In this document: positions 1 through 64,000 of the stretch, one piece after another
Layout: the number at the start of each line of letters is the position of its first letter
How positions within the stretch are numbered: the first letter of the stretch is position 1
Source of the DNA: an uncultured delta proteobacterium
GTDB lineage: Bacteria > Desulfobacterota > Binatia > UBA9968
NCBI GenBank assembly: GCA_963728565.1
Contig: CAVSLC010000013.1
Coordinates: 32,001 to 96,000, forward strand
DNA length: 64,000 bases
Direction of reading: 5' to 3'
Made by a program: the position numbers and the translations under genes
Notes under the pieces: generated by a model
What the model was told of the DNA's origin: nothing
Seen by the model: the letters and a program-made list of their open reading frames with translations, nothing else
Databases searched by the model: none

Positions 1-852
1 GACATCTGGGATCAAAGTGAAACATCGATTTCTTGCCCAGTAGAACCGGAACCGGTCGAGAAACATATCTCCGGCTCGACCTGGTATGTTGAATTTGGCT
101 TGATCTTGGGTTCATCGGAAGATGCCTTTGTTGGTTGCCAGCGACCTAAGCTCCTCACGTGGTTTAATCGTGACACCCGGCACCTCGTCGGCTGCGTTCA
201 TGCGAGCGACAACCTGCCTCTCTACGATCTCGGTAAACCGCTGCTTTTCCCTCTGTTGTTATGGCACAGCGATCAGAACGTGGAAGTGAGTCATGCCTGC
301 CTTATTTCCAAGCGCGGACAGGGAGTGCTTTTTGCCGGAAGGGGAGGGGTGGGCAAGTCCACGTCCGCCTTGGCCTGCATTGAAGGCGGTTTTAGCTATC
401 TTGGCGACGACTACATTGCATTGGAGAGAACCGGAGACGGATCGTTTGCCGGACACAGTCTGTACAGCTCGACTTGGCTCATGGCCGATCATATACCGCG
501 CTTTCCCAAATTGGTTCCTCACGCGCTGTACGCACCCCGTCCGGAGCAAGAGAAAAGTCTGGTCTTCCTTTCGGATGTTTTTCCCCATCAACTCGCCACG
601 AGCGTGCCAATTCGAGCAGTGGCCCTCCCTCGGGTAACCGGTGCATCTTCACCGCGGGTGCGGCGAGCCTCCCGAGCCGAGGCGCTTTTTGCGCTGGCCC
701 CTAAGTCGCTCATCCTGCTTCCTAGCTCGGGCGCGAAGGGCTGGGAAAACCTGGTGCGATTGGCTGAGCGCGTGCCTTCTTTCTGGCTCGAGCTAGGCGA
801 GAATATGAGTGAAGTCCCGGACCGCATAGAGGAGCTGATCAACCTCGGTTAG
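1..852 (+). CDS. HprK-related P-loop kinase (5'-truncated by window edge)
   Basis: Frame is open from base 1 (DIWDQSETSISC...). Contains HACLISKRGQGVLFAGRGGVGKST (His plus Walker A) and GFSYLGDDY. Paralog of 8335-9441. Confidence 0.8.
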   Translation, partial: DIWDQSETSISCPVEPEPVEKHISGSTWYVEFGLILGSSEDAFVGCQRPKLLTWFNRDTRHLVGCVHASDNLPLYDLGKPLLFPLLLWHSDQNVEVSHACLISKRGQGVLFAGRGGVGKSTSALACIEGGFSYLGDDYIALERTGDGSFAGHSLYSSTWLMADHIPRFPKLVPHALYAPRPEQEKSLVFLSDVFPHQLATSVPIRAVALPRVTGASSPRVRRASRAEALFALAPKSLILLPSSGAKGWENLVRLAERVPSFWLELGENMSEVPDRIEELINLG

Positions 853-954
853 CCGTTTTCCTCTCTTTCCAGCTCGTACGTCATACCGACAAAGAATCTG
901 AGAGCGCCGGGTCCGTCTCTCCAAAGGAAGATCGAGTTCATCATAGTTTTAGTC

Positions 955-2109
955 ATGCGAGTCTTATTCTGGTGCGAGCAGTTCTGGCCGAAAATAGGAG
1001 GTATCGAAGTCTGGGGAACAAAGCTACTCCGGGCCTTGCGCGAACGTGGTCATGACTTGGCTGTCGTGGCTTCTCAAGAAACTCCCGCTTCACCCCGTGA
1101 GGAGCGCCACGGTGGAATAGCCGTGTATCGTTTTCCCTTCTGGGAGGCGTTAACCAACCGCAACATGGATCAGTTGGTTGATATCAAACGAGCAGTGGCC
1201 AGAGTAAAGTGCACGTTTGAACCGGCTCTCATCCACCTCAACCTTACCGGTCCGAGCGTCTACTTTCACCTGCAGACGGCCGAAGCACCTGCCGCTCCTC
1301 TACTTGTTTCATTACACCAGCCGCTGGAGAATCAATCCGGCAGCAGGGGCTCGGTGGTTAACCGCATTCTCAGCTCAGCCGATTGGGTAACGGCAGGCTC
1401 TGAAATGGTTCTCACCACCGCGCGCCGATTGGCGCCGGAGATCATTTCGCGTTCTTCCCTGATCTATTTCGGCTTTGATGCACCGGAATTCTCGCCCGAG
1501 CCGCTGCGCTTCGATGAACCTCGGTTGTTGTGCCTCGGGCGTCTCGTCCATGAGAAGGGCTTCGATCTGGTCTTGACCGCGTTTGCCAGCATCACCGAAC
1601 GCTTCCGCTCCCTGCGGCTGATTATCGCCAGTGATGGACCGGCCCGACCGCACTTGGAGCGGCAGGCTCGCGAGCTCGGCCTGGCCGACGCTGTTGATTT
1701 CATCGGCTGGGTCGAATCAAACAAGATGCCGGCATTGTTCAATTCCGCGACCATTGTTGTAATGCCCTCAAGGGTAACGGAAGGCTTCGGCTTTGTTGCT
1801 ATGGAAGCGGCAATGATCGGACGGCCGGTTGTGGCGACCCGGAGCGGAGGCCTTGTCGAGGTAGTAATTGATGGCGCCACCGGATTGCTGGTTGAAAGGG
1901 AAGACAGCCATGCGCTTGCAAGCGCGATTGCGTACCTACTCGATCACCCGGACATAGCGAGAGAAATGGGCCGGATTGCGCGAGCTCGCGCCCTGGCAAC
2001 GTTCAGCTGGGAACAGCATGTTAACGCGTTCGACGATTTATATGGTCAGCTTGTCACTGACGTGCCTCCTGCAACACCTCCGGGGCCGCGGTTGGGAAGG
2101 AAAGAGTGA
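955..2109 (+). CDS. GT4 family glycosyltransferase
   Basis: N-terminal MRVLFW..FWP.IGG.E, then LGRLVHEKGFD and EGFGFVAMEA (E-x7-E) motifs. Confidence 0.9.
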   Translation: MRVLFWCEQFWPKIGGIEVWGTKLLRALRERGHDLAVVASQETPASPREERHGGIAVYRFPFWEALTNRNMDQLVDIKRAVARVKCTFEPALIHLNLTGPSVYFHLQTAEAPAAPLLVSLHQPLENQSGSRGSVVNRILSSADWVTAGSEMVLTTARRLAPEIISRSSLIYFGFDAPEFSPEPLRFDEPRLLCLGRLVHEKGFDLVLTAFASITERFRSLRLIIASDGPARPHLERQARELGLADAVDFIGWVESNKMPALFNSATIVVMPSRVTEGFGFVAMEAAMIGRPVVATRSGGLVEVVIDGATGLLVEREDSHALASAIAYLLDHPDIAREMGRIARARALATFSWEQHVNAFDDLYGQLVTDVPPATPPGPRLGRKE

Positions 2110-2116
2110 TTTCGCC

Positions 2117-3238
2117 ATGCGGGTTTTATTCTGGTCCGATCTATTTTGGCCGTACATTGGCGGCAGCGAGATTTTTGCCGCAAAACTTCTCCTCGCTTTG
2201 CGAAATGAACATGAGTTTGTGGTCGTGACGCGGCAGGACAGCCCGGATCTGCCGTTGGAAGATTCATATAGCGGCATCCCGATCTACCGTTTCCCTTTCT
2301 GCACCGCAATGGCCAGCGGCGATCTATCTCAGGTTATTTTGCTGCGGCAACACGTAGCCAAGCTCAAGCGAAGGTTTGCGCCGGATCTGATCCATATACA
2401 TAATTTCGGTCCCAGCATACTATTTCACCTTGAGACAGCCGGCATTCATTCAGCCGCTTCGTTATTCACGGCAACACTAGAAATCTTGCCGGATGCGGAT
2501 ACGCAACCTGACACGCTCATGGGGCGGACTCTCCGCGCGGCCGATTGGATTACTGGCGTATCGTTCGACACGCTGGCGCGGGTGCACCAGCGAGTGCCGG
2601 AGACGGTCTCTCGTTCATCCGTTATTTTCAACGGCTTGGATTGCCCGGCGCTATTGCCGGAGCCCCTCCCGACCGAGAGCCCTCGACTGCTGTGCTTGGG
2701 CCGGCTACAGCGCCAAAAGGGATTCGATATCGCCTTGTCGGCGCTAGCCGCGATTATCGATCGTTTTCCTCACATCCGCTTGACAGTTGCCGGCGACGGA
2801 CCTGAACGGGCAGCTTTGGAGCGCCAAGCCGCCAAGCTGAATCTCACCGGTGCAGTCGACTTTATGGGTTGGGTGCCCCCGGACCAAGTCCCCGAGCTGC
2901 TCAATGAAGCTACCATTGTCCTCATGCCGTCACGGTTTGAGGGCTTCGGCCTGGTTGCACTGGAGGCTGGATGGATGGCCCGTCCGGTGATCGCAGCCCG
3001 AGTAGGAGGCCTTGCCGAAGTGGTAGCCCATGAACAGACTGGCTTACTCATCCAAAGTGAAAGCACCCTGGCGTTAACCGAAGCAATCGCCTTCTTGTTG
3101 TCCCATCCCGAGCAAGCGGCGCAGATGGGTTTGGCGGGACGCCGCCGGGCGCAGGAACTTTTCAGCTGGGAGGTTTGTTTACAATCGTATGATGCTCTCT
3201 ACCGAAAACTCGCCACGTGCCTTCCCGTTTACGAATGA
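2117..3238 (+). CDS. GT4 family glycosyltransferase
   Basis: ATG 2117 gives MRVLFWSDLFWPYIGG, matching the paralog starts; GRLQRQKGFD and EGFGLVALEA motifs. Confidence 0.9.
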   Translation: MRVLFWSDLFWPYIGGSEIFAAKLLLALRNEHEFVVVTRQDSPDLPLEDSYSGIPIYRFPFCTAMASGDLSQVILLRQHVAKLKRRFAPDLIHIHNFGPSILFHLETAGIHSAASLFTATLEILPDADTQPDTLMGRTLRAADWITGVSFDTLARVHQRVPETVSRSSVIFNGLDCPALLPEPLPTESPRLLCLGRLQRQKGFDIALSALAAIIDRFPHIRLTVAGDGPERAALERQAAKLNLTGAVDFMGWVPPDQVPELLNEATIVLMPSRFEGFGLVALEAGWMARPVIAARVGGLAEVVAHEQTGLLIQSESTLALTEAIAFLLSHPEQAAQMGLAGRRRAQELFSWEVCLQSYDALYRKLATCLPVYE

Positions 3239-4269
3239 GGGCCGGCATGCGCGAAATGAGAGTCCATGCGGCGATTCTTCTCGGGCTTGCAGCCCTACTG
3301 CTATTGGGATTTACCATAATCTCGAACAATAGCGTTACAACCTGGATCGCTGACGCGAAATACAACGCCAAAATGGCTTGCGAACCCTGCTATCAGGTCG
3401 GGCGCAAAATCCATTCCGCCGTGGTCGTGCCGAGTGAAATATTATCATGGCACTTCTATGTTCTCGTCGGGGGCATATTGCTAGCGGAATGGAGCCAACC
3501 GGTCTACCCACGTCCGCGAATTTTCGGCCCTTCATTGTTGCACGATTCTCTTTGGTTTCTTTTTGACGCCCTATTCGTGGGTATTTTGCTACCAATCTAT
3601 CGCAGGGCGCTTGGCGGGCTTCATAGTTCCTATCTCGGCTTTATGCAAATCGATATTGACCAAGGATTGCCGTTAGCAGCACACATTCTCCTCGCCGTTC
3701 TGGTTTCGGATTTCATCCGCTGGTTTCATCACTTTTTGCGTCACAAAGTTACTCTCTTCTGGTATTTCCATACGGTCCACCACTCGCAACGGGATATGAA
3801 TCTATTCACTGATTTAAGAGTTCATCCCGTGGAGAGGCTGATCGAGGCCGCGGTGAGTTTTATTCCGTTCTTGAGTTTGAGGACGGATATTGCGCTGGCC
3901 TCCTTTGGAGGCTGGTATCTGTTTGGAACCTGGTATGCCCGGTTTTATCACAGCAACGTCAAAACCAATCTCGGCATTCTTCGTTACATCATGGTAACGC
4001 CGCAGTCGCATCGAATTCATCATTCTTGCAGGAAAGATCATCAAGACAAAAACTTCGGCGCCATATTCAGTATCTGGGACCATCTCCTAGGAACTCAGTA
4101 CCGAAAATATGACGAGTACCCGGAGACCGGAATAGATGACGAGAAATTTCCCTATGAGACTGAATTTACCTGGCGGCGAACAATGCGCGCTTTGTTTTTC
4201 CAGCTTGTCTATCCTTTTGAGCTGACCTTCAGATCAGCAGCCGGAATGATTATGCGGAAAGCCGATTAG
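3235..4269 (+). CDS. Sterol desaturase / fatty acid hydroxylase superfamily membrane di-iron enzyme
   Basis: His boxes HHFLRH, HTVHHS, HSN and HRIHHS, plus KNFG..FSIWD.L.GT. Start taken at the ATGA overlap with the upstream stop. Confidence 0.85.
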   Translation: MRAGMREMRVHAAILLGLAALLLLGFTIISNNSVTTWIADAKYNAKMACEPCYQVGRKIHSAVVVPSEILSWHFYVLVGGILLAEWSQPVYPRPRIFGPSLLHDSLWFLFDALFVGILLPIYRRALGGLHSSYLGFMQIDIDQGLPLAAHILLAVLVSDFIRWFHHFLRHKVTLFWYFHTVHHSQRDMNLFTDLRVHPVERLIEAAVSFIPFLSLRTDIALASFGGWYLFGTWYARFYHSNVKTNLGILRYIMVTPQSHRIHHSCRKDHQDKNFGAIFSIWDHLLGTQYRKYDEYPETGIDDEKFPYETEFTWRRTMRALFFQLVYPFELTFRSAAGMIMRKAD

Positions 4270-4351
4270 ACCATTTCCAAAGGCGAGAATTAGTGAACGA
4301 CTGTTGGAGCCAAATTCGTAAAAACCGATTAACGAATCCAAGCCACGATCT

Positions 4352-5623
4352 ATGACGCTCTTCTCACCGGCAGGTTGCAAACGTGTCGAGCTACCGGATG
4401 CCAGAACCTATGAAGCTATCAGGAATTCCCTTGCTGAACACCTCGACAAGGAGGTCCTTCCGTTCTGGATATCTGCCAAGATAAACGATCCGTCTTATGG
4501 CGGGTATGTGCCCTTTCTCGATAAGCGGTTGCTGCCGACCGGAAGAGTGGAAGGGCATGTGATTGTTCAGCTACGCTTACTATATGTGCATGCGGTCGCT
4601 ATCAGTCGGTCGGACGAGTCAAACCTGAGGGCTGAAATGCTGGCACAGTACCGGCGCAGGTTTGCGTTCCTGACAAAGCAATACTGGGATGCCAAAGAGG
4701 GCGGCTTCTTCGATTATTCGTCGGAGAGAAGAGCCACATGTGTCGGTTCTGTAAAACAAACCCAGTCGCAAGTACACGCAATTTATTTTTTGGCTGAGAG
4801 TCATCTCCTCATCGGTCATGAGGAGGCGCTGGAAAAGGCAACAGCCGTATTTTCGCTGATTGATCGTGGCGGCCACGATACGCTCTACGGCGGGTACCTC
4901 GGTTACTATGAGCGATCCCATGATCATCCTGATAACAAAGTGAAGACCTTAGGGATTCAAATGCATATGCTTCTAGCGCTGAGCAAGTTGAACCAAGCCG
5001 CGGCTGAGCAAGTCTACCTCGATCGCGTTCAAGAGCTCGCCAATATCTTGCTGACACGCTTTGAGATACCCGGCTCGGCAGGCAATGCTTACGACTCGCT
5101 TACGCGGGCCTGGCAAGAAATTCCGGCTAATGGCGAACTGGAGACAAAGACGGTGTACGGGCACTCGGCAGAGCTCGTCTGGTACATGCTCGAGAGCGCC
5201 CGGTTACTCGATCATTACGTCGAACCGCTGCGACCATGGCTGACCCGGCTAACTGGCGCGTTACTCGCCAACGGTGTCAGCAGAAGGGGGGCGGTGTACT
5301 GGGCTGGCGCCTATCGTGGCGTGGCACAGAATAGGACGGTCTGGTGGTGGGCACAGGCTGAAATGATGATCGCGCTGCTGCGCGTCTACGAAGCGACCGG
5401 TGATGTGCGACTCTGGAACGCCTTTCACAAGGTAAGGATTTGGGCCTTTCGTCACCTCGTTTGTGGTCATTCCGGCACCTGGGTCGCGTTCATCGATCAT
5501 TGGGGGTTACGGCAGGCCCGTGACCGCGCGGGTAGCCACTGGCAAACCGGCTTTCACGTAACCCGTGCGCTGCTGCAGTGTGAGCAGTCACTCGATCGTT
5601 TGATTGCGCGCAGCAGAGTTTAA
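4352..5623 (+). CDS. AGE family epimerase/isomerase (cellobiose/N-acylglucosamine 2-epimerase-like)
   Basis: LPFW...D..YGGY, QMHML, YGHSAE, WWWAQAE and FHVTRAL motifs; three His positions retained. Confidence 0.8.
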   Translation: MTLFSPAGCKRVELPDARTYEAIRNSLAEHLDKEVLPFWISAKINDPSYGGYVPFLDKRLLPTGRVEGHVIVQLRLLYVHAVAISRSDESNLRAEMLAQYRRRFAFLTKQYWDAKEGGFFDYSSERRATCVGSVKQTQSQVHAIYFLAESHLLIGHEEALEKATAVFSLIDRGGHDTLYGGYLGYYERSHDHPDNKVKTLGIQMHMLLALSKLNQAAAEQVYLDRVQELANILLTRFEIPGSAGNAYDSLTRAWQEIPANGELETKTVYGHSAELVWYMLESARLLDHYVEPLRPWLTRLTGALLANGVSRRGAVYWAGAYRGVAQNRTVWWWAQAEMMIALLRVYEATGDVRLWNAFHKVRIWAFRHLVCGHSGTWVAFIDHWGLRQARDRAGSHWQTGFHVTRALLQCEQSLDRLIARSRV

Positions 5624-5853
5624 CCCGGATTTGCGATTGACAGAAAGCGCGAGGCACAATCCTTCCGCAGCGAAGTCGATGGGGTTCTACTCTGAGCAGA
5701 GATCGCTCAGCGGTGCTTCGAGCGGGATGTTTAAGCCTCATGGCAACGACGTGCGAGAGCGCAAAACCACTTTGAAACTTCACAGTCGGACGCCTTCGAT
5801 GCTCCAGGATTTCACCTCGCTTGCGGCATTTTTAGTTCGACTGCGAATCCGGG
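5624..5853. mobile_element. MITE-like non-autonomous element, 230 bp
   Basis: Terminal inverted repeats CCCGGATTTGCGATTGA and TCGACTGCGAATCCGGG, flanked by a 5-bp direct repeat TTTAA (5619-5623 and 5854-5858). No transposase ORF. Confidence 0.7.
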
Positions 5854-5955
5854 TTTAAGCGTGCCGATCCCCGGCATGAAGACACTGTCGATGATGAAGC
5901 CTTGCCAAGGCTTTCGCCCCGGGTGAGATTACCGGACATCTAAGAAAGGCTGGCG

Positions 5956-7209
5956 ATGGGCTTGCTTCGAACATTTGTGATAACAGAAACCCTGCCTTAT
6001 CCGGCGTTGGCAGGCATGGATCTGCGCAATTTGCAGAATATCAACGGGCTCCTTCGCTTCAGTGCCGTCGGCGTCTTCGGGTTGAACTCGAATGATGCTC
6101 GAAGCAAGAAGATGCCGCCGGCAAGTCTAGCCTTCTGGCGTGCATCGACGGATGGCGCTCTTACTTACCCTCTGCCGCAAAAAAAACTGGCGGCACGCGC
6201 CTGGCTCTTGGATCCGGCGGGGCATCCGTCGGACCTCTACTATTCGGCTACGGCGGCAACGGAGGTCATCGACTTAGTCGAGAGTTTTCGGCCGGATTTG
6301 ATCATAGTGGAAGGACTGTGGCTGCACCGCTACATTCCGATCCTCAAACGGCATTGTCGTCGAATTGTGCTGGACCTTCATGCCGTCGAAGCAGTTATGA
6401 GCAGAGACATCGCAAGCTCGACTCCGGGCAACGACTTGAAGGCGAGGCTTCTTCGAGAAGTTCTGCCGGCGCGGGTAAAGCTCCTCGAACATCAGGCTGC
6501 CAATGCCGTAGATCAGATTTGGGTTTGCAGTTGCGAAGACGCGCGCTTGATGCAAGAGGTCCACGATCCGTCCGCGCCGATTCATGTCATACCCAATACC
6601 GTGAATCTCGATAACTATGCATCGGCGCGAACCGCCAGGTATCGCTGCTCCGAATCGGTGGCTCCGAATCGGAGAACCGTTATTTTCCCGGCTATCTTTC
6701 GATGGCAGCCGAATGCCGAGGCGGCAAATTTTTTGATCGGGAAGGTTTTTCCCCAACTCGCCACAGTGTTTCCGGATTGTCAATTATTACTGGTCGGCGC
6801 CGACCCGACGGCTTCTATGAAGGCGGCAGCCGAGCGAGACCCGCGGATTGTTGTCACCGGCCTAGTGCCGGATGTGATGCCTTTTCTTGCCGTGGGTACG
6901 GTCATGGCAGTCCCATTGTCTCAAGGAGGCGGAACCCGGCTTAAAATTCTGGAGGGGTTCGCTGCGGAAGTACCCATCGTGACGACCCGAAAGGGAGTCG
7001 AAGGAATCAGTGTAGAGAACGGGAGACACGTCCTGCTCGCCGAGAGTGCCGAGGAATTCGTCGGGGCGATAAAGCGGATTTGGACGGAAGAGGGCCTTGC
7101 AAAACATTTGGCAACCAACGGCTTGGACTTGGTGACACGCGCCTATTCATGGAACGCGAGCAGCCGGAGAATAATGCGGGCCGTTACGGCACTCGAATTG
7201 GGAGAGTAA
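5956..7209 (+). CDS. GT4 family glycosyltransferase (divergent subtype)
   Basis: P.....G..LR N-terminus, VIPNTV, PNAEAA and GGGTRLKILEGFAAEVPIVTT motifs. Confidence 0.88.
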   Translation: MGLLRTFVITETLPYPALAGMDLRNLQNINGLLRFSAVGVFGLNSNDARSKKMPPASLAFWRASTDGALTYPLPQKKLAARAWLLDPAGHPSDLYYSATAATEVIDLVESFRPDLIIVEGLWLHRYIPILKRHCRRIVLDLHAVEAVMSRDIASSTPGNDLKARLLREVLPARVKLLEHQAANAVDQIWVCSCEDARLMQEVHDPSAPIHVIPNTVNLDNYASARTARYRCSESVAPNRRTVIFPAIFRWQPNAEAANFLIGKVFPQLATVFPDCQLLLVGADPTASMKAAAERDPRIVVTGLVPDVMPFLAVGTVMAVPLSQGGGTRLKILEGFAAEVPIVTTRKGVEGISVENGRHVLLAESAEEFVGAIKRIWTEEGLAKHLATNGLDLVTRAYSWNASSRRIMRAVTALELGE

Positions 7210-7211
7210 CT

Positions 7212-8348
7212 ATGCGCGTATTATTTTGGACACTGAGTTTCTGGCCCAACATTGGCGGTCTCGAAGTGCTTGCCGCGAAGCTCGTGCCTGCCTTGCGCGA
7301 TCGCGGCCATGAATTCCTTATTGTAGCGCCCAAAAGCTCGCCTGAGTTGTCCGATGAGGCGCAATACAACGGCATTCCGATCCAGCGCTGCTATTTTCAG
7401 AATACAACCAAGCCGGCCGGCATCGATCACTTGCTCGATGTTAAACAAAAAGTTGCCAGGCTGAAACGGCACTTTGCGCCGGATCTGGTCCACGTCAACG
7501 GCGTCGGGCCAACTGACTTTTTTCACCTGACGACCAGAAACGCGCATTGGGCTCCCACGTTGGTTACGTTGCACGGCGAATGGCATCCGCAGGCCGACGG
7601 GATCGTAGCACGTACCTTGCGCGAGGCCGATTGGGTGGCCGGTTGCTGCGCCGCGGTTCTTGAGCATGGACAACGATTAGCGCCGCAGATGGCCCCACGT
7701 TCCTCGGTCATCTACAACGGTCTGGAAACTCCGGCACTGGCTACCGAACCGTTGCCTTTAGACCCGCCGCGCATTTTATGTCTGGGACGCCTCTCACCGG
7801 AGAAGGGCATGGACCTGGCTCTCGCTTCCTTCGTCGCGATTCTCGCTCGATTTCCTGGCGCCCGTTTGATCATCGCCGGCGACGGAGTTCTCCGATCCGA
7901 TCTTGAACGTCAGGCTGCCTCTCATGGTATTGCTCGTGCCGTGGATTTCATCGGCTGGATCGAGCCCGATAAGGTGGCGGCGCTGATCAACACCTCGACA
8001 GTTGTCCTGATGCCATCTCGACGAGATTCGCTTCCTTTGGTGGCCTTACAGGCCGCCTTGATGGCCCGTCCAATCGTCGCGACACGGGTGGGAGGACTTC
8101 CGGAAGTCGTAGTGCATGAAGAGACCGGCTTACTCGTTGAAAATGAAAACAGCGAGGCGCTAGCCGATGCAGTGGGGTTTTTGCTGTCACATCCTGGGGT
8201 CGCCAGGCTGATGGGAGAGGCAGCCCGCGCCCGCGCACAAACAGCGTTCAGCTGGGAGCATCACGTCAACTCCTATGATCTTTTGTACCGGAAATTAGCT
8301 GTTAAAAAACAAGAGCCGATAAATATTTCTGGAGATGGCTGTGATTGA
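7212..8348 (+). CDS. GT4 family glycosyltransferase
   Basis: ATG 7212 gives MRVLFWTLSFWPNIGGLE; GRLSPEKG present; E-x7-E motif altered to DSLPLVALQA. Confidence 0.88.
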   Translation: MRVLFWTLSFWPNIGGLEVLAAKLVPALRDRGHEFLIVAPKSSPELSDEAQYNGIPIQRCYFQNTTKPAGIDHLLDVKQKVARLKRHFAPDLVHVNGVGPTDFFHLTTRNAHWAPTLVTLHGEWHPQADGIVARTLREADWVAGCCAAVLEHGQRLAPQMAPRSSVIYNGLETPALATEPLPLDPPRILCLGRLSPEKGMDLALASFVAILARFPGARLIIAGDGVLRSDLERQAASHGIARAVDFIGWIEPDKVAALINTSTVVLMPSRRDSLPLVALQAALMARPIVATRVGGLPEVVVHEETGLLVENENSEALADAVGFLLSHPGVARLMGEAARARAQTAFSWEHHVNSYDLLYRKLAVKKQEPINISGDGCD

Positions 8349-9441
8349 AGTCAAACCAAACCAAGGCTTTGCTCCGCCGGCGCCGGATGGCGGCGCCGAC
8401 CTCGGCTTCAATCTCATGCGGAATGCCTTTGCACAGGCAAAGACAATGCATCCGAACCTCTTTCACGAGTCGTCTTATGTCCTGGCGGGCCAAACGGTGA
8501 ACATGCGAATCGTCGGGCAGAGGCTCGCCGAATTTATGGATTTGCCGTTCGCGCATCTGCGGGTCGACCATCCCCAGTTGACGGGGCCGCGCCTCAACAT
8601 CGAGCTCTGGGACCAGGCTGAAACAAATGTCTCTTGCCGACTCGGGTTGATACGGGACGATCTGGATTTGCATCCGAATCTAAAACATTCCGCCGATGGC
8701 CGATACGCTTCCTACCAGCTGCAGCATTCATTGGTATCGCTCGATCGGTCATCCGGTTTTATATGCGGTTATGCGTCGAACGCGGAAGAGCTGTCTCTTT
8801 ACGAACGCGGCCGGCCCCTGCACGTGCTCTTGAGTTTGTGGCATAAGAGTCTGGACATGCCGCTGGTGCATGCCGGTTTGGTTTCCAAGAGCGGCCGTGG
8901 CGTACTGCTGGCAGGTCCCGGCGGCTCGGGCAAGTCGACGTCGGCCATCACCTCTGCGTTCGCCGGTTTTGATTACCTGAGCGAGGATCTCGTCGGCTTG
9001 CAGGCGTCGCCGGACAACGGTTTTGTGGGTCATAGTCTCTACAGTTCGACCTTCATAGAGCCGAATCATCTTAAGCGGTTCGCGCTGTTCGATGGACATG
9101 CGATAAAAGGAAAATATCCTTTCGAGACGAAACTTCTGGTTCTGCTGTCACAGATTGCTCCGCTTCGATTTGCGCGAGCCTGCCGGATTCACGCCGTAGT
9201 ACTCCCTCGCGTCCTGCATCTTCCGGCGTCGCGCCTTCGTCCGGCTTCCAAAGGCGAGGCACTACTGACGCTTGCTCCCAGCTCTCTTCTCGTAGGCGAA
9301 AAAAGTAATGGGCTGCAGGGATTTAATAAGCTCGCGCAACTGGTCGAGCAAGTACCCTGTTATTGGCTAGAACTGGGCGGCGCTCTGGAAGAAATCCCCT
9401 GCGTTCTTGAAAGACTGCTGTCGGACACGGCAGGTAATTGA
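8335..9441 (+). CDS. HprK-related P-loop kinase
   Basis: VHAGLVSKSGRGVLLAGPGGSGKST and FDYLSED motifs; collinear with 1-852. Confidence 0.8.
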   Translation: MAVIEVKPNQGFAPPAPDGGADLGFNLMRNAFAQAKTMHPNLFHESSYVLAGQTVNMRIVGQRLAEFMDLPFAHLRVDHPQLTGPRLNIELWDQAETNVSCRLGLIRDDLDLHPNLKHSADGRYASYQLQHSLVSLDRSSGFICGYASNAEELSLYERGRPLHVLLSLWHKSLDMPLVHAGLVSKSGRGVLLAGPGGSGKSTSAITSAFAGFDYLSEDLVGLQASPDNGFVGHSLYSSTFIEPNHLKRFALFDGHAIKGKYPFETKLLVLLSQIAPLRFARACRIHAVVLPRVLHLPASRLRPASKGEALLTLAPSSLLVGEKSNGLQGFNKLAQLVEQVPCYWLELGGALEEIPCVLERLLSDTAGN

Positions 9442-10858
9442 ACTTTGGCGACCGTGGCGAGATGAGCCTATCGTGTTGAACCGTTTCGCAAATCTCTCGG
9501 CCGAGCCGCTGTTTCGCTATGCGGCAGCTTTGTTTATTTTTTCTCTTACGGTCAATATGGTTTGTTTTAATTGGGCTGAAGCGCCGGTTATTTACCCCGA
9601 CAGCCATGGCTACATCAAGCCCGCGGTGCAGTTGAAACAGGGCCGGCTTCCAGACTTCTCTCTGCGCTCACCTACCTATCCGGTGTATCTCGGTGTCATG
9701 GGTCTCATAGGCAAATTCGCGAATGGCGCGCCGCTAAAGCTCGCCGTCTACGGCCAAATCGTTCTCGGAGCCATCGCCATTCTCCTGTTGTATCTTATCT
9801 GTTTCAAATTGCTTGGAAGAGAGTGGCTGGCTTTCGGTGTTAGCGCGTTGCTGGCTTTGAATTTCCAAGTTATCAACTACCAGTCCGTTGTCCTAACCGA
9901 GACTCTCGCGACGACGCTGGTTATGGCGGTGCTCTATACTCATATCGCCGCGCTGGAAAAAATAAACACGCTGAAGCGCTTGGGCGGAATAGTGATCGTG
10001 GATTCGCTTCTGGTGATGCTTAAGCCAAATTTTATTCTTCTCCCGGCGAGCCTCTACGCCATACACATCCTGTATCTCGTTGCCACTTCGAGAAGCACTG
10101 CACCGCGCTTAGACTCTGCGAGTTCCTCCATCCCCTTTCTGGCACTCGGCATTTCGTGCAACCTGGCTCTAATCGCCATATGGGCGGCATTTTATTATCT
10201 ACAAACAGGGTACCCCGGTCTGTCGCGGACCTCTGACTACAACCTACTTGGAAAGGCCATCCAGTATGGCTATCTAGATCAGGATTATACCGACCCGCCG
10301 AAGATAGCCGAGCGGGCACTGGAGATCTACCGCCAAGTCGAGCGCAATCACGATCCGTACAGCGTGATCAACCGACTCGGCAGTGAAGGGCTCTACTCAA
10401 TGAAGAATCTGCGCAGCATCAATTCTTATTTCCTTGCCGGGCGCAGCGCCGACTTCGGGATCAAGACGGCGTACTTGCTGCCGGCGGTGTTGAACAAACA
10501 ATCGCATTTCTATTACGGCAGGGCGAACCGCTCTTACCACAATCTCTGGTTTCGCGGCTTTGATCTGCTCAACACATTGAATGGTAAAGCTCTTGTTTTT
10601 GCCACCGGCCTGGCTTTTTACCTTTTGATGAAGAAGAGACGCGAGCCGCTTATGGCGTTGATCATGATACTTAGCACGGTCCTGTACCACCTGCTTACGA
10701 TCACGGCTTTCGGCTACAGCGAATATCCCAGATTGCGCAGCCCGATTGATTTGCTTCTTAACGTCTTGGTTCTGCTGCCTTTGTTGCTCTTCACCTTGTA
10801 TGCTAGCGGGCGCGTGCAGAGGCGGCAGGCGGCACGATTGCATGAGCCAATCCGCTGA
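9407..10858 (+). CDS. Multi-pass membrane protein, GT-C (ArnT/PMT-like) glycosyltransferase-like
   Basis: PDS.GY...A, R.P.YP, VLTETL, KPN and R.R.P motifs with many hydrophobic helices. Start uncertain (GTG 9473 possible). Confidence 0.6.
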   Translation: MKDCCRTRQVIELWRPWRDEPIVLNRFANLSAEPLFRYAAALFIFSLTVNMVCFNWAEAPVIYPDSHGYIKPAVQLKQGRLPDFSLRSPTYPVYLGVMGLIGKFANGAPLKLAVYGQIVLGAIAILLLYLICFKLLGREWLAFGVSALLALNFQVINYQSVVLTETLATTLVMAVLYTHIAALEKINTLKRLGGIVIVDSLLVMLKPNFILLPASLYAIHILYLVATSRSTAPRLDSASSSIPFLALGISCNLALIAIWAAFYYLQTGYPGLSRTSDYNLLGKAIQYGYLDQDYTDPPKIAERALEIYRQVERNHDPYSVINRLGSEGLYSMKNLRSINSYFLAGRSADFGIKTAYLLPAVLNKQSHFYYGRANRSYHNLWFRGFDLLNTLNGKALVFATGLAFYLLMKKRREPLMALIMILSTVLYHLLTITAFGYSEYPRLRSPIDLLLNVLVLLPLLLFTLYASGRVQRRQAARLHEPIR

Positions 10859-12314
10859 GTGCAAGACAGTGCTCATGCCGGTAATAAAAAGACGCTTTCC
10901 CTATCCCTACAAAGCTTTATTAGCGATTTCCGCTGATGTCGATTCAACCTCTCCATGGAAGTTTATCAGGATTCATCGATTCCTTAATACTCTCACGCCC
11001 GCGATCCCGTACTATGGCAATGGCGTCGGGCTGGACATAGGCGATAGCTTTTTCTTCAAAAACATTTCGAACAATGGGCTCAGCGTGTACGACGCCTGTT
11101 ATCGATACAAGAATGAAAATGCCTGGGCCGATGAATTTGGCGGCGTGGCTGCGCGGGACATGGACCCGAAAAATGCTCGAGACCGGATCAGCGGCAGACT
11201 GGTTTTCGAGGCAGGCCCCAAGTTCGTCGAAAAATATATTCGCTGTGGGTGGATCGATGTTCTGCATGGCGGCGATGGAAACTGGGGCGAGTTCGCCTTC
11301 AAGCGGCAAGCTACCGACTGGCGCAGAGCAGATGGGCAACATTATGCGGAATGGATTGGGCAGAGGGGACTGAAAATAGATACCTACACTAACCACTCTG
11401 AGGTGACATCTGACTTTGGCGTTCCTTGTCAGGCATCTACCAAGGCAAAACCGCGATCTATGGGCGACCTCCCTTGCTCGCCTGCATACTGGGCCGATTA
11501 TGCGCGCCAATCAGGCATCAAGTTCTATTGGTCCTATATGCCCAGCCCGGCGGCCGCTTGGCGCACGACATTCGGCCAGGATAGCATGCTAGTACCCTCA
11601 ACCTTTCGGGATGGCAGTAAGTTCTGGCATTTTAGCCGATACTCCAGCGGCAAACCCTATGCAGACACCATAGAATCTATTCTCAATTCTCCTAATCTCG
11701 ATTCTCTTGTTGAAGGCGGAAAATTTGAAATAGCCTATACTCATTTCGGCTATTGGAGTCACGTCGCTAATCAGAGCGCTCGGCTCGCTTACTTGTACCG
11801 GCTGGTAAGATTTCTGCGATCCAAGGGACAGGCTCTCCTCTCAGCGACCAATATAGCATGGCATTCTTTGGTTCGACCGCTTGGCGCTCATCCAGAACTG
11901 GGAGTGACCAGTATTAGCTCCTTTAGACTTTTGAAGTCCTACCAAGACCAGGGAAAGATTCTGGTGGCGAAGACTTCAAGACTATTGCGCTACAATCTGG
12001 CGCTGGAGTATTTGGATTTTGACTCAACTCAACTGAATGGAGGGATCATCATAGATATAAAAGCAATCCGAGATACGCAGTTCGGCGCCTTTACTCCGAC
12101 GCTACGAGATCTTCGCGGGATTACTTTTTACGTTCCGGATCCCTATAGAGCCGAGATCCGACTAAGCGGTGCGATACTCTCGAATGCAGAGATTCAACGC
12201 AACCCTGCGGACCAGACCGGAAAGGCAAGCATCGGCATCAAGTGGTTTCAGGCCGATCTGAACGACTACACAACCTGGGGCCCGCAGGACGTCGAGCGTA
12301 GCTTCTCGCCTTAG
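10842..12314 (+). CDS. Hypothetical protein, possibly polysaccharide-deacetylase-like barrel
   Basis: Long ORF coupled into the operon, with FPYPYKALLAISADVD, IDVLHG, YTNHS and YTHFG motifs. Fold is inferred. Confidence 0.55.
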   Translation: MSQSAECKTVLMPVIKRRFPYPYKALLAISADVDSTSPWKFIRIHRFLNTLTPAIPYYGNGVGLDIGDSFFFKNISNNGLSVYDACYRYKNENAWADEFGGVAARDMDPKNARDRISGRLVFEAGPKFVEKYIRCGWIDVLHGGDGNWGEFAFKRQATDWRRADGQHYAEWIGQRGLKIDTYTNHSEVTSDFGVPCQASTKAKPRSMGDLPCSPAYWADYARQSGIKFYWSYMPSPAAAWRTTFGQDSMLVPSTFRDGSKFWHFSRYSSGKPYADTIESILNSPNLDSLVEGGKFEIAYTHFGYWSHVANQSARLAYLYRLVRFLRSKGQALLSATNIAWHSLVRPLGAHPELGVTSISSFRLLKSYQDQGKILVAKTSRLLRYNLALEYLDFDSTQLNGGIIIDIKAIRDTQFGAFTPTLRDLRGITFYVPDPYRAEIRLSGAILSNAEIQRNPADQTGKASIGIKWFQADLNDYTTWGPQDVERSFSP

Positions 12315-12335
12315 CTCGGTACGGTGACAAAAGCT

Positions 12336-13175
12336 ATGCACACTTACGCGCAAACCAATGTTCAGCTCTTCAATCAACTCCGATCGGAAGGGTACTCAAA
12401 GGGAGAGCGCGCGCTCATCTCGGACACGTACGAATTCGGGATGCGCATTTTCCCCGGTCTCTATTTGGCTTCCGGCAAACCCTTCATTGACCATCTCGTT
12501 GGCACTACCAGTATTCTTGCATCACTCCATGCGCCGGTCGAGGTGCTGGCTGCAAGCCTGATCCACGCCGCCTATCTTCACGGTGATTTCGGTTCCGTCA
12601 GAAAGGGCGTTTCGAACATCAAACGTGAGCAAGTCAGAGCGGCGGTGGGCGAACAAATCGAGGAGTACATATTCCGTTATGATCGTCTGCCTCTTGGGCT
12701 GCGAAGAATGTCCGCTCTTCAAGATCGGTTGGATGACTTCGATGCCGTCGATCGGACCGTGCTACTGATGCGGCTGGCGAACGAGCTCGAGCATTATCTG
12801 GATTTAGGAGCCTTGTATTTTCCCGGCGAGAGGCAGCAAAGAGGATGTCAGCGTTATATGGAAGCCTACGGTGTTCTCCTCGTGTCGACGGCGGAGCGGT
12901 TGCGCTATCTTTCTCTGGCAGCCCAAATGAGAGTGGTATTCGGTAAAATTGCCGCGGTTGAGCCTCCTCTGGAACCGTGCGTCCGATGCAAGGAGCCAAA
13001 CGCCTACCTGATTACACCGGGCTCCTACTGCCAACGGTTTTCTGTCGCGTCATGGCGAAAGCTGTCCGTAGCATACGGATTGAGCTTTCGCATGCTGAGC
13101 CGGCCGAAGCGATTGTGCGGCAGAGTCTTTAGATTCATTCGCAATAAAACGCAATCACTTTCGCGAGCCGCCTGA
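12336..13175 (+). CDS. HD-like domain protein (RelA/SpoT-hydrolase-like fold, degenerate)
   Basis: YAQTN.QLFNQL start; SGKPFIDHLVGT.SIL...AASLIHAAY. Confidence 0.65.
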   Translation: MHTYAQTNVQLFNQLRSEGYSKGERALISDTYEFGMRIFPGLYLASGKPFIDHLVGTTSILASLHAPVEVLAASLIHAAYLHGDFGSVRKGVSNIKREQVRAAVGEQIEEYIFRYDRLPLGLRRMSALQDRLDDFDAVDRTVLLMRLANELEHYLDLGALYFPGERQQRGCQRYMEAYGVLLVSTAERLRYLSLAAQMRVVFGKIAAVEPPLEPCVRCKEPNAYLITPGSYCQRFSVASWRKLSVAYGLSFRMLSRPKRLCGRVFRFIRNKTQSLSRAA

Positions 13176-13199
13176 TCCTTTGCCGGGTGAGAAAAAGCC

Positions 13200-14915
13200 A
13201 TGCACCCCTACGCTCAGACCAACCTCCAGCTCTTTAACCAGCTTCGCGGCGACGGCTACTCAAGAACAGATCTCGGCCTTGTTCGTGATGCCTATGAGCT
13301 GGCGATGGTGTTTTTTTCGGGTCGCTTTCAGGCCTCCGGTAAATCCTTCATAGCTCACGTGGTGGGGACCGCCAGCATTCTCGCTTCGCTGAGGTTGCCC
13401 GCCCCCATCGTGGCGGCGGGGCTACTTCATAATATTTATGAGAACGGGGATTTCAGCGACGGCCGCAATGGTATTTCGAAATCCCGACGCCGCAAGATTC
13501 GAAACGTTTTGGGCGCGGAAGTTGAAACCTACATTGCTAAATTTCCGGCGTTATATTGGGAACCGCTGACAACACAGCTTGCCCGTCGCCATCCCGACAA
13601 GATCGATTCGACCGTCCGGGCGGTTCTCTTGATCTTGTTCGCGGAACATTTGGAGCATCTCCTGGATTTGGATGCTCTTTATGGCGCTGATCGGGTCGCG
13701 CGTTCCTTTATCGATCGCAGTAAAGATGCAGCGGAGATCGCCGACGCGCTAGGCGTGCCCCAGCTTGCCGCTGAACTGCGCGCAGCAATTCGGGAGACGC
13801 AAGCCGGCAAGCTGCTCGTGGAGCCTGTCGAAAATCGTCGCCGAGAGGACTCCTTTGTTGTAGTGCCCCGGTCCTGCCGGAAACGACTCCGGGCAGCGCT
13901 GCGTTCCGGGGCCTACCATCTCCGTCGAAACTTTGAAAGGCGGGCCAAGCTTATTCACCGGAAATCGCCAGACTTCATCAAAAAGACCATCGGATGGATT
14001 GCACGACGACCATCACCGGCAGCCGGCCTGGAAATCAAATCGGAAGCACTTCGTCGACTCTTTCCCGAGGGTGCAACTCCGGAGCGAATCGCAACGGGCT
14101 TTAGGTTTACCGAAGGCCCGGTTTGGATCGCTGAGGAAAAAAAGCTTCTCTTCAGCGACATTCCCGCCGATCGTATCATCGCAATAACGACCGATGGGCG
14201 GGTAGCGACATACAGAAAATCTAGCGGCAACTCTAACGGGTTGACTCGAGATGAAAAAGGGCGGTTGATCGCCTGCGAACATGGCAATCGTCGGCTGACA
14301 CGAACGGACCAAGACGGTACTATCGAAATTCTGGCCGACACATTCCATGGTAAGAAGCTCAATAGCCCGAACGACGTCGTCGTAAAATCCGATGGTGCCA
14401 TATACTTCACCGATCCGGCCTATGGTATCGAGCTCGAACATCAAGAACAGCCCGTTCAAGGTGTCTATCATCTCTCGCCTGATGGACCGGAACTCTCGTT
14501 GGTCGCCGATGATTTCGCCCGACCTAACGGGCTAGCGTTTTCGCCCGATGAAAAAAAACTTTACATCGACGACTCGCAACGCCGTCATATCCGAGTTTTC
14601 GATGTTGAGCCGGACGGAACGCTCTCCGGCGGTTCTGTATTTTGTGATATGAATGTAAGCGATCCGGGCTCACCCGACGGAATGAAAGTGGATGTCGCCG
14701 GCCATGTCTACTGCACAGGGGCGGGAGGGGTCTGGGTTTTCGATAGCGATGGCAAACACCTGGGTACGCTGATGACCCCCGAGAAGCCGTCGAATTGTGC
14801 TTGGGGTAACGAAGATTGGCGAACTCTCTTTATTACCGCGGGAACTTCAGTTTACAAAGTACGTGTCAATACTCCGGGGATCCCGGTGCAGCCTAAATTG
14901 GGCAGAACTGGTTAA
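13200..14915 (+). CDS. HD-like domain fused to SMP-30/gluconolactonase domain
   Basis: N-terminal part is paralogous to 12336-13175. C-terminal part has FTEGPVW, LNSPND, PNGLAFSPD and PDGMKVD beta-propeller motifs. Confidence 0.8.
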   Translation: MHPYAQTNLQLFNQLRGDGYSRTDLGLVRDAYELAMVFFSGRFQASGKSFIAHVVGTASILASLRLPAPIVAAGLLHNIYENGDFSDGRNGISKSRRRKIRNVLGAEVETYIAKFPALYWEPLTTQLARRHPDKIDSTVRAVLLILFAEHLEHLLDLDALYGADRVARSFIDRSKDAAEIADALGVPQLAAELRAAIRETQAGKLLVEPVENRRREDSFVVVPRSCRKRLRAALRSGAYHLRRNFERRAKLIHRKSPDFIKKTIGWIARRPSPAAGLEIKSEALRRLFPEGATPERIATGFRFTEGPVWIAEEKKLLFSDIPADRIIAITTDGRVATYRKSSGNSNGLTRDEKGRLIACEHGNRRLTRTDQDGTIEILADTFHGKKLNSPNDVVVKSDGAIYFTDPAYGIELEHQEQPVQGVYHLSPDGPELSLVADDFARPNGLAFSPDEKKLYIDDSQRRHIRVFDVEPDGTLSGGSVFCDMNVSDPGSPDGMKVDVAGHVYCTGAGGVWVFDSDGKHLGTLMTPEKPSNCAWGNEDWRTLFITAGTSVYKVRVNTPGIPVQPKLGRTG

Positions 14916-14916
14916 T

Positions 14917-16167
14917 ATGGTGGATACATCCTCGTCATCTCCCGCTTTATCGAATGCTCTATCATTCCTTCTCCCAACATCGGAGGAGACTCTGTTGCTA
15001 CGGATTTGTCTGTCTGCTCGCGAAGCAGCTCGAGACGCCTGGACTGAGTGGCGCAACCAGAGAGATAGGTCCGGCAAGGCCCTTCTCAAAAACAGGTCCG
15101 TCAAGAAGCTCAGACCGCTGCTGTTCAATGCCGTAAAGTCCCATAGCCTTGAAATCGATAAAGAAGCCCTCACTTACCTGAGGACGGCCTATCTGAAAGA
15201 AGAGCTGCGAAACGCCGCTGTTCGCCGCATCTGCTGTGAAGTTCTTCTGATGCTCGAGAAGGAGAGACTTGCACCAATCGTTCTCAAAGGCGCCGCGCTG
15301 GCGGAAACAGTCTACAGTAATCCGGTGCTGCGGCATTGCCATGACATCGATATTCTTCTGCCGGACGAGGAGTTGAGCCGACCCGCGGGTTTTTTGCCCT
15401 CCCTCGGTTTTCGAGTTTGTGCCGCGCCCAACTCGCACAGCCGTCATCTGAAGATGGTTCAGGGGTCCGGACTCCCTCTCGAATTTCATGGCCGACTATT
15501 GGATGTGCCATACTATCAGATGCCGATCTCGGAAATCCGGTCGCGCTGCAGGAGCCAAGTTATCGCTAGCGTCAATTCGCACATTCTAAATCCGGCCGAC
15601 AGTCTTCTCCATGTCTGTGGTCATGCCTCTTACTCGGGTAGGCGTCAATCCTTGCGCTGGGTTACCGATGCTTGGTTTATCATAGACCGGCATCCCGACC
15701 TCGAGTGGAATGAACTATTAAATTCCATTCAGCGGAGCCATCTGGCCTTGCCGATGTCCGTGATGCTCGGGTATTTGGCAGGAACCCTCGAGGCGCCGAT
15801 CCCATCAAGTTTTCTCACTCGTCTTTCAGCCGCTGCTTCACAGTCAGACGCAATCGAGCGGCAGCTTGCGTTGCGTGGAACACGATCGGATGGACAAAGA
15901 AGCCTTCGCGAATTATTCCGCAAGACAACTAATTGGCGCGAACGACTGTTTGTCGTTCAATGGCTGCTGTTTCCATCGCCTGGTTACCTCTCTTGGGTGG
16001 ACCAAATTCATCCTTGGCTCTTACCCTTCCATTACCTGTACCGCCCGCTGCGCTATGCGGCAGGCCGCCTACAGTCAAGCCTCAAAGGCGCGGCGCGAGC
16101 CGCCCAATTTCACATCGAACGATTATTTCTTCGCCACGGGCGCCGGAAATTTCGCCCATTCAGTTGA
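14917..16167 (+). CDS. Nucleotidyltransferase family protein (NTP_transf_5-like)
   Basis: VLKGAALAETVY..PVLR..HDIDILL, LEFH and LLHVCGHA...LRW..D motifs. ATG lies just after the upstream TAA. Confidence 0.8.
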   Translation: MVDTSSSSPALSNALSFLLPTSEETLLLRICLSAREAARDAWTEWRNQRDRSGKALLKNRSVKKLRPLLFNAVKSHSLEIDKEALTYLRTAYLKEELRNAAVRRICCEVLLMLEKERLAPIVLKGAALAETVYSNPVLRHCHDIDILLPDEELSRPAGFLPSLGFRVCAAPNSHSRHLKMVQGSGLPLEFHGRLLDVPYYQMPISEIRSRCRSQVIASVNSHILNPADSLLHVCGHASYSGRRQSLRWVTDAWFIIDRHPDLEWNELLNSIQRSHLALPMSVMLGYLAGTLEAPIPSSFLTRLSAAASQSDAIERQLALRGTRSDGQRSLRELFRKTTNWRERLFVVQWLLFPSPGYLSWVDQIHPWLLPFHYLYRPLRYAAGRLQSSLKGAARAAQFHIERLFLRHGRRKFRPFS

Positions 16168-16473
16168 TCTTCCACCATGCTGAAGAAAGCCGTTATAATG
16201 ACGAAGGGATTTATGATTGATTTATCGATTTTATCTGTCCGGGAAAGTGCCAGAATTGAAGGACAACTATCATGGATAGAGTCATTTTCGAGCAGTGTTT
16301 GGCGCAGTTGCTGCCGTGATTGACTGACTGCAGTTTCATCAGGGCTAGGATCAATGGACCAAGATTTGGAAAGCTCTTTGCTACAGATTGCTATTTTCGG
16401 GAACGTTGATATCTATCAAGCCCGGATGGCGGGCAGGTACGCCGGCACATGATCGTTGTACGACTGAGCTCTC

Positions 16474-17685
16474 ATGAATCTTACGTATAAAGAGCATTTC
16501 GGCCTCAGACAAGAACCGTTCAATATCACCGCCGACCCGGCTTTTCTCTATCTGAGCAGAAGCCATCGTGAGGCTCTGGCGCAACTCTCATATGGCATCA
16601 AAGCCCGTAAAGGCTTTGTCGTTTTAACAGGCGAGGTTGGCACCGGCAAAACCACTCTTATCAACGGCCTGCTGGACGAACTCGATAGCGATACCCAAAC
16701 CGCTCTCATCTTTAGTCACATCGCCAACCCATTTGATCTTCTCCGTTACACCTGTAACGAGTTCGGTCTTAGATCGCCGCAGCACTCGCGCAATGATTTC
16801 TACGAGTACCTGGCTCTGCTCAATGATTATTTGTTTGAAAGTTACCGTTCTGGCAAAAACTGCGCACTGATCATCGATGAAGCACAGAATCTCTCACCAG
16901 AAGTTTTGGAAAGCGTGCGGTTATTGTCAAACTTTGAGACCTCCAAGGACAAGCTATTGCAGATTCTCCTTGTCGGACAGCCGGAATTATCCGACCGCCT
17001 TAACTCCCAGGAACTGCGGCAGCTCAAACAGCGGGTAACTGTGCGTTACCAGTTGCGTTCTCTGACCTTGAAAGAATGCCAAGCATATATCTCCAGTAGA
17101 TTACAAGTGGCGGGTGGCGACCCGCTGCTTTTCACGCCTAAAGCCGTGGAGGTTGTTTACGCATGCTCACAAGGAATTCCCAGAGTGATCAATGTGATCT
17201 GTGATGGCGCGCTGATGACAGCGTACGGTTTAAGAAAGACCTACATCGATGATTCGTTAATCCGGCAAGTTGCGGAAGATCTTCAAATAGGGGGTACGGT
17301 CTTCTCGGGCGAGAAGATTACGAGGGAAACGACTAATTCAACGCCGCCGATAAGGAGGGAGATACCATCACAGCCTCAGGAGGTTTCTGAGCCGAGTTTG
17401 CAACAGCCGTCCGTGAAACCATTAAAATCCGCGGCAACACGGAGCGGCGTTGTACCTCGTATAATCTTGGACGAACTAAGTTTGATACTCGTGGATGCCA
17501 TGGGGCCAATGGCATCGATCGTATTGAAGGATCGAGTGGCTAGTCTCGGGGAATCTCTCGATCGATTTCCGGAGGAAAAGCTAAAAGGACTGATCGAGCT
17601 TGTCAGTAATGAGATATTGGATCCATCGATGCGGCAAGATTTTAAGAACCTTGTTCAGGAACGCGTCATGCCGCGGGTCGATTAG
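16474..17685 (+). CDS. ExeA/GspA-like AAA ATPase with small C-terminal helical domain
   Basis: Y..HFGL...PF, GEVGTGKTT, IIDEAQNL, LVGQPEL and G.PR.IN..CD motifs. Confidence 0.88.
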   Translation: MNLTYKEHFGLRQEPFNITADPAFLYLSRSHREALAQLSYGIKARKGFVVLTGEVGTGKTTLINGLLDELDSDTQTALIFSHIANPFDLLRYTCNEFGLRSPQHSRNDFYEYLALLNDYLFESYRSGKNCALIIDEAQNLSPEVLESVRLLSNFETSKDKLLQILLVGQPELSDRLNSQELRQLKQRVTVRYQLRSLTLKECQAYISSRLQVAGGDPLLFTPKAVEVVYACSQGIPRVINVICDGALMTAYGLRKTYIDDSLIRQVAEDLQIGGTVFSGEKITRETTNSTPPIRREIPSQPQEVSEPSLQQPSVKPLKSAATRSGVVPRIILDELSLILVDAMGPMASIVLKDRVASLGESLDRFPEEKLKGLIELVSNEILDPSMRQDFKNLVQERVMPRVD

Positions 17686-17924
17686 ATTAGCATCAGGCCA
17701 CAACCCCCCGCCCGTCTGTCATTGTCTCAAACATAAGAACTACATCTTCTCATCGCCTTGGTAATGGGCCTGCCATATTCCTCCCCGCTACCCGAATTCC
17801 TGCCGGCGCTGTCCCGGTAATTAAGCCTGCCCTTGCGCTCTGCCCGATATATGTTTCGCCGCTTACCGGATTACTATCGGATCGCACAGTACGCTCCACA
17901 CTCGTATGCATTCACAGTGATGCC

Positions 17925-17933
17925 TGCTATAAT
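17925..17933 (+). promoter_or_regulatory. Extended -10 sigma70-type promoter candidate
   Basis: TGCTATAAT about 58 nt upstream of the epimerase ATG. Confidence 0.5.
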
Positions 17934-17990
17934 TCTTCTCATTCAGTAAATCTTAGGCTCGACTGACATCAAGCAAACGGCGGTTAAGGC

Positions 17991-18932
17991 ATGGCAGATC
18001 GTTACCTCATCACTGGCGGTGCGGGTTTTATTGGCTCTCATTTAGTGAAGCATGTTCTCGGTGCCGGCGGCGCCGTGCGGGTTGTGGATAATCTGTCCAC
18101 CGGCTCCGCTAAGCGACTCAATCAGATCCGTGACTCGGTGCAATTCGTGACGGGTGATTTGGCCGATAATTCCGTTGCTGCAGAAGTTGTCAAGGACGTG
18201 GACTATGTTTTACATCAGGCCGCCGTTCCATCTGTGCAGCGATCCGTTGTCGATCCAGTCGGTACCAACCGGTCCAATGTTACAGCCACTCTAAATCTCC
18301 TGGAAAACTCTCGGAAGGCGGGAGTTCGCCGCTTCGTCTATGCCGCTTCCTCTTCAGCTTACGGGGACACTGAGGTTCTGCCGAAAAGCGAAGAAATGCC
18401 GGCGAATCCACTTTCGCCCTATGCGTTACAGAAATGGGTAGGGGAGCGTTATTGCAAACTCTATCATGAACTTTATGGTCTCGAGACTGTCAGCCTGAGG
18501 TACTTCAACGTCTTCGGTCCCGGGCAAGATCCTTACTCAGAATATTCGGCTGTGATTCCCAAGTTTACTACCAAGCTCTTAGCTAAAGAGCCTATCACCG
18601 TCTATGGAGACGGTGAGCAGTCACGGGATTTCACCTACATCGATAATGTTATCCAAGCCAACTTGCTTGCGTTGCGCGCGCCGAATGCACCTGGGGAAGT
18701 TTGCAACATCGGCTGCGGCCAGCGCCTTAGCCTAAATCAGCTAATTCAAATTCTGGAAAAACTTCTGAAAGTTCGGGCGCAGGTCACTTACGCTCCGGCT
18801 AAGCCGGGCGATGTGCGTCATTCCTTGGCGGACATCACCAAGGCCACACGGGTCCTCGGATACGTTCCGGAAACCGAAATAGAGGAAGGACTAAGGAGAA
18901 CAGTCGAAGCACTCGTGAAATCCAACGACTGA
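17991..18932 (+). CDS. NAD-dependent nucleotide-sugar epimerase (WbpP-like extended SDR)
   Basis: TGGAGFIGSH, HQAA.PSV.RS, SPYALQK (YxxxK) and LRYFNVFGP motifs. Confidence 0.9.
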   Translation: MADRYLITGGAGFIGSHLVKHVLGAGGAVRVVDNLSTGSAKRLNQIRDSVQFVTGDLADNSVAAEVVKDVDYVLHQAAVPSVQRSVVDPVGTNRSNVTATLNLLENSRKAGVRRFVYAASSSAYGDTEVLPKSEEMPANPLSPYALQKWVGERYCKLYHELYGLETVSLRYFNVFGPGQDPYSEYSAVIPKFTTKLLAKEPITVYGDGEQSRDFTYIDNVIQANLLALRAPNAPGEVCNIGCGQRLSLNQLIQILEKLLKVRAQVTYAPAKPGDVRHSLADITKATRVLGYVPETEIEEGLRRTVEALVKSND

Positions 18933-18975
18933 TGTGAGCGATCGCTCAACAACACTCAGGGGATCGTGTTTAATC

Positions 18976-19785
18976 CTAAGACAAATGCTTCCGGTAGATG
19001 TCGGTTCTGCGGTTCTGCAGGAGCGGCAGCTTTGCGCGGGTGTCGTGAACTAGATTAAAGTCGATCTCAATGATTTCTACGCCTTCTCGCTCGCCAAGAT
19101 CCACTACTGTCCGACCTAACGGATCGACGATCATGCTGCGACCAATGTAGATATTGCCCACCTGATCCGGCGCGATGACGTAGCAGCCGCTTTCGAGAGC
19201 TCGGGCGCGGATCATGGTTTGCCAGTGATCCACTTTCAATTCGCCTTGCACCCAACCAGACGGCGCCAGCAGTATGTTCGCCCCTGATAAGGCCAGCATG
19301 CGCCCCATCTCGGGAAATCGAAGATCATAGCAGATCATCATGCCGTAACAGCCATCCTTGAACGTCACCGGCGGTGTCAGGTCGACGCCAGCGGCAAATT
19401 TGTCGGACTCCCGGAAACCGAAGGCGTCGTACAAGTGCAGCTTGCGGTAAACAGCCGCAATATTGCCCTCAGTATCGATCCACAGAGCGCTGTCGTACAC
19501 ACGATCAGGAATAGAGCAGGTCTCGTAGATCGTCGCTACGATCGCGGTACGCGTTGCTTTAGCCGCTTCCTTCAGTGCTGTTACAAAATAGCCTTGAAGC
19601 GGCTCGGCAACTTGGGCGAGCTCCTTAGCTGTCTGACTGGCCGGTGAAAACGCCATTAAGAATTCGGGAAAGGCAACCAGATCGGCGCCGCCGCTGTTGC
19701 TATCTTTGACCAGCTCGAGAGCTCTGCGTAGATTTTCTCTTTTGTCCGTTGACGACTGGATTTGGACTATGGCCACTTTGCTCAT
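18976..19785 (-). CDS. Carbon-nitrogen hydrolase (Nit1/deaminated glutathione amidase-like)
   Basis: Catalytic triad motifs FPE, YRKLHLYD and ICYDLRFPE. Confidence 0.88.
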   Translation of the reverse strand: MSKVAIVQIQSSTDKRENLRRALELVKDSNSGGADLVAFPEFLMAFSPASQTAKELAQVAEPLQGYFVTALKEAAKATRTAIVATIYETCSIPDRVYDSALWIDTEGNIAAVYRKLHLYDAFGFRESDKFAAGVDLTPPVTFKDGCYGMMICYDLRFPEMGRMLALSGANILLAPSGWVQGELKVDHWQTMIRARALESGCYVIAPDQVGNIYIGRSMIVDPLGRTVVDLGEREGVEIIEIDFNLVHDTRAKLPLLQNRRTDIYRKHLS

Positions 19786-19877
19786 GTGAAATTGCTTTCC
19801 ATTTTCGACTGATAATCAGGATCTTGCAGTCAGGACCAGTCGAGACAAGCTATACTCCTCACGCGTTCCCACCCCCT

Positions 19878-20933
19878 TTACACCTCAAGCTTTTGCCCTG
19901 CCTGTTTTTTCCTTGCTTTCTCCAAAACCAGCGCACCTAGAGCCACATCGGCGACGCCCTGGCCGGCATTGTTCTTGTAGAGACTGATCTGGTCGGCGCG
20001 GGTGCGGCCGTCATCTTGGCCGGCAAGGATGGCGCCGATCTCAATCAACTGTTCCCACTTGATGACGCCGCGGCTGACCGGATCGAAGATATCGGCCTGC
20101 TCGTCCTGGATCGCCTGTTGAACTGAAACGATGCCCCGCACGTGACTGCGCGCGAGGGTGGCGTCATCGATCTCACGCCGTTTGGCGGCGGTAAAGCCGC
20201 CCTTGACCAAACCGACGTTGCTGCCGACGATGGTCGTGACATGCTGGCCTGGCTCGAGCCAATTGCCGTCAAATACCGGAACGCTCGAGTTGGTTGCCGC
20301 TAATATGATGTCTACTCCGCGAACCGCCTCCTGTGGCGACGATACCGGTGTAATGTTGAGATTAGTCAGCGGCCCCATCTCGTCGGCGAAGCGTTTTCGG
20401 TTCTCCGGATTGCGACTATAAACCTTCACATTTTTGAGCTTGCGGACCTGCATGAGCGCGAGCAGGTGGTTTTTTGCCTGACCGGCCGCGCCAAAAATGC
20501 CAAGGGCTGAAGCGTCCTGGCGCGCCAACAAATCAGTCCCCACCGCGCTGGTGGCCGCCGTGCGCAGGCCGGTCACGGCAATGTTGTTGGGCAGCTCCGA
20601 ACAGGTGATCTCACCGATAATGATTCCTTTGAGCTCGCCTTCGGCGGCATCGTAGAGCACGATTACCGGATGGTTGAGCCGCGGATAAACCTGCTCTTCG
20701 GCCATGGGTTTGACCCATTCGCAATGGGTCATCAGGCCAGTGGCTCCCGCTGCCGGGACGCCACCCTGATGCACGCTTACGCGCACACCAGTGGGAATGT
20801 GAATCCGTCGCCGCGGCGCATTTAGCTGAGGATTCTCGCCCCACTGACGAAAACCTGTGCGAACCGCTTCGACGGCTTCGGCCATTGTCACGATACCTCT
20901 GATTTCGTGCGGGCTGACGAGGATGGTTTCCAT
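19878..20933 (-). CDS. Ornithine cyclodeaminase / mu-crystallin family protein
   Basis: TGLRTAATSA, IFGAAGQA, ATNS..PV and G.GVADVA-like motifs. Confidence 0.85.
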   Translation of the reverse strand: METILVSPHEIRGIVTMAEAVEAVRTGFRQWGENPQLNAPRRRIHIPTGVRVSVHQGGVPAAGATGLMTHCEWVKPMAEEQVYPRLNHPVIVLYDAAEGELKGIIIGEITCSELPNNIAVTGLRTAATSAVGTDLLARQDASALGIFGAAGQAKNHLLALMQVRKLKNVKVYSRNPENRKRFADEMGPLTNLNITPVSSPQEAVRGVDIILAATNSSVPVFDGNWLEPGQHVTTIVGSNVGLVKGGFTAAKRREIDDATLARSHVRGIVSVQQAIQDEQADIFDPVSRGVIKWEQLIEIGAILAGQDDGRTRADQISLYKNNAGQGVADVALGALVLEKARKKQAGQKLEV

Positions 20934-20971
20934 CTATTCTCCTATTGGGCTGCGGTTCGAATCAGAGCGCT

Positions 20972-21532
20972 CTACAATGTGCAGGCTACGGCGGGACGGG
21001 CCAGGAGTTCCTCTCCCCAACGCTGTAGGTTCGGATAATTATCGCCGATAGTGACGCCGTATCTTTTGCGCCGCGTATAAAAAGGAATGAAGGAAACATC
21101 GGCCAGCGAATAGTCGCCGAGGATGAAGCGCTTGCCGTTCATTTCGTTTTCGAGGGTACTGAGATGCTGCTGCAGCCGTTGCCGCGCTTGATCGGGCTCT
21201 CGATCGTGGGTGATATCGCTGGCCGCCGGGTGAACGCGACTGTTTAGGAAGTCGATCCAGATCCTCGCTTTGGCCCTTTGCAACGCATTGTTCGGGAGCA
21301 GCGTTAACCCGTTAAATTTTTCATCGAGATACTCGTTGATGATCGCGGATTCGTAAATCACTCCGGCGCCGTCGACAAGCACCGGAACTTTGGCATAGGG
21401 ATTCAGCTCGAGCAAATCCTTCGGTTTGTTTTTCAAATCGACTTCCACGAGCTCATACGAAATCTTCTTTTCAGAAAGGACAATCCTTGTCCTGTGCGCA
21501 TAAGGTCAGGTATGACAGGAATACAGTTGCAC
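20972..21532 (-). CDS. Glutathione S-transferase family selenoprotein (CxxU)
   Basis: SD AAAGGAGGT, then GTG 21532 gives MQLYSCHT-UGA-PYAHRTRIVLSEKKISYEL, in frame with the 20972-21448 ORF (LNPYAKVPVL, YESAIINEYLD). Confidence 0.85.
21477..21493 (-). promoter_or_regulatory. Bacterial SECIS-like hairpin of the GST selenoprotein
   Basis: AGGACAA-GGA-TTGTCCT: perfect 7-bp stem with a G-led loop, 12 nt 3' of the UGA (21506-21508). Confidence 0.7.
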
Positions 21533-21656
21533 GGGATACCTCCTTTGTTGAGGTCCATATCAACTGGGTGCAAATCGTTCAAGTCGTTCAAGCAAAGCAA
21601 ATTGCCGGATAGGCAAATCGAAAGCGCTCATTGTTGCTTGGCGGGTTTGAACGCGT

Positions 21657-22463
21657 TCATCGATTTGCCGATTGAAGCCGATTCTGCAAAGCGTCGCCCA
21701 GCAGATTGAGGCTCAATACCGTAAGCATGATTGCCAAACCCGGGTAAGTTGTCAGATGGGGCGCTACCAGTAGAAATTGCCTCCCTTCGTTCAGCATCGA
21801 ACCCCACGAGGCGGTCGGCGGTTCAACGCCTAAACCTAAAAAGCTCAGACTTCCTTCGGCTGTTATCGCCGCTGCCAGGCCGAAGGTCGCTTGTATGAGA
21901 AGCGGCGGAAGAAGGTTGGGGATTAAATGAAAGATGATGACCCGGGCGGGACTGCAGCCTAGGGCGCGCGCTGCCTGGACATACTCCTGTCCTCTTGAGC
22001 TCAGAATTTCCCCGCGGACCAGCCGCGCGTAACCGGTCCAGCCGATCAGACAGAGCGCAAGGATTACATGATTAAGGCCGGGTCCCAGCAGGGCAGTAAA
22101 AGCGATGGCAAGAAGAATGCCGGGAAACGCCAGAAGAATATCCACGGAGCGCATGAGCAGTTGATCGATCCAGCCGCCGAAATAGCCGGAGACCGAGCCG
22201 ATGAAGAGGCCGATGGAAATCGATACTCCCACGGTACTGATGCCGACCAGGAGGGAGATGCGGCTACCGAATATCGCTCGACTCAATATATCCCGACCGA
22301 GTTTGTCCGTTCCGAGCGGATGATCGGGAGTAAACACCTTCAGGTCATTTCCCAGGTTTTGCCGGTTTGGATTGTACGGCGCGAGATTGGGAGCAAACAT
22401 CGCGCACGCCACTATCAACGCCACTAGCATTCCGCCCACGTAAATCCAGAAATTATTGCTCAT
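21657..22463 (-). CDS. Dpp/Opp ABC transporter permease (DppC-like)
   Basis: HPLGTDKLGRD.LSR, EYVQAARALG and LSFLGLG..PP..SWG motifs. Confidence 0.9.
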   Translation of the reverse strand: MSNNFWIYVGGMLVALIVACAMFAPNLAPYNPNRQNLGNDLKVFTPDHPLGTDKLGRDILSRAIFGSRISLLVGISTVGVSISIGLFIGSVSGYFGGWIDQLLMRSVDILLAFPGILLAIAFTALLGPGLNHVILALCLIGWTGYARLVRGEILSSRGQEYVQAARALGCSPARVIIFHLIPNLLPPLLIQATFGLAAAITAEGSLSFLGLGVEPPTASWGSMLNEGRQFLLVAPHLTTYPGLAIMLTVLSLNLLGDALQNRLQSANR

Positions 22464-23376
22464 AGCTGATGCGAGGATCGACGGCACTGTAAGCAAGGTC
22501 AGTGATAAAATTGACAACGAGATATCCGGTGGCGACAACCAACACACAACCTTGCACGAGCGGATAGTCGCGTGTCTGAATGGCTTGGACGGTGAGCCGG
22601 CCAATTCCAGGCCACGAGAATATCGTTTCGGTAATAATCGAGCCGGCGAGAAGCGAGCCAAACTGCAGGCCGATAATGGATATCACCGGTATCAAGGCAT
22701 TGCGCAGCATGTGTTTCAACCAAACTACCGGCTCGCCAAGTCCCTTGGCGCGGGCGGTCTTAATAAAATCCAAGTTGACGATGCGCAGGAGGCTGGTGCG
22801 CAGAATGCGCGTAAGGATGGCCGCCATCGCCATTCCCAATGTGAGCGAGGGCAAAATCAGGTGTGCAAAGCCGCCGCGGCCGGAGACCGGCAGCCAGCCG
22901 AGTTGAATCGAAACCAGTATCATCAGCATTGGGCCCAACCAGAAGTTTGGTATTGAAAGCCCCAGAAGAGAAAAAAACAGCGCTAAACGGTCAATCCAAG
23001 AGTCGGGTTTAAGAGCGGCGAGTGTCGCAAGCGGAAATGCAATGACGAATGCGGCGATCATGGCGCAGATCGTCAGTTGGAACGTGGCCGGCAGCCGCGC
23101 AGCAATGAGTTTGCTAACTTCGGCGTTCTCGTAAAGAGAATATCCCAGATCCCCGCGCGATATATCGACGAGAAATCCGGTGTAACGAGTCAGCAGAGGC
23201 TGATCGAGACCGAGCTGGCGGCGTAGTTCTTCTTTGTCCGCGGCATTGGCGGTCTCCCCAAGCATCACTTCTACCGGATCTCCGGGAACAAGATTGATCA
23301 GGAAAAAAACCAACGTCAATGCGCCCAATAGTGTCGGAAGCAACAACAGCAGTCGATTTACAAAGTATCGCTTCAC
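22453..23376 (-). CDS. Dpp/Opp ABC transporter permease (DppB-like)
   Basis: PGDP, TARAKGL, LRNALIP and ETIFSWPGIG motifs; GTG start overlaps the stop of the binding-protein gene. Confidence 0.9.
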   Translation of the reverse strand: MKRYFVNRLLLLLPTLLGALTLVFFLINLVPGDPVEVMLGETANAADKEELRRQLGLDQPLLTRYTGFLVDISRGDLGYSLYENAEVSKLIAARLPATFQLTICAMIAAFVIAFPLATLAALKPDSWIDRLALFFSLLGLSIPNFWLGPMLMILVSIQLGWLPVSGRGGFAHLILPSLTLGMAMAAILTRILRTSLLRIVNLDFIKTARAKGLGEPVVWLKHMLRNALIPVISIIGLQFGSLLAGSIITETIFSWPGIGRLTVQAIQTRDYPLVQGCVLVVATGYLVVNFITDLAYSAVDPRISYEQ

Positions 23377-24956
23377 TGGAGGTGTGGCGCCTGGCGGAGT
23401 GATGAGCGTCTCAACGAGAACAAATCGCCATCCGGAGAAGGCGTAAAGCCAACAATCTCGGGCTTGCGCACGATTACGTTCTTCACCCACCACAGCGGAA
23501 TATACGGTAGATCTTCATGGATTATGTGCTGCACCTGGTGGTACAGTCCTTTTCGTCGTTCCGGATCAGACTCCCGCCGGCCCTGTTCGAGCAAGTCATC
23601 AATCCTAGGATTATTATATCCGCCGCGATTATCGCCGTTAGGAGGCAAACTCGATGAATGGAAGATGTTGTAATAGACGTCTGGGTCAGCTATGCCGACC
23701 CAAGCGAGCGAGTAAAGATGGAAGTTGCCTTTCTTGATATCGCTGTAAAACGTTCCCCACTCATAAGAGCGCACTTCGAGCTCGATGCCGACGCGGCTTA
23801 ATTGCTCTTTCAACGCTTCGGCAATTCTTCTGCGCAGATCGATGTTCGTGGTCTTAAAAGATAGCCTGAAGCGCGGCCGCGGACCGTCTCCATCGGGATC
23901 CGGATACCCCGCCTGGTCCAAGAGCCGCCGGGCTTTGGCGGGATCAAAAGGCCAACGCGGAACAGAGTCGTCGTGTGCCCAGTTAAGCGGCGACAGCAGC
24001 CCACTGGCTGCTGTCGCCTGGTCTTTGAGGATGTGCCGGATGATGCCGTCCCGATCGATGGAGTAGGCCAATGCCAGCCTGACCTCTCGGCGCTTCAGTA
24101 TGGGATGCGTAAGATTTATGCCGATGTACTGAAACGTAGTTCCCGGGTTTGTCTCGACGATTGCATCGGTATTCTTTACCAGCCATGGAAGAGTGTCGGG
24201 TTCGATATCGTTCTGCAAAAGCTGGATGGTTCCTTTTTTGAACTCTAGAACTCGAACGATGGCATCAGGCACAATTTGAAACGCCAGTCCCGCCAAGCGA
24301 GGTTTGCCCTCCCAGTAGGATGAGTTTGCTTTCAGGTACACTTTCTCTCCCAAATTTATCCCTGCCAGAGCAAATGGACCGGAACCGGGTGGTGCCTGAT
24401 CACTGCGATTCTCCCCCGGCCTCTCACTGTCAACTGGTACTATCCCAATCGTGCAGTGCTCAAGAAAAGGCGCGTGCGGCTCGGATAGATGAAAGCGGAT
24501 CTTTTGCGTTCCTAGCTGCTCAACGGATCTTAGAACCCGCAGAGGCCCGCGTTTCGGCGAACGATTGCGACGATCCATGATCGAATCATAGGTAAACTTG
24601 ACGTCCCGGGCTGTCAGGGCTCTGCCGTCGTGGAAGGTGACTCTGCTACGAATTTGGAAGTCATAGGTTTGTGCATCGATTACCGTCCACTGTTCGGCGA
24701 GGTCTCCTACCAAGCGCGATCTCTCATCCAGGCGAAGAAGCGAACTATAGATTAACGAGCTGATGCGGGCAGAGTTTGCGTCGGTAGCATAGCGAGGATC
24801 TAGATTGCCAGGGGTGCTCTCGATTCCAATTCCCAAATAGTCTAAAGGGGTTTTGGTTTCGGGTCCAGCCCTACAGCCGGTAAGTAGTAAGGTGACGATG
24901 ATCGTCCGTAAGCACAAGCGACAAACTTTCGAAGCAGACAACTTGAAAAGTCTCAC
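23373..24956 (-). CDS. Family 5 ABC substrate-binding lipoprotein (DppA/OppA-like)
   Basis: Lipobox LTGC; LDPR, LAE.W, FHDG..LTA.DV and GSGPF motifs. Confidence 0.9.
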   Translation of the reverse strand: MRLFKLSASKVCRLCLRTIIVTLLLTGCRAGPETKTPLDYLGIGIESTPGNLDPRYATDANSARISSLIYSSLLRLDERSRLVGDLAEQWTVIDAQTYDFQIRSRVTFHDGRALTARDVKFTYDSIMDRRNRSPKRGPLRVLRSVEQLGTQKIRFHLSEPHAPFLEHCTIGIVPVDSERPGENRSDQAPPGSGPFALAGINLGEKVYLKANSSYWEGKPRLAGLAFQIVPDAIVRVLEFKKGTIQLLQNDIEPDTLPWLVKNTDAIVETNPGTTFQYIGINLTHPILKRREVRLALAYSIDRDGIIRHILKDQATAASGLLSPLNWAHDDSVPRWPFDPAKARRLLDQAGYPDPDGDGPRPRFRLSFKTTNIDLRRRIAEALKEQLSRVGIELEVRSYEWGTFYSDIKKGNFHLYSLAWVGIADPDVYYNIFHSSSLPPNGDNRGGYNNPRIDDLLEQGRRESDPERRKGLYHQVQHIIHEDLPYIPLWWVKNVIVRKPEIVGFTPSPDGDLFSLRRSSLRQAPHLQ

Positions 24957-25063
24957 GTCAAATCTCGATGACCATATCGCTTTTAATGGAGCTGGTCAAT
25001 TTGATAACCAATTGCCGGCAGACGAGAAACTGATGCTGATCTCGGCCGATATAGCGCATCCCG

Positions 25064-25096
25064 GCAAGCCCTCGCAGCCAGCGGGCGAGGGCTTGC
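25064..25096. repeat. Perfect 12-bp inverted repeat in the divergent promoter region
   Basis: GCAAGCCCTCGC-N9-GCGAGGGCTTGC. Confidence 0.6.
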
Positions 25097-25147
25097 ACTC
25101 GTCGCTGGCCAGGAGCTCAGCCGTTCAGTTGCACTAAGTTGGCTCGC

Positions 25148-25175
25148 TTGAAGGTCGGAGAGGTTAGCTTATAAT
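25148..25175 (+). promoter_or_regulatory. sigma70-type promoter candidate for the ccsA-hem operon
   Basis: TTGAAG-N16-TATAAT. It overlaps ATG 25174, so ATG 25186 may be the real start. Confidence 0.45.
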
Positions 25176-26004
25176 GACCGACGGTATGAGTTTGACCCTG
25201 ATTAAACTGACCGCAATACTTTACTTGATCGCGACGGGAAGTTTCATTTTCTACGTAGTTCGTCGAGACACCGTTTCCAGGCTGCCGCCGTTAATCTTGG
25301 GCGCAGGATTCGCCATTCACACGTTGGCGCTGAGTGCATATTTCATGCGGGAAGGATTTCCGGCGCTAACCGAAATGCGTGAAGCGCTACTATTTAAGAG
25401 CTGGTTGATGGTCGCCTGCTATCTTTTGATCCAGATCAAGTATCGACTTACCGTTCTCGGCGGGATCATTGCGCCGCTGGCATTTTTAATGTCTCTGGCC
25501 GGTATCGCCTTCGGCAGCGGCAGCGGAGAGATTCCGCCGGATCTGAAGACCTTTTGGTTGCCGCTTCATGTTACGTCGGCTTTTCTCGGCAACGCGGTGT
25601 TCGCCTTGGCGTTTGGCGTCAGCTTGATTTATCTCCTTCAGGAGCGCCATCTCAAACACAAACGTATGACCGCCTTGATGAAGCGCTTCCCATCGTTGGA
25701 ATCTCTCGATCGGCTCAACTATGTCTTACTCGGATGGGGCTTTCCGTTCATGACTTTAGGCATCGTTACGGGCAGCATGTGGGCGGGCATCTACTGGGGC
25801 AACTACTGGTCGTGGGAACCGCGGCAAATTTCATCAGGCATCGCTTGGTTGTTTTACGGCGCGCTTCTGCACGGTCGCGTCACCGCCGGTTTACGAGGCA
25901 AGAAGGCGGCCTTTCTCACGATAGTCGGTTTCACAGTGGTACTCGGTTATTTCTTGTGGGGAGATGCGATTTTCGCTGGCAGGCATGGAGGTCGGTTCGA
26001 ATAG
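25174..26004 (+). CDS. ccsA: Cytochrome c biogenesis protein CcsA/HemX family
   Basis: WLPLHV, PSLESLD and the tryptophan-rich motif GSMWA...WGNYWSWEPR; lies upstream of hemA. Confidence 0.85.
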   Translation: MTDGMSLTLIKLTAILYLIATGSFIFYVVRRDTVSRLPPLILGAGFAIHTLALSAYFMREGFPALTEMREALLFKSWLMVACYLLIQIKYRLTVLGGIIAPLAFLMSLAGIAFGSGSGEIPPDLKTFWLPLHVTSAFLGNAVFALAFGVSLIYLLQERHLKHKRMTALMKRFPSLESLDRLNYVLLGWGFPFMTLGIVTGSMWAGIYWGNYWSWEPRQISSGIAWLFYGALLHGRVTAGLRGKKAAFLTIVGFTVVLGYFLWGDAIFAGRHGGRFE

Positions 26005-26007
26005 CTC

Positions 26008-27288
26008 GTGCATACAGAAATCTTCATAGTTGGTCTCAACCACCGTAGTGCGCCGATCGAGGTAAGGGAAAGTGTCGCTTTCGCAAAATCCCAGATTGCG
26101 GAAGCGCTCGGACGGCTCCGGAACTTTTCAGCGGTTCGGGAAAGCGTGATCCTTACGACCTGCAACCGGGTCGAAGTAGTTGCCGCCGCCCCAGAGACTG
26201 ATCGGGCCATGCAGGCGGTCAAAGGCTTTCTTGACCAACAACGATCATCTTCAAATAACGGCAGCCTTAGCGATCATCTTTATACATACCGAGGCGCCGA
26301 CGCTGTGCGGCACTTGTTTCGCGTCGCCGCAAGTCTTGACTCGATGGTAGTTGGTGAGCCGCAGATTCTCGGTCAGTTAAAAGAACACTATAGTGTGGCG
26401 CAGAAGGCTGGGACAGTCGGTGCGGTTCTCCATCGCCTGTTTCACAGGTCTTTCTTCGTTGCGAAACGAGTGCGAACCGAAACCGGCATAGCCAGTCGCG
26501 CTGTCTCGGTGAGCTCGGTTGCGGTGGAACTCGCGGCGAGAATTTTTGATCGCTTCGAGGAGAAAACGGTCATGTTGATCGGCGCCGGCAAGATGGGCGA
26601 TCTGATGGCGCGCCATCTCCGGCGCTGCGGTGTAAAGAGTATCATGGTCACAAACCGAACCTTTGAGCGCGCAGTGGAATTGGCGGAGAAGATCCGCGGA
26701 AATCCAATTCGTTATGATGATTTCCCGCGCTATCTGCAATTAGCCGATTTGGTAATCGGATGCGCCGGAGCATCGGAAGTTCTGGTCGATGCCGGCATGG
26801 TGGAAAAGGTCCTGCGGGAGCGCAAGCAGGCGGCGATGTTTTTCATCGACATCGGCGACCGAAGAAATTTCGATCCCGGCATCAATGCGATCGATAACGC
26901 TTATATCTATGATATCGATGATCTGAAGAGCGTGGCGGAAGAAAATCTAAACGAAAGATCCAGTGAGGCCGAGAAAGCGGAGTGCATTGTGCAGGAAGAG
27001 GTCGCGAGTTTTCTTGATTGGGTTAGCTCACTCGAGCAGGTGCCGACGATCACGGCCCTGATAGAGAAACTTGAGCTCATACGGCAGAAAGAAATCAACA
27101 AGTCGCTGAGCGGCGGACTTAAGGATCTGTCCGAAAGACAAAAACAGGCGATCGAAGACATGACCGCGGCTATGATGAAAAAGATTCTGCATGCGCCGAT
27201 TATGCATTTGAAGCAGAACGCGGAGAGCGAATACGAGTTGATGTATATCGCGGCCCTGAAGAGGCTGTTTGACCTAGAGGACCAGTGA
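26008..27288 (+). CDS. hemA: Glutamyl-tRNA reductase
   Basis: GLNHRSAP, TCNRVE, SLDSMVVGEPQILGQ and GAGKMG motifs. Confidence 0.97.
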   Translation: MHTEIFIVGLNHRSAPIEVRESVAFAKSQIAEALGRLRNFSAVRESVILTTCNRVEVVAAAPETDRAMQAVKGFLDQQRSSSNNGSLSDHLYTYRGADAVRHLFRVAASLDSMVVGEPQILGQLKEHYSVAQKAGTVGAVLHRLFHRSFFVAKRVRTETGIASRAVSVSSVAVELAARIFDRFEEKTVMLIGAGKMGDLMARHLRRCGVKSIMVTNRTFERAVELAEKIRGNPIRYDDFPRYLQLADLVIGCAGASEVLVDAGMVEKVLRERKQAAMFFIDIGDRRNFDPGINAIDNAYIYDIDDLKSVAEENLNERSSEAEKAECIVQEEVASFLDWVSSLEQVPTITALIEKLELIRQKEINKSLSGGLKDLSERQKQAIEDMTAAMMKKILHAPIMHLKQNAESEYELMYIAALKRLFDLEDQ

Positions 27289-27343
27289 GGCGCGACGGGT
27301 TTTTTCTCGTGGATTTGCCGGTGCCTAGCGAAAGTTTGTCCAA

Positions 27344-28249
27344 ATGGCTACGTTGAAAATCGGTAGCCGAGGTAGCGCGCTGGCGCTGGTGCAAGCGGAG
27401 TGGGTAAGAGGAAAGCTCCAGGAGAGGGGTCTGACCGTTGAGATTATCGTTATAAAAACCAGCGGCGACCGGTTTGTCGATCGTACGATTCAGTCATTGG
27501 GAGGCAAAGGGATCTTCACCAAAGAGATTGAAGATGCGCTCCTCAGCGGAGAGATCGACCTGGCCGTTCATTCGATGAAGGATCTCCCAACCGAGCTGCC
27601 TGAGGGGTTATCCATTGCAGCGGTTTCTTTAAGAGAGGATCCTCGCGACGTGTTGGTTAGTAGAGAAAACATTCCACTGAATGCGTTGCGGAAGGGCGCG
27701 CAGATTGGGACCGGTAGCCTGCGCCGCAAATCACAGATACTAAACTATCGCTCCGATCTTGTTATGGTTCCAATTAGGGGCAACGTTGATACGCGTCTGA
27801 AAAGGCTAATCGAGCAACCGCTGGATGCTATCGTCCTGGCGGCTGCCGGATTGAAGCGGCTCGGTAGAGAGGATCGGATAACAGAGTACTTAACGCCGGA
27901 TATCTGTTTGAGCGCAGTCGCCCAAGGAGCATTGGCAATTGAGACTCGAGACGATGAGCCGTCGCGTCAATCGGTTGCTTTCCTGCATCACGACCCCAGT
28001 TTTATAGAAGTGACGGCAGAGCGATCCTTCTTACGAAAGCTCGGCGGTGGCTGTCACCTGCCGGTGGCGGCGCGCGCCTTGATCGACGGTGAGCTTCTCA
28101 ATCTCACGGGCATGGTCGCCGAACCCGACGGCCGACGTCTGTGTCGCGATCGGATTACCGGTCCTAAAGAACAGGCGGCCGCGCTCGGAACGGCGTTAGC
28201 TGAGCGCCTTATACGGGCCGGGGCAGGGGAGATGCTTGGCGGATCCTAA
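27344..28249 (+). CDS. hemC: Hydroxymethylbilane synthase
   Basis: GSRGSALALVQ, GKGIFTKE, AVHSMKD, RGNVDTR and GGC..P motifs. Confidence 0.97.
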   Translation: MATLKIGSRGSALALVQAEWVRGKLQERGLTVEIIVIKTSGDRFVDRTIQSLGGKGIFTKEIEDALLSGEIDLAVHSMKDLPTELPEGLSIAAVSLREDPRDVLVSRENIPLNALRKGAQIGTGSLRRKSQILNYRSDLVMVPIRGNVDTRLKRLIEQPLDAIVLAAAGLKRLGREDRITEYLTPDICLSAVAQGALAIETRDDEPSRQSVAFLHHDPSFIEVTAERSFLRKLGGGCHLPVAARALIDGELLNLTGMVAEPDGRRLCRDRITGPKEQAAALGTALAERLIRAGAGEMLGGS

Positions 28250-28272
28250 GAGGCACATTGCGCGAGCGGAGT

Positions 28273-29112
28273 ATGGCAGCCAGAGAATTCTCAAGCCAGC
28301 CAGCTGATAACTCGGTGTTGTCGGGAAAACGAATAGTCGTCACCCGACCGCGTCGACAAGCCGGTGAGCTGGCGCGTCGCCTATCTGAACTGGGAGCGGA
28401 GGTCATCGAGTTCCCGACGATTGTTATCGCGCCGCCGCTGGACTATGCGCCGATGGATCGGGCGATCGAGCGACTGCACGATTATCACTGGTTGTTCTTT
28501 ACCAGTGTCAACGGTGTTCAATCATTTTTTGACCGGCTACGGCAGCTTGGCAAGAATCATCAAGCAATCGAGCAGTTGAAGGTGGTTGCTATTGGACCAG
28601 AAACGGCAGGGCGCTTGGAAGCTGAAGGCGTTCGCGCGCATCTTGTGCCGGCAAAGTACCAGGCCGAAGGAATTTTGGAAGGGTTGAATCCGGCCGAGAT
28701 TCACGGCCGGCGAATCCTGATACCACGCGCCGTCAAGGCGCGGGAAATATTGCCGGCAACTCTGCGCCAATGGGGCGCTGTCGTCGATGTGGTCCAAGCC
28801 TATGAAACCGTGCTGCCGCAGGAGGACCAGTTGGGTTTGCACGAGCTCTCGCCCGGAAAAATTGACCTAATTACTTTTACGAGCTCGAGCACGGTTGAAA
28901 ATTTTCTCAAACTGTTAAAAGGGGAAGATCCTAGCCGAATATTGCAGGGAGTAGTCGTAGCCTGCATCGGTCCCATCACAGCTCAGACCGCCATCGATAG
29001 CGGTTTGTGCGTAAATATAATTTCCTCCGAATTTACCATTCGAGGTTTAGTCGATGCCATCGTTGAGTATTACGAGGCCGCTGAGCCGAGATTTCAGGAA
29101 CGCAGCCAGTAG
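28273..29112 (+). CDS. hemD: Uroporphyrinogen-III synthase
   Basis: [26 protein letters not shown] and IGPITA motifs. Confidence 0.93.
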
Positions 29113-29131
29113 TAAGGATCTGGAGCAGAAC

Positions 29132-30103
29132 ATGCAGTTCCCCGCTTATCGACCCAGGCGGTTACGCAAAAATGAAAAGCTGCGGCAACTGATTCGAGAG
29201 ACCACTCTCACAGCAGGTAATCTTATCTACCCCTTATTTGTCGGACCGGGAACGAACGTAGTCCGCGCGGTTTCGACGATGCCTGGCATTGCCCAGCTGT
29301 CGGTGGACCGGGCGGTTCTCGAATGCCGCGAGGCGGCCGCTCTCGGAATACCAGCGGTCATCCTATTTGGCATCCCCGAGACCAAGGACGCGGTCGGCTC
29401 GGAAGCCTCTATTAGTGACGGCGTGGTGCAGCAAGCGGTGCGAGCGATCAAGGACAATGTTCCCGACCTAGTGGTTGTTACAGACGTTTGCCTCTGTGAA
29501 TACACCGACCACGGCCACTGCGGCTTGATCAAAAACGGCGCGATAGATAATGACAGCACCTTGGAACTTCTTGCTCAAGAAGCGCTTTCTCATGCGCAAG
29601 CTGGCGCAGACATGGTGGCGCCATCGGATATGATGGATGGCAGGGTGGGCGCGATTCGCCGGGTTTTGGATAGCAACGGCTTCGATCAAGTTGCGATAAT
29701 GGCTTACGCAGCCAAGTATGCTTCAGCCTTCTACGGTCCGTTTCGCGAAGCGGCGGAATCGACGCCGCAGTTTGGCGATCGCCGCTCTTACCAAATGGAT
29801 CCTGCCAATACCGATGAAGCGTTGCGGGAAGTCGAACTCGACATTCAGGAGGGAGCTGACATTGTCATGATCAAGCCCGCGCTGGCCTATCTCGATGTTA
29901 TTTACCGGGTGAAAAAGCAGTTTGGTTATCCGGTTGCTGCCTACAACGTCAGTGGCGAATATTCGATGATCAAAGCGGCCGGCATCAATGGTTGGATCGA
30001 TGAAGAAAGAATCATGTTGGAGGTTCTTTTATCGATCAGACGCGCGGGTGCAGATATGATCTTGACCTATTTCGCTAAGCAGTTAGCGCGCGCCTTGGCT
30101 TAG
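29132..30103 (+). CDS. hemB: Porphobilinogen synthase
   Basis: [29 protein letters not shown] and MIKPAL motifs. Confidence 0.97.
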
Positions 30104-30182
30104 ATGTTTGCCAAGCACTCGTTCGCGAGTGTCTATAAGAAAGCCGCCCATTTCTGTGCCGAAGGCGTCCTGGCCGTCATTT

Positions 30183-30446
30183 TTAAATCAGATTCCACAG
30201 ATCCTTAATCTTTCGCTGCAGTGTGCGCTCGCACTCGGCCTCCCTGCCCGAAACGTGAACCTGAGACTCCGAAAGTCGGAACAGGAGGACCCGCGAGCCT
30301 TTTGTCAGCCGTAAGAGAAACGTACTGGAGTCGCCGTCGTAATCGACGTCCACGGTCACTTGTTGATCTATTTGACGGGCAACACGGTTCGCCCAAGCCG
30401 CCACTTCGGGAGCCGCCGCGTCGCCTTTTTTTTCCGCTAACATCAA
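30183..30446 (-). CDS. Small hypothetical protein
   Basis: 87-aa ORF directly downstream of the binding-protein gene, protein-like composition. Confidence 0.55.
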   Translation of the reverse strand: MMLAEKKGDAAAPEVAAWANRVARQIDQQVTVDVDYDGDSSTFLLRLTKGSRVLLFRLSESQVHVSGREAECERTLQRKIKDLWNLI

Positions 30447-30461
30447 CGGCCGGGTTGACGT

Positions 30462-31472
30462 TTATTTCTTCTTGTAGAGCCCGTCGATAAAGCCGCTCTG
30501 CTCGAGTTCACGGATGAAAGTAAAGTCCACGAATTGTTCCGGCTTAGCTGTCTTTGCCCGAGGGTCGCGTTCACCGATATCTTCCATGACCGTTTTCAGG
30601 CCCTCGAGACTCGGAAGCTGTTTTTTCGGTAGCAACGCTTCAGTGAGGATATTCTCGCGGCTCTTCTCCAGGATCTCACGGTCGACATTGCTTCCCATGT
30701 ACTTGCCCAAGGTTTTTACGGTGGCCTCTTTATCGGTCCAAATTCTATGTACGGCCTCTACGTGTGATTTGACATATCTACGAACCATGTCGGGATTCTC
30801 ACGAATAAATCTGCGCGTCGTTGCCGCGCCGGTATGTTGAAATACCAAACCCATTTGCGCGACGTCCGCTACCACCGCCAGCCCCTTTTTCTCCGCGATG
30901 AAGTTAGAAGGAGGATTGATGACGGCGGCAGTGACTCGCCCGGTCAAGACCGCGCCTAGCCGGTCTGGTCCACTACCGACCTGTACTAGAGTGACGTCCT
31001 TGCCCGGGGTAAGGCCGATCTTTCTCAGTGCGAACCGAGCAATCGAATCCGTTGCTGAACCGAAGCGACTGATTGCTACGGTCCCGCCTTTAAGTTGCTC
31101 ACCGCTTTTGACTCCCGCCTTGCCCATTAAGACATAATTTAGCGACGTCATGCCCGCCGCGATGAATACGGCATCTGAACCAGCCAGAGCGCTATTGACA
31201 AGGCCCGGCCCGGACACCTGCGTGATCGGAACATCGTTAGAAACCAGCGCAAGGATAGCTGTGGTACCGCCGGTGAAAAAAATTAATTGAGCATCTAGGC
31301 CGTTTTGCGCGAAGATTCCTGTTTCCTTGGCAATCCATGCCGGGAGTTGATCGGCGCTGATCGCGCTATACCCCACGTTGATTCGGACCGATTGTGCCCC
31401 GGCGAATGAGGCGATAGTTAAAAGACATGCTATTGACACCATTGCGGCAGCTAAAGCTCTGAAAAGTCTCAT
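30462..31472 (-). CDS. ABC substrate-binding protein, NMT1/THI5/SsuA-like
   Basis: SD GGAGG then ATG 31472; signal peptide; P.WIAKE.GIF...GLD and AISRFGSATD motifs. Confidence 0.88.
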   Translation of the reverse strand: MRLFRALAAAMVSIACLLTIASFAGAQSVRINVGYSAISADQLPAWIAKETGIFAQNGLDAQLIFFTGGTTAILALVSNDVPITQVSGPGLVNSALAGSDAVFIAAGMTSLNYVLMGKAGVKSGEQLKGGTVAISRFGSATDSIARFALRKIGLTPGKDVTLVQVGSGPDRLGAVLTGRVTAAVINPPSNFIAEKKGLAVVADVAQMGLVFQHTGAATTRRFIRENPDMVRRYVKSHVEAVHRIWTDKEATVKTLGKYMGSNVDREILEKSRENILTEALLPKKQLPSLEGLKTVMEDIGERDPRAKTAKPEQFVDFTFIRELEQSGFIDGLYKKK

Positions 31473-31627
31473 TAGTCCTCCGGAAGAAAGAGTCGAGGCA
31501 AATAGTACTAGACCAGGGATATCCAAACAAGCAAGCCCTGCCACCGCAAAAGGCTTGCTCGGTTGATGTTAGATGATCCCAAGAGTTTCAAAGCATAGGG
31601 TCGCGCGACACTGAGTTGTGGGCAATT

Positions 31628-32179
31628 CTAACTGCCTTTGTTGACCTTCTTGACTTCGGCAAGCAACTCTTCGGTGGAGAGAAGATCCTTCGGCCCATTG
31701 CTCGGGCGGACGTTGAAGTAACGTACCACGCCCTCCTTATCGATAATAATGTATGAACGCTTGGCTTGACGTCTTTCTTGGTCGAAAACACCGAACATGG
31801 TCATGGTTTTTCCGCTTGCATCGCTGAGTAGCGGGTAATTGATCTTGGCGAAATCGGCAAAGGCCTTCTGTGAGAAGGCGGTGTTAACACTCATTCCCAA
31901 GACTTCGGTATTTTCCGCTTGGAACTGCTGGTAGTTGTCCGAACCGGACGCTTGCAGGTCCTTGATTCACGTAGGATTAAAGTCGAGAACATAAAAGTTT
32001 ATAAGAACATTCTTGCCCTTAAGATTGCTCAGCTTTAGCTTGCCGCCTTTGCTGCTCTCAAGCTCAAAGTCCGGCGCCTTGTCGCCGACCTCAAGCGCCG
32101 GTGCAGCGGAACTTGCGCCGACAATGACAGCTATTGCTATCACCAATGAAAACATCAATTTTGCGATTGATTTCATCAC
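31628..32179 (-). CDS. Exported AhpC/TSA peroxiredoxin-like selenoprotein
   Basis: ORFs 31967-32179 and 31628-31900 are in the same frame, joined through one UGA: VGDKAPDFEL...FYVLDFNPT-U-IKDL...EVLGMSV...YPLLSD...AKRSYIIIDKEGVVRY. SD AAAGGAGG and a signal peptide are present. Confidence 0.88.
31937..31949 (-). promoter_or_regulatory. Bacterial SECIS-like hairpin of the peroxiredoxin
   Basis: GTCCG-GTT-CGGAC stem-loop with a G-led loop, 17 nt 3' of the UGA (31967-31969). Confidence 0.6.
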
Positions 32180-32518
32180 TTCCTCCTTTGACGAAAACTT
32201 CTGGTCGATATTCGGAAATTCACCGCTTTATGTCTCAGTTCATGGGTACTGTCAACGGTAGCAAGACAACAGTATGGGTTGATTTCCATGGGCGCTTTTG
32301 CCGATTGACAGAAGCAAGAGCAGTAATCCCACTCGCGATGGTTGACACATACGCCGGAGGATAGGACAAAATTCCAAAGGCACGAACGCGCTCTTCGCCG
32401 CACACCGTGAGAACGTTACCAAGTTATACCTATGTCACGCCGATGACACGCCGACTGAAGTCCAAAGTCGCTTCGAAGTCACCAATGCGATGGCAAGAGC
32501 GCTTTATAGGACTGCGCA

Positions 32519-33121
32519 TTAGAGAATCGCCTTGATCGCGGATCGTTGTTTCATTCGCTCGACATAGCTTGCCAGCCGCGGCAGCGACTTATCCGGCAGT
32601 ACGCCGAACCCTTCGAGCCGAAGAAAACGGGGAATCAGGGCTGCGTCCGCAAGTGAAAAATCTCCTACCAAGTAAGGTTGATCGCCGATCTCATTCTCCA
32701 GTCTTTGCAGCATTTTTCTAAGCTCGGTCTGGGCCTCCGTAATCACGTCCTTATTTTGTTCCTTCTCGTCTTTCACCATTTCCATGCGTAGTTTTTGATA
32801 TTGACCCTCCAGGTGGGTTAATCCGTAATCGGTCAAGATGCGAGCTTTGGCTTTTTTAGCGGGATCCTGCGGCATGAGGGGAGGCGTTGAATATTTATCG
32901 TCAAGGTATTCATTGATGATACAGGATTCATACAACACCGTGTCGCCGTCGGTGACGACGGGGACTTTCCCATTTGGATTCAGTTTGAGGAATTCAGGCG
33001 TTTTTTGCGCATGCGCTCTCAGGTCAACGGGAACTGTTTCGTAAGGCAGATTTTTTTCCGCCAGGACAACCCGCACCCGCTGGCAATTAGGTGACGACTT
33101 AAAATCATAGAGCTTGATCAT
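32519..33121 (-). CDS. Glutathione S-transferase family protein (SPNC motif)
   Basis: MIKLYDFKSSPNCQRVRVVL, LNPNGKVP, YESCIINEYLD and FSLAD motifs. Confidence 0.9.
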   Translation of the reverse strand: MIKLYDFKSSPNCQRVRVVLAEKNLPYETVPVDLRAHAQKTPEFLKLNPNGKVPVVTDGDTVLYESCIINEYLDDKYSTPPLMPQDPAKKAKARILTDYGLTHLEGQYQKLRMEMVKDEKEQNKDVITEAQTELRKMLQRLENEIGDQPYLVGDFSLADAALIPRFLRLEGFGVLPDKSLPRLASYVERMKQRSAIKAIL

Positions 33122-33260
33122 TGTCTGTCCTTTCAAGACCAGGATTGATACCGAACTTATACTGAGATTCTGTTTAAACGCAAAGGCGAAGTCGAAAACT
33201 CGCTTGATATGGCTAATCTTTGATGTTAAGCGGATAGCGATTGGCCGGAGTTTTTTTCCG

Positions 33261-33785
33261 ATGAGCGCGGAAGAAGCAGCTGCTACAAAGATCATTACCG
33301 GGATAAAACAAGCCGGTATCAATTTGATCGCCACTTTGCCCGACGTCAACCTCGCGCAGTTGCTGCATGCTGTCGAGGAAGACCCCGATCTCCTACACGT
33401 GCCACTGTGCCGCGAGGAGGAAGGAATCGGTATCTGCGCAGGAGCCTATCTTGTCGGAAAGAAGTGTGCCGCGGTGATGCAGAACGGTGGCTTCTTCAAT
33501 AGTAATAACGCCATCATCAGCACGCTCTTACAGTATCAAATCCCGCTGCTGCTGATGATCTACTATGCCGGGGATGTTGGTGATCGGACCTTCAGCACTT
33601 CGGGCAGTATGACGGAACCTGTGCTCCAGGCACTCGGGATCCGATATTACATCATGCGCGAGACCGCCGACGCGCCGGAGCTGATCAAGCGGGCGCAGAT
33701 CTTGGCCGAGGATTCGAAAAGGCCGGTTGCGCTGCTCCTCACTAAAGAAGTCCTGGGGCGCCGTGCCGCGCTTAGATCGCTCTAG
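33261..33785 (+). CDS. Sulfopyruvate/phosphonopyruvate decarboxylase alpha-like subunit (ComD-like)
   Basis: TLPD, REEEGIGICAGAYLVGK and MQNGG motifs. Confidence 0.8.
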   Translation: MSAEEAAATKIITGIKQAGINLIATLPDVNLAQLLHAVEEDPDLLHVPLCREEEGIGICAGAYLVGKKCAAVMQNGGFFNSNNAIISTLLQYQIPLLLMIYYAGDVGDRTFSTSGSMTEPVLQALGIRYYIMRETADAPELIKRAQILAEDSKRPVALLLTKEVLGRRAALRSL

Positions 33786-33822
33786 CCCGGTTCTTAGATC
33801 AAGCAAAGCTGAACGTTTTTGT

Positions 33823-34428
33823 ATGAAAAGATTCGATTGCTTGAAACTCGTTGCTGCAGAGGCGAAGGACGCTTTGGTAGTCAGTTCCGCCGGAGCGATG
33901 ACTCTGGAGTGGAATGCCCTGCGTCCGGGAGACGGCAATTTGCGGGTTCGTACCCTGGGTCTGTGTTCGTCCATCGCACTTGGTATGGCATTGGGCTTGC
34001 CCCATCGCAAGATCATAGCCTTGGATGGTGACGGGTCTTTGTTAATGAATCTGTGTTCATTACCGACGATCGCTCGCATGCAACCAGGCAACTTAGTCCA
34101 TATTGTTTTCGATAATGAAGTTTATGAGGCCTCCGGCAGCAAGAAAACAGCGACTGCTTGTGGGACTGACTTAGTCGGAGTGGCTCGTGCGGCGGGAATC
34201 AAGAACTCCGATTGGGCAAATAATCTCAGCGAGTTTGGTAGAGCGATTTTGGCGGGTATGACGACCAATGAGCTGACATTTATTGGTGCCAAAGTCACAA
34301 CCGAGCGAACTGAGGTTAGCCCATATCCGCTCGATGAAGTGGAAAACAAGTATCGCTTCATTCGTTACGTTGAAAGGACCGAGCAAGTTGAGATTCTCAA
34401 GAAGAATTTGCCGGCCAGTTATGTTTAA
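33823..34428 (+). CDS. ThDP-binding decarboxylase beta-like subunit (ComE-like)
   Basis: MKRFDCL start, LGL.SSIALG.A and the GDGSLLMN...DNEVYE ThDP motif. Confidence 0.82.
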   Translation: MKRFDCLKLVAAEAKDALVVSSAGAMTLEWNALRPGDGNLRVRTLGLCSSIALGMALGLPHRKIIALDGDGSLLMNLCSLPTIARMQPGNLVHIVFDNEVYEASGSKKTATACGTDLVGVARAAGIKNSDWANNLSEFGRAILAGMTTNELTFIGAKVTTERTEVSPYPLDEVENKYRFIRYVERTEQVEILKKNLPASYV

Positions 34429-34456
34429 TTCCGTCCGACACCATCTTTGAGGCACA

Positions 34457-35491
34457 ATGAAAATTGATATCGAATTTAACTCCGGGGCCCAGCTGCCGAT
34501 GGACGCAATCCCGGAGCTGGCGCGTCTCGCCGAGGCAAACGGCTTCGATTGTGCCTGGGGTGGAGAGGCTAATAACAAAGATCCCACGGTAATGTTGTCA
34601 GCTATCGCCGCTGTAACTACCCAGCTCAAAATAGGTTCGGCGATCTATCACATCCTCGGCCGCACGCCGGCAACGTTAGCATTGCAAGCGGTGGGTCTCG
34701 ACGAGTTATCCGGCGGAAGATTTCTCTTGGGCATCGGTTCATCCAATCCGACGATTGCCAAGTGGCACGGTCAAATATTAGATCAACCGCTCGGCCGGGT
34801 TCGTGAGTACATCGAGATTGTTCAATCCGCTGCACGCGGGGAGAAGCTTGACTTTGATGGCAAGTTTTTCACGGCACACAATTTCAAAATGGCATTTAAG
34901 CCGTCGGGTCGTATCATACCTATCTATCTAGCCGCCTTCGGTCCCAAAATGACACGCCTGGCGGGCCGGATTGCCGATGGCGTTTTAATCAATATGGCCA
35001 ATCCCGCTGAAATCCGGCGAATCGCCGATGAGGTCCGCAAAGGTGCTGAAGAGGCGGGGAAAGATCCGGCCGGCATGCAGATCATTTGCAAGATTCGCTG
35101 CTCCATTGCTGAAACTTCTGCCGCGGCCCGAGATGCTTTGAGCCATGCGCTAACCTATTACGCGCTAGCTGATTATTATCGCGACCTCCTCGGCCGCATG
35201 GGATTCGCAGAGGAAGTTGAGGCGATGCGCAGCGCGTGGAAAACCGGAGGCTTTCATTCCGCGCGTAAGCTGGTGAGTGATCGAATGTTCGCGAATCTGC
35301 CGCTGGTCGCCGCCACTTCTGCGCACGAAATCGTCGAGCAGATCCAGCCATACGCGGACGCCGGGGCGACACGAATCATTCTGCCGTATGTTGCGGCCAC
35401 CGACGATGTCATAGGGGAGATGAAGAGCTTCATCGAGAAATGGAACACGTCACAACCTAGCTCACCCAGGAGAGAAATTGATGCCATTTGA
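34457..35491 (+). CDS. LLM-class flavin/F420-dependent oxidoreductase
   Basis: AEANGFD..W..E, LDELSGGRFLLGIG and PIYLAAFGPKM..LAG..ADG motifs. Confidence 0.88.
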   Translation: MKIDIEFNSGAQLPMDAIPELARLAEANGFDCAWGGEANNKDPTVMLSAIAAVTTQLKIGSAIYHILGRTPATLALQAVGLDELSGGRFLLGIGSSNPTIAKWHGQILDQPLGRVREYIEIVQSAARGEKLDFDGKFFTAHNFKMAFKPSGRIIPIYLAAFGPKMTRLAGRIADGVLINMANPAEIRRIADEVRKGAEEAGKDPAGMQIICKIRCSIAETSAAARDALSHALTYYALADYYRDLLGRMGFAEEVEAMRSAWKTGGFHSARKLVSDRMFANLPLVAATSAHEIVEQIQPYADAGATRIILPYVAATDDVIGEMKSFIEKWNTSQPSSPRREIDAI

Positions 35492-35882
35492 ATTGTTGAA
35501 CCCGTCCGGTTTGGAGTCACCAGTCGGTTACGCTCATGTAGCCAAGATCGCCCGCGGTGACATCGTCCATGTAGCGGGACAGGCGCCGTTCGACTCTCAG
35601 GGGCAGGTCGTCGGCAAGGGTGATTTCGTGGCGCAGTTCGCCCAGGTGGTCCGAAATCTAAAAACCGCAGTTGCTGCAGCCGGCGGCGAGCCACAGAACT
35701 ACGCTGTCCTCACCATCTATATTACCGACCTGCGAGCCTACCTGAATAATAAAAAGGCGCTTGGGTCAATATACAAGGAGGTGTTTGGTCGACACTTTCC
35801 TGCCATTACGCTGGTGGAAGTGAAAAGCCTCTACAATCCCGATTGTATGGTCGAGATCTCAGGAGTAGCCGTTATCAATTGA
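35481..35882 (+). CDS. RidA/YjgF family protein
   Basis: GYAH, VAGQ, FPAITLV.V..L and VEI motifs. Confidence 0.85.
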   Translation: MPFELLNPSGLESPVGYAHVAKIARGDIVHVAGQAPFDSQGQVVGKGDFVAQFAQVVRNLKTAVAAAGGEPQNYAVLTIYITDLRAYLNNKKALGSIYKEVFGRHFPAITLVEVKSLYNPDCMVEISGVAVIN

Positions 35883-36009
35883 ACGCCAGAAGGTCTTTCC
35901 CTACAGCTCTTGTCTTATAATTGCGCAATTGTGACAACTTTGCGCCTGCGATTTGCGTTGCCTAGCTGAGCTGGAGCCGGAACTAATGTGTTTTCGAGCT
36001 CAGTCTAAC

Positions 36010-36025
36010 TGGCACTTACTTTGCT
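36010..36025 (+). promoter_or_regulatory. sigma54 (-24/-12) promoter
   Basis: TGGCAC-TTACT-TTGCT matches the TGGCAC-N5-TTGCW consensus exactly, 43 nt upstream of ATG 36069. Confidence 0.8.
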
Positions 36026-36068
36026 TAAGTTGATCGATACTGAAGGTTAATAGGGAAGGTCAAAAAAC

Positions 36069-36290
36069 ATGAGTTACCGGCTAACTAGATATAATCCCAC
36101 ACCTAGCATCGAGCAAGAACGGGAACAGGATCTTCTAGAAAGCGTTACCGAAGAAGAGGTGATAATCCTGTGGCGTTCAATAAAACAAAAGGGCTTGTCA
36201 GAGGATGAGGCCTGGCATGCCATCGTTACCGGGCTTGCTCTGGATGCGGCCTTCGCAAGCAACAGGCGATCGATTCAGTATGAACACTAG
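36069..36290 (+). CDS. Small hypothetical protein (73 aa)
   Basis: SD GGAAGG and a sigma54 promoter upstream. Confidence 0.65.
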   Translation: MSYRLTRYNPTPSIEQEREQDLLESVTEEEVIILWRSIKQKGLSEDEAWHAIVTGLALDAAFASNRRSIQYEH

Positions 36291-36345
36291 TGAGTGACGC
36301 TAAACTCCCCGCAATGTACATGAACAGCTAACTCGGCTGACGCTT

Positions 36346-36838
36346 TTACGTTTGAGTTGCCTGCGGATCTGCGATTGCGACTAAATCAAAGAGAATTTGG
36401 CGATGTGATCTTTGGCCGCTCCTAAGCTCCTCCACCACCTTTGCGATCTCTGGTGTTTCTGCTGCTTTCAATTCGAGCGTGAATAGTAGATCATCCAAGG
36501 CAATCTGATCCTGCAAATCGAGGTTTAATCGCTCCCAATGGTTTTTTCCGGTTTTCGGTTCTTCTTTCGGTAATCGCGGCTTTTCTCCAAGTTTTTCAAT
36601 CACGGTTCTTACCTTTTTAGCACTATCCAATTTCTGTACTTGCGATTTCGTGTAGTTTGCGCTGGATGTGCGGATAAGGCGCGTCAGCGGCGTGCACCTC
36701 GATTTGATTGGCTAGCCGTAAAACCAGCTCGTGGGCGAGGGCTAGACCTTCCACAGGAGTCTCACCCCGGGATTGGTTATAGGCGCTTCGTTCCGGAAAC
36801 AGAAAGTTTATCAAAGAGTTGGAAATGATGCTCGGCAT
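36346..36838 (-). CDS. Ferritin-like four-helix protein, split by an apparent +1 frameshift near 36640
   Basis: Removing one A joins HAADAPYPHIQRKLHEIA to VQKLDSAKKVRTVIEKLG...GKNHWERL...HRQIL. Fold is inferred. Confidence 0.55.
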
Positions 36839-37214
36839 TAAAGATCTTCAACTCCGACGATAAATTTAACTTGGTTTTATGTCAAGCTTTCGAGCATGTT
36901 ACTCGTTGACTGCGGTGGAAAAACCTGATTGAATCCCGACAATAACCAGGGGCCCGATGTCACGAATCATCCCCTTGAAATTGCCTTGGGTCAAGCTGCA
37001 ACCGTTTTAGAGCTTTTCATGGCTTGCATCCAAAGGAGCTACAAAACTCAACGGAGCCGGCCACTTATCTATTCTGAGAATCGCGGAGTCATGTTCTTTG
37101 CGCGAGGTTGCGGCATCCGAGACCTGAAAAGTCCGGAAAGATCATCAGCCAAGGGCAACCCAGTTTTTCTGCCGAACTGTTGGCGTACCTCAGCATAGCC
37201 ACGTTAAATCTTCG

Positions 37215-38279
37215 ATGCCGCAAATGACCGACGACGATAAAAAACTGCCCATCGATTTATCATTCGCTAACATCGATTTGCCGAAGCAAGAAGATTTGGA
37301 AGACGCTGATTCAAAAGAAAAAGCGTTGATTCCGTTCGATCCTTTGCAGAGGTACCTCGCAGAGATCCGCCGTTTTCCGCTACTTTCACGCGAGGAAGAA
37401 CACAAGCTGGCCGTTGAATTCAAGGAATTTGGCAATATCGAAGCCGCCTATAAGCTTGTTACCGGAAATCTTCGATTGGTGGTGATGATCGCGCGAGAAT
37501 ACCAAAAGGCATTGAAAAGCCTGCTTGATCTGATTCAAGAAGGCAATATGGGTTTGATGGAAGCGGTAAAGAACTTCGATCCTTATCGGGGTGTGCGATT
37601 CCCATCGTACGCGGTATGGTGGATTCGCGCCTATATCATTCGTTACATCATGAACGACTGGCGTATGGTCAAGATCGGAACGACTCAGGCCCAAAGAAAA
37701 CTGTTCTTCAACCTACAAAAAGAAAAGGAGCGGATTGAGGCGGAAGGCCTGACGCCAGGCCCTAAACTGCTGGCTCAGCGACTTAACGTTAAAGAAGACG
37801 AGGTTGTGGAAATGGAGCAACGCCTAGCTAATCGTGACCTTTCGGTGGATATGCCGATCGGAGAAGACGAAGAGGCAACGATGCTCAATTTTTTGCCTGA
37901 TCAAAAACAGAATCCCGAAGAACATTTCGCCGAAAGTCAGTACCGCGATTTATTGCAAAAGAAGATGGAAGACTTTGCACGCACCTTAAAAGATAAAGAG
38001 CTCGTCATTTTTCGCGAGCGGTTGCTCAATGAAGACCCGGTTACACTCCGGGAGATCGGTGAAAAATACAGTATTAGCCGAGAACGCGTCCGGCAGATCG
38101 AGGAGCGGCTTAAAAAGAAGCTCAAGACGTATTTGAGCAAAGAACTGGACGATGTTGGACGGCGCGAAAATCGGCAAAGCCGCAGATTAGCAGGGGTATT
38201 GCCCGAGGGATGTCACTCACTCGGCAGCTCGCAGTCGCGGGATCTTGTCTGTTCAACCCGGTTTTGCTACGAGAATTAG
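37215..38279 (+). CDS. rpoH: RNA polymerase sigma-32 factor
   Basis: DLIQEGNMGL, RpoH box VKIGTTQAQRKLFFNL and SRERVRQIE. True end may be TAG 38190 if TT 38155-38156 carries an extra base. Confidence 0.92.
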   Translation: MPQMTDDDKKLPIDLSFANIDLPKQEDLEDADSKEKALIPFDPLQRYLAEIRRFPLLSREEEHKLAVEFKEFGNIEAAYKLVTGNLRLVVMIAREYQKALKSLLDLIQEGNMGLMEAVKNFDPYRGVRFPSYAVWWIRAYIIRYIMNDWRMVKIGTTQAQRKLFFNLQKEKERIEAEGLTPGPKLLAQRLNVKEDEVVEMEQRLANRDLSVDMPIGEDEEATMLNFLPDQKQNPEEHFAESQYRDLLQKKMEDFARTLKDKELVIFRERLLNEDPVTLREIGEKYSISRERVRQIEERLKKKLKTYLSKELDDVGRRENRQSRRLAGVLPEGCHSLGSSQSRDLVCSTRFCYEN

Positions 38280-38298
38280 ATTAGCTTAGGAGGTATCA

Positions 38299-38751
38299 TT
38301 GCAGTTCGAAAAACAGGTAGAGATTCAGGCGCCCAGAGAAAAGGTTTGGAATTTTATCTGGGATGTCGATCAGTTTATCGCTTGCGTTCCGGGTTGTAAG
38401 GAAGCTAAGACTCTTGAAGCAGGGAAGCGGTATTCCGCAACCATGGTCGAGAAAGTTGGACCATTCAAGGTTGAGTTTCCGACGACTATAGAAGTTTTGG
38501 AACGAGAAGAGTTATCACGAATCAAGGCTCAAGCGTCCGGCGCTGACAACAAAATTGGCAGCCGGATGAAATTGGATCTGGAAGTGAAGCTTCGTGAAGA
38601 AGAAAACAAAACCGTTCTTCAATTTATAGCCGGAGTCGATATCTTGGGTAAACTTGCCGCCTTGGGACATGGCATTATCAAGCGCAAGGCCGACCAGGTC
38701 CTGGACGAGTTTGCTCAGGCCGTGAAGAAGCGTTTGGAAGGAGATTCGTGA
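38299..38751 (+). CDS. CoxG/SRPBCC family protein
   Basis: APREKVW.F..D....ACVPG, KVGP.K and GKLA.LG motifs; SD AGGAGG. Confidence 0.85.
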   Translation: MQFEKQVEIQAPREKVWNFIWDVDQFIACVPGCKEAKTLEAGKRYSATMVEKVGPFKVEFPTTIEVLEREELSRIKAQASGADNKIGSRMKLDLEVKLREEENKTVLQFIAGVDILGKLAALGHGIIKRKADQVLDEFAQAVKKRLEGDS

Positions 38752-38752
38752 G

Positions 38753-39619
38753 ATGCTGCGACGATTCCGTCTAGAAGAACCCACGACCGTAGCTGAGGTA
38801 GCGGAACTACTGGGACGATTCGGTGACTCGGCCAAAGTTTATGCGGGAGGAACGGAGCTTCTCCTCGCCATGAAAGAAGGCTTGGTTCAGTTTGAGCGGC
38901 TGGTGAATGTCAAAGGCGTCAGCGGTCTGAATGAGGTTAAGCAAAGTAATGGCGAAATCCATATAGGCGCTCTCTGTACCCATCACGAACTTGAAAATTC
39001 GCCGTTATTGAAGGATAAGCTGCCTGCTCTGGTGAAGCTCGAAGAGAATGTGGCAAACGTCCGAGTGCGGCAAGTAGGCACTCTTGGTGGCAATCTCTGC
39101 TTTGCCGAACCTCATGCCGATCCGGGAACGTTATTGATCGCTTTAGGAGCGCGTCTGGTTGCTGAGAAGGGAGAACGCAAACGCGAGATACCTGCGGAAT
39201 CTTTCTTCGTCGATGCTTACGAAACCTCGCTAGAAGCGGACGAGGTACTAACGCAAATTATCGTCCCGGTCCCGGCCCCACCCGCTGGGGTTTGCTATAT
39301 GAAGTTTGGTTATCTCGAGAGGCCCAGCGTCGGACTGGCGGTGATGGTAAACCTGAATACCGGCAGAACTGAGATCGACGATATCAGAATTGCGGTTGGC
39401 TGCGCCGGACCGGCGCCCAAGCGAGTTGCGGAAGCCGAAGCCTTGTTGAAAGGTATAAGCGTCGATGAGGCCACCCGAAACATTGCGCGGGCAGGGGAGT
39501 TGTCTGCTCGCGCTTCCCAAGCCATCAGTGATTTACACGGCGCGCAGGATTACAAGGAGCATATTGTCCAAGTACTTCTGAAGCGCTCATTTCAAAATGC
39601 CCTCGGCCAATGCGCATAG
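38753..39619 (+). CDS. Xanthine dehydrogenase family FAD subunit (CoxM-like)
   Basis: AGGTELL, IGAL.TH, VR..GTLGGNLC.AEP.AD and SD.HG...YK motifs. Confidence 0.9.
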   Translation: MLRRFRLEEPTTVAEVAELLGRFGDSAKVYAGGTELLLAMKEGLVQFERLVNVKGVSGLNEVKQSNGEIHIGALCTHHELENSPLLKDKLPALVKLEENVANVRVRQVGTLGGNLCFAEPHADPGTLLIALGARLVAEKGERKREIPAESFFVDAYETSLEADEVLTQIIVPVPAPPAGVCYMKFGYLERPSVGLAVMVNLNTGRTEIDDIRIAVGCAGPAPKRVAEAEALLKGISVDEATRNIARAGELSARASQAISDLHGAQDYKEHIVQVLLKRSFQNALGQCA

Positions 39620-39632
39620 GAGAGTTGTTTAG

Positions 39633-40154
39633 ATGGCAATGACAATGTTACGACGTTCAGATTTACAGACGTTACCGGTTTCGTTTACGCTAAACGGTAA
39701 ATTGCAGGAATTAGATGTAGAGCCGCATGAACTGCTTTTGGATGTTATACGGGATCGATTGGGACTTACTGGAGCCAAACGATCGTGCGACGTACAAGTT
39801 TGCGGCGCTTGCACGCTGCTGGTGGATGGAAGGCCGGTGAGCGCCTGTACCACGTTAGCCTTTGAAGTCAGAGGGAAAAGTGTGATGACGATCGAAGGTT
39901 TGGCAGAAAACGGCAAGTTGCATCCACTCCAGCAAGCCTTTATTGAGCATGGAGGATTTCAATGTGGCTTTTGTACCCCGGGAATGATTCTCGCAGCCAA
40001 GGCCTTATTAGATGAAAACCCTCATCCGACCGAGGAAGAATTGAAACATTTCATGCACGGCAACATCTGTCGTTGCACCGGATACAAAAAGATCATCGAA
40101 TCCATCATGGCTGCCGCAGCGAACATGTCTGAGGCTACGCAGAAGGGCTCTTAG
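39633..40154 (+). CDS. Xanthine dehydrogenase family 2Fe-2S subunit (CoxS-like)
   Basis: C....CGACT, QCGFCTPG and GNICRCTGY motifs. Confidence 0.92.
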   Translation: MAMTMLRRSDLQTLPVSFTLNGKLQELDVEPHELLLDVIRDRLGLTGAKRSCDVQVCGACTLLVDGRPVSACTTLAFEVRGKSVMTIEGLAENGKLHPLQQAFIEHGGFQCGFCTPGMILAAKALLDENPHPTEEELKHFMHGNICRCTGYKKIIESIMAAAANMSEATQKGS

Positions 40155-40314
40155 TCTCCACGGCCGAGCGATATCACAAGGTAGGCTCCACAGTCAGCTT
40201 TGAAGGGCCGGGGAGAGTTCTGCTCCGGGTAAAAAGCCCGCTTCTCTAGAACAGCGGCATCGCTCTTTGGTTATGCAATTATGTGGTGAGTGGTATGGCG
40301 GATGGTGCTAAAGG

Positions 40315-41238
40315 CTATGCACGGATTTCCGCGCGCATAAAAAAGATGTAAGAAATCCCGAAGCAGACCGCGACCAAGCCGAATAGAGTCGTGACGTGGG
40401 GCCAGATGAGGTTCAAACTCTGTCCAAGGGCGAGCGGCGTCGGTAAGATGCCTTCCGCCTGACTTTGTAGGGCTATACCAAAAACGCGAGCAGCCGGATT
40501 CAACAATATGTGCACCGTTTCCGAAAATAGAGTGCTTGGTGAGATACGACCGATGATATTCTCGATGTCGGCGCGCCGGGCAACCGATTCAGGAGTGGAA
40601 GTATCCGGAACAACGATACTGGCTATGCCTTGACTGACGATGACAACGAACAGGGTCATAAACAGCCAAACAGCGATTGAAGCGAGAGCTGCGGTCACGG
40701 TCTTTTGGAAGAGCAATGAAAACAGCATCGCAAGCGCCAGCCAAAACCCCACATAGAAGATACCCACGACGGCAAAGATCAGCATCCGCCACAGTTCCTC
40801 GGCATTAGGTGGAAAGCCAAGCAAGGTGATACCTAGGCCAACCACTAGTAAAAGGATCGATGCCCATAGAACCGCAATTGTCGTTAGACCGGCAAAAAAC
40901 TTTCCATTGATAAAACTGTCGCGGTAGATGGGCTGTGAGAGAACCCGGCTCAATGTGCCGCGGGCGTACTCACCGCTGATGGAGTCGAAACCCAAGGTAA
41001 TGCCGACCAGGGGCCCGAAAAATCCCAGAAACGTCGCCAGCGAAAAAAGCGTTTCGCCGCTGGAGGTCAGCAGGAGAAGAAACACGTATTGGGCGGGAAC
41101 GCTTTCAGTATTCTGCCGAATCGCTTGCCCGGTTGCATAACTCGCCCAGAGCCCCGTCAGTATGATGATAAAAATCAAGATCATGAACCGGCGGCTGCTA
41201 AAGTGATCTGCCAGCTCTTTCCAAAACACCACACCCAT
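40315..41238 (-). CDS. ABC-2 type permease
   Basis: KELADH and LGFDSISGE..RGTL.RVLSQPIYR motifs. Confidence 0.85.
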   Translation of the reverse strand: MGVVFWKELADHFSSRRFMILIFIIILTGLWASYATGQAIRQNTESVPAQYVFLLLLTSSGETLFSLATFLGFFGPLVGITLGFDSISGEYARGTLSRVLSQPIYRDSFINGKFFAGLTTIAVLWASILLLVVGLGITLLGFPPNAEELWRMLIFAVVGIFYVGFWLALAMLFSLLFQKTVTAALASIAVWLFMTLFVVIVSQGIASIVVPDTSTPESVARRADIENIIGRISPSTLFSETVHILLNPAARVFGIALQSQAEGILPTPLALGQSLNLIWPHVTTLFGLVAVCFGISYIFFMRAEIRA

Positions 41239-41241
41239 GTT

Positions 41242-42174
41242 TTAAGCCTCGCGAAAATACTTTAAATAAATTTCTTCCAGAGTCGGATCTTCAGATCGCA
41301 GCTGTAACAAAGGAAGGCCTTTGGTTGTTACAAGGGAAACGAGTTCCGGCCTGACGTCTTTGGTGCAGCGCAGAAACCACCCTTGGCTGCGTTTTTCGAT
41401 TTCATCGATGCCGTCGATAGCTTGAAGGTTTCGCTCAAGGCCGTCCCGATTACCGCCGACCTCAAACAAGAAGTTCCACTGTCGGCCCTTGAGAATCGCT
41501 CTCCCGAGCTCATCCATCTCACCTTGTACGATGAGGCGACCTTTGACGATGATACCCACTCGATTACAAATTTGCTGCACCTGCTGCAACTGGTGCGATG
41601 AAAGCATGACAGTCAAGTTGTGATCCCGATTGAGATTCTTGATCATTTCAAGAATGCGGATCGCGCCGTCGGGGTCGATTCCCAACGTCGGCTCGTCCAA
41701 AATGATCGCTATCGGATTTTTAACCAGAACTTCGGCAATGCCCAGCCTTTGCTTCATTCCGCGGGAAAATTCGCGAACCAAGCGTTGGCCATCTTCACTC
41801 AGGCCAACCTGCTCCAACACTTCGGCGGTTCGGCGTTGCGCTTCCTTTTCCGGAATGCGATTCAGGCGAGCCATATAGAGAAGGTTTTCTTTAGCGCTTA
41901 TGTCGTCATAGAACCCTGGATTTTCCGGCAGGTATCCGACTCGCTTTTTAACCTCCAGAGGTTCATGCGTGGGGTTATACCCGCACACCGATAATTGTCC
42001 TGAAGTTGGTTCGGTGAGTCCCAACAGCATCAGGATCGTGGTTGTCTTGCCGGCGCCGTTAGGACCCAGGAAGCCGAAAACTTCTCCCTGTTGGACCGAC
42101 AGAGTTAGCGAATTGACGGCAAGCTTTTCGCGGTATCGCTTGGTCAAATTCTTGGTGTCGACAACTGCGCTCAT
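41242..42174 (-). CDS. ABC transporter ATP-binding protein
   Basis: GPNGAGKTT, FSRGMKQR, LDEPT and SSH motifs. Confidence 0.93.
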   Translation of the reverse strand: MSAVVDTKNLTKRYREKLAVNSLTLSVQQGEVFGFLGPNGAGKTTTILMLLGLTEPTSGQLSVCGYNPTHEPLEVKKRVGYLPENPGFYDDISAKENLLYMARLNRIPEKEAQRRTAEVLEQVGLSEDGQRLVREFSRGMKQRLGIAEVLVKNPIAIILDEPTLGIDPDGAIRILEMIKNLNRDHNLTVMLSSHQLQQVQQICNRVGIIVKGRLIVQGEMDELGRAILKGRQWNFLFEVGGNRDGLERNLQAIDGIDEIEKRSQGWFLRCTKDVRPELVSLVTTKGLPLLQLRSEDPTLEEIYLKYFREA

Positions 42175-43409
42175 CGCCGTCCCAAACGAAAAAACACGAT
42201 CACAAGCCCAAGGACTACCAATGCAACGATTCCAAACCCCACCCAGCCCCAGAGAGTCGGGGTTGAGACCGTCACCCGAAACTCCACGGAGCGGTTAACC
42301 TCAGGAGAGTTCGCCGTCAAGGTCATCAAGTAGTCGCCGGCAATGGTTCGCTCCGGCGCCAGGATATCCATTTTTATCTCTCGGACTTCACCTGGGTTCA
42401 AAGCATCGAGTTTGTCGGGTCTGAATTCTACCGTCCACTTGTCGCTGGGTTTCTTGCTGATGAAATTAAGGTTACGAATCGGCGCCGTACCGGCATTGGC
42501 AACCACAAAATCAACCGGGGTTCGATTGCCGGCGGTCACTGAAGTGTTGAGAGTGCCGGCCAAGGAGCCCATTTTAAGGTCTTGGGTTCCTTTAAGATTT
42601 ACCTTCAGATCCGCACTGGCTTCGAAAGCTCCTGATCGAGCCACAATCGTCACCGGCTGCTCTTTAGCATCAGCATTGGCGGGCGTGTCGATCTCAACAG
42701 CAACGGTTTCGGAACCATTTTCTTTCAAAAGGATTGACGAATATTGTGTATCACCAAACTGTGGTTTGAAACGAACCGCCCAGCCGGGTGGTGTCTGCGC
42801 CGTCAGTGACACCGGCAACGGTTTGTTAGTTTCGTTTTTCAGATCGATCGTGAACTTAAGCGTTTGACCGGAAGGCGCTGTCAGAACCGGATACTGACTG
42901 GTGAGTCTTAACCCGCCAGTAGCGACTTTGGCGGAAGTTACACGGAAGTTGATTATGTCGGAGTAAGAGGTTGTTCCCTCGCTGTCCTTGGCAACAACCT
43001 TGACATCGTAATTTCCCGGCTTGGTGTTTTGAGGAACTTTGCTCTTGAATTCAATGGTTGTGGATTTTTCTCCCTGAACCGTGACCGAGCGAACCGGGTA
43101 ACTGGGGTACCTCGAATTGAAGTTCGCTTCCCAACCCTTGGGGATCGACTCCAGGGACAGATTGACCTCGACCGGATTTTTAGTCCGATTCACAACCTCT
43201 GTATCCATCGTGACTTCCTGTCCTTGTCCGACGGTTAAATCCTTGTACGGGATGATCAGATTGAAGCTCTCTTTTGAGGAGGCCGCGTCTTTCTGTTCAG
43301 TCTTTTCGGCGGCGAGTACTGAGGGCTCGAGGGAACTAGAGCAAAGTAGAAACCACGAGAGCAGCACAAGTATCCTTCGCGGGTGCACACGTAGACGCAC
43401 AAACCTCAT
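42171..43409 (-). CDS. Membrane-anchored protein with repeated Ig-like NEW3-type domains
   Basis: Signal peptide, repeated P.GW...F beta modules, AGDY motif and a C-terminal TM helix followed by RLGRR. Confidence 0.7.
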   Translation of the reverse strand: MRFVRLRVHPRRILVLLSWFLLCSSSLEPSVLAAEKTEQKDAASSKESFNLIIPYKDLTVGQGQEVTMDTEVVNRTKNPVEVNLSLESIPKGWEANFNSRYPSYPVRSVTVQGEKSTTIEFKSKVPQNTKPGNYDVKVVAKDSEGTTSYSDIINFRVTSAKVATGGLRLTSQYPVLTAPSGQTLKFTIDLKNETNKPLPVSLTAQTPPGWAVRFKPQFGDTQYSSILLKENGSETVAVEIDTPANADAKEQPVTIVARSGAFEASADLKVNLKGTQDLKMGSLAGTLNTSVTAGNRTPVDFVVANAGTAPIRNLNFISKKPSDKWTVEFRPDKLDALNPGEVREIKMDILAPERTIAGDYLMTLTANSPEVNRSVEFRVTVSTPTLWGWVGFGIVALVVLGLVIVFFRLGRR

Positions 43410-43490
43410 ATCAAAAACCCCCTAAGGTGCGAAATTTGGTGCCATAAATAACCATATTAATTCTTAGGGTCAAGAGCTTGCGGCGTAAAG

Positions 43491-43949
43491 TTAAACTTTT
43501 CCCAGCTGCCGTAATCCTTCATACAGAACGATAGACACGGCGTTGGAGAGATTCAAACTCCGAACACCCTCACCAGCCATGGGTATCCGATAGGAAGAAT
43601 CCGAGTTGGCGTCCAGCAAGTGTTGAGGCAAGCCCCGCGTCTCGGGCCCGAAGACTAGATAGTGTTCTTCTTTGTAGCGTGCTCTGGTATAGGATCTCAC
43701 CGCCCGTTTAGAAAAGTAGAGCAACCGTTTCACCGGCGCTGCCGCTACGAACTCATCCCAGGATTTGTGTACCCGCAGATCGACGAACTGCCAGTAATCA
43801 AGGCCGGCGCGCTTGAGGTGACGGTCATCGATTTTAAATCCGAGTGGTTCGATCAAATGGAGAGGGGTCAGCGTAGCTGCGCAAAGCCGAGCTATGCTGC
43901 CGGTATTCGGTGGGATCTCGGGTTGAAACAAAACTACGTGCATGTTCAA
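43491..43949 (-). CDS. trmL: tRNA (cytidine/uridine-2'-O)-methyltransferase
   Basis: PEIPPNTG, LKRAGLDYW, FGPETRGLP and RSLNLSN motifs. Confidence 0.95.
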   Translation of the reverse strand: MNMHVVLFQPEIPPNTGSIARLCAATLTPLHLIEPLGFKIDDRHLKRAGLDYWQFVDLRVHKSWDEFVAAAPVKRLLYFSKRAVRSYTRARYKEEHYLVFGPETRGLPQHLLDANSDSSYRIPMAGEGVRSLNLSNAVSIVLYEGLRQLGKV

Positions 43950-44383
43950 CTCTCCAAAACAAAGGTAACCGGCCCATCGTTGACCAGCGAGACCTTCATT
44001 CTGGCTTGGAACTGGCCGGTGGCAACTGAGATTCCGGCATCCCGCAGCCGCCCTATGAAATGATTGTAGATTTTTTCGGCATGAGCCAAGGGCGCCGCAT
44101 CTGTGAAAGACGGGCGATTGCCCTTTTTATAGGTGGCGTAAAGCGTAAATTGGGAGACAACCAGTACCTCGCCGCGGGCAGCCACTAAAGATAGATTCAT
44201 TTTGCCTTTTTGGTCTTCGAATATGCGAAGATTTTTAATTTTGTCTGACAGGAAGTCGGCGTCCGCTACTTCATCATCTCGGCTCACACCCAGTAAAATG
44301 CACAGGCCCGATGTTATCCCCCCGACGAGGTCTTCGCCGACGGTAACCTGGGCTTTTGTGACCCTTTGAATGACGGCGCGCAC
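43946..44383 (-). CDS. dtd: D-aminoacyl-tRNA deacylase
   Basis: MRAVIQRV, VSQFTL, GNRPSF and NDGPVT motifs. Confidence 0.96.
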   Translation of the reverse strand: MRAVIQRVTKAQVTVGEDLVGGITSGLCILLGVSRDDEVADADFLSDKIKNLRIFEDQKGKMNLSLVAARGEVLVVSQFTLYATYKKGNRPSFTDAAPLAHAEKIYNHFIGRLRDAGISVATGQFQARMKVSLVNDGPVTFVLES

Positions 44384-44603
44384 GGTTCCCTTGTTAATCT
44401 AAAAAGCTTATGCGACCACGGAGGCGGGTTCTAGTAAAGATTGGCAGCAAAAGACACTGCGAGCAGTGGTAACAGAGAAATGGACGAGTCTCAACAGCTA
44501 TAACCAAAACACGGATCCGGTTTGATATGAGAGCGGCCGAATCGAGTGGAAATCCCGCGCACGAGCTTCCAGAGTATAGGTCCGCGCGGGTGCGGGAGAT
44601 AAG

Positions 44604-45357
44604 ATGAACCCAATCAAGACTCCGCGTATGCTGATAACTGTTTGTGATCGTGTTCAACGCCGGCATTGCCACCGTCGCGTGGGCCAACTTCGAGTTCAAT
44701 GCGGCGCCGCTGATTTCCAGCAATGGGCAACTCCGGGGGGCCGTTTTGCTTTCAGGTAAATACCAAGCGCCAGCTCCGCTCAAAGTGGTAAAGAGCCGCA
44801 GCTTTTGTGGCTTGACGGTGCCTAACGAAACATTGTTGGTGGATCGGCGCGGTGGGGTCCGCAACGCCGTGGTTATTCTTCGCCCCCTCGATCGAACCGT
44901 GAACACTCATCCTGGCAGGATTTTATTAGACAACAAACAATGCGCATTTACACCGCACGTGCAAATCGCCGGCATCGGAAGCGAGTTGCTCCTCAAAAAC
45001 AGTGATCCGATTCTCCATACGGTTCATGCGCGGCTCGGCAACGAGACGCTTTTCAATGTGGGTTTGCCCCGGTGGCGGCAGGTCTCCAAAATTCTCGACC
45101 GGTTGGGTGTCGTCAGAATAGACTGCGATGTGCTCCATACCTGGATGAGCGCAGCTATCGTGGTGGTTTCAACCCCGTATGTCGCGGTCAGCGGCGAGAG
45201 TGGGTTATTCAGTATCGAGGATATTCCTGCAGGAAAGTATGACGTTGAGATCTGGCATGAGGTCCTCGGCATTAAGAAGGCGCAAATCTCAGTTCCCCAA
45301 AGCGCGACGATTTTTCTGGACGCTATCTATGGCCGGATCCCCGAGATGAAGTCCTAG
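44604..45357 (+). CDS. Exported cupredoxin-like / carboxypeptidase-regulatory-like domain protein; apparent +1 frameshift near 44636
   Basis: DNKQCAFTPHV, NSDPILH, CDVLHTWM and AGKYDVEIWHE motifs. Removing one A restores the signal peptide MNPIKTPRMLILFVIVF...AWA. Confidence 0.6.
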
Positions 45358-45395
45358 GTTTAATAGTCGTTGTCTCTCCGGTATGATCGTTTTTC

Positions 45396-46180
45396 ATGTA
45401 CCCAATTCTCTTCCAATTCGGTCCCATAACGATTTACAGCTTCGGCGCCTTCATGGCGCTGGCGGCGCTATCGGCCGCTTGGGTGGTTCACTCCGAGCTA
45501 AAAAGGCGAGGTTACAATCCCGACCTGGCGTCTTCGATGGTCTTTTCCGCGGCCATCGGCGGACTCATCGGCGCCCGGCTTTTGTTCATCCTGGGTGACT
45601 GGAATAATTTTTTAGCTTCTCCCTCAAGCTACATTTTTACCGGTGCCGGATTTACCTGGTACGGCGGATTGTTTGGTGGCGCCGTGGCGGTATCTTGGAT
45701 TGTCAGGAAAAATGAAATTCCATGGCTCGTCGGCGCGGATATTGCCGCTCCAGCCTTGGCTATCGCCTATGGCGTCGGCCGCCTGGGTTGCCACTTCGCC
45801 GGAGACGGCGACTGGGGTTTGATCACCGACGTGCCTTGGGGTGTTGCGTATATTAACGCGATCATCTGGTTGGGTTGATCCGATGACGGGAGTTCCTTAT
45901 CCACCCGGCGTCCGCGTGCATCCCACGCCTATCTACGAATTTATACAATCACTAGTTATCTTCGGAATCTTCTGGAGCATTAAGAACAAGGGACTCGCCC
46001 CTGGGACAATAGCGTGGCTTTATCTTAGTATTGGCGGGCCTTGCGCGGTTTACCATTGAATTTTGGCGCGTCAATCCGATCTTGGCGGCCGGTCTTAGCG
46101 AGGCTCAGTGGATCAGTCTGATTCTAATGGCAATCGGATTGGTTATGTTGGCATCGCGCCGGGTCCGGCTTGCCTATTGA
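45396..46180 (+). CDS. lgt: Prolipoprotein diacylglyceryl transferase, with two apparent +1 frameshifts (about 45867 and 46025)
   Basis: MYPILF..GP, GARL, G..WYGG, GRLGC..AGD, HPTPIYE and RFTIEFWR are found across three frames. Confidence 0.88.
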
Positions 46181-46284
46181 AAGTTGTCGGACAGCGGCAG
46201 CGGTGCGGCCTGAATTGAAAATTCCGGAGGATCGTCCCGTGCCCAATGCACGTTCTTTTGGTAATTGGGTCACGATCTTTTCTG

Positions 46285-47402
46285 CTACCAATTGGCGGAC
46301 ATCACCTGGCAAACCGCTCGATAAGTAGCGACATCGTCCTTGCCGGATTCAATCAGGTGCTGTTTGCAGACATGCCTGCACAATGCGATCGCAGCCTGAC
46401 ATACGATCATCGACTTTCCGTTTTTGGTTAGATGGCCGCTCACTCTGCCGTGACGCAGAAATACGGTCTCTTCCGGATGATAGATCAAATCGTAAAAGCG
46501 AACATTTTGCGGTATGGTTTGAGCTAAAGTCATGGACGCTTGATTGTTCGCATCGATATCGGCCTGCGCTGCGCGCAGCCAATCCTGTCGGGTTTGTGGG
46601 TCATCGAAATCGGCTTGAGAGATTGATGCCGGATGAGCGGACGCCAAAGCCGAGTACGCTTCCAAGGTGGTAAGTTTGCCGTTCGGCAACTTACGAATTC
46701 CTCCTTGCCCCTTGGTGGTGGAGTTAACGATCAAGCCGACTCGACGCGCCCAATCACCGATTTCAGTTTCGTCGATAGCTTTAACTCGCCGGTCATTTTT
46801 TTGGATTTCTGATGCCAGGCGACATGGCATGATCCAGGCTTCGGTTGGCGATTATTAACTGGCCATCATTCAGCCTATCCGATAGCTCGAAGGCGACGGC
46901 GCGTGCCGAACCGCCTGCACCCAAGAGCAAGACATCGGTTTTTGCCAGGGAAGGCATGAATGATTCAGTCTGCTCCGCCAGCGGGGTCAGCAAACTTTCA
47001 ATGAACCCCTCGCCATCGGTATTGTATCCGACAAGTTTGCCGGAGGAGGTTCTGACGATGGTGTTGACCGCTTGAACCCGATCGGCCCCCGCTTCAATCT
47101 CGTCTAAAAAATCCATAATTCTAATTTTATGCGGCACCGTGACATTGATTCCTAGAAAGTTATCTAGACCTTTCAAGGTGGCAATTAGCTCACCTAAGCG
47201 AGGCTCAGCGACATCGAAAGGTAGGTAGATCCCGTTAATGCCCAGATAATCGAATGCCGCATTCCATAGAGCGGGGCTTTTTGAATAGAAAGACGGCGCG
47301 TCACCGACGATCCCGGCGATTGCTTTATCGCCAATTAGGCTGGCGATCGATCCGATTAGTAATGCAACTTTGAATGGCAGCGATTTGTTTGCGAAATGTC
47401 AT
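46285..47402 (-). CDS. aroE: Shikimate dehydrogenase, with two apparent +1 frameshifts (about 47345 and 46818)
   Basis: SKSPALWNAAF, NVTVPHK, AVNT, GYNTDG.G, GAGGSAR, NSTTKG, DLIYHP.ET and NG..M...QA motifs. Confidence 0.85.
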
Positions 47403-47474
47403 GGCAAATAGCTCGTGGCCCTGTAGTTAGACTTAGGGGCGGATTTCGGCAGGCCCGGAGCTCGTTGAAATCGG

Positions 47475-48903
47475 CTATATGCCGTTTTTGATCGCTAGTC
47501 TATTGTCGGAATAGCACAGCAGCGACTTGCGGTTATCGAGAATCGTCTCCAAAGCGACTTCGTGACCCCACAGCTGGTTTAAATATTGAAGCGTTTTCTC
47601 GGCATACTCCAGTTGCAGATCTCGTCCATCATGATGGTGCCTGAGGAACAGCGTCCGGTTCTTATTATAATCGGCATCTTCAATTTTGATCACGGGAATG
47701 GTGCTGGTGCCGACATTTTGAATCAAAGTTTCTTTGATCTGACGCCAATTAAGATCATCCGCGACTCGGCTGACGACTTGTTCATTACCCCGCGTTCGAT
47801 ACTCGAATAAGATTGAGTTCTCGCACCAGCTCTTCGGTTAGATAGCGCCGGATAAAGGAGGCATCACGCTCGACTTCTCGCACCTCGAAAAGTTTTTCCG
47901 CGCCGCTTTTATTTCGTCGGCCGTACTGTTTCTCATCCTCGGCAGAGGGGTGATCCCAGCGTTTTTCGATATTTTCCCAGATCTTCATGCCGACGTGATA
48001 CGGATTTAAGCCACCAGGACTTGGTCGTAACACCTGCGCATGCCGGACCAGAAATTCCAGGTGCAGGTTCTGCGGCAGCTCCAGGGTTTCAAGAATTCGT
48101 TTGTGCCAAAAGCTCGCCCAACCTTCATTCATGATTTTGGTTTCGATTTGCGGGATGAAATACTGAGATTGCTCATGCACGATGGTTAAAAGATCCTTCT
48201 CCCAATCAGCCAAATGCGGATTATGGTCGCGGATAAAGATCAAAAGATCTTCTTCCGGGTACAAAGGAACTTTATTGAGATCCGGAGAAACATAATCTTG
48301 CCGCCGATGGATCGCGCCAAATGGATCCGCTGGCGGTTGCGCTTCCTGCACTTTGGTTTCTATTTGTTCCTCGGCGGATAGCTTGCGAATAGACAGGTTG
48401 CGGCGGCACTGAAGTGACAGTGCGTGCGCCGCATCGAGAATACGTTCAATTCGTTCCAATCCGATACTCGGATCCTCTACGTAATGCCGCACTCGATTTG
48501 CATGGCTTTTGAAAGTTTCAATGGTATATTGTGCGCGCGTGGCGCCGAACGTGAAATTATTCTTGAAAAAATCGTTGTGTCCGTATACGTGGGCAATAGT
48601 GAGGACCTGCAAAGCCAGGCTGTTATCCCGCATCAAATAAGCAATCGAAGGATTGGAGTTGATTACCATTTCATAAGGCAGTCCGCTCACACCATACTCG
48701 TATAGTGTCTTTAATTTTTCGAAACTTTTTCCGTAAGACCAATGGGGATAATGAGAGGGCATGCCGGAGTAAACCATATAAGTAAGCATGTCCTCATGAT
48801 CACAGATCTCGAACTCTTGAGGGTAAGGGTCGAGTCCGAACTTATGAACGATCTCAACGATTCGACTGTTCCAAACTTCCAGATCTTCGATCGTATAATC
48901 CAT
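47475..48903 (-). CDS. spoVR: SpoVR family protein, with an apparent +1 frameshift near 47810
   Basis: G.P..YPHWSYGK, YEMVINSNP, AHVYGHNDFF and TKIMNEGWASFWH motifs; the C-terminus continues in 47475-47726. Confidence 0.9.
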
Positions 48904-48928
48904 AGACAGAAGCTACATACCTAAACCG

Positions 48929-50110
48929 CTACGCCGCATCCTCCCGACTGCGGTCCTTGGCCAGAAAAGTCTTAAACGATGTCCAGATATCCTCCTTCCG
49001 ATGAATTTGCAGCGTTTGGAAGTTCGGCTCGTCCAACTGCGAAAATAGGGGAATCAAGCTGCTGCCATAGTAGCCCGCTCCCAGCGGTTTGATCTCACCA
49101 TAGCCGAACAGATTAGAGGACCGGGCCAATTCCGTGGCTGCCTTGAGGGCGGCCGGATTGTCCGATTCAAAATTGTCGCCGTCTGAACAATGGAAAACAT
49201 ACACGTTCCACAGCGCGGGATGAAATCGCTCGTTGATAATCTCCAGCGCCTTATTGTAACCGGAAGAAATAAAGGTACCGCCGGATTCGCCCTTGTGAAA
49301 GAAATCTTCCTCGCTAACTTCCTGCGCCTCCGTGTGATGGGCAATAAAAACAATTTCTACATTTTGATAGCGCGTGCTGATGAACTGATACAGAATAAAA
49401 AAGAAACTTCGCGCCAGGTATTTCTTCATTGTATCCATGGAACCGGAGGTATCCATGATGCACAAAACAACGGCATTAGACTCGCGTCGCAAGTCGCTCA
49501 CTGAATGGTGGTAACGCAAATCGTCTTTATGGAAAGGAAATCGGCTACGTGCCCCTATGAGATCTCTACGCTGAGAGGCCTTCTTACGTTTCAAACGCGA
49601 TCGAGCCGTCCGTTTTTTATCCAAACGCACGCGAACGCCTTTGCGCCGGTATCCTTTTTGACGAAACTGCTTCTCAACTTCGATTTGCCGTAGCCGTTTG
49701 CGCTCCAGGTCCGGCAGCTCCAGATCCTCAAACATCAATTCGATAAGCTCATCGAGGCGAACATCGGTTTCATAGTAATCGACGCCCGGCTGATCTCCAG
49801 GCTGCCCAGGTTGCTTTCCTTTTTCCCCCTGACCGACAACTTGTCCAGGCTGCGGTTCTTGGTCACCTCCTTGGCCGACTCCGGGCGCGTTATCACCATA
49901 GACAAACCGGTATTCCTTAACTCCGCGAATCGGGACTTTGATAATGCGATTATTGTCTTTGCCGATGATGGATTCTTCGGCAATGATATCGGCGATATTA
50001 TTTCTGATAGCCTCCCGGACCTTCTGCCGGTGCCGCAGCCGATCCCCTGCGCTGCGATCACTACGCTGCCCCGAGGACGAGTTGTACGGACGGAAGATGG
50101 TCTCGGCGAT
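48929..50110 (-). CDS. YeaH/YhbH (DUF444) family vWA-like protein; canonical start missing
   Basis: Frame is open from ATC 50110 (AETIFRP...DRLRHRQKVREAI...IKVPIRGVKEYRF) through MDTSGSM, ESGGT.ISS and SDGDN. Confidence 0.88.
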   Translation of the reverse strand: MAETIFRPYNSSSGQRSDRSAGDRLRHRQKVREAIRNNIADIIAEESIIGKDNNRIIKVPIRGVKEYRFVYGDNAPGVGQGGDQEPQPGQVVGQGEKGKQPGQPGDQPGVDYYETDVRLDELIELMFEDLELPDLERKRLRQIEVEKQFRQKGYRRKGVRVRLDKKRTARSRLKRKKASQRRDLIGARSRFPFHKDDLRYHHSVSDLRRESNAVVLCIMDTSGSMDTMKKYLARSFFFILYQFISTRYQNVEIVFIAHHTEAQEVSEEDFFHKGESGGTFISSGYNKALEIINERFHPALWNVYVFHCSDGDNFESDNPAALKAATELARSSNLFGYGEIKPLGAGYYGSSLIPLFSQLDEPNFQTLQIHRKEDIWTSFKTFLAKDRSREDAA

Positions 50111-50154
50111 CCGAACAATGCCGGCTTTGTGGGTCCCGCGTGACCGTCATGATC

Positions 50155-52089
50155 TCAGTCCTTCCAAAGATTGTTGGCGGCGTACTTGAGAATGACGTCG
50201 ACGCAACTCGGGCAGTAGCCGTTCTCGAGCAGATTCTTGACCATAACGTTATACTTTTCAGATTGTTCCTCGTCACGCATCCGTGATTTCGTAATAACGC
50301 GGCTGAGATCTCGCACCGAGGTGATGAGCTTTTTCTCGATAGCCTCCTTTAATGGTTCATAGCTTCTGTAATCGATTTTTTCGCCGCGTCGGTTTGCCGC
50401 CCAAAGATAAGCGATGACTTCTTGACGGAAACCGTCGGCGGCAGAGCCGATGATCGCGATCTGTTCCTCTATAGACTTCATAAAGCTCTCGTCAGGCGAG
50501 AGCTCTTCCTTGGTGTTTCGGTCTTTGACCTTGCTTTTGTTGACATAGGCTTCAGCATGATCCAGATAGTTCTGGAAAAGCGCTTCAGCTTGTTCCTGAT
50601 AGGAGTATACGAAGGCGCGGGTAATCTCTTTCTCTAAGATCTCCAGATATTCCTTGTGCAGCGCATCCTGCAACAATTCGAGGTACTGCTTCCTGGTATC
50701 GTCGGGAAGATCGGCTTCCTTCACCATATTGATCAATGCCTCGCGCACGTTGATTGGATTGATGCAGTTTCCGGTAGTGTTATCCGATAAGGCGTTGTCC
50801 AAAGCTTTCATGATGAATCGCGTCGAGATGCCGGACAGACCTTCTCGCTTGACGCCTTCTTTGAGCTCCTGAACGTCGACCTTTTTGCTTCGGCCTTTTT
50901 CGACGACCTCTTCACCATTGTAGAGGCGCAACTTCGTCATCAGATCGCATTTGTTGGTCGGCTCTAGACGCGAAAGGATAGCAAACATCGAGGCCATCTC
51001 CAGGGTGTGAGGGGCGACATGAGCGCGAAAATCCGAGTGGCGGATGATTTTTTGGTAGATCTTCACTTCCTCTGAGAGCCGCAAATTATAAGGCACCCGG
51101 ATAACCACGATACGATCGAGAATCGCTTCATTGGTGTGGTCGGCCTTGAACTTCTGCCATTCGGCCTCGTTGGAATGAGCGATGATAACCGTGTCGACGT
51201 AAACCAATCCATGCCGTCCGGGAGCCGGCACAACTTTCTCCTGAGTCGCGGTGATCATGCAGTGGAGATATTCGATCTCGTTCTTGAACACTTCTATGAA
51301 CTCGACCATTCCTCGGTTGCCGACGTTCAAAGCACCATTTAGCTCAAGAACGCGCGGGTCTCCTTCAGAATAAAGATCCAGCTTGGAGATATCCTCGCTG
51401 CCGATGAGCACCGAAGTATCCTGATTGTTCGGATCCACCGGCGGGACAACGCCGATACCGACACGCGAGCGCTTGGAAAACTCGATAGTGGAAACCGGAA
51501 ACTCTTCGTACTTTCCGGCGTACTCGTGTTGTAGCTTGAACCGGCAGACTGGGCAGAGATCGCCTTCAATGTGCACTCCCAGCATCTTTTCAAACTCTTT
51601 GCGCAGGTGGCGGGGAATCAAATGAAGAGGCTCTTCGAACATCGGGCAACCTTCGATAGCGTAAAAGGGCGGGCTTTCTTCGAGACCCCGATGAAGTTTT
51701 TCGACCAGCGAGCTCTTACCCGAACCCACCGGTCCCATGAGGTAGAGGACTTGGCGGCTTTCTTCGCCCTTGAGCGAAGCCGCGTGGAAATACCGAACAA
51801 TTTGCGAAATGGTCTTTTCGATGCCGAAGAACTCGTCGGCGAAGAAGTCGTAAACTTTTATCGATTCGTCTTTGTAAATGCGTTTGCCGTGTGGATCGTC
51901 GTCTACGTTGATATCTCTGACTCCGGCTTTTATGAGTACGTCATACAGTCGCGCATGAGCCAGCCTAGCCACGCTCGGATCCTCTTTGACTTTATCGAGA
52001 TATCCGAGCAGATTTCCGCGCCATGATTGGCTTTGGTGCAGATCTCTATCCTTTTGAATGAGTGCTTGGAATTCTTTGTTATGGTCCAT
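50155..52089 (-). CDS. prkA: PrkA/YeaG family serine protein kinase / AAA ATPase
   Basis: FFG.E, GPVGSGKSS, CPM.EEPL, NRG..EF.EVFK and NEA..DR motifs. Confidence 0.93.
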   Translation of the reverse strand: MDHNKEFQALIQKDRDLHQSQSWRGNLLGYLDKVKEDPSVARLAHARLYDVLIKAGVRDINVDDDPHGKRIYKDESIKVYDFFADEFFGIEKTISQIVRYFHAASLKGEESRQVLYLMGPVGSGKSSLVEKLHRGLEESPPFYAIEGCPMFEEPLHLIPRHLRKEFEKMLGVHIEGDLCPVCRFKLQHEYAGKYEEFPVSTIEFSKRSRVGIGVVPPVDPNNQDTSVLIGSEDISKLDLYSEGDPRVLELNGALNVGNRGMVEFIEVFKNEIEYLHCMITATQEKVVPAPGRHGLVYVDTVIIAHSNEAEWQKFKADHTNEAILDRIVVIRVPYNLRLSEEVKIYQKIIRHSDFRAHVAPHTLEMASMFAILSRLEPTNKCDLMTKLRLYNGEEVVEKGRSKKVDVQELKEGVKREGLSGISTRFIMKALDNALSDNTTGNCINPINVREALINMVKEADLPDDTRKQYLELLQDALHKEYLEILEKEITRAFVYSYQEQAEALFQNYLDHAEAYVNKSKVKDRNTKEELSPDESFMKSIEEQIAIIGSAADGFRQEVIAYLWAANRRGEKIDYRSYEPLKEAIEKKLITSVRDLSRVITKSRMRDEEQSEKYNVMVKNLLENGYCPSCVDVILKYAANNLWKD

Positions 52090-52552
52090 GCCAGAAGCTC
52101 CCCTTTCTGGAGAAAAGTTTATCGCGCGGATTTAGCGACGATGTTGGTAGAGATAAGCGGCCAAAATTGACGATGGATGAAAAAGACCTGTAGCCAGGCT
52201 GTAGGATAGGCGCAGAGAGCAGAAACGATTTTTCCCAGACGTGCTTCACGTTAGGCCGAAAGCTGGAAATACGTGTGCGGTATTGCGCTGAGGGCTGTAA
52301 AGCGAGAACCGGGAAAAGTTAATGGCTTGCAATCGACCTCCGTTAACCCAACGTGCTGGTCTTCTCAGCCCATGCTCTTTAACTTAGACGAGGCCAAAGA
52401 GCAGTTTCTTCATTCTTACCCGCTGCTTACACTCAACATTGAAGCGCCGTTTGCCCGCAATGTCAAGGTTATAATGGGAATGCTGCGCGCATAGTCGACC
52501 TTCAACGCGATCTGTTATCATCCAACGCGCGATCTGCTAGCTTTACGCTGGC

Positions 52553-53095
52553 ATGAAAAAGACGACTGGTATGAAACCTGAACAATTGATGATTCAACCC
52601 GGCCTTCGTTGGTATGCAATTCAGACTAAAGGGAACAAGGAAAAAGAGGTAGCCAAGAGGCTGACGGATTTGAAGTTTGAAATGTTTCTGCCTTGGCTGC
52701 GCGATCGCCGGCGCATCGGCAGCAAATATCATTGGGTGCTGGTGCCGTTGTTTCCAGGTTATTTATTTTGCCGCTTGGATGTAGTCGTATCGGGAAAGAC
52801 CGCGCGTTACTCGCCCGGCGTGAAAGATTTCCTAAGATTTGGCAACGAAATAACCGAGATTCCCAACGATATCATTGTCGCATTAAAGGAGCGCTGCCCG
52901 GATGGCATCGCAGCCGTCAATCCGGTGTCCCTGGCCGCCGGCGACTCGGTCAGCATCAACGAAGGACCTTTTGCCGGTCTTCAGGCGATCTTTGAGAAGA
53001 AGATGAAGGGCAGCGAGCGGGTTGCCGTGTTACTAGAGCTTCTCGGCCGGCAAACACGACTCATCCTGCCCAGCGAAACCGTTACCAGACTTTGA
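52553..53095 (+). CDS. NusG paralog antiterminator (RfaH-like)
   Basis: WYAIQTK...E, PLFPGYLF, PGV..F..FG and KOW motif GDSVSINEGPFAGL...RV.VLLELLGR. Confidence 0.88.
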   Translation: MKKTTGMKPEQLMIQPGLRWYAIQTKGNKEKEVAKRLTDLKFEMFLPWLRDRRRIGSKYHWVLVPLFPGYLFCRLDVVVSGKTARYSPGVKDFLRFGNEITEIPNDIIVALKERCPDGIAAVNPVSLAAGDSVSINEGPFAGLQAIFEKKMKGSERVAVLLELLGRQTRLILPSETVTRL

Positions 53096-53246
53096 CCCGT
53101 CCCGGTCGCTAAGTGACGCAACGCCACTCGCAGTCGAAACTCACCACTAATGAATCGCCGGCGCAGAACAGTCGCCACCTTGACATGCCCCGAGCGCTAT
53201 TGATAAATGCCAGGCGCTCCAAGGCATACTTCACGGGGAGGACGAG

Positions 53247-55772
53247 ATGCGTCATCAAGGTTGGCACCGGCGAGGGCTGCTGGTTATCTTTGCGGTTTTC
53301 GCATTTCTCATAGTAAGCGGAACAGTGCTTTCCTCTCTCCAGTGGATTCACAAACCGTTTCCCGGGTTCTTCTTGCATGAAAATCTAACCGTCGGGCCGT
53401 ACTCTTTGCCCCATTGGACCGGCGGTGTTTCAGGGCTTCGATCTCTGGATCTCATCATCAAGATCGATGACAGCCCGATAGGCGGGCGCGCCGAGCTCTA
53501 CGAGCGCGTGCGCAACCTTCCGGTAGGCACCGCTTTGACTTATACAATCGGTCGGCGTTCACACACTGTCGAATTAACCATTCCCAACATGATGTTCACC
53601 TGGCAAGACTGGTTTTTAAGTTTTGGGGTTTACGTCTTCACCGGATTGGCATTCTTGTTAATCGGTGTGGCGCCTTATTGTTTTCGAGCAAACTCGCCGG
53701 CAGCTTTGCCACTGTCCTTCATGGTGATCGCCGTGTTCGTTTGGTTTGAAAGCACCTTCGATTTCATGACGGATGGGTTTGTTCCGAAGGAGATGCGCCT
53801 ATTTGGCATGATTCTCACGCCGAGCGCGGGCATACATTTAGCCCTACTCCTGAAGCAAGGACGGCCTGTACGATACAAAAATCCCGTTCTCCTGGTATTC
53901 ATCTATGGAACGGCCGTGGCACTCGGCGCGTTGAACAGTCTCACCTTCCATGGACCGCCCGAACTATGGATCGACATATTTCGCATTAATTATATTTATA
54001 CCTGTATCGGAGCTTTAGCCTTCCTGACGATTGTCGGCTCGGCGTTGAGGAAGACCGCTACGGCTCTGGAGCGCTCGCGTTTGCGGGTAATGTTCGTCGG
54101 CGCGGTTCTTGGTTTTCTACTGCCTACCATCGCTACTGTGTTAACCAGCACGTTCCAATGGGCGATACCTTATAACCTGGCAATGATCTCAACGGTATTT
54201 TTTCCCCTATCGGTCGCTTATGCGCTTTTAAAATACAGCTTGTTCGATCTGGGTAACACGCTCAAGGCAGGACTCACCCGACTATCATTGATGGTGTTCC
54301 TCTTGGCGCTTTATGCGGCTATCTTTTTCCTCGTTGGACCGTCGGTCGGAATCTACGACAAGGATCCGCTGACGCCGCTGTTTTTCTCGATACTGGTGGT
54401 TCTGATCTTCAATCCGGTGCTACGCGGCATCGAAGCGCTTGTCGATCGTTATATTTACCGACAGGAGTATGATCCGGTAAAGGCACATCGCGACATCAGT
54501 TTATTTCTCCGGTCACTTACAACTGCTCGGATACTCGCGAACGGATTTTTAGAGCGGGTTACCTCAACACTGGGCATCGAGAAGGCCGTCTTGATTTACC
54601 GTTCCCCTGCCACGAAAAATGCTTTAACCGCTGCAACCGATGGAATGGAAGTAAATTTTATCCCGATTCTTGATTGCGCACGCGTTTTGTGGAGAGCTGA
54701 GCACGTAGCGGGGTTTAGAGGGTTGTCCCGCGGCGAAGTCCTGGCAAATCCGGTCTTTGAACCGGAGCGCAAAGAGTGGTTGGCTATGTTCGAGCCTCTC
54801 GGTTCTGAACTTATGATACCGATTGTCTTTGAACAGGAGGTGCGCGGCTTAGTTTCTTATTCGGTGAAAAGAGGGGGGAGGGACTATCGCGGGGATGACT
54901 TGAGCCTATTGGGCACTCTGACTGAGCAGTTGGCCCTCTCATTGGAAAACGGCATAAGGTATGAACAGTCGGAAAAAGCCAAAGACGAGTACCACCGGCT
55001 TTATGATGAGGCGGAGCGCGCCAAACGGAAGTTGATCGACAATGATCGCATTAAGAAGGATTTTGTCGCTAACATCTGTCATGAACTACGCACGCCGGTC
55101 AGTACCCTGATAGGTTTTAGCGAGATCCTCCTCAACCGCGAACTTCCAGTTGAAACACGCGATATCCTGAAGACAATGTTGAGCAATGGACAAGATCTAT
55201 CGAATATGATGGATGGCCTACTGAACTTCTCCCGAATGGAGGCCGATGCCGAGCCGAACAGTTTCGAGCACATCAATGTAAAAGATCTAGTGGGCGGGCT
55301 GGAGCTTGTGACACAGAGACTTATCCGCGGCCGCCCCATTCAATTTAGAATCAACATCGAAGACGCCATCGAGACCATCAACAGCGATCCGAGAAAACTT
55401 CAGCAGATACTGCTTCAGCTGTTAACCAACGCGCTTAAGTTTACTGAAAAGGGAGCGGTTGAAGTTCGGATCGCAACTATCTACGTTCAAAGCGGCCGAT
55501 TGTTGGAAATCGCTGTGTCAGATACCGGAATCGGTATAGATAAGAACGATCAGGACATCATCTTCGAAGGATTTCGCCAGTTGGACGGATCATCGAGCCG
55601 CCGTTTCGGCGGCACTGGAGTGGGCTTGAGCCTATGCAGCAAGCTTGCTGCAGCGCTCGGCGGTAAGATCAGTGTGAAGAGCGAACTCGGTTCGGGAAGT
55701 GTCTTTAGTGTATTTCTACCCCTCACAGTTGCCGAAGAACATTCGCAACCAAGTCAGGGCTCAGCGTGTTAA
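53247..55772 (+). CDS. Membrane sensor histidine kinase (PDZ-like, multi-TM, GAF-like, HisKA/HATPase)
   Basis: H box HELRTP, N box LLTNALKFT, and G boxes DTGIGI and GGTGVGL. Confidence 0.9.
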   Translation: MRHQGWHRRGLLVIFAVFAFLIVSGTVLSSLQWIHKPFPGFFLHENLTVGPYSLPHWTGGVSGLRSLDLIIKIDDSPIGGRAELYERVRNLPVGTALTYTIGRRSHTVELTIPNMMFTWQDWFLSFGVYVFTGLAFLLIGVAPYCFRANSPAALPLSFMVIAVFVWFESTFDFMTDGFVPKEMRLFGMILTPSAGIHLALLLKQGRPVRYKNPVLLVFIYGTAVALGALNSLTFHGPPELWIDIFRINYIYTCIGALAFLTIVGSALRKTATALERSRLRVMFVGAVLGFLLPTIATVLTSTFQWAIPYNLAMISTVFFPLSVAYALLKYSLFDLGNTLKAGLTRLSLMVFLLALYAAIFFLVGPSVGIYDKDPLTPLFFSILVVLIFNPVLRGIEALVDRYIYRQEYDPVKAHRDISLFLRSLTTARILANGFLERVTSTLGIEKAVLIYRSPATKNALTAATDGMEVNFIPILDCARVLWRAEHVAGFRGLSRGEVLANPVFEPERKEWLAMFEPLGSELMIPIVFEQEVRGLVSYSVKRGGRDYRGDDLSLLGTLTEQLALSLENGIRYEQSEKAKDEYHRLYDEAERAKRKLIDNDRIKKDFVANICHELRTPVSTLIGFSEILLNRELPVETRDILKTMLSNGQDLSNMMDGLLNFSRMEADAEPNSFEHINVKDLVGGLELVTQRLIRGRPIQFRINIEDAIETINSDPRKLQQILLQLLTNALKFTEKGAVEVRIATIYVQSGRLLEIAVSDTGIGIDKNDQDIIFEGFRQLDGSSSRRFGGTGVGLSLCSKLAAALGGKISVKSELGSGSVFSVFLPLTVAEEHSQPSQGSAC

Positions 55773-55834
55773 TGTGATTACGAGGTTTACGCGATTGACT
55801 CATGTGAGGCCCTTAGGTAGCTAAGAAAACCACG

Positions 55835-56497
55835 ATGACAGGTAAAGTGATGACGGGCAAAGATTTCGTCGCGGAATTGCTGGTGATGGTGGATGATTTC
55901 TGCCGAACTCTGGAGACGCAGCCGCCAGCCTACAGCTACATTCCGCTCACGAGCGACGAAGAACGCATTCGGGTGATGAAGAGCCGCCTGCATAACGAAG
56001 TGCGCGCGGCCGAACTGTTTGGAACGTGGCTCAAGACAACTCCCGAGCTTGAAGTCAAAGCCATAATGGCCGAATCGGCGCATGAGGAAATGGAGCACGC
56101 GGAACTGCTGTCAAGTCGGATCACCGATCTCGGTTTCGAGCCCTTTGATTATCAACCGTTGCCTGCTCAGACGGCGATGTTTAATGCGATCGAGGGACTC
56201 ACCGACACATGTCAACGTATGGCTGGATTTTCACTGGCCGGGGAAGCCGTGGCAACTTACCTGACCCAGAAGAGTTTACAAGCTTCTACAGTTCCCGACT
56301 GGATCAAACAACCCTATCGAAAAATTGCCCAGGATGAAGAAGGGCACGGTAGCATCCCACAGGAAATTCTGCAGCGTTACGCGATCACTGGAGAGCGTCA
56401 GGAAGGAGCGCGCCGGGCAGTGGCTATGCGGCTGGTGTTATTTCGTGAATACCTGAACAGCCTGGACCGTTGGGCAATGGGCAAAGATCGATGGTGA
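55835..56497 (+). CDS. Ferritin-like domain protein
   Basis: Di-iron type pattern NE...AAE, EEMEH, GE and DEEGH. Confidence 0.75.
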   Translation: MTGKVMTGKDFVAELLVMVDDFCRTLETQPPAYSYIPLTSDEERIRVMKSRLHNEVRAAELFGTWLKTTPELEVKAIMAESAHEEMEHAELLSSRITDLGFEPFDYQPLPAQTAMFNAIEGLTDTCQRMAGFSLAGEAVATYLTQKSLQASTVPDWIKQPYRKIAQDEEGHGSIPQEILQRYAITGERQEGARRAVAMRLVLFREYLNSLDRWAMGKDRW

Positions 56498-56502
56498 CTC
56501 GG

Positions 56503-56829
56503 CTATTCCTCGTTCTGAACGGTTTCGCATCTAGGACAGACGAGCGGCGATGGTCCGAGTAAGATTGACCAGCCACAGTCCCTGCAGGTTGTTACCGGTT
56601 CTCCCAGCATGCCACGAACCGCGGCGCCGCAACGCTTCGCCCCGCAGGGGCCCGTTCCGATACCGGTACGCTTACTAACCATCTCGAAGGTCTTTGCACC
56701 GGCTTGAATGGCTTTCACCACGATGCCTTTACGTATTTTATTGCACAGACAAATCGGGCGAAGATTATCTATGATAGCCTGTTTTTTGGCCTCGTTATCA
56801 AGTTCGTTGATAGCATCACTCCCTTCCAA
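56503..56829 (-). CDS. BFD-like (2Fe-2S) protein with C-terminal Zn-ribbon/rubredoxin-like knuckles
   Basis: ICLCNKI...GTGPCGAKRC followed by CRDC...CPRC. Confidence 0.75.
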   Translation of the reverse strand: MEGSDAINELDNEAKKQAIIDNLRPICLCNKIRKGIVVKAIQAGAKTFEMVSKRTGIGTGPCGAKRCGAAVRGMLGEPVTTCRDCGWSILLGPSPLVCPRCETVQNEE

Positions 56830-56836
56830 TCACATT

Positions 56837-57850
56837 CTAGCACGAATTCTTAACGCCTGCCTCCTTACTGGCAATTATCAGAGACGAGTTCAGCGGCGCG
56901 GGCAAGTCTATCTGCCTGATGTGCGTCAGACCCGCTGCCAACATCCAAGCCGTCACTTCGTCCGCTGCGTAGCAACGTCCTGCTACGGTGGTTAGCAGCA
57001 TCAGCAAACTAAAAAGGGCGCCGACTGGGGGGTTGGCGCGTGTGCTATCTAGAATATGATCCTTGACGATAATGCTGCCGCCGGGTTTTAGCACCGAGCT
57101 AAGATCGACCATGAGCCGTTGGTTTACTTCAAAGCTTTCGCTGTGAATGATATTGGAAAGAAAAATCACATCGTAGCTGCCGGGAATTTCGTCAACACGG
57201 TAATCACCGCTGATCAGACGGATTCGACTGCTTAGACCGGCCTCCCGGACGTAACATTCAGTGAGTGCGAGAGTCGCCGGCAAGTCGAAAATGGTCGCGC
57301 GCAGATTCGAAAATCTCTGACAAAGCGAGATCGGATAGGTGGCTGGTCCCGAACCGACATCGAGAAGCTCGTGAGCATTGTCCCAGTCGAAGGCTTCGGC
57401 CATGATCTCCGCATCGCCGCGCGCCTTGACCAGGGAATCCATAGCATCGATGAAAATCGCGGTCTCCGTCGGATTCTCTTGATACATATCCGCCGGGCGA
57501 ACAGGTCGGCCATTGCGGATAGCCTCGGTCAACGATGCCCAACAATGCCATAGGGAGGCTTCGAAACGAATCATGCCGCCGAGATAGCCGGGAGCACCTC
57601 GTTTAAGATACCTTGCCGATAAATCCGTGAGTGAAAATCGGTCTTCGCCTTTGCGCAATAAACCTAGAGCTGTCAAAGCATTGAGCATCAACTCGGTAGC
57701 GCGAGGTTCTAGATCTAGTGAGGCGGCAATGCTCGCCGCTTCCAAGGCATGGCTTCCCACGATGTCGAAAATCTCCAGCTCCACCGCCGTCTGGACTATT
57801 CGGGCTTCGACATGGCCGCCGGCTAATTTCATTAGATCCGAATATTCCAT
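56837..57850 (-). CDS. SAM-dependent O-methyltransferase (methyltransf_2 with dimerisation domain)
   Basis: TAVELEIFD, LLDVGSGP, FDLP, GDY and SNIIH motifs. Confidence 0.88.
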   Translation of the reverse strand: MEYSDLMKLAGGHVEARIVQTAVELEIFDIVGSHALEAASIAASLDLEPRATELMLNALTALGLLRKGEDRFSLTDLSARYLKRGAPGYLGGMIRFEASLWHCWASLTEAIRNGRPVRPADMYQENPTETAIFIDAMDSLVKARGDAEIMAEAFDWDNAHELLDVGSGPATYPISLCQRFSNLRATIFDLPATLALTECYVREAGLSSRIRLISGDYRVDEIPGSYDVIFLSNIIHSESFEVNQRLMVDLSSVLKPGGSIIVKDHILDSTRANPPVGALFSLLMLLTTVAGRCYAADEVTAWMLAAGLTHIRQIDLPAPLNSSLIIASKEAGVKNSC

Positions 57851-57858
57851 GCCAGTTC

Positions 57859-59304
57859 TTAGAGGCGTTCAATGATTCGATAGCTTCTGCTTTTCGGTTT
57901 AACAGGCGCTACGATGCCGCTTTTGACCATCAGACGGATATCTCGATAGGCAGTGTCCCGATCGACTTCCGCAATTCTCTCATAGTCGGTGGTCGAGAAA
58001 GTTTTGCCATGACAATAGGCGTAAGCGAGCAGGCGACGCTGTCGCAAGTTGACCGACGACGCGGCGAATTGATTTAGCCAGCGCAAGGTGTCGTCGTCGT
58101 AGACCGGCGCATTTCTAAGCGTAACCGTGAAGATAAACCCATTGGTGGAAAATTCCGGCGGATTTAGCCCGTAGGTTTCCATCTCCTGAAACATTCTCGG
58201 CACTCCTTCGCCCATCTCACGCAGATAACCCATATCAGCTAAGACGCGGACGATGAGCGGGTTGCGGGAGAAGTGAATGCTCTTGTGCTGGCGTATTTGT
58301 TCGAGGCTTACAGGAAGGGGCGGAGGACCGGGGCTTCGCACAGTTATGTGATCGTCAAACATCCAAACCTCGATGGAAGCGCCGCTCAGGGCATAGTCCC
58401 GGTGAGCGACGGCGTTCACAACGGCTTCCTGCCATGCGAAGGTCGGATACTCTAGACGCTCGCGAAAGAAAAGATCATGTAATATGGTTCGCTCGCGAAT
58501 GTGCTCCTTAATCCTCCCAACCGCTTCATCGATTAGGCGGGCCAGCGGCCCGTCGAAACGTAATCGCTTGACGACGTTCAATGCCGCGCCATACTGCCGC
58601 TCGGGGCCTTCATACTTGACGAAGTCAATGCCGCATCTCGGGTGCCAGCGGCTGGGGTCTTTAGCGAACAGCAGCAATGCCGCCATATTTGGAGCGGGAA
58701 GCGCGCGAGAATTGTCAAGCAAATGATAGGACTGAGCGAGGACGCTCTCGGGTTGCCGTGGATCCTGGATTTTATGAAGAAACTCCTGGATAAGGTCCAA
58801 ATCGAGATCCTGCCAAGTCGCATTGAGCGCCTGCTGTCGCTCGTAAAACACCGTCTTCTTGGCTTCTTTTAGCGAATGAATCTGTTCCGATGGCAACGCC
58901 GCGGTTTCCGCCGCTAGTCGGTAGTACGATCGGCCTCCGGCGATCCTATAGATTTCAAGGCTGGAACCGACCTCCAACTTTAGGAGCTGTAGATTGCCTA
59001 CCCAAACTGTTTCTGATGCCGGCCTGAGAGCCGGGCGCAGTAGACTTTGTGGCGCCTGCAGCAATGCGACGAGCTCTTTAGCGTCGTATGGGATTCCGGT
59101 TATGGTTTTATCGGCCTCGACACCCACCAGCAGGGTTCCGCCGTCGGCGTTTGCCATCCCGGAGAGAATACGCGCAACTTCTCGACCGAGCTCTTCTTCC
59201 CTCTTCTTTTGCGGTCCGCCGCGCCGATGTTCGTAGGCGCTCAGGAAATCCAAGAACTGTCCGCGTTCCTGCTGAAGCAGGAGTCCAATTGCATCGGCGT
59301 GCAT
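57859..59304 (-). CDS. AlbA_2/Schlafen-like domain + HATPase_c_4 (RecG C-terminal-like) + HTH protein
   Basis: MANADGGTLLVGV, EAVVNAVAHRDY, SRNP, E.GEGV.RM motifs and a C-terminal TA.RD helix. Confidence 0.8.
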   Translation of the reverse strand: MHADAIGLLLQQERGQFLDFLSAYEHRRGGPQKKREEELGREVARILSGMANADGGTLLVGVEADKTITGIPYDAKELVALLQAPQSLLRPALRPASETVWVGNLQLLKLEVGSSLEIYRIAGGRSYYRLAAETAALPSEQIHSLKEAKKTVFYERQQALNATWQDLDLDLIQEFLHKIQDPRQPESVLAQSYHLLDNSRALPAPNMAALLLFAKDPSRWHPRCGIDFVKYEGPERQYGAALNVVKRLRFDGPLARLIDEAVGRIKEHIRERTILHDLFFRERLEYPTFAWQEAVVNAVAHRDYALSGASIEVWMFDDHITVRSPGPPPLPVSLEQIRQHKSIHFSRNPLIVRVLADMGYLREMGEGVPRMFQEMETYGLNPPEFSTNGFIFTVTLRNAPVYDDDTLRWLNQFAASSVNLRQRRLLAYAYCHGKTFSTTDYERIAEVDRDTAYRDIRLMVKSGIVAPVKPKSRSYRIIERL

Positions 59305-59358
59305 AGCGCAAGCTTTAGAGCTGAAACTCACTGGGTCGTGCCGGGTTGCGCATCCGTT

Positions 59359-60507
59359 TTACGGGTTGTCAGCGTTAAGTCGAACCACTTCCAGTACAAT
59401 CTGAGCTGACAGATTAAGATCCTTGAGATCGAGCCATTCTTTCACCGTGTGGATCTCGCGCATACCGGTAGATAGATTTGCGACCTCCAAGCCTTTTTGA
59501 TTGAGTATATTGGCGTCACACCCGCCACCGGTGGCGAGAGTTTTTACGTCTACCCGCAAATTCTTGGCCGCGGCACGCACAAGCTGTACGATCGCAGCTC
59601 CGTCCGAAACATCCATGCGGTCATAATCTCGCTCGATTTTGGCGTCCACAGTGGCGGTGAATTGTGCTCCACCCACTTCCAATGTGTGACGGGCCGCAGC
59701 GTCTTGGAGGCAGCGTAGCATCTGTTCTGTTTGTCGTTCCAATTTCTCTTCGCTGTGACTACGCGCCTCCCCCTTTAAAATGACTGAGTTCGGCACGATG
59801 TTGACGGCCATGCCTCCCTCAATGACGCCAATGTTCGCGGTGGTTTCATGATCAATGCGCCCCAAGGACATCCGTGCGACACCGTCAGCAGCAACTTTGA
59901 TCGCGTTGACGCCTTTCTCCGGACAGACACCAGCATGTGCTTCAAGGCCGTGGACTCGGAATTCCATACGATTGGCGGCAGGGGCCTTGGTAAATAAAAA
60001 ACCTACCGAGTCGCTGTCGAGTACCAGTCCGGTACGGGCGCGAAGCCGGTTCACATCCAACCATTTGGCGCCGATTAGCCCGGCTTCCTCACAGATCGTG
60101 AAAACCACATCCACGTCGCTGCAGGGAAAGCGATTTTCTTTGACTACCCGTAGCACCTCACAGATGATCGCGACGCCGCTCTTGTCATCTCCGCCTAGAA
60201 CCGTGCGACCATCGGTTCGCAGAATATCCCCATCGAGAATCGGAACGATGCCTTCTCCCGGCACGACCGTGTCCATGTGAGCCGAGAGTAAGATAGGCAT
60301 TGCTTCTGGCGCCGTGCCCGTGAAGTGCGCGATGACGTTGCCGACATTCCCGCCGACTCTCTCGCCGGCATCGTCGATCGAAACCCGCGCCCCCAAATCC
60401 TCCATCTCGCGCTTGAGGCGCATCGCGACATCGTATTCCTTGCGCGACAGGCTGTCGATCTTGATCAATTCAATCAGGAGATTTTTAAGTCGTTCGGGAT
60501 TAATCAA
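59359..60507 (-). CDS. M20 family metallopeptidase (peptidase T-like)
   Basis: SAHMDTV, LGGDDKSG, EEAGL.G, GGCDAN and HT..E motifs. Confidence 0.9.
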   Translation of the reverse strand: MINPERLKNLLIELIKIDSLSRKEYDVAMRLKREMEDLGARVSIDDAGERVGGNVGNVIAHFTGTAPEAMPILLSAHMDTVVPGEGIVPILDGDILRTDGRTVLGGDDKSGVAIICEVLRVVKENRFPCSDVDVVFTICEEAGLIGAKWLDVNRLRARTGLVLDSDSVGFLFTKAPAANRMEFRVHGLEAHAGVCPEKGVNAIKVAADGVARMSLGRIDHETTANIGVIEGGMAVNIVPNSVILKGEARSHSEEKLERQTEQMLRCLQDAAARHTLEVGGAQFTATVDAKIERDYDRMDVSDGAAIVQLVRAAAKNLRVDVKTLATGGGCDANILNQKGLEVANLSTGMREIHTVKEWLDLKDLNLSAQIVLEVVRLNADNP

Positions 60508-60570
60508 AATTTACCTCGCTCTCATGTTTTGACCTCCAAAGATGGAACTCAATCTGCCACAGTACGCAAT

Positions 60571-61548
60571 TTATTTCCAAGAGAATAACGGCAGCTGCAC
60601 AGAGAGGGTTTGTTCCAGAGGAGGTTTTTGCGGCAGCGTGACGAGTCCGATGGCGCGTGTAAATTCATGACCATGATCGAGAAGCTTGACAAGATTGTTG
60701 AATTCCAGCTCTTCAAACAGCGATCTCAGTTTATCCCGACTGGGGCCTTTGAATCGCAGCTCTTGCAGATCGATCTGCATAGGCACGTTCTTCTTGATGG
60801 TGGCCAGACCCCGGCTGAGGAAAGCCGTCTCCTTGCTTTTTTGAAGAGCTTCTCGCAGACGCGCCACGCCACGAATATTGCTTTGTTGCAATTGCTCGAG
60901 ATTACCGTATAGATCTTCCAGATCACGAAATCGCTGCATCAGAGCGATCGCGGTTTTTTGTCCAACACCTTTCACACCGGGAATATTGTCGACAACATCA
61001 CCCATCAATCCCAAAATTTCGGGAACCCTCTCGGGCTCTACGCCGAATCTCGCCTTCACCTCGCGTGTGCCGATCCAGCGCTCCTTGACGCTATCAAATA
61101 GTGAGACTCTATCGGTGACCAGCTGCATCAAATCTTTATCGCTGGAGACCACAATCAAGGCACAGTCTTCATCACACAGTGTTGCGCACAGGGTTCCGAT
61201 GAGATCGTCAGCCTCATAATCCTGAAGTTCAAGAACGACGACGTTCATGGCATCGAGGACTCTGCGAATGTATGGAAGTTGCAGAACCAGATCCGGCGGA
61301 GCTTGGCGCCGATTGCTCTTATATTCGACGAACATCTGGTTGCGAAAAGTTTGGCGGCCGGCGTCGAGAGCCACTGCGAGATATTCAGGTTGATGACGCT
61401 TGAGGAGCTTCATCATAAAGCTTATGAATCCGTACGTGGCGTTGGTGGGAAAACCTGCGGAGTTAACCGCCGGTGGTAAGGCGAAAAACGCTCGATAAAT
61501 ATAAGAACTGCCGTCTATCAGAAATAGTCGGGGTACCCGACCAGGCAT
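60571..61548 (-). CDS. Stand-alone 5'-3' exonuclease / flap endonuclease (PolI N-terminal-like)
   Basis: LIDGSSYIYRAFFALP, YK.NR, EADD, SSDKD and LMGD..DNIPGVKGVG.KTA motifs; no polymerase domain. Confidence 0.9.
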   Translation of the reverse strand: MPGRVPRLFLIDGSSYIYRAFFALPPAVNSAGFPTNATYGFISFMMKLLKRHQPEYLAVALDAGRQTFRNQMFVEYKSNRRQAPPDLVLQLPYIRRVLDAMNVVVLELQDYEADDLIGTLCATLCDEDCALIVVSSDKDLMQLVTDRVSLFDSVKERWIGTREVKARFGVEPERVPEILGLMGDVVDNIPGVKGVGQKTAIALMQRFRDLEDLYGNLEQLQQSNIRGVARLREALQKSKETAFLSRGLATIKKNVPMQIDLQELRFKGPSRDKLRSLFEELEFNNLVKLLDHGHEFTRAIGLVTLPQKPPLEQTLSVQLPLFSWK

Positions 61549-61591
61549 AATTGATGCGCTTTCCGCGACGTCCAAACAAGAGGCGGCTGAA

Positions 61592-63004
61592 TCAATCCCG
61601 GCGCGAAATGGCGTGCGTGGCCGTGCCATAGAAGCCTTCCGCCGCCTCCATCAAGGTCTCCGAAAGGGTGGGGTGCGGATGGACCGAATCAGCGATATCC
61701 CTGGCTGTTGCGCCCATTTCAACTGCCAAAACACCTTCGCTTATCAACTCACCGGCTCCGACTCCAACAATCCCGACTCCGAGAATTCTTTCCGTTTCCG
61801 GCTCGACCAGCAGCTTGGTGAGACCATCGGGACGATCAAGAGTGAGTGCTCTCCCCGACGCTCCCCACGAAAATTTCGCCACGTTCACCTCGATGCCCCT
61901 GTCTTTAGCTTCGCTCTCTGTCAACCCGCACCAAGCAACTTCAGGATTAGTATAGACCACGGCTGGAATGATGACATCATCGAACGCGCTCGCATGTCCC
62001 AGTATTGACTCAACCGCAATCTTGGCCTCTTTGGACGCGCGGTGTGCCAGTAACGCGCCGCCATTGACATCGCCGATAGCGTAGATGTTTGGATCATCGG
62101 TTTGTTGTTGCGGATTACACTGAATGAACCCTTTGTCGTTTTTGGTGACTCGTGTGTTCTCAAGTCCAAGATCACTATAGTTGGGCGCTCGGCCGACGCT
62201 CACCAAGACGCGATCATAAAGCTCTTCGCGCTGTTCCTTATCCTTTTGCGTCGTCACTTTGATTTGTTTGCCTGCGGTGGCCATCTTCAAGACCTTGGTG
62301 TCGACGCGGATTTCTTTGAACGCCTTCTGGGCAATTCGAGTCACCGGGCGAACCAGATCGGGATCGACGCCGGTCAGAATAGAGGATAGGGCCTCAAGCA
62401 CGACAACATTGCTGCCAAGCGCGGCATAAACTGTTCCTAGTTCCATGCCGATGTAGCCGCCCCCGACAACCAGCAGATCGCGTGGAACATCTTCAATCTC
62501 CAAAGCCTCAGTCGATGTCATGATGCGCTTATTGCCCAAATCGAATGCAGAAGGCATGGCCGGCTTCGAGCCGACAGCGATGATAGCCTTCTCGTAACGA
62601 ATAAATTTCTGCCCTTCGGATGTTTCAACTCTTAGTGTTTGTGAATCCTCGAAATGCCCCCTGCCGTGGATCATTTGAACGCCGCGTTTTTGAGCGAGTC
62701 CCTTTATTCCTTGCCCTAACTTCTCCAAAATCGAATTCTTCCAACTGCGCAGTTGATCCAGATTGATCTGCGCAGTCCCGAATTCGATACCGCGAGCGGC
62801 TGACTCTTTGGCTTCCCGCAGGATTTCGGTGGCATGTAAAAGTGCCTTTGACGGAATGCATCCGACGTTTAGACAAATGCCGCCGAGCCGTGGGCTTTGT
62901 TCGACTAAGGTCACTTTTTTACCGTTGTCTGCCGCATAGAAGGCTGCCGTATAACCGCCAGGCCCGGCGCCGACAATTACGATTTCAGTGCTGATCGGTT
63001 CCAT
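61592..63004 (-). CDS. lpdA: Dihydrolipoamide dehydrogenase
   Basis: GAGPGGY, GGICLNVGCIPSK, GGGYIG.E and HPHPTLSE motifs. Confidence 0.96.
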   Translation of the reverse strand: MEPISTEIVIVGAGPGGYTAAFYAADNGKKVTLVEQSPRLGGICLNVGCIPSKALLHATEILREAKESAARGIEFGTAQINLDQLRSWKNSILEKLGQGIKGLAQKRGVQMIHGRGHFEDSQTLRVETSEGQKFIRYEKAIIAVGSKPAMPSAFDLGNKRIMTSTEALEIEDVPRDLLVVGGGYIGMELGTVYAALGSNVVVLEALSSILTGVDPDLVRPVTRIAQKAFKEIRVDTKVLKMATAGKQIKVTTQKDKEQREELYDRVLVSVGRAPNYSDLGLENTRVTKNDKGFIQCNPQQQTDDPNIYAIGDVNGGALLAHRASKEAKIAVESILGHASAFDDVIIPAVVYTNPEVAWCGLTESEAKDRGIEVNVAKFSWGASGRALTLDRPDGLTKLLVEPETERILGVGIVGVGAGELISEGVLAVEMGATARDIADSVHPHPTLSETLMEAAEGFYGTATHAISRRD

Positions 63005-63007
63005 AGT

Positions 63008-64000
63008 TCATTTATTTACTATTACGTCCGCTTCGTCGAACGATTGCAGTTCCATGATGACGTCTTTCAAAAAACGCACCGCATTGGCGCCATCGAGAAC
63101 GCGATGATCATAGGCCAAGCACAACGGCAGCATGTTTCTCACCGCTATCTTTCCATCGACGACAACCGGCTTATTCTGTCCCTGGCCGACACCGAGGATT
63201 GCCACCTGGGGCGCATAGATAATCGGTGTGAAGTGGCTTCCGCCGATACTCCCCTGATTGGAAATGGTAATGGTGCCGCCTTGCAGTTCCTCGAGCCCGA
63301 TCTTTCGCTCACGGGTTTTTTGGGTTAAATCCTGAAGTTCACGCGATAGTTGCAGCAAGTTTTTTTTGTCCACATCCCGCAGAACCGGGACAATCAATCC
63401 GGCATCGGTGTCCACAGCGATGCCGATATGACAATAATCTTTCAATATCAGTTCTCCGGTTGTTTCGTCGAGACTCGCGTTCGCCATAGGATGTTTTTTC
63501 AAAGCTCGCGCCAGTACCAAGAGAATGAAGGAAGTCAAAGTCAGACGGGCACCACTTTCTTCGTAAGCTGAGTTGTGTTTCTTGCGAAGCGAAAGGATTG
63601 CAGTAATATCTGCCTCGTCGAATTGATTTATTTTCGGAATAGTTGTCCAGGACTCCAACATGCGGCGGCTGACAGTTCGTCGTAAGGGAGATAACTTCTC
63701 TCGACGAACCGGACCCCACTTGGAAAAATCGATAACCTCCCTGGGAGCGGCGGGAGCGCTTTGGCCGGATCCCTGGGGCTGCTGGAGCTCCTGCAATTGC
63801 TGTATGTATGCTCGCACATCGGCCATGCGGATCCTTCCGCCGGCTTCACTGCCGCGAACTCTTGTCAGGTCAATGCCAAGCTCTTGGGCAATCTTCCGCA
63901 CAGAGGGGGGCGCCGGCGGCGCCATTCCGGCACTCGACTGGTAACGAAAAGTCTCGGCGGTTTTCTGCCCGGCCTCGGGTTCGGCAGCTGTTCGACTCGT
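63008..64000 (-). CDS. 2-oxo-acid dehydrogenase E2 acyltransferase (AceF-like), 5'-truncated
   Basis: Frame is open to the window end; PSVRKIA.ELGIDL..V.GS..GGRI and DHRVLDGA motifs. Confidence 0.92.
   Translation of the reverse strand, partial: TSRTAAEPEAGQKTAETFRYQSSAGMAPPAPPSVRKIAQELGIDLTRVRGSEAGGRIRMADVRAYIQQLQELQQPQGSGQSAPAAPREVIDFSKWGPVRREKLSPLRRTVSRRMLESWTTIPKINQFDEADITAILSLRKKHNSAYEESGARLTLTSFILLVLARALKKHPMANASLDETTGELILKDYCHIGIAVDTDAGLIVPVLRDVDKKNLLQLSRELQDLTQKTRERKIGLEELQGGTITISNQGSIGGSHFTPIIYAPQVAILGVGQGQNKPVVVDGKIAVRNMLPLCLAYDHRVLDGANAVRFLKDVIMELQSFDEADVIVNK

Follow-up and report, generated by a model that had tools for sequence, protein, structure and literature searches.

A predicted GST-fold selenoprotein, conserved and commonly truncated in databases, in one order of uncultured soil Binatia

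On the minus strand of the window (the whole 64,000-nucleotide stretch of Binatia DNA that was analyzed), positions 20972..21532 encode a glutathione S-transferase (GST) of full length if one in-frame TGA is read through, and the resulting translation comprises 186 codons and a TAG stop. A Shine-Dalgarno sequence, AAAGGAGGT (21538..21546), precedes a GTG start codon (21530..21532) by 5 nt; both are read from the sequence. The frame continues as M/V-Q-L-Y-S-C-H-T, TGA, P-Y-A-H-R-T-R-I-V-L and remains open until the TAG at 20974-20972. Its single TGA is codon 9 (21506..21508), the predicted selenocysteine (Sec) codon at the catalytic position (U-P-Y), and codon 6, a TGT (21515..21517), encodes the Cys of a C-x-x-U motif that, by ortholog counts, is specific to a subclade. 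Twelve nucleotides past the TGA lies a 17-nt hairpin, AGGACAA-GGA-UUGUCCU (21493-21477), with a perfect 7-bp stem and a 3-nt loop beginning with G, which its fold and conservation mark as a putative bacterial SECIS element. In the mechanical ORF list the gene appears as gene callers report it, a short ORF of 158 aa (20972..21448, start GTG 21448) whose product begins too late in the GST N-domain to include strand 1, the catalytic residue, or helix 1. The initial annotation had described the locus in these terms, with an ORF track that begins the GST mid-domain at 21448, a Shine-Dalgarno sequence, GTG 21532, and MQLYSCHT-UGA-PYAHRTRIVL upstream in the same frame, and a perfect 7-bp hairpin with a G-led loop 12 nt after the UGA, and all of these features and their coordinates agree with what we find. 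Comparison of upstream sequences places a GGAGG-like site at the same position in most orthologs, and the start column holds ATG in 85 and GTG in 11 of 125 distinct orthologs, most of the others having ATG one codon upstream.

The neighboring genes share this strand. Upstream of the GST gene are those for a substrate-binding protein (23373-24956) and two permeases (22453-23493 and 21657-22661) of an ABC importer of the Opp/Dpp/Nik/Gsi type; downstream are those for an ornithine cyclodeaminase (OCD)/mu-crystallin family protein (19878-20933) and a Nit-type C-N hydrolase (18976-19785). The 22453-23493 permease matches the NCBIfam Opp2B nickel-permease model at 350.2 bits, against a cut-off of 350, and every other NCBIfam match of the importer, the GsiB/C/D models included, is below cut-off. 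So is the best NCBIfam match of the hydrolase, deaminated glutathione amidase (228.7 bits, cut-off 355). A permease gene is syntenic with the GST gene in 26 of the 53 ortholog loci on genome contigs (L042-L094), the OCD gene in 16 loci, and the hydrolase gene in 9.

The in-frame TGA is a conserved feature of the family. Of 126 distinct N-terminal DNA sequences of orthologs, collected from 162 loci, 125 have it in the codon-9 column, and the remaining sequence (L049, identical to L109) has TGT, a Cys codon, in its place. Metagenome loci carry TGA in 79 of 80 cases, despite the use of the Cys form as the query, and the TGA form is present in 56 of the 61 genomes of the same order (Candidatus Binatia), or in 54 of 59 when two unpublished genomes, G012 and G018, are subtracted. 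The eight codons before the TGA have the pattern of coding sequence: Leu3 is invariant and is written with 6 different codons, and Ser5, present in 118 of 125 sequences, is written with 4. Two full-length database homologs (P0006 and P0015) read C-P-Y-A-H-R, with Cys aligned to the TGA column; such pairing of Sec and Cys at one column is the signature by which selenoproteins are defined (PMC1088965). The rare Cys forms fall inside the diversity of the Sec forms, which suggests that Sec is actively maintained. A sequencing error, for which the initial annotation had named TGC or TGT in raw reads as the sign, is ruled out, since assemblies made independently from the same genus (G001, G004-G006) have the identical TGA.

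The genome is equipped to decode such a codon. Genes for selA (607 bits), selB (396 bits), and selD (382 bits), all above cut-off, adjoin one another on contig C28, and a tRNA-Sec with anticodon tca is on C25; selD carries an in-frame TGA of its own. The Sec trait is widespread in the class, with selA above cut-off in 242 of 301 Binatia genomes. The initial annotation's central proposal, that the UGA codes for Sec where a Cys-type GST has its catalytic residue, thus has behind it the near-invariant TGA, the single TGT alternative, the Cys of full-length database homologs, and the Sec machinery, for all of which it had suggested a search. Codon 9 is almost certainly a Sec codon, judging from sequence comparison, and we estimate at roughly 93% the probability that the gene at 20972-21532 encodes a 186-residue selenoprotein with a GST fold, the best explanation of the locus as a whole. 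Translation would begin at GTG 21532, the hairpin 12 nt past the UGA would recruit SelB with Sec-tRNA(Sec), and Sec insertion would replace termination at codon 9.

Bacterial SECIS elements are SelB-binding hairpins located just 3′ of the UGA, as in fdhF of E. coli, and have a G-containing apical loop. The GST hairpin resembles them in lying within the coding sequence, in its 12-nt distance from the UGA, and in the G of its apical loop. In the same genome, the UGA of selD is also followed by a comparable hairpin, whose apex reads CAA-Gxx-UUG. The GST hairpin differs from bacterial SECIS elements in being very short (7-8 bp and a 3-nt loop) and nearly invariant. Taken alone, the fold of the 66-nt stretch is unremarkable (z = -1.59, with 13 of 200 shuffles folding equally well), so the hairpin by itself is not beyond chance. 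Its codons are a different matter. Across the 125 distinct Sec sequences, R16 is AGG and V18 is GTC without exception, R14 is written AGG 114 times and CGG 11 times, and T15 uses ACA in 113 sequences, whereas invariant residues in the flanks vary synonymously (A12 and P10 each use 4 codons, E21 divides 83/42, and K22 divides 67/58). AGG is the rarest Arg codon of the genome (5.8%) and ACA its rarest Thr codon (11.8%); under genome codon usage the string that encodes R-T-R-I-V has P = 4e-5. The Cys form writes H-R-T-R-I-V-L as CAC AGA ACA CGA ATC GTC CTG, with which the hairpin is impossible. In the alignment of the stem, 95.5% of cells are paired, two changes are compensatory (A-U to G-C in L069 and A-U to U-A in L060), and 10 sequences share a U-U mismatch at one and the same stem pair. 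A covariation test on 105 distinct sequences found 2 of 840 cells changed on both sides and a score matched by 42 of 500 shuffles, a nonsignificant result because the hairpin hardly varies; with covariation this weak, it is the frozen synonymous sites and not the compensatory changes that carry the case at the RNA level. The frozen rare codons, and the loss of the hairpin in the Cys form, indicate that the stem-loop just 3′ of the UGA is probably under selection as RNA. It is the retention of the TGA in 125 of 126 distinct sequences, joined to these frozen sites, that places the hairpin beyond chance. An Rfam scan of 21300-21700, with E values up to 10, gave three chance matches, all far under their gathering scores, and the hairpin falls outside every curated model.

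The read-through protein has the domains of a GST. Pfam models GST_N_3, GST_N_2, GST_N, and GST_C all match above their cut-offs (77.8 bits for PF13409 and 78 for PF13417), the GST_N_3 match spanning residues 3-75 and hence the TGA position. An AlphaFold2 model (pLDDT 94.7) has the GST fold, in which residues 2-5 form strand 1 and residues 10-21 form helix 1, and its top structural matches are GSTs with TM scores of 0.87-0.93 when normalized to the model. Sec9, in U-P-Y, directly precedes helix 1 and aligns with the Cys of T-C-P-F-S in the solved SspA-like GSTs 6v91, 4qq7, and 4hoj; it occupies the catalytic-Cys position of the Cys-type GSTs (Omega, Lambda, and DHAR) and of Cys-bearing SspA-like proteins. 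Residues that we take to form the glutathione site, V-P (with the cis-proline) and E-S, are invariant among the orthologs, and KNKP, NP..KVP, and YES stand out as conserved motifs. An NCBIfam scan of the protein gave no model above cut-off; the selenoprotein-aware Uxx-star glutaredoxin models match it weakly, at 28 bits against a cut-off of 66.

Cys-type GSTs such as GSTO1/2, Lambda, and DHAR are thiol-transferases and reductases, and some SspA/RegF-like proteins act as transcription factors rather than as enzymes. Since the nearest solved proteins are SspA/RegF-like, and some of these are regulators, we infer catalysis from analogy. On that footing the selenoenzyme most likely performs glutathione-dependent thiol-transferase or reductase (deglutathionylation) chemistry rather than conjugation. 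Its selenolate would react with a disulfide or with an S-glutathionyl substrate to form a Se-S adduct, and GSH, or in the subclade of the window possibly Cys6, would then resolve it.

The description of the active site as a glutaredoxin-like CxxU, made in the initial annotation, needs correction. The dithiol motif of glutaredoxin is CPYC. Position -3 relative to Sec is Cys in 46 of the 125 distinct sequences, Ser in 48, and Tyr in 28, and position +3 is an invariant Ala (A12). By homology to the C-P-F/Y of Omega and SspA-like GSTs, the Sec is predicted to replace the first Cys of CPYC, and this GST, in contrast to a dithiol glutaredoxin, has no second Cys at +3 in the first turn of helix 1. 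CxxU, as the alignment has it, is neither a feature of the family nor in register with CPYC. The Pfam Glutaredoxin model does match residues 1-53 with 30 bits, and this match reflects the common thioredoxin fold.

Several other accounts of the locus deserve consideration. One takes the TGA as a genuine stop codon, with the 158-aa protein from GTG 21448 as the functional product and the upstream codons as either a nonfunctional relic or a very short leader peptide; translation table 11 yields exactly this ORF, TGA is the commonest stop of the genome, and 118 of the best 120 database proteins are annotated accordingly, each covering no more than 90% of the query, with two Cys forms as the only full-length entries. 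But such a product would be a GST deprived of its first strand, its catalytic residue, and its first helix, parts that the GST_N_3 match and the model both include, and the Cys forms continue straight past the TGA column. In addition, the 125 distinct sequences preserve the amino acids of the 28 codons before 21448 while differing at synonymous sites, and the Shine-Dalgarno sequence and start codon are placed ahead of the TGA, not of 21448. We regard a true stop as extremely improbable. Were the UGA instead read through by a near-cognate Trp or Cys tRNA, or by a reassigned code, the hairpin might serve as a pause site or a stimulator of read-through, and stop-codon read-through stimulated by downstream structure does exist in other systems. 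The code of this genome is standard, however; TGA closes 438 of 1009 long open frames, and reassignment is thereby ruled out. The complete Sec machinery, the redox-active Cys position at which Cys is the sole alternative found, and the agreement of the hairpin with bacterial SECIS elements in place, spacing, and loop all speak against insertion of another amino acid, and we consider it very unlikely.

A further proposal accepts the Sec and disputes the enzyme: the protein would be a regulator of the SspA/RegF type that binds RNA polymerase or another partner, with Sec as a redox sensor. Its best PDB sequence matches are indeed SspA/RegF-like (6v91, at 2.3e-33, followed by 4qq7 and 4hoj), these are also among the best folds, and the best NCBIfam family is SspA. 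That family's model (NF007016), however, gives the protein 105.8 bits where 314 are required, and identification as SspA is rejected on this basis. An sspB-type gene usually stands beside sspA, but none is present among the ORFs scanned around the GST gene, which is placed instead between ABC-importer genes and the genes of two small-molecule enzymes. The presumed glutathione-site residues are invariant, and 4hoj and 4qq7 were themselves crystallized with glutathione, according to their entry titles. The retention of costly Sec in 125 of 126 sequences also argues for catalysis. We think a regulator very unlikely.

The predicted Sec-containing GST is confined to one order, with members in 45 of the 301 genomes of the class, all of them in 3 families. 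A second paralog (C10:330629-331180) carries the same TGA and the same hairpin, and we view the protein, from its distribution in genomes, as a probable near-universal and duplicated selenoprotein (two paralogs per genome) of one order of uncultured soil Binatia. The neighbors of genes of the second-paralog type, at two loci (G000 C10 and L065), show no common theme. They include a UbiD-like protein, an NMT1-like binding protein, a glyoxalase, an amidohydrolase, and a response regulator, and L065 has besides these an ABC ATPase without any other Pfam match. Contigs from four metatranscriptome runs, belonging to four studies, cover the GST gene, although DNA may be present in RNA libraries; RNA libraries make up 6 of the 20 runs listed, with small word shares. 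Contigs from three of these runs (X15, X16, and X19) cross the TGA and extend to 21528-21533 at 88-99% likeness, with the same reservation about DNA, and so reach 20-25 letters past the TGA, against a bridging threshold of 31. Positions 21506-21508 are unchanged among the metatranscriptome contig matches listed. The ends of these contigs near 21532 most likely reflect divergence of intergenic DNA and not an RNA 5′ end.

The gene neighborhood invites a more specific proposal. Sec9 and Cys6 (C-H-T-U-P-Y) could form a selenenylsulfide, a two-residue redox center out of register with CPYC in the subclade of the window, and the GST could supply the redox reaction in a conserved operon for glutathione-derived or S-conjugated peptides. 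Such an operon would combine an Opp/Gsi-type ABC importer, the Sec-GST, an OCD/mu-crystallin-type reductase, and a Nit1-like (deaminated-glutathione-amidase-like) hydrolase, and would serve the import and salvage, or the detoxification, of these peptides in soil Binatia. We hold this proposal to be speculative and improbable. If it were true, a GST-like selenoprotein would for the first time have a physiological role assigned to it, and the conserved operon context is in any event a testable lead on the reaction that such proteins carry out.

The consequences for annotation are more immediate. As the initial annotation foresaw, pipelines shorten this gene, as in 118 of the best 120 proteins. 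Hundreds of database entries have been reduced to 136-170 aa, with the active site missing, and no NCBIfam model captures the family. The clade is order-restricted, duplicated, of soil origin, and systematically mis-annotated. The frozen 17-nt hairpin, together with U-P-Y-A-H-R-T-R, offers a simple signature with which these annotations could be corrected. Knowledge of recoding and of GST chemistry is left unchanged by this protein.

Nor is the protein a new class of selenoprotein that had been hidden until now. U-P-W and U-P-Y already occur in GST-like selenoproteins that a 2005 study described from the marine (Sargasso Sea) metagenome, with 4 sequences (PMC1088965); the GOS 2008 survey gives 12 (PMC2398784). 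For two sequences in the supplement to the former, AACY01041448 and AACY01575427, the TGA is codon 13 and codon 12, respectively, and the readings are u-P-W and u-P-Y (PMC1088965). The kind is listed in later reviews (PMC9312934, from 2022, and PMC13188914, from 2026), and its members are described as bioinformatic finds only, with function uncharacterized. A literature search on selenocysteine or selenoproteins in Binatia or Binatota, in a library mostly without subscription journals, gave no such study among the matches listed; the sole Binatota paper among those matches has selenocysteine just in the title of a reference.

The Sec-GST belongs to this already described kind, the published members having been compared with it by eye. 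Like the marine proteins of 2005, it has a GST fold (COG0625/PF13409), a single Sec near the N-terminus, and U-P-Y, where they have U-P-Y or U-P-W, at the catalytic Cys position; both have widespread Cys homologs, and the redox motif is entered as "-" in the published list. The clade of the window differs from the marine proteins in its soil habitat and restriction to one order of Candidatus Binatia, in its two paralogs per genome, in its near-invariant 17-nt hairpin, and in having Cys at -3 (C-x-x-U) in about one-third of its members. With Omega and other Cys-type GSTs (GSTO1/2, Lambda, and DHAR) it shares the place of the nucleophile, since Sec9 aligns with the Cys of C-P-F/Y before helix 1, and the KNKP, NP..KVP, and YES motifs. 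Human GSTO1 (1eem) matches residues 1-184 with an E value of 1.4e-23, the alignment starting at GSTO1 residue 24. The predicted protein departs from the Omega class in other respects: Sec stands in place of Cys, only 8 residues precede it with no N-terminal extension, the length is 186 aa as compared with about 240 aa, and the sequence scores of SspA-like proteins (118 bits) and of the Tau class (97 bits) exceed that of Omega (87 bits). The closest solved relatives by sequence are the Cys-containing SspA/RegF-like GSTs of Betaproteobacteria (6v91, 4qq7, and 4hoj, with E values of 2e-33 to 2e-31), from which the Sec-GST is set apart by its gene context, by an identity of about 34% over the fold alignment, and by Sec where these proteins have Cys.

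The gene is laid out on the minus strand as the initial annotation described it: a Shine-Dalgarno site (AAAGGAGGT, 21546-21538), separated by 5 nt from a GTG start codon (21532-21530), codons for Q-L-Y-S-C-H-T, an in-frame TGA (codon 9, 21508-21506), codons that continue the read-through translation with P-Y-A-H-R-T-R-I-V-L, and a hairpin, AGGACAA-GGA-TTGTCCT (21493-21477), that begins 12 nt past the TGA. Apart from this TGA, the frame is open from the GTG to a TAG at 20974-20972. The mechanical ORF list holds a single version, a 158-amino-acid ORF starting at GTG 21448 on the same strand, which is where the GST had been said to begin in the ORF track. Contigs from three RNA libraries stop at the start codon (21528-21533), and one contig of a fourth starts there; these ends probably mark divergence of the intergenic DNA rather than the end of an RNA. 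We consider it very probable (about 0.93) that the TGA is read as selenocysteine (Sec). Folding energy at the hairpin stretch is ordinary (z = -1.59; 13 of 200 shuffles fold equally well), and since by itself it is unremarkable, the case must rest on comparison with relatives.

The Sec machinery that the initial annotation proposed looking for is encoded in the source genome: selA, selB, and selD, all above curated cut-offs, are immediate neighbours on contig C28 (34981-39495; loci L001, L003, and L010, outside the window), and ARAGORN places a tRNA-SeC with anticodon tca on contig C25. TGA closes 438 of the genome's 1009 long open frames and so is an ordinary stop elsewhere. Of 61 genomes from the source genome's order that were searched in six frames, 56 have an ortholog (53-93% identity) containing exactly one TGA (54 of 59 without the unpublished genomes G012 and G018); the 61 are Candidatus Binatia, some carried under older delta-proteobacterial or Thermodesulfobacteriota labels. 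The five genomes without a TGA ortholog are G031, G033, G035, G048, and G010, the last with a copy that ends at a contig end ahead of the N-terminus. In the pooled set, 162 ortholog loci gave 126 distinct N-terminal DNA sequences, and the column holds TGA in 125 (one of them from G012) and TGT in one. Two full-length database homologs have Cys at the TGA column, reading S-S-R-G-C-P-Y-A-H-R (P0006) and S-S-Q-S-C-P-Y-A-H-R (P0015); with P0006 as the query, TGA was nonetheless found in 79 of 80 metagenome loci. The orthologs thus carry a conserved TGA or Cys at codon 9, the pattern that had been proposed as a check. Upstream of the TGA, Leu3 is invariant yet is written with six codons, Ser5 (118 of 125) is written with four, and orthologs retain both a start codon and a GGAGG-like site; this pattern marks the codons ahead of the TGA as coding sequence.

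Across the 125 Sec forms the codons of the hairpin are nearly fixed at the nucleotide level: R14 is AGG in 114 and CGG in 11; T15 is ACA in 113, ACT in 11, and ACG in 1; R16 is AGG in 125; I/L17 is ATT in 97, CTT in 26, and ATA and ATC in 1 each; and V18 is GTC in 125. L19 is unconstrained at its third base, and invariant residues flanking the hairpin vary in codon (four each at P10 and A12, splits of 83/42 at E21 and 67/58 at K22). AGG for Arg (5.8%) and ACA for Thr (11.8%) are the rarest codons of the genome for these residues; given R-T-R-I-V, genome codon usage yields P = 4e-5 for AGG-ACA-AGG-ATT-GTC. The sole Cys-form DNA found (L049 on a genome contig, identical to L109 on a metagenome contig) encodes H-R-T-R-I-V-L as CAC AGA ACA CGA ATC GTC CTG, four nucleotides away from the usual Sec-form hairpin; these differences keep the amino acids but make the stem impossible. 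Compensatory changes occur at one pair in two sequences (A-U to G-C in L069, A-U to U-A in L060), and ten others have a U-U mismatch there. Among 105 distinct sequences 95.5% of hairpin cells are paired, against 26-51% with the partner columns slid; the covariation score is not significant in this set, being equalled in 42 of 500 shuffles. The argument for an RNA element is therefore the near-absence of synonymous change in the forms that carry the TGA, and not covariation. Together with the machinery, the conserved TGA, and the Sec/Cys pair, it supports the original proposal that the UGA is read as Sec. The genome has only two copies of the hairpin's core motif, one behind the TGA of each of the two Sec-GST paralogs. 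The selD gene on C28 encodes a selenoprotein too: its frame contains a TGA (..VKAAG-TGA-AAKLGPADL..), and the hairpin behind this codon, GACCUCGUGCAA-GUU-UUGCACGGUC, has a CAA-Gxx-UUG apex like that of the GST hairpin.

With U written as C, the read-through protein matches Pfam GST_N_3 (residues 3-75) and GST_C (108-180), each over cut-off. In an AlphaFold2 model (pLDDT 94.7, from an alignment of 27 sequences), residues 2-5 form strand 1 and residues 10-21 form helix 1, so Sec9 is predicted to precede helix 1 immediately. The top solved structures in Foldseek are GSTs (TM-score 0.87-0.93, normalised to the model), namely Neisseria RegF-like 4hoj, Tau-class GSTs, and Burkholderia SspA-like 6v91 and 4qq7; in a PDB sequence search the same SspA/RegF-like proteins lead (E 2e-33 to 2e-31), followed by Tau GSTs and then human GSTO1 (E 1.4e-23). 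The TGA column aligns with the Cys of T-C-P-F-S in the SspA/RegF-like proteins. K48, P50, E61, and S62 are invariant and V49 almost so; from GST structures, we take V-P (cis-proline) and E-S to be the glutathione site. By analogy with Cys-type GSTs, we infer that the enzyme would be a glutathione-dependent thiol-transferase or reductase working through an Se-S intermediate.

The active site had also been described as a glutaredoxin-like CxxU. C-H-T-U is present in the window's gene, but the likeness to glutaredoxin did not hold. Three residues before Sec, the 125 distinct sequences have Cys in 46, Ser in 48, and Tyr in 28, the common forms being C-H-T-U, S-H-G-U, and Y-G-P-U; three residues after it stands an invariant Ala. 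The glutaredoxin motif is C-P-Y-C, and homology to the C-P-F/Y of Omega and SspA-like GSTs puts Sec in the place of its first Cys. C-x-x-U is thus a feature of a subclade and is offset from the motif of glutaredoxins. Cys6 may possibly serve as a resolving residue.

Sec-GST occurs in 45 of 301 sampled genomes of the class. These 45 belong to three families within a single order, and none of 251 genomes from the 17 other families has the gene; selA exceeds its cut-off in 242 of the 301 (two of them unpublished), spanning all 20 families. A quick, unrooted maximum-likelihood tree was computed for 131 proteins (three Cys rows and 128 Sec rows) after masking of the Sec/Cys column. The Cys rows fall inside the Sec rows, and well-supported branches require at least two Sec/Cys changes. 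Occasional replacement of Sec by Cys would be the natural reading, the direction of change on an unrooted tree being inferred. The closest relatives of Cys form L049/L109 are Sec forms (89-91% identity), and the neighbours of L049 are identical in kind to theirs.

The orthologs fall into two groups. Upstream of Type 1 genes, the window's gene among them, lie genes for the substrate-binding protein and two permeases of an ABC importer of the Opp/Dpp/Nik/Gsi type. Among the 53 ortholog loci on genome contigs (L042-L094), several of them interrupted by contig ends, a permease is a neighbour in 26, and an ornithine-cyclodeaminase (OCD)-family gene follows in 16 and a Nit-type hydrolase in 9. The top NCBIfam model for the hydrolase is deaminated glutathione amidase, below cut-off (228.7 vs 355 bits). 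In the window the apparent operon (18976-24956, minus strand) comprises the substrate-binding protein, two permeases, Sec-GST, an OCD/mu-crystallin-family protein, and a Nit1-like hydrolase, with no ABC ATPase gene within it; a divergent ccsB-like gene (25174, plus strand) is next upstream. The Type 2 (Y-G-P-U) copy of the source genome (L189; contig C10, 330629-331180, plus strand) reads MKLFSYGP-TGA-PYAHRTRLVL, shares 54% identity with the window's gene, and has the same hairpin except for a C in the loop. It lies about 800 bases off the contig end, near genes for a UbiD-like protein, an NMT1-like binding protein, a glyoxalase, and an amidohydrolase; the importer/OCD/hydrolase context is absent around it. 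A third GST paralog in the window (32519-33130, minus strand), 39% identical and without an internal stop, reads Ser-Ser-Pro (MIKLYDFKSSPNCQRV) where the catalytic residue stands, which makes it a Ser-type GST; most related genomes have copies.

As had been anticipated of standard pipelines, 118 of the best 120 database homologs of Sec-GST are truncated, and the NCBIfam scan found no model covering the family; the practical value of the finding is therefore one of annotation correction. The operon context could, in addition, lead to a first function for a GST-like selenoprotein. Among the papers listed, our literature search found none linking Binatia or Binatota with selenocysteine or selenoproteins. 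Selenoproteins of this kind have been listed from marine metagenomes: the Sargasso Sea study of 2005 gives GST as a new selenoprotein family with 4 sequences (PMC1088965), two of which appear in its supplement with u-P-W at codon 13 and u-P-Y at codon 12, and the GOS study of 2008 counts 12 (PMC2398784). Reviews of 2022 (PMC9312934) and 2026 (PMC13188914) enter a "GST-like" family among those with no redox motif, and the later one describes such families as largely uncharacterised. The window's Sec-GST and its relatives are a large soil clade within this already known kind of selenoprotein.
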